A DNA stretch of 14,792 bases, taken from positions 1 through 14,792 of the forward strand of contig JAWOFX010000105.1 of NCBI GenBank assembly GCA_046497275.1, written 5' to 3'. Numbering within the stretch: the first letter of the stretch is position 1; each line of letters begins with the position of its first letter. Positions 1-14,792 of the stretch are shown one piece after another. This DNA is from Promethearchaeia archaeon (GTDB lineage Archaea > Asgardarchaeota > Lokiarchaeia > Sigyniarchaeales > SOKP01). The notes below the pieces were generated by a model. That model had not been told where the DNA came from. It did no database searches and saw only the letters and a list, made by a program, of their open reading frames with translations. Both the position numbers and the translations under genes were made by a program.

Positions 1-2
1 GC

Positions 3-452
3 TTAAAAATTGTGAAAATGCCAGGGAATGGACATTGTTATGTACATTCACATTTATCTTTAGATGATATTAAAGAGGTAGAAGAGGAACATCCCAAGGC
101 TGAGCTTTTAGTCCATCCAGAATGTAATAAAGATGTCAGAGATTATGCTGACTATATAGGCTCAACAGCTGGAATGTATAATTATGTTAAGGAAAATCAA
201 AAAAAACAAAATGAATTCATAATCGGGACTGAAAGAGGACTTTTAGAACGATTAGCGGCAGATTTTCCACAAAATCGCTTTTATATAGCATCTGAAGAGT
301 TAATATGTGACGGTATGAAGAAAAATAACCTTCAAAAGATAAAATTGCTATTAGAAAATTTAGAAAATACGGAGTATGAGGTAAAAGTTCCAGAGGATAT
401 AGCTAAGAGAGCAATGGATCCCATCCAGAAAATGCTAGAATATTCAAGTTAA
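3..452 (+). CDS. nadA: Quinolinate synthase NadA, C-terminal part (5'-truncated by window edge)
   Basis: Frame is open from base 3 (LKIVKMPG..). NadA motifs GHCYVH (Fe-S Cys), LLVHPEC, IGSTAGM, FIIGTERGL and ICDGMKKNNL (last Fe-S Cys). Confidence 0.93.
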   Translation, partial: LKIVKMPGNGHCYVHSHLSLDDIKEVEEEHPKAELLVHPECNKDVRDYADYIGSTAGMYNYVKENQKKQNEFIIGTERGLLERLAADFPQNRFYIASEELICDGMKKNNLQKIKLLLENLENTEYEVKVPEDIAKRAMDPIQKMLEYSS

Positions 453-467
453 TATTTATAATATAAA

Positions 468-1766
468 TCAGTTTTTTATCTTTGTGTGGCAAATCGGACA
501 TTCTTCCCAATGTCTTGAAACTTTCGCTTCACATTTAGGATTAGGACATATGATTAATTCTTCTTGTTTTAGAAGCTGTTGTTTATATTTAATACTAGCT
601 TCATTTGCCTTATCTATACTTTTAATTAGATCGTTAGATCCAAAATCTTTTCCACATCGGGAACAAGTTTTTGCTATATCTCGATTTAGTATAGTTTTAC
701 CGCAATTAGGACAAAATCCTTTTACTTTATCCAATAATTCATCTAATTTTTGTTCTTGAGCCCCAGATATTGAAACAATATTTAAATCCTCATACTTTTT
801 TGACCCATGGATAATATTTATTAGGGAATTAACTCCTTCCTTTGATTTTGTTAATTTTTCTGATTGAACTACAATATCCATTAAGAAGGTTTTAGAAATA
901 CCCATTTTAAGAGCAGTATTAATGATTGATTTCTCAATAAGCATCTCAAACGGTTCTTGTATTTTATCCCATATCAAATTCATTTCTATTAATTTTTCTG
1001 CAATTTCTTCGGCCATTTCATCTAAATCATAGAATTTTCGATATCCTTTCAAATTGATATGGATGATTTCTTCAATTAATTGGTCTTTTATTAATCTTAA
1101 TGTGGTGGTACCTAATATATCTGCCTCATGAAAGAAAAAAACGTCATTATCTCGAGCAAACATGAAGAAACCGCATTTACTCGACATTATTTTGTCAACA
1201 TAAAAATCAATTTTAAATTTTTTTACATCATAGTATTTGCAAAATTCATTTATTTCAAATTTATAATCACGAGTTAATACTGAATTCAAAAAGATATAAA
1301 ACAAAGCCAGAAATAATTCTCGATTTTGATTTAATTTAAAAAATTGATCTCCTATTTTGGAGATTTTACTGAGTATTTGAAATCGTATTGATTCTTCAAC
1401 TCCGATTTCCTCATAGAAATTAGTTAATTCAGAAGTTTTTACAATAATATCATTTATAATTTGAGTATCAAATAGTTCATTATCATTAATCGCTTGATCC
1501 TCATTTAATTTTTCAATACCTTTTTCTGTGATAAAATAGTGAGGTGATTTCTCATGGATTCTTTTTTCAATATCATTTTTTTGAAGATGTAATTTTATAT
1601 ATTTTGAAAGGGTAGACTTACTCATTTCAGAATTTTCCTCTAAATCCGAAAATCTCTGAGGACCAAAATTTTTAAGAATGAAAAGAATACGTTTATCATA
1701 ATCTAAGGTTTTAACGATTTTAGAGATATTCTCTTCAAAATCCCTAGAAATATTATTATATTCCAT
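468..1766 (-). CDS. Winged-helix DNA-binding protein (ArsR/MarR-like N-terminus) with C-terminal double zinc ribbons; putative regulator
   Basis: N-terminal ILFILKNFGPQRFSDLEENSEMSKSTLSKYIK...YFITEKG reads as a wHTH plus wing. C-terminal CPNCG-x-CSRCG and CPNPKC-x-CPICH Cys pairs; helical middle region. Confidence 0.75.
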   Translation of the reverse strand: MEYNNISRDFEENISKIVKTLDYDKRILFILKNFGPQRFSDLEENSEMSKSTLSKYIKLHLQKNDIEKRIHEKSPHYFITEKGIEKLNEDQAINDNELFDTQIINDIIVKTSELTNFYEEIGVEESIRFQILSKISKIGDQFFKLNQNRELFLALFYIFLNSVLTRDYKFEINEFCKYYDVKKFKIDFYVDKIMSSKCGFFMFARDNDVFFFHEADILGTTTLRLIKDQLIEEIIHINLKGYRKFYDLDEMAEEIAEKLIEMNLIWDKIQEPFEMLIEKSIINTALKMGISKTFLMDIVVQSEKLTKSKEGVNSLINIIHGSKKYEDLNIVSISGAQEQKLDELLDKVKGFCPNCGKTILNRDIAKTCSRCGKDFGSNDLIKSIDKANEASIKYKQQLLKQEELIICPNPKCEAKVSRHWEECPICHTKIKN

Positions 1767-1825
1767 ATATCAATAATTGAAAACTAAATACTTAAACTTG
1801 AACTAATGTGTGAATTTTTTTAGAA

Positions 1826-1856
1826 TAGTTCGAACTTAATAGATACCGGCGAACTA
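1826..1856. promoter_or_regulatory. Candidate operator: TAGTTCG-N17-CGAACTA inverted repeat overlapping perfect palindrome AGTTCGAACT (1827-1836)
   Basis: Read directly in the divergent intergenic region, 60-90 bp upstream of the wHTH gene start. A further GAACT half-site lies at 1800-1804. Confidence 0.45.
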
Positions 1857-2022
1857 AGAAAAAAATCTTATTCTTTATTTCAAAATTTTGTCAACTAATA
1901 ACTCAAAATTTATAACTAGAAGGCATTAACTTTATAAAACTTATCTTTATAAATTATATCGAAGAGAATCATTGAGATTTAACCCAAATCTCTCCAAACT
2001 TATTTCAAATGAGGGAAAAATT

Positions 2023-4280
<2,258 letters not shown>

Positions 4281-4436
4281 AAATATTTTGTTAATTTTAT
4301 GTAGAAAAACACCCTTCTATTTTTAATTATAATCTAAACTTGAGTTCACTTACTCTAACAAGAGTATTTTAATATTATTACTCTATTTTGATCTTAAGTT
4401 TTTAATTAGTAAACTAAGAAAAAAGAGATAATAAAT

Positions 4437-4691
4437 ATGACACAATATCGATTTAGATTAACAGGGGTTCCACCCGATCAAGCAATTAAGCAAATTGAAA
4501 TTGATCCGAATCAATCAATCGGAGAAATCAAGAAAACTGTCCAGCGCGAATATAAACTCAACCCGATTCTTGCAATCCAGTTTATCTTTAAAGGGAAGGT
4601 TTTACCCGATGATTTAAAGTTTGCCAAAATTGGGATTCATCCAAAGAAAGATGTTATAACTGTTATGGCGACTCAAGCTGGTGGAATTTAA
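4437..4691 (+). CDS. Ubiquitin-like beta-grasp protein (84 aa), C-terminus QAGG-I
   Basis: Aligns by eye with ubiquitin: IEIDPNQSIGEIKKTV ~ LEVEPSDTIENVKAKI; QFIFKGKVLPD ~ RLIFAGKQLED; di-Gly at the terminus followed by one extra residue (ggt gga att taa). Confidence 0.85.
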   Translation: MTQYRFRLTGVPPDQAIKQIEIDPNQSIGEIKKTVQREYKLNPILAIQFIFKGKVLPDDLKFAKIGIHPKKDVITVMATQAGGI

Positions 4692-4721
4692 TTTTTATTT
4701 TTTATTCTTTTTATTTATTTT
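4692..4721 (+). terminator. T-rich archaeal-type terminator after the Ubl gene
   Basis: tttttattttttattctttttatttatttt immediately follows the stop codon. Confidence 0.5.
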
Positions 4722-4783
4722 AAGCACTTTTAATAATAATTAAATTTGATTAAAAGAATTCTAACACTTTACTTTCTATAACC

Positions 4784-6067
4784 ATGAAGAAAGAAAATAA
4801 TATTCATAAAGCGTTACAAACCATTTTTTTAGATTTTGATGAAGATTTTTTCAATTTAACTAAAGAGGAGATTTTAAGATCTAAGGAGATCCAATTATTT
4901 TCTAAAATTGTTCCTAAATGGTTGGAAATTTTCAAAAAAGGATTTAATAGTGATCAAAATGAAGCCTATAGAACCTTAAAACATACGATTAGGACCCTAT
5001 ATGTATATTATTCTATTATGAACAATCAATTTGAAACCGACATAAAAGAAACGAATATGAAATTATTAAAAAATCAATTAGAGGAAATTTATAATTATAA
5101 CTCTCAACTCTTTCCATTAATCCTCCTATTTCATGATATAGGACGACCTTTCAATAGAACATGGCATAATATAGAATCTAAAAAAATTATACAAAACAAT
5201 TCTCTTTTAGCCAAATTTAATTTGTGTGAAATTGAAAAACATATTATCTTAACGGTTATTGAACAACATCTTCTTTTAGGAACAATTTTTACGGGAGAAT
5301 CTTCCTATTTAGGAAGTATTTCTCTTTGGAATTCAATAAAGAATTTGGGAATAAATCTCTCTGATGCTGATATGGATCTTATTTTTAAATTACTTTATTC
5401 TTTCACTTTAATTGATATATGGGGTTATGAATATTCTAAAATTTATGATCACTATTTCAATCACTATTTTGAGATTAGGCAGCATTTAGCAAAAATATTT
5501 AAAAAAACTTGGGATTTGAATAAAGAGATACAAGAAGGTTTTTTACAAAAAGAGTTATCTAAATTAGATTTTAAGAACTTTAAATGGCGTATTGCTTGTT
5601 CATTAAGAATTTTTCAATTTGTAAATACTAAAGATTATTTGACAAGAGATTTCTATTTTTCAAAAATTGAAGAGGGACTTCGAAAATCTAATATGAGATG
5701 GGAAAGTTTTGAGGAGAATTTAGGACAGAATCATCCAAAAATCCAGTTTAAATATGCTTTACCTATTATGATGATATTAGCTAGTGAAACGTTTAAACGA
5801 AAATCAATAGAAAAAAATGCAGAAATTCATCCTGAAATTTTTCAGTTTTGGATAGAGTCATGTAAAAAATTAGATAAATTCATTTCTAAAAATAAAGATC
5901 TAATTTCTCCATTATGCTATTATGTATTTAATTTACCAAGAACATGGTTTTTAGACAAAAAATATATTGATCTAGTAAGAAACCAAGGATTCATTATAAA
6001 AATTAAGAAAAATGATTTTCAATTTAATCAAGAAATTTTTGGGTATTTATTAAACATCCAAATCTAA
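4784..6067 (+). CDS. Stand-alone HD-domain phosphohydrolase resembling the GlnD/CCA-enzyme HD module
   Basis: Ordered motifs TLKHTIRTL ... LILLFHDIGRP ... WHNIES ... VIEQHLLLG ... LYSFTLIDIWG parallel GlnD's EHTLRV/LLHDIGK/DHS/VRHHLLM/LLTVADI. No NTase or ACT domain is recognisable. Confidence 0.65.
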   Translation: MKKENNIHKALQTIFLDFDEDFFNLTKEEILRSKEIQLFSKIVPKWLEIFKKGFNSDQNEAYRTLKHTIRTLYVYYSIMNNQFETDIKETNMKLLKNQLEEIYNYNSQLFPLILLFHDIGRPFNRTWHNIESKKIIQNNSLLAKFNLCEIEKHIILTVIEQHLLLGTIFTGESSYLGSISLWNSIKNLGINLSDADMDLIFKLLYSFTLIDIWGYEYSKIYDHYFNHYFEIRQHLAKIFKKTWDLNKEIQEGFLQKELSKLDFKNFKWRIACSLRIFQFVNTKDYLTRDFYFSKIEEGLRKSNMRWESFEENLGQNHPKIQFKYALPIMMILASETFKRKSIEKNAEIHPEIFQFWIESCKKLDKFISKNKDLISPLCYYVFNLPRTWFLDKKYIDLVRNQGFIIKIKKNDFQFNQEIFGYLLNIQI

Positions 6068-6093
6068 AGATTAGATAAATAAAGTTATACTTT

Positions 6094-6924
6094 CTAATTT
6101 TGATTACTTTCCAAATTTTTAATATATTCTTCTCTTTTTATTTTACCTTTCTCCTCATATTTAGGCCATAAGCGTTTTAATTGGCTTGGCATACACATTA
6201 CTAATTTTGAAAGGATTCCTTCAGTATGCGGGATACATATCTCAACTTTCTCTTTGATTATGGCTTTTAACACGGCTTCCGCCACTTCTTCGGGTTGAAC
6301 AGGATCGTGTAAAAAAGTAAGGGGGGATCCATCATGTTCTGCTTCATATCGTAGCATTGGGGTCTCAACGGAATCTGGAAAAATGGTGGAAACTTTAATA
6401 TTATACTCTTGCAATTCAAAATATAGTGTCCAGTTCAAACCTCGCAAAGCAAATTTTGTGGCAGTATAAATTGAGCTATAAGTTTCGGGAACTATCCCTG
6501 CTAGGGAGGAGATTGTTATAATATGTCCTTGTCCAGCCTTTTTCATAATAGGAATGATTTCTTTCGTAGTATGTATAGTTCCAATAAGATTTATGTTAAT
6601 TTGCTTTTCAATTTCTTCATAAGTTGTAGTCTCAAAAGACCCAGGCAAGATTATTCCTACGGTATTTACTAAAAAATCTATTTTTCCATATTTTTCAAGA
6701 GTTTTTGAATAGAGTTCTCGAACTTCTTGTAAATTTGTAATATCATAAGGCATTATTAAAGGATTTTGTTCAAGATCCGTTAAAGCACTCTGGATTAAAT
6801 TTATATCTTTATCTGCTAATGCTAATTTTATCCCTTCCTTATCAAATAATTTAGCGATTTCTTTTCCTATTCCGCCCACTCCAGAAATTACTGCAACCTT
6901 ATTTTTCAATTCCTTTCTTTTCAT
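6094..6924 (-). CDS. Short-chain dehydrogenase/reductase (classical SDR)
   Basis: KVAVISGVGGIG Rossmann loop, KIDFLVN, NLIG, ISSLAG (catalytic Ser), YTATK (YxxxK), IFPDSVET. Confidence 0.93.
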   Translation of the reverse strand: MKRKELKNKVAVISGVGGIGKEIAKLFDKEGIKLALADKDINLIQSALTDLEQNPLIMPYDITNLQEVRELYSKTLEKYGKIDFLVNTVGIILPGSFETTTYEEIEKQININLIGTIHTTKEIIPIMKKAGQGHIITISSLAGIVPETYSSIYTATKFALRGLNWTLYFELQEYNIKVSTIFPDSVETPMLRYEAEHDGSPLTFLHDPVQPEEVAEAVLKAIIKEKVEICIPHTEGILSKLVMCMPSQLKRLWPKYEEKGKIKREEYIKNLESNQN

Positions 6925-7147
6925 TAGAATCTCTCAATTATATAATTTTATATATGATTTATTATGTGTTGTGAATAAATAAATGATTCCTTGTGATCCG
7001 TTTTTCTTTAAATATTATAAAAATTAAAAATTTTGAATATAGAACAATAAAGATCATTGAAATTTCCATTGTGAGTAATTATTCAATTTACATTAGTTTT
7101 TTTATACTATGATAACTTAATTCAACACAATATATGAATAAATTAAG

Positions 7148-7348
7148 TTGGTGTTTATAGTGGTGTGGGGAGGTTCCCTTAATTCAAGAGGATCTGATTA
7201 TTTAAAGCAGCTTCAAGAAGCAAATAAAGCCGTAGAATTTCTGGAAAAGATTAAAGGAAAGATTAAATTAGAAGACAAAGATTACATACGGAAAACTATA
7301 GATATTATTACGGATTATATTAATAAACTCGCAGAAGGGCAGAAATAA
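7148..7348 (+). CDS. Small helical hypothetical protein (start uncertain: TTG 7148 or GTG 7160/7163)
   Basis: Open frame with host-like codons and amphipathic helices; fills the gap between the SDR and HycI genes. Confidence 0.55.
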   Translation: MVFIVVWGGSLNSRGSDYLKQLQEANKAVEFLEKIKGKIKLEDKDYIRKTIDIITDYINKLAEGQK

Positions 7349-7352
7349 TTTC

Positions 7353-7925
7353 CTAAATTTGCTTAATTAATTTCTTAATAATAATGATCACTTGATTTGC
7401 AGTTTTTTTTATTATTTTTGTTAATTGGAATTCAAAAAAAGGTAAATCTTCATTTTCATTTATTTCTTCAATGGTTAATTCTCCCTCTTTATATTGTATC
7501 AATTCAGTGAAACCCTCAAGACTCTTTGGTACGAACCCAATCATAAATACATCTTTTAAATTCGACATATTTTCTAAAAGATAATCTATAACGATATGGA
7601 TTGGCATTGTATGAGACGAAATTGGGACAAGTTCTTGCATATTTTCACGTTCAATAATTGCAACTGTTCCTGGCTCTTCATCCAACGTACAAGTATCCAA
7701 AATTATAAGATGTGACGGATTAAATCTAATCATTTCATCCATACGGGCTAAAGGATCTATCCCAGCATTGATAAATAGGAATTTTTCATTATTTTTATCC
7801 AATAATTCGGTTATGATGTAGGGTCCGATCGCATCATCCTTCATTTTATTTTCTCCAATGCCAAGAAACACAATTCTTTCTGCGTTCTTTAATCTTTTTA
7901 ACAGCTTATCAAATAAATCTTTCAT
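7353..7925 (-). CDS. hycI: Hydrogenase maturation endopeptidase, HycI-like (peptidase A31)
   Basis: IVFLGIGENKMKDDAIG, FINAGIDP, LIILDT, EPGTV, SSHTMP: D/D/H metal ligands present. ATG at 7925 is preferred over TTG at 7931. Confidence 0.85.
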   Translation of the reverse strand: MKDLFDKLLKRLKNAERIVFLGIGENKMKDDAIGPYIITELLDKNNEKFLFINAGIDPLARMDEMIRFNPSHLIILDTCTLDEEPGTVAIIERENMQELVPISSHTMPIHIVIDYLLENMSNLKDVFMIGFVPKSLEGFTELIQYKEGELTIEEINENEDLPFFEFQLTKIIKKTANQVIIIIKKLIKQI

Positions 7926-8024
7926 ATACAAATAGAATAATAGTGAAGAAAAGATTAATTTTTATATTCCCATTTCATATGAGAAAAATTCATTAAATAA
8001 TGATACTTATTAAATTGTAGAAAA

Positions 8025-8627
8025 ATGAGCGAAGATTCTGAAGAGACAGAAAAAATTCAAGTAGAAGGTCTTATTGAGAATGATAAAGTTATAATTGAAG
8101 ATTCTGATGGGATTGCTGAATTCTATGAAGGGAGTTATATCGGAAATCTGGAAGAGAAGGAAAATAAAAATATTTTGATTTTAGATTCAATTGAGGTATT
8201 ATTACTTTGTGAGAGAAAAAGAATCATTCTTTGGGAAGATAATGATAAAAATAAAAATCAATATGACTTTGAGGGATTACTCTCGTACTTCTCGCAATTT
8301 GATAAAGAATTATGGCAAAAATATGTCATTTATATGGATTTAAGGAGAAGAGGATATATCGTTCGATCTGGTTATGGAGATGGAATTGAATTTCGTGTGT
8401 ATAAAAGAGGAGCTGATTTTAATGAAGATGTTGCGAAATATTTAATTTATCCCGTTTTTGAGGGGGCACCTATTGAATTGCGAGATCTAGATAAAATTTC
8501 TCGGGTTGCATTAAGCTCTCGAAAAGATTTAGTAGTGGCTACTGTCGATCGAATGAGTAAAGCTATATATTATAGTGTTAAAAAATTCGAGATACTCAGT
8601 CGAGATATTGATGGAGATAAACGATAA
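8025..8627 (+). CDS. endA: tRNA-splicing endonuclease family subunit, probably the structural (non-catalytic) subunit
   Basis: KYVIYMDLRRRGYIVRSG..FRVYKRGA..KYLI..RVALSSRKDLVVATVD matches the archaeal EndA fold over its full length; the catalytic His position is Val. Confidence 0.85.
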   Translation: MSEDSEETEKIQVEGLIENDKVIIEDSDGIAEFYEGSYIGNLEEKENKNILILDSIEVLLLCERKRIILWEDNDKNKNQYDFEGLLSYFSQFDKELWQKYVIYMDLRRRGYIVRSGYGDGIEFRVYKRGADFNEDVAKYLIYPVFEGAPIELRDLDKISRVALSSRKDLVVATVDRMSKAIYYSVKKFEILSRDIDGDKR

Positions 8628-8757
8628 AAATAACATTACAGGTCTAACCCGCATTATTTAACTATTAGATACCTAATAATTTAAATAGATAAATTTGATT
8701 AGGTAATATTCATTATTTAACTACGAAGAAATTCCTTAAAATTAGGTAGGTATTATC

Positions 8758-10413
8758 ATGAACGACAAATTTTGTTGTGATACTTCTGTAATCTTTTCTG
8801 GTCAAATAATACGCTTGATAGAAGATGGAGATTTAGGCACAAAACCGAATATAATTATTCCTAATGTAGTTGTTGCAGAAATAGAATATCGATCGAATAT
8901 TCAAAAAGAGATTGGATTTTACGGAATAAACATTTTAAAAGAATTGAGAGAGTTTCATAAGAAAGGAGAGATAAATTTAATTATAAGCGGAGACCGTCCA
9001 ACTAGAGATCAGATCAAGCTTTCCCCAGGTGGAGAACTTGATGCGCTCATCAGAGAGGAGGCAATAAAAAATGATGCGCTATTAATTACTACTGACAGAA
9101 TACAAGGAGATGTAGGCATATTTGAAGGATTAGAAGTTTTTTATGTCCATAATCGATCCCCACGTAAACCACGTGATGTATTGGAATTAAAATTATTATA
9201 TTTTTTTGATGATTCCACAATGAGTGTTCACTTGAAGCGAAATAATCCTCCATATGCAAAGAAAGGTTCACCCGGGAATTGGCGATTAGAAAAAATTTCA
9301 AATGATGTAATTTCCAACCAAGAAATTGAAGATATTGCTTATGAAATAGTTGAATTTGTGAGGGAAGATGAGCATTCTTTCATAGAGATAGAAAAAACTG
9401 GCGCAATGGTTGCACAAATGCGAGAATTCAGAATAGTTATAACTCGCCCTCCGTTTTCGAATGACGTTGAAATTACAGCAGTTCGTCCACTTGTAACATT
9501 AGAACTCTCAGATTATTCTATAAATGACCCATTACGACAGAGGTTGGATAAAGCAGAAGGAATATTAGTTTGTGGAGCACCAGGAGCTGGAAAATCTACA
9601 TTTTGCGCAGCTTTAGCCAATTATTATTTAGATCGTGAAAAAGTGGTAAAAACATTAGAAAGTGTAAGAGATCTGCAAGTAAGACCTGAAATCACTCAAT
9701 ATACTAAATTAGAAGGAAGTTTAGAAAATTCTGCGGATGTATTGCTATTAGTTCGTCCTGATTTTACGATATTTGATGAAGTAAGAGTGTTGGAAGATTT
9801 CAAAATATATTCTGATTTTCGGTTATCAGGTGTTGGGATGGTCGGTGTAGTTCATAGTTCCTCGGCGATAGATGCCATTCAGCGATTTATCGGCAGAATT
9901 GAATTGGGGGTATTGCCCTCTATAATAGATACAATTATATTCATTGAAGGTGGAGATATATCTACAGTCTTGGTAGTAAAAATGACTGTCAAGGTCCCTA
10001 CAGGATTTAGAGACAAAGATCTTTCTCGCCCAGTTATAGAAGTAAGAGATTTTCATACGAGAAAACTAGCATTTGAAATATATTCATTTGGGCAAGATGT
10101 AGTTCTAAACCCAATAAATCCCATAAGTTCATCAAGAGGATTCCGAAAATTTGAACAACATTCCACAATGAAGAGACAAAAATCAGGAGAGAGAATACCT
10201 TTAGATATAGATATAAGAGGAAATAAAGTAACAATAAATGCGCCTCAAAATTATTCATCAACCAATATAGAAATCTATTCTAATTCTCAATTAATATTTA
10301 CTGGAGCCCTAAGTAGAAATTCAGATATTAATCTTTCCTTATCAACACGCGAAGGACAAAAAATATTAAAAGAATATGATAGGAATAAGAATCTATATGG
10401 AAGAAAAAAATAG
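8758..10413 (+). CDS. PINA-family PIN domain + P-loop ATPase (archaeal Holliday-junction branch-migration ATPase family)
   Basis: PIN acidic residues CDTSV, VAEIE, LDALI, TTD; Walker A GAPGAGKST; Walker B TIFDEVR; GVVHSSSAIDAIQRFIGRIELG, typical of PINA/VirB11-like archaeal ATPases. Confidence 0.92.
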   Translation: MNDKFCCDTSVIFSGQIIRLIEDGDLGTKPNIIIPNVVVAEIEYRSNIQKEIGFYGINILKELREFHKKGEINLIISGDRPTRDQIKLSPGGELDALIREEAIKNDALLITTDRIQGDVGIFEGLEVFYVHNRSPRKPRDVLELKLLYFFDDSTMSVHLKRNNPPYAKKGSPGNWRLEKISNDVISNQEIEDIAYEIVEFVREDEHSFIEIEKTGAMVAQMREFRIVITRPPFSNDVEITAVRPLVTLELSDYSINDPLRQRLDKAEGILVCGAPGAGKSTFCAALANYYLDREKVVKTLESVRDLQVRPEITQYTKLEGSLENSADVLLLVRPDFTIFDEVRVLEDFKIYSDFRLSGVGMVGVVHSSSAIDAIQRFIGRIELGVLPSIIDTIIFIEGGDISTVLVVKMTVKVPTGFRDKDLSRPVIEVRDFHTRKLAFEIYSFGQDVVLNPINPISSSRGFRKFEQHSTMKRQKSGERIPLDIDIRGNKVTINAPQNYSSTNIEIYSNSQLIFTGALSRNSDINLSLSTREGQKILKEYDRNKNLYGRKK

Positions 10414-10418
10414 TTAAA

Positions 10419-11174
10419 TCAAACCTTTTCTAACTTATCTTTAACTTTTTTAACTATAGGAATTAAAATCTCATTAATATCTTTAAAAAACCTTAAATCA
10501 GCCACATCATCATATGGAGTTTCCCCTAGATTTAAGATAATTAATTTAGCTCCATTATTTTTTGCTTCAACCGGCAAATCTGCTGCTGGTGTCACCACCA
10601 ACGAGGATCCAATGACAAAAAATAAATCTGAATTTTTAGATTTTTCAATTGCTTCATACAATTCATCATAAGGTAAAGGATCTCCAAAATTCACGATACT
10701 AGATATTAATCTACCACCACAATGAGGACAATAAGGTTGATTTTTATTTATTGGACTAGTTCGGTAACCAGGTCCGTATTTAGTTTTATCCCATCCGACT
10801 TCCTCAAATGTGAATTTTCTTTTACATTTCAAGCATTTCATAAAGTAAAGATTACCATGTAATTCTGCGAGCTTATCGAAAGGAATGCCAGCCTTCGCAT
10901 GAAGCCCATCCACATTTTGAGTTATCACATAATCTAAAATACCTAACTCCATTAAATCTACCAAAGCATAATGACCTTCATTTGGTTCAACTTGATCCCA
11001 TGGCGGTGTTTTAGGTGGAGGTAGGCCTTTATCTCTTCGTGTCCAGACGCCATCAGGACCTCTATAATCAGGAAGTCCGCTTGATGTAGAGATTCCCGCT
11101 CCCGTAAATGCTACAAAATTTTCTGATTCTAATATCCAATTGACAGCTTGCTCAATCTTTTCTTCTAGACTCAT
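10419..11174 (-). CDS. sir2: Sir2-family NAD-dependent deacylase, class IV (SIRT6/7)-like
   Basis: TGAGISTSSGLPDYRGPDGVW, TQNVDGLH, AELHGN, zinc ligands CLKC/CPHC, GSSLVVTPA, ILNLGETPYD. Confidence 0.95.
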   Translation of the reverse strand: MSLEEKIEQAVNWILESENFVAFTGAGISTSSGLPDYRGPDGVWTRRDKGLPPPKTPPWDQVEPNEGHYALVDLMELGILDYVITQNVDGLHAKAGIPFDKLAELHGNLYFMKCLKCKRKFTFEEVGWDKTKYGPGYRTSPINKNQPYCPHCGGRLISSIVNFGDPLPYDELYEAIEKSKNSDLFFVIGSSLVVTPAADLPVEAKNNGAKLIILNLGETPYDDVADLRFFKDINEILIPIVKKVKDKLEKV

Positions 11175-11392
11175 AATAAATATCTGAAATTGTTTAAAAA
11201 CGATTTTCTTTTTATTAGATATAATTCAATTTGGGTAAAAAATATTTCATAAGACCTAGAATTCATATTTTCACTTTTTTTAAAATATTTAAACCTGAAA
11301 TCACACTTATAAGGTCTTCATCCAATATGTTTAAATAGTATAGTAATAAACAAAATTACATATCTTTAAAAATTTTTAAGGGTGATTTTTTA

Positions 11393-11782
11393 ATGATGGA
11401 GATCTCGAAAAGATGCAAAATTGTATTATTAATTAACTCGGTTGCTGCATTAATATTTATGGTATTCTATTTAATCATTCCAAAATTATATTTTAATATA
11501 ACAGATGGTCCTGTTTTCGATCCCTATTATTGGCGGGCTTTCGGAGTGACACTATTGGTCTTAGGTCTTTTTAGTTTACGTGCTTATTTGATTGGAAAAA
11601 AGGAACAAGCAAAATTTATGTTAGAAATTGGATTCATTTGGCCTCTAATAATTCTCATCTTAAATATTTGGGAATTGATATTCCTCGAACTTTCTTTAAC
11701 ATACACCGTAAATACTTGGCTCAATAATGTTATCCTTTTAGTACTAGGCATTATGAACATCTATACTTATTACAAAGAGTGA
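11393..11782 (+). CDS. Small integral membrane protein (about 4 TM helices), function unknown
   Basis: Four hydrophobic segments of about 20 aa separated by short polar loops. Confidence 0.75.
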   Translation: MMEISKRCKIVLLINSVAALIFMVFYLIIPKLYFNITDGPVFDPYYWRAFGVTLLVLGLFSLRAYLIGKKEQAKFMLEIGFIWPLIILILNIWELIFLELSLTYTVNTWLNNVILLVLGIMNIYTYYKE

Positions 11783-11818
11783 ATAGATTGTAAAGATTTA
11801 GAGAATTTGCTTTTTATT

Positions 11819-11983
11819 TCAGGAATCACTAGAGTCTGAGTTAGGTTTCTGAGATTTTAAAAATTTCTTCCGAATTATCTCTCTTATCAATATTCGCAAC
11901 TCTTCATTTCGATTTGTGCAATCTTTTCCCTGAACTATTTGATCAATAATTTCTTGAGGTATTTTTTCCCTTATGATTTTCAT
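11819..11983 (-). CDS. Unannotated 54-aa ribbon-helix-helix (CopG-like) protein, possibly degenerate
   Basis: Manual translation: MKIIREKIPQEIIDQIVQGKDCTNRNEELRILIREIIRKKFLKSQKPNSDSSDS*. Resembles archaeal RHH consensus MKIIxxKLP..ID..V..G...RSE.IR..IRE. Confidence 0.5.
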   Translation of the reverse strand: MKIIREKIPQEIIDQIVQGKDCTNRNEELRILIREIIRKKFLKSQKPNSDSSDS

Positions 11984-12016
11984 TCTAATTTTAAAATAGA
12001 AATATTCTGTAATAAA

Positions 12017-12024
12017 TTTTAATC
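12017..12024. repeat. Left target-site duplication TTTTAATC
   Basis: Identical to 13643-13650 and abuts the left TIR. Confidence 0.88.
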
Positions 12025-12055
12025 GGGTATTTTTATAAATGAATGAAGAATTATA
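12025..12055 (+). repeat. Left terminal inverted repeat
   Basis: GGGTATTTTTATAAATGAATGAAGAATTATA vs reverse complement of the right end GGTTAATTTTATAGATGAATGATCAATTAAA (25/31). Confidence 0.85.
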
Positions 12056-12256
12056 AAGGTTTTCAACGCGTTTTGTTTATAAAATCGTTCTACCCGCTTT
12101 TTTTTATATCTCACCTTCTCTTCCTTTTAGACATGTTGCGCTAATCTGATAATTTTATCGGTTTTTAACGAATCACGATTTATTGCAATTGTTTTAAGTG
12201 GCTCGTCTTTTTCATTGTCCAAAACACATTTAAGCTAAGATTCACTATTAATTCAC

Positions 12257-13588
12257 ATGGTTGGAAGAAAAAGAAAAGTGTATGAACCACTCTGGAGACC
12301 CATTGAGGCTCAAGGCGAAAGCGGAGCCCGATTTTCATTAGGGACAATCCAATTGTTTTGTCCCGTCTGCGGAAGTCCAATGGTCGGTCCATTTGGAACA
12401 CGTGGAAAAGATGGTACCCGAGTAGAAGCATTTCAATGCAAGGAAAAAAAATGCCCGCATTTAGAGAACCATAAAGTTGGGAAAGAGTTTATCTTAACCA
12501 CTTCCTATCAATTCAAGGAGTTAGTATTTGATAAGCTTAAGGTTCTTTATGAAGACCTCCTGAAGGATGGCGCTAAAAATAAGACGATTGCAAAAAAATA
12601 TTCAATATCCGAATCGCAAGTATCGGCACTTAGAAGCGAGATTGAGTCTGCCATTGACAAGCTTAACGGACTCGATTCACTCGTGTTGATGTCTCAACCG
12701 GATACCGCGGTTGCCATTGATGAGACCTTCCTTAAAATCGAAGGTACCTCCATTTACATCATAATTGCCACGGGATATGCTTCTCGTAAAACCTTGGGAG
12801 TAAAAGTATCTAAAAGTCGCTCAAAAAAGGATATTCGCGAAGTGTTTGACGAAGCAGATGATAATACCGAACACCATATCACCACGATTACTTCCGATGG
12901 CTTGAATGCCACACAATCCATGGCGAAAAATTTGAACAGGGAGATCACCCATGTAATCCACCCCCATAAAAAACCGTTCAAGAAAGCAATCATCAGGCAC
13001 TATAGCTACGAAAATGACGAAAGAATCACGACCACGATTGGCGTGAAAAGTAATTTTTTTAAAAAGCGCGGCAAGCGGCAATTCAAGTACATGGAAGCGA
13101 GAACTGATCTACGACCTAAAGTAAGGAAAAAACGAGGGCGTCCAAAAGGGTCCAAAACCAAGAAAAAGTCAAAAAAGACGAGAAAGAAAAAAAAGCGCGG
13201 CCGTAAAGGACTTTACACGGTTTTTGATAAGGGAAAAACGGGTTATGCAACGATCGACCCCTATCGGAATAAATTAAAGTTAGGAAAAGGGATGTCCAGA
13301 CCGGTGGCGACCGGCCTGAACGCGACATTAAAGTTACATGCCCTAATGTCAATTCAGAATAATCTTGCAGAAAATATAAATTCTGTCCTCCGGGCTATTA
13401 TCCGGTTAAGAGGACCTAAAACCATCGAATCCGTGGAGAGACGCATTAGGGCAACATTAAAAATACGAAATCATCCTGAAATCTTAGAGCAGATACGGAT
13501 CACTCGACAAGTAAGGGGTGATTTCTTAATAAACAATCTAAAACTTGTGGATTACGCCGATCTACTAGAACGGGGGATTATCATGTAA
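12257..13588 (+). CDS. DDE transposase with N-terminal C4 zinc finger, HTH and AT-hook-bearing insertion
   Basis: C35/C38/C61/C66; HTH KNKTIAKKYSISESQVSALR; AIDETFLKI (D155, like IS6 DETYIKV); ITSDG (D214); QNNLAENINS (E372). Confidence 0.9.
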   Translation: MVGRKRKVYEPLWRPIEAQGESGARFSLGTIQLFCPVCGSPMVGPFGTRGKDGTRVEAFQCKEKKCPHLENHKVGKEFILTTSYQFKELVFDKLKVLYEDLLKDGAKNKTIAKKYSISESQVSALRSEIESAIDKLNGLDSLVLMSQPDTAVAIDETFLKIEGTSIYIIIATGYASRKTLGVKVSKSRSKKDIREVFDEADDNTEHHITTITSDGLNATQSMAKNLNREITHVIHPHKKPFKKAIIRHYSYENDERITTTIGVKSNFFKKRGKRQFKYMEARTDLRPKVRKKRGRPKGSKTKKKSKKTRKKKKRGRKGLYTVFDKGKTGYATIDPYRNKLKLGKGMSRPVATGLNATLKLHALMSIQNNLAENINSVLRAIIRLRGPKTIESVERRIRATLKIRNHPEILEQIRITRQVRGDFLINNLKLVDYADLLERGIIM

Positions 13589-13611
13589 GAAAATAAAAAA
13601 GGGGGTTAATT

Positions 13612-13642
13612 TTTAATTGATCATTCATCTATAAAATTAACC
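13612..13642 (-). repeat. Right terminal inverted repeat
   Basis: Reverse complement matches the left TIR at 25/31 positions, ends in CC and abuts the TSD. Confidence 0.85.
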
Positions 13643-13650
13643 TTTTAATC
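13643..13650. repeat. Right target-site duplication TTTTAATC
   Basis: Identical to 12017-12024. Confidence 0.88.
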
Positions 13651-13698
13651 TTTAATAATAATTTAAAATTTAATATAAAAGATATTAATTTGTTTATC

Positions 13699-14493
13699 TT
13701 ATGGTCTGGGAAATCTGCCCGGAAATCTACCTGGAAATCTGCCTGGTCTTCGTCTGGGTCCAAAAGGCCCGGGCCCCCACCTAGTATGCATAAAAGGTCC
13801 ATGTCTGTTATCATGGAGAACATTATCAATAGATAAAACAAATCCGACCAAGATTCTTCTGTCAGTCTCTTTATCGAGTATTTTAAGAGCGTATGTATCT
13901 TGGAAATCAAATATTCCCCCAAGAAAAATATCTCGCCATCTATCTGCTTTTTCTATTTCAGCAACAATTTTTCCCGTAGATAAATCCTCAATCTTATAAC
14001 TCCATCCCATAAATTCTCCTTGAGCTTCATACCAGCGTTTTCCTGATGGATCTTCTAACCAGAATTTAGGACGGAAGAATGAAGTGATTTTTTTCTTAAT
14101 ACGAGCTATGAGATTCCCCTCGGGATCTTTAAGATCTTGAGCCCCTCGAGCTGAAACAATTTTTTCATGGATTGTTGCGGCAACAGTTCCATCCGTTTCT
14201 AGCAATTCGATTTTCCTTCGTAGACTTATAAAGATCCGGTTCATTCGTCCAATAACTTCTCCATTTTCATCATATATGTCACCTCCACCCCAATCCCAGT
14301 ATTTCTCTTTAAGCACATAATATGTTCTGTTAAGATCGAATAATCCCAGTTGATTGGTATCTTGTTTCTGAGATGTTTGCTGAGTAGATTGCGGCGGAGA
14401 TTGAGAACGATTTAATTCTAATTTCTCACCACATTCTTCACAATATCGCTGATTTAAATCATTAATTTTAGAACCACAATTAGGGCAATACAT
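13699..14493 (-). CDS. Zinc-ribbon + LURP-one/phospholipid-scramblase/Tubby-C-like domain protein with Pro/Gly/Arg-rich tail
   Basis: CPNCG..CEECG; Q/S/P linker; YYVLKEKYWDWGGGDIYDENGEVIG..IELLETDG..IARIKKK..FWLEDPSG..GEFMGWSYKIED..VAEI is the repeated beta pattern of LURP/scramblase barrels, ending in the central helix RRILVGFVLSID. Confidence 0.8.
   Translation of the reverse strand: MYCPNCGSKINDLNQRYCEECGEKLELNRSQSPPQSTQQTSQKQDTNQLGLFDLNRTYYVLKEKYWDWGGGDIYDENGEVIGRMNRIFISLRRKIELLETDGTVAATIHEKIVSARGAQDLKDPEGNLIARIKKKITSFFRPKFWLEDPSGKRWYEAQGEFMGWSYKIEDLSTGKIVAEIEKADRWRDIFLGGIFDFQDTYALKILDKETDRRILVGFVLSIDNVLHDNRHGPFMHTRWGPGPFGPRRRPGRFPGRFPGRFPRP
13709..13744. repeat. 3 x 12-bp tandem repeat encoding (PGRF)3 on the minus strand
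   Basis: ggaaatctgccc / ggaaatctacct / ggaaatctgcct. Confidence 0.85.
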
Positions 14494-14618
14494 TTTTAAT
14501 TTTATACTATTTTGCTTGTTATTTAAGTTAAGAATTTCAAATTTAAAATTTTAATATAGTCCATTTTTTTTTCTTTGAAAAATGTGAAAGAATAAGTCCA
14601 AAAAAGTAAAAAAAAGAA

Positions 14619-14792
14619 TTAAGAAAAGGGCTTGAAGTCTAAAATGAATGGCTCGAAACCAAAATCAACTTTAAAGGAAGGATTAACTTTATGTCTAAAA
14701 ATATTTGTTGTTTTATAGCATTTGTTCATTTTGGGTGTGTAATCTTTTAACCATATGTGGATGTATGGCTTCTTGAATAGGGACAAAGAAAC
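14619..14792 (-). CDS. Probable 3' end of a gene entering from beyond the window (unknown product)
   Basis: 57 open codons from the edge (..VSLSLFKKPYIHIWLKDYTPKMNKCYKTTNIFRHKVNPSFKVDFGFEPFILDFKPFS*) followed by a T-rich tract on the minus strand. Confidence 0.4.
   Translation of the reverse strand, partial: VSLSLFKKPYIHIWLKDYTPKMNKCYKTTNIFRHKVNPSFKVDFGFEPFILDFKPFS

Follow-up and report, generated by a model that had tools for sequence, protein, structure and literature searches.

A conserved ubiquitin precursor of Lokiarchaeia, its variable C-terminal tail and predicted tRNA-type mini-introns in orthologous genes

The reading frame at 4437-4691 of the analysed DNA (hereafter the window, 14,792 nt in all) encodes a real, strongly conserved and already known Lokiarchaeial ubiquitin, and no new kind of modifier. 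The best overall explanation, to which we give a probability of about three in four, is that its product is the ubiquitin of Lokiarchaeia, a stand-alone, near single-copy beta-grasp precursor in which Ile84 follows the Gly-Gly motif. The preliminary description of this DNA had proposed a ubiquitin-type modifier precursor whose enzymes are encoded elsewhere, and this part stands. It had also proposed that the modifier is new and recalls Ufm1, which does not hold, and that it is gated by processing, which the census of C-terminal tails given below weakens. The gene is one more orthologue of a catalogued family and belongs to the eukaryote-like ubiquitin toolkit found in the closest archaeal relatives of eukaryotes.

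The ubiquitin gene and its surroundings

The gene and its adjacent elements are as follows.

4437..4691, + strand: ubiquitin precursor gene, an orthologue of Lokiarchaeial ubiquitin, with ATG start, 84 codons and a stop codon
4437..4685, + strand: part coding for mature ubiquitin, M1-G83, with the end ...VMATQAGG, conserved in orthologues
4686..4688, + strand: codon of Ile84, a one-residue C-terminal cap at a position variable in orthologues
4692..4723, + strand: T-rich tract right behind the stop codon, read directly from the sequence, probably an archaeal transcription terminator
4397..4410, + strand: A/T-rich TATA-like element about 30 nt upstream of the ATG, read directly from the sequence, a candidate promoter

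Intergenic spacers of 156 nt and 92 nt flank the gene, which may be monocistronic. As described earlier, the product of 84 residues ends in ...VMATQAGG-I-stop, a di-Gly capped by a single Ile. The neighbouring genes were different at each of six orthologous loci examined, with none in common. Within the 14,792 nt no E1, E2, RING or JAMM gene was found, in agreement with the preliminary description, and there is no sulfur-metabolism gene next to the ubiquitin gene in the window. A ThiF-like gene 2 kb from one orthologous locus was considered as a lead to a partner and rejected; it is a compact gene, with only 31% identity over the Rossmann part to the compact ThiF genes of the window's own genome.

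The upstream neighbour (2244-4280, + strand) encodes LigA, a complete bacterial-type NAD+-dependent DNA ligase with adenylation, OB, Zn, HhH and BRCT domains; such a ligase is unusual for an archaeon, and the gene here was probably acquired from bacteria. Directly 3' of the ubiquitin gene lies the gene of a 427-aa protein (4784-6067, + strand) with no Pfam match at E<=0.001. At the far end of the window, a DDE transposase of the IS240 type, which bears a lysine-rich insert (12257-13588, + strand), adjoins a protein on the minus strand (13699-14493) that combines a Zn-ribbon with a LURP-one-related (Tubby-like) part and carries PGRF repeats at its end.

Salt-lake metatranscriptome contigs from the RNA libraries of two studies cover the ubiquitin reading frame over window positions 4423/4432-4681, with five differences from the window, all of them synonymous and at third positions. 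These libraries may include DNA, and the contigs show presence and not strand, transcript ends or expression level; the contig end at 4681 reflects a repeat skipped by the tool and is no evidence of an RNA end.

Identity, distribution and selection

The window protein and Lokiarch_37670 share 77 of 84 residues without a gap, and the latter is listed as "Ub" in Supplementary Data 1 of Hatano et al. 2022 (PMC9192718). Since this family has already been published as Lokiarchaeota Ub, the gene is a rediscovery, and the earlier view of a distinct, orphan modifier has to be given up. Yeast two-hybrid interactions of Lokiarchaeota Ub with UEV, in a UEV-domain Vps23-like protein, were reported in the same study (Nat Commun, PMC9192718), and a 2025 preprint describes the expression in human cells of an MK-D1 protein that it calls ubiquitin.

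Among 5.8 billion proteins searched, 188 homologues reach E<=1e-3, with identities of 70-95%, and all named sources among them are Lokiarchaeota, Promethearchaeota or Hodarchaeota. In the 301 species-level genomes of the phylum that were searched, the window's class is represented by four families, whose genomes have the gene in 58/68, 7/7, 1/1 and 1/1 cases, mostly as a single match with E ~1e-50. Beyond this class the phylum gave only a weak match (E ~1e-6), to a different, Heimdall-type ubiquitin ending in ...IARTEGG. Scans of the genome collection with degenerate DNA patterns gave mostly chance matches in bacteria, with a few extra orthologous loci and one more intron allele.

The ubiquitin gene is under extreme purifying selection. 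Comparison with 29 species-level orthologues gives an uncorrected pS of 0.84 and a pN of 0.038 (pN/pS ~0.04), with synonymous sites nearly saturated. This degree of constraint recalls eukaryotic ubiquitin.

At L051 (G297:C111, minus strand), the 3' end of the ubiquitin gene, with its last codons and the sequence behind its stop codon, occurs in two copies spaced by ~590 nt. The duplication may stem from an insertion that left a direct repeat behind, or from faulty assembly.

Fold and key residues

The 84-aa protein matches PF00240, the Pfam ubiquitin family, with 38.7 bits (E 8.5e-10; the cut-off is 25.4 bits), and its gene is the only PF00240 gene in the whole genome. It shows no match to ThiS (PF02597), Urm1 (PF09138) or Ufm1 (PF03671) even at E<=10. 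In the whole genome, Ufm1 gave no match at E<=0.05, and Urm1 a single weak one on contig C17, which overlaps a ThiS-type match.

Because an AF2 model from the single sequence was poor (pLDDT 53), we used a model built from the alignment of 40 orthologues, which has a pLDDT of 90.2 and shows a ubiquitin-type beta-grasp. Specifically, it consists of strands at residues 2-8, 17-22, 46-51 and 73-79 and a helix at 28-38; the long loop connecting beta1 and beta2 contains a short helix, and the C-terminal tail is disordered with low pLDDT. The best structural matches, in Foldseek and in VIA, which is independent of Foldseek, are ubiquitin, NEDD8, SUMO, ISG15, Caldiarchaeum ubiquitin and UBL domains, with Foldseek probability 1.00 and TM 0.63-0.77, and VIA Z of 10-12 with rmsd ~2 Å over 73-78 residues. 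No natural MoaD/ThiS chain stands among the best 50 rows of either program. When solved structures are ranked by sequence, the UBL domains of Get5/Mdy2 and Rad23 come first, followed by ubiquitin.

Aligning the family profile with eukaryotic ubiquitin by hhalign places I50 at Ub I44, G53-K54 at G47-K48 and K32 at K27, while A78 and Q80 stand at R72 and R74 and the tail is longer by one residue. Among the 40 aligned orthologues, L8-T9-G10, I50, G53, G82 and G83 are invariant, and K54 and M77-A81 are at least 90% conserved. Since R72/R74 are replaced by Ala/Gln, recognition would have to differ from that by UBA1.

These data bear out much of what had been read from the sequence at the outset: a ubiquitin fold of eukaryotic type with a capped di-Gly, an LTG motif, an I44 patch, a K48-equivalent Lys, the loss of R72/R74, and a beta1-beta2 loop longer than that of ubiquitin. 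The orthologues keep the GG, and going by the structural matches listed the protein does not model as MoaD/ThiS. The proposed likeness of this loop to Ufm1 found no backing, as neither protein nor genome gives a PF03671 signal and the best structural matches listed do not include Ufm1.

The residues after Gly-Gly

The ...GG motif was found in 114 of 121 ortholog clusters. Within these 114, no residue follows GG in 28 (25%), one residue follows in 54 (47%), tails of two residues occur in 8, and 24 have three to 44 residues. The single residue of the 54 clusters is N in 16, F in 14, I in 8, K in 6, Q in 4, Y in 3, and others in the rest. A nearly invariant GG behind which the tail varies in number and kind of residues is what is expected of a removed propeptide. 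At the same time, since the tail varies and is absent in about a quarter of the clusters, the cap is dispensable and forms no conserved regulatory gate, which speaks against the processing gate that had been proposed.

Pro-ubiquitins with C-terminal extensions have already been described and put to experimental test in Asgard and Caldiarchaeum. The Caldiarchaeum pro-ubiquitin carries nine extra residues, which are cut by an Rpn11-like JAMM protease, and it is refractory to E1 until then (Hennell James et al. 2017, PMC5654768); for the Helarchaeial pro-ubiquitin GG-SPKN, a form expressed tail-less underwent conjugation in vitro (bioRxiv 10.1101/2023.07.25.550441). By analogy with the Caldiarchaeum precursor, Ile84 would have to be removed before activation. 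What the present census adds is that the residues behind GG are unconstrained and that about a quarter of the ortholog clusters have no need of trimming. As a warning for proteomics, the remnant that trypsin leaves on substrate lysines would be 12 residues long (DVITVMATQAGG), and not di-Gly.

Candidate conjugation and processing enzymes

We searched the window's own genome (3.85 Mb, 98.9% complete), and candidate E1, E2, RING and JAMM genes were found on other contigs, where the preliminary description had expected such enzymes to lie. Five ThiF-family genes exceed the family cut-off, and only the E1 on contig C45 is eukaryote-like. Its nearest match is the active adenylation domain of UBA1/UBA6 (E 1e-37), and the contig breaks off after 459 aa of it. 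Orthologues of this E1 were matched in 5/5 relatives and could be read at full length (528-531 aa) in 3/5; the layout comprises an adenylation and a Cys domain, two CxxC pairs and an extension at the C-terminus, and no Pfam domain beyond ThiF was detected in the candidate E1. An invariant ...AACTLKGLP... segment of the E1 aligns to ...FCTLKSFP... of UBA6, the segment that contains the catalytic Cys there.

The sole clear UBC-type E2 of the genome lies on contig C79, and contig C45 encodes, in addition, a 578-aa protein with UQ_con and RWD. There are three to five RING proteins, and five MPN proteins, four with an intact JAMM motif (H-x-H...S-x-x-D), encoded on contigs C185, C118 (two genes) and C128, and one without. 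Searches of 7 genomes found no USP, OTU or UCH; since the control genomes were silent too, this is not proof of absence. No candidate for the processing step other than the JAMM proteases was found.

Ubiquitin and E1 are paired here by elimination, because a single ubiquitin-type gene stands beside a single eukaryote-type E1 in this genome, and this pairing is new; E1 and E2 are candidates assigned to ubiquitin from gene content and elimination, not from linkage. A complex prediction of E1 (1-459) with ubiquitin (1-83), ATP and Mg scored 0.26 against a mark of 0.32, which gives no verdict.

This gene content also bears on two other explanations of the protein. In the first, it would be a non-conjugated adaptor that acts by non-covalent binding only, e.g. 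to UEV/ESCRT or to proteasome receptors, with GG kept for binding or stability. The closeness in sequence to the adaptor UBL domains of Get5/Mdy2 and Rad23 fits such a role, as do the many diverged relatives that are UBL domains within larger proteins and the fact that the only experimental datum on an orthologue is a non-covalent two-hybrid interaction. However, the product is a stand-alone protein of 84 aa, and its disordered ...QAGG is nearly invariant with the following residues free, a pattern typical of a cleaved and activated C-terminus. Moreover, the genome holds a complete E1/E2/RING/JAMM repertoire with no other ubiquitin-type substrate. We consider a purely non-covalent role unlikely.

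In the second, the protein would be a sulfur carrier or a dual Urm1/SAMP-like protein, whose C-terminal Gly a ThiF-type enzyme would thiocarboxylate to serve tRNA thiolation or the making of a cofactor; conjugation would then be of secondary importance or would not take place. To our knowledge, a GG end and E1-type activation are common to all ubiquitin-like modifiers and sulfur carriers, which counts for this explanation together with the five ThiF-family genes and the free GG in about a quarter of the orthologues, as is usual in ThiS/MoaD. Against it, the protein gives no ThiS, Urm1 or Ufm1 Pfam signal, its best structural matches are ubiquitin-type modifiers and UBL domains, and its neighbours include no sulfur-metabolism genes. 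In addition, four to five separate ThiS/MoaD-type genes on other contigs fill that role, the candidate E1 has a canonical E1-type Cys domain with ThiF as its sole Pfam domain, and the orthologue binds a UEV protein. Sulfur transfer as the main function therefore appears quite improbable, and a ubiquitin precursor remains the preferred reading.

BHB mini-introns in ubiquitin and E2 genes

Some ubiquitin orthologues show a variable insert of 10-11 aa within beta5, and one protein ends exactly there. In their DNA, six alleles have 30, 31 or 36 extra nt between the codons of ...DVI and of TVMATQAGG (site A), and a further allele carries an element at another position (site B).

L035:3213-3243, L039:3213-3242, L324, L325, L326 and L327: site A alleles, with BHB motif
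L331 (G030:C105): site B allele, with a 31-nt BHB element after codon 61

Site A lies 27 nt ahead of the stop codon, with the last nine codons (TVMATQAGG) downstream of it. The BHB motif consists of a 4-bp helix and two 3-nt bulges on opposite strands, and if each 3-nt bulge is cut at the canonical position, behind its second base, the conserved protein is regained exactly in 7/7 alleles. The central helix of site A shows a compensatory change (UAAU/AUUG vs UCAU/GUGA), and the inner helices of the BHB alleles are of unrelated sequences, all of which pair. In one site A allele, a stop codon and the length of 31 nt, which shifts the frame, exclude read-through. Gene callers had treated the intron as coding, so that the protein gained a 10-aa 'insert', or had cut the protein off. 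Lenient BHB-like motifs occur by chance about 5 times per kb in this AT-rich DNA; what counts is that the cut positions fit exactly, and do so in seven independent cases. On these grounds, the 30-36-nt inserts in Lokiarchaeial ubiquitin genes are identified as predicted tRNA-type BHB mini-introns. The window's own ubiquitin gene has no intron.

The genome's own E2 gene (C79 ~2870-3420, minus strand, L017) is split by a 32-nt BHB element, with the helix H AUGU/GCAU, the bulges AGA/AAA and the inner helix UCUC/GAGA. Excising these 32 nt restores a normal E2 C-terminus, ...GMMHVEPPFFNPGDPLN...KYAMD. The E2 gene has no ATG, GTG or TTG start, and its likely start is an ATT located six bases 3' of the ribosome-binding motif GGTGA.

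The papers searched describe BHB introns in Asgard tRNA genes and, as an mRNA intron, in cbf5 of Crenarchaeota. The alleles found here place the ubiquitin gene itself among the Lokiarchaeial protein genes able to carry BHB mini-introns. The window also encodes, at 8025-8627 (+ strand), a 200-aa protein with both tRNA-intron endonuclease domains, PF02778 and PF01974; it is a subunit of the splicing endonuclease, the enzyme expected to excise BHB introns from tRNA and, in this lineage, from mRNAs as well.

Proposed pathway

Combining the gene content with the literature, we infer conjugation of Lokiarchaeial ubiquitin by the following route. A JAMM/MPN+ metalloprotease would trim the Ile84 cap; this enzyme class is proposed because the genome has four JAMM genes with intact motif and no USP, UCH or OTU was found. 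The eukaryote-type E1 of contig C45, chosen by elimination, would then adenylate Gly83 and form a thioester. Ubiquitin would be handed to the UBC-type E2 of contig C79, whose own mRNA would need removal of the 32-nt BHB intron, and would pass from there to substrates with the participation of RING proteins. Chains via the conserved K54, the equivalent of Ub K48, and via K32 are possible. The two-hybrid interaction of the orthologue with the UEV-domain Vps23-like protein makes read-out by ESCRT-I-like machinery likely.

Taken jointly, these elements could describe a conjugated, possibly chain-forming modifier whose C-terminus is controlled, unlike in eukaryotes, by JAMM-only trimming and by BHB splicing. 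We put this joint reading forward as tentative, the odds being against all its parts holding together. If true, JAMM-only trimming could be the ancestral state of ubiquitin processing, and intron-bearing lineages would make no conjugation-competent ubiquitin without the tRNA-splicing endonuclease.

Comparison with known systems

Lokiarch_37670 of Lokiarchaeum sp. GC14_75 shares with the window protein the N-terminal motif FRLTGVPP, the ...VMATQAGG end and an Ile as the first residue after GG. It differs in its tail, which is ISIIH, five residues against one here, and it comes from another metagenome-assembled genome.

The ubiquitin of Caldiarchaeum subterraneum (PDB 6fnn) has the same ubiquitin-type fold (TM 0.76) and is likewise made as a precursor with residues after GG. 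Maturation by JAMM, the only candidate route found here, was demonstrated there (PMC5654768). In contrast, identity is only ~20%, the tail has nine residues there and one here, and the E1/E2/RING genes form an operon in Caldiarchaeum but are spread over several contigs here. The biochemistry of the Caldiarchaeum system is demonstrated, whereas its Lokiarchaeial counterpart is predicted here from gene content. The Helarchaeial pro-ubiquitin (GG + Ser-Pro-Lys-Asn) resembles ours as an Asgard pro-form with a functional link to UEV/ESCRT (bioRxiv 10.1101/2023.07.25.550441), but with its E1/E2/RING and UEV-Vps23 it is operon-encoded beside ESCRT genes; according to the same preprint, a UEV-Vps23 fusion protein is found in none of the Loki- and Thorarchaeia.

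With eukaryotic ubiquitin and NEDD8, the Lokiarchaeial protein has in common the fold, the equivalents of I44, G47-K48 and K27, the terminal GG, synthesis as a precursor and extreme conservation. Identity is ~20-25%, and the beta1-beta2 loop is longer here. Eukaryotic ubiquitin differs, besides, in having R72/R74 where Ala/Gln stand here, and a tail shorter by one residue, and the Lokiarchaeial gene is neither a poly-ubiquitin nor a ribosomal fusion. Ala at position 72 is the NEDD8 state. SAMP, MoaD and ThiS are likewise small beta-grasp proteins with a C-terminal GG and activation by the ThiF family, but PF02597 gives no signal here, the ThiS-type genes of the genome are separate, and the structural neighbours are of ubiquitin type.

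A new Asgard modifier with a Ufm1-like loop, a dedicated E1 specificity of its own and an obligatory processing gate is very improbable: the tail without R72/R74, longer than that of ubiquitin by one residue, and the distance in sequence from the Heimdall-type ubiquitin and from the operon-encoded Ubl of a relative would fit it, but the family is already published as Lokiarchaeota ubiquitin, a Ufm1 signal is absent and many orthologues are cap-less.

Fusions and relatives

An exhaustive profile search revealed, among diverged relatives, two proteins in which a Ubl of this family is joined to E2-like parts. P0172 is a natural fusion of a UEV/E2-like domain with a Ubl, and its best match in the window's own genome is the N-terminus of the UQ_con+RWD protein of contig C45; P0227 is an E2 with an inserted Ubl. 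In P0180, the GG of the Ubl is directly followed by a Hint/intein-like domain, and this protein is possibly a self-cleaving ubiquitin precursor. Taken as hints of function, the three fusions connect this family with E2/UEV partners and with cleavage behind its GG.

Further arrangements, seen in P0122 and P0132/P0158, include a tandem di-Ubl and a Ubl with a Cys-rich, Zn-ribbon-like tail. A relative of the same family as the window's organism has an extra operon of Ubl, 422-aa E1 and 174-aa E2 (L077, G204:C7, 151-2438, minus strand). The Ubl of this operon (P0270) has 112 aa, with an acidic, Ser-rich N-terminal extension and the end ...STAG instead of GG; as a single query, it found no match in the window's genome. 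Another genome of the same family (G135, genus g6) has eight matches to the family profile on several contigs, mostly as N-terminal Ubl domains of proteins of 600-1600 aa, which looks like a lineage-specific expansion.

Follow-up and report, generated by a model that had tools for sequence, protein, structure and literature searches.

The 14,792-nucleotide window analysed here, which is the whole of one contig (JAWOFX010000105.1, our C168) of an Asgard archaeal assembly, carries a complete gene whose product is very probably a functional NAD+-dependent protein-lysine deacylase of the compact class-IV type, belonging to the Asgard SIR2b clade, apparently the counterpart of the Lokiarchaeal enzyme LoSIR2b, and acting most likely on DNA-binding or chromatin proteins. 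Class IV sirtuins (SIRT6 and SIRT7) are chromatin and genome-stability enzymes that were long treated as eukaryotic, and an Asgard sister clade helps to place this piece of the chromatin toolkit earlier than eukaryogenesis. The finding is not new: the phylogenetic relationship was stated in 2022 and the enzyme clade was characterised in a 2026 preprint, and the caution in the first-pass annotation that Asgard sirtuins near class IV may have been reported was well placed, the link between Asgard sirtuins and class IV having been published in 2022. As the point is already in print and under experimental follow-up, the window adds only another well-preserved member of the clade. What is added here is the compact form in a few MAGs labelled as bacterial, the bare catalytic core, and a genome with only five tail-less histones; the retention of the enzyme without tailed histones and the few bacterial MAGs could sharpen the published story, and what interest remains is in the tail-less histones of the genome and in the branching order.

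The sirtuin gene and its conserved motifs

The reading frame opens with ATG and encodes 251 amino acids with no internal stops (Table 1). Judged by its sequence it is a member of the SIR2/sirtuin superfamily with all of the catalytic, NAD-binding and zinc residues in place. The Pfam SIR2 profile (PF02146) matches with 122 bits (cut-off 24), but the match is split in two and skips profile positions 27-57, and NCBIfam gives CobB-type matches only, which are sub-threshold and also split in two stretches; neither Pfam nor NCBIfam finds a domain beyond the SIR2 core in the 251-residue protein. The predicted structure has a pLDDT of 95.5. In an alignment of 62 class-IV-type sequences G25, A26, G27, N87, D89, H106, C114, C149 and C152 are invariant and C117 is nearly so. 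Both of the motifs quoted in the first-pass annotation, GVWTRRDKGLPP and GIPFDKLAELHGN, match the translation exactly, at residues 42-53 and 96-108, and the human SIRT6 motifs that it named as their echoes, GVWTMEERGLAP and GFPRDKLAELHGN, both appear in the SIRT6 alignment. The segment between the two cysteine pairs (...GWDK.K.G.GYRT......QP.C) is kept in the Asgard orthologs, is missing from the compact forms labelled as bacterial and is different in eukaryotes.

Table 1. Coordinates of the sirtuin gene, its motifs and the neighbouring genes within the window
Feature	Position	Strand	Remarks
Complete sirtuin gene	10419..11174	(-)	251 codons + stop; bare SIR2 catalytic core, compact SIRT6-like type
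GAGIS, NAD-binding Rossmann motif, residues 25-29	11088..11102	(-)	G25/A26/G27 invariant and S29 nearly so in 62 class-IV-type sequences
GVWTRRDKGLPP, residues 42-53	11016..11051	(-)	short helix 43-48 where other classes have the flexible cofactor-binding loop and helical module
PNEGH, residues 64-68	10971..10985	(-)	Rossmann fold resumes 19 residues past W44
QNVDGLH, residues 86-92, with NAD-ribose-binding Asn87 and Asp89	10899..10919	(-)	N87, D89 and H92 invariant
GIPFDKLAELHGN, residues 96-108, with catalytic His106 (10857..10859)	10851..10889	(-)	Asn87-to-His106 spacing 19
First zinc Cys pair, C114-x2-C117	10824..10835	(-)	from alignment
Segment between Cys pairs, residues 118-148, ...EEVGWDKTKYGPGYRTSPINKNQPY	10731..10823	(-)	from alignments
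Second zinc Cys pair, C149-P-H-C152	10719..10730	(-)	canonical CxxC, without the vertebrate SIRT6 Cys3-Cys4 insertion
NAD-dependent DNA ligase LigA, bacterial-type, full-length	2244-4280	(+)	840 bits, all domains including BRCT
PIN-domain ATPase, PINA / PRK13764 type	8758-10413	(+)	655 bits; convergent with sirtuin, 5 bases from sirtuin stop
Unannotatable ORF, 129 aa	11393-11782	(+)	between sirtuin and LOR-like/zinc-ribbon gene
IS6/IS240-like DDE transposase gene, 443 aa	12257-13588	(+)	between sirtuin and LOR-like/zinc-ribbon gene
LOR-like/zinc-ribbon gene	13699-14493

Compact architecture and resemblance to SIRT6

The protein has a short connection between W44 and P64, which spans 19 residues compared with about 36-38 in the four other sirtuins of the same genome and in bacterial long forms. 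With only 19 residues to separate GVW from PNEGH the helical module is absent, and this bears out the first-pass annotation, which had put the gap at about 20 residues and the helical bundle as missing; the unmatched Pfam positions 27-57 agree. In the model the only helix between the first Rossmann helix and helix 66-76 is the one at 43-48. The spacing from GAG to QN is 61 residues both here and in fish SIRT6, within the 60-64 of eukaryotic class IV, compared with 77-80 in the long forms. From the asparagine to the catalytic histidine there are 19 residues in this sirtuin and in SIRT6, which have two extra residues between QNxD and the histidine (GxPxxKLxELHGN), and 17 in Sir2Tm. Long forms have a spacing of either 17 or 19, and because a large bacterial family of them has the latter the 19-residue spacing is not exclusive to class IV.

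Amongst all PDB chains the best match is human SIRT6, with an E value of 2e-54 and residues 3-243 of the query set against SIRT6 30-268 in a single, nearly ungapped stretch, a match that is far beyond chance. It is followed by Sir2Tm and Af2 at about 1e-45, in two stretches each, Af1 at 1e-35, SIRT7 at 3e-31 and SIRT1-5 at 1e-17 to 1e-24. The structural comparison with SIRT6 proposed earlier gave the same answer, SIRT6 being the top match.

There are five SIR2 paralogs in the 3.85-Mb genome and the SIRT6-like gene is the odd one out, the four others (loci L001-L004 on contigs C186, C7, C110 and C170) all being long forms that retain the helical module. Of these, L001 and L004 were checked against the PDB and have Af2 and Af1 as their best matches. 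On SIRT6 the Af1/Af2-like paralogs score about 94 bits or less (L001 about 94), compared with 188 bits for the SIRT6-like sirtuin.

No N- or C-terminal extension of the eukaryotic type, as used for nuclear or nucleosome targeting, is found in the 251 residues. Such extensions are accessories of the eukaryotic proteins and stand outside the catalytic-core definition of class IV. Of the features of the SIRT6 orthogroup itself, the protein shows neither the insertion between Cys3 and Cys4 nor a place in the animal and plant SIRT6 clade.

Phylogenetic position

A maximum likelihood tree (77 sequences, 244 columns, LG+C20+F+G4 PMSF) was built from the query and its Asgard orthologs, other compact prokaryotic forms, 32 eukaryotic class IV proteins in four subgroups, bacterial and archaeal long forms and the four paralogs. 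The compact prokaryotic and the eukaryotic class IV sequences form one clade with support of 100/100 on a branch of 0.51, and the class U/III-type long forms, including the Af-like paralogs, fall outside it. Within that clade the eukaryotes are monophyletic (100/100) and so are the compact prokaryotes (97/81), the two being reciprocally monophyletic. The main Asgard clade, which takes in Loki, Thor, Hod, Hermod and Hel lineages and one cluster labelled Heimdall, has support of 96/91, and the SIRT6 clade (100/99) sits within the eukaryotic clade, away from the query. These data support placing the protein with eukaryotic class IV and not with the class U/III-type sirtuins of archaea or bacteria. 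The class IV reading of the first-pass annotation is upheld by this tree together with the sequence and structure matches to SIRT6, and the phylogeny that it had called for gave no robust grouping with class U, III or II in a sample that leaves out genuine animal SIRT7 and classes I and II, the distance to classes I and II being judged from the PDB scores.

The class IV look might instead be convergent, the protein being an ordinary archaeal class U/III sirtuin that lost the helical module independently. The nearest outgroup, the bacterial long forms, does already have the SIRT6-like 19-residue spacing from asparagine to histidine, which lends this some weight, but it is very improbable given that the similarity to SIRT6 spans the whole length and not just the site of the deletion, that the clade with eukaryotic class IV is so well supported on its branch of 0.51, and that the Af1/Af2-like paralogs score so much lower on SIRT6. 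Convergent loss of the helical module was thus rejected on the tree and on the whole-length similarity.

Amongst 1.84 billion cluster representatives the next-best matches past the Asgard cluster are overwhelmingly compact (GAG-to-QN 60-64, Asn-to-His 19), named examples among them being fish SIRT6, a lycophyte SRT1-like protein and sequences from Synchytrium and Paratrimastix. A search for holozoan SIRT7 with Paratrimastix and flatworm class IV proteins as queries returned none, only a broad protist, fungal and nematode group, some members of which are auto-named 'sirtuin-7'. Many protist class IV sirtuins (P0130, P0297, P0308, P0322, P0323 and others) have an N-terminal fusion to a ZnF-UBP domain (PF02148, HDAC6-like), and some of these also carry a C1-like domain (PF03107) or Kelch repeats. 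In three metagenomic compact relatives (P0122, P0132, P0145) the N terminus is extended by about 160-290 residues, which Pfam does not match.

The branching order is less clear. The AU test does not reject a clade made up only of the main Asgard group and the eukaryotes (p = 0.33), and therefore does not discriminate among branching orders of the Asgards, the other compact prokaryotes and the eukaryotes. The protein had been proposed at the outset as an Asgard relative of the ancestor of SIRT6 and SIRT7; a prokaryotic sister clade of eukaryotic class IV stands, and would be the evolutionary place of the protein, but the compact forms among prokaryotes are not confined to Asgards.

Distribution among prokaryotes

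Orthologs were counted in sampled genomes of the same phylum, with this protein as the query and a threshold of E <= 1e-40. The gene is widespread but patchy in the phylum, with a match in 71 of 201 genomes: it is present in 32 of 40 genomes of the same family, in 16 of 21 and 6 of 6 of two other families and in none of the 43 of another. The closest proteins, at 97% down to 70% identity and in more than 100 clusters, come from MAGs named Promethearchaeota, Lokiarchaeota, Thorarchaeota, Hodarchaeota and Hermodarchaeota, and the JGI pipeline (JGI/KEGG-style) labels several orthologs 'mono-ADP-ribosyltransferase sirtuin 6'.

A scan of one genome per prokaryotic species turned up further members of the compact type, 49-54% identical to the query, whose MAGs are labelled Pyrinomonadaceae (Acidobacteriota; L010), uncultured bacterium (L011), Dehalococcoidia (Chloroflexota; L012) and Desulfobacterales (L086). 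The tree places them within the compact prokaryotic clade. They may be genuine bacterial genes or binning errors: the flank of L086 looks bacterial (FxsA, PurD, NifU, YjbQ), and that of L012 is ambiguous (Hdr-like genes, acyl-CoA dehydratase activase). The nearest outgroup of the compact clade is a large, mainly bacterial long-form family (L013-L085) with the 19-residue Asn-to-His spacing, found in Alphaproteobacteria, Chloroflexota, Actinomycetota, Thermodesulfobacteriota and others, and this family may be the long-form stock from which class IV arose.

A distribution of this kind raises the question of horizontal transfer from eukaryotes to Asgards, and to some bacteria, in which case the Asgards would not be an archaeal source of SIRT6 and SIRT7. 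The patchiness, with no match at all in one family of 43 genomes, and the compact forms in MAGs labelled Acidobacteriota, Chloroflexota and Desulfobacterales both speak for transfer, and 'ancient transfers to/from Asgard' are allowed by Grau-Bove et al. (2022, bioRxiv 10.1101/2021.11.30.470311). It is nevertheless unlikely, as the compact prokaryotes are not nested in the sampled eukaryotes, each group being monophyletic with respect to the other, and as identity of at least 70% across Loki, Thor, Hod and Hermod lineages fits a long residence in Asgards.

Genomic neighbourhood

The assembly is 3.85 Mb in size and 98.9% complete. The sirtuin has as neighbours in the window a PINA-like PIN-domain ATPase, a tRNA-splicing endonuclease, a HycI-like protease, a short-chain dehydrogenase and a LigA-type DNA ligase, NAD-dependent DNA ligases being unusual in archaea. 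Eukaryotic contamination of the contig was rejected on the evidence of the archaeal-type tRNA-splicing endonuclease, the PINA-like ATPase and the HycI-like protease, and by the gene order in two other Promethearchaeota MAGs. The order sirtuin, PINA, endonuclease is also found in those two MAGs (L007, L008) and not in a Helarchaeote (L009); the synteny is thus only family-deep and indicates no functional partner. No operon partner of the sirtuin was found at the locus, where the PINA-like gene is convergent and an IS element lies on the flank. The insertion looks recent, because in one of the related MAGs (L007) the LOR-like gene directly adjoins the sirtuin.

SIR2 domains are common in defence systems, and with an IS element adjoining the gene it might be supposed that the protein is the SIR2-domain NADase of an anti-phage defence system. 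The chance of this is practically negligible: neither the protein nor any of its neighbours is matched by PADLOC, the protein has a complete sirtuin zinc module together with the substrate cleft, there is no partner gene, and the gene is a single-copy core gene with synteny at the family level. The defence reading was rejected on the zero PADLOC matches for the protein and its neighbours.

Proposed mechanism and activity

The mechanism of the putative deacylase can be proposed from the conserved residues and the fold. The Rossmann domain, through GAGIS, Gln86, Asn87, Asp89 and the GSS motif, would bind NAD+, with the acyl-lysine entering the cleft between this domain and the small Cys4 zinc module. 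His106 would act as the general base in ADP-ribosyl-peptidyl-imidate chemistry, with the release of nicotinamide and O-acyl-ADP-ribose. The mobile cofactor-binding loop is predicted to be replaced, as in SIRT6, by a short fixed helix (GVWT) and the helical module would be gone, and the protein appears to be the catalytic core only, with neither an N- or C-terminal extension nor a fused targeting domain.

The main activity could instead be like the side activities of SIRT6, that is the removal of long-chain fatty-acyl groups or mono-ADP-ribosylation, and not deacetylation. The architecture is SIRT6-like and some orthologs are annotated as mono-ADP-ribosyltransferases, both of which point this way, yet it is quite improbable as the main activity. 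The alignment begins at SIRT6 residue about 28-30, and the N-terminal segment that is thereby missing helps to form the long acyl pocket in the SIRT6-myristoyl structure. LoSIR2b is, furthermore, an efficient NAD-dependent peptide deacetylase. On free peptides the eukaryotic class IV enzymes deacetylate poorly, and the finding of a zymograph survey that class IV lacks significant peptide deacylase activity (PMC10652111) can be set on the side of such activities; because of this, robust deacetylase activity is not to be assumed from class membership.

Histones and probable substrates

For an NAD+-dependent deacylase of this kind the likeliest substrates would be lysine-acetylated DNA-binding or chromatin proteins, as for LoSIR2b in vitro, and chromatin proteins are our best guess for the substrate. 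The genome has five histone genes by Pfam PF00808 (L087-L091, on contigs C8, C59, C51, C61 and C121), and a profile made from these histones returned the same five only, and no tailed histone, when run over all six-frame ORFs of at least 50 residues. The five are 67-72 residues long and have no more than about 8 residues ahead of the fold (MAKKKHTF..., MAKKTESY...); the lysine-rich tail of 25 or more residues that served as the substrate of LoSIR2b has no counterpart among them, and the tailed histone HLoB.2 has no equivalent in the genome. Four Alba genes are found elsewhere in it.

With only these five tail-less histones, histone tails are an unlikely substrate in this organism, and as there are no long-tailed histones the substrates here would be short histone N-termini or cores, Alba or others. 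Action on chromatin proteins, as suggested in the first-pass annotation, fits the published assays of LoSIR2b, with histone tails the part that is unlikely for this genome. Provided that this genome is representative, the role conserved across the clade cannot be tail deacetylation.

A bolder reading takes the compact Asgard clade for the progenitor, by vertical inheritance, of every eukaryotic class IV sirtuin (SIRT6, SIRT7 and relatives), and holds that its ancestral job was not histone-tail deacetylation, since the clade is kept in Asgards with only tail-less histones, this one among them. This is possible but doubtful. Were it true, the first targets would have been other nucleoid proteins (Alba, histone cores, short N-termini) or proteins outside chromatin, and tail deacetylation would have been co-opted later.

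Comparison with known systems

The class III/U prokaryotic sirtuins Sir2-Af1 and Af2 of Archaeoglobus and Sir2Tm of Thermotoga share with this protein the same catalytic chemistry, the Rossmann domain and Cys4 zinc module and a similar length. They differ in keeping the helical module, about 17 extra residues, which is why their alignment to the query falls into two stretches, and they superpose on it with an rmsd of about 4.3 A. Human SIRT6 (PDB 3K35, 3PKI, 3ZG6, 8G57) lacks the helical module, as the query does, and aligns to the query over about residues 28-270; its residues 1 to about 27 and its C-terminal extension of about 85 residues are absent from the archaeal protein. The insertion between zinc Cys3 and Cys4 in vertebrate-type SIRT6 (about 10 residues in fish SIRT6) is absent from the archaeal C-P-H-C, and the archaeal protein has its own conserved segment between the cysteine pairs, without the eukaryotic 'HTGRxC' motif before Cys3.

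An Asgard sirtuin clade from Loki- and Heimdallarchaeota was placed as sister to eukaryotic SIRT7 by Grau-Bove et al. (2022, bioRxiv 10.1101/2021.11.30.470311). Its members are the same kind of protein, and Asgard compact sirtuins likewise stand beside eukaryotic class IV in the present tree, although here the compact prokaryotes are sister to all of the sampled eukaryotic class IV (SIRT6, plant SRT1-like and a broad protist/fungal group) and not to one subfamily, the two topologies not being strictly comparable because genuine holozoan SIRT7 is outside the present sample.

The closest system known is that of the cultured Lokiarchaeon 'Loki-B35', three sirtuins of which were described in a preprint of July 2026 (bioRxiv 10.64898/2026.07.02.735847). 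LoSIR2a is a long form (N106/H123, spacing 17), which one of the paralogs in the present genome, L004, resembles, and LoSIR2c is a long form by sequence. Purified LoSIR2b removed acetyl groups from Loki histone-tail peptides, whether fully or singly acetylated, and from a yeast H4K16ac peptide, in each case only in the presence of NAD+; the predicted model of the enzyme with a bound histone tail was set against the SIRT6-nucleosome structure 8G57, and Asgard SIR2 catalytic domains fused to a yeast targeting domain restored silencing (10.64898/2026.07.02.735847). The authors of the preprint deliberately drew no inference on the ancestry of the enzymes. LoSIR2b (GNAMCCOK_01652, SIR2b clade) comes from a different organism and was not found among the retrieved proteins by a search with a short motif; its identity to the present protein is roughly half by eye, the likeness being judged from motifs in the supplementary table. 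By that measure the two have in common the exact run PDYRGPDGVWTRRDKGLPP, together with GYRTSPI and NQPxCPxCGGRLISSxVNFGDP, and LoSIR2b has the same compact architecture, length class, full set of catalytic residues and canonical CxxC pairs, and the same Asgard-specific segment of the zinc module (W..KWG.GYRTSPI..NQP.CP.CGGRLISS.VNFGDP).
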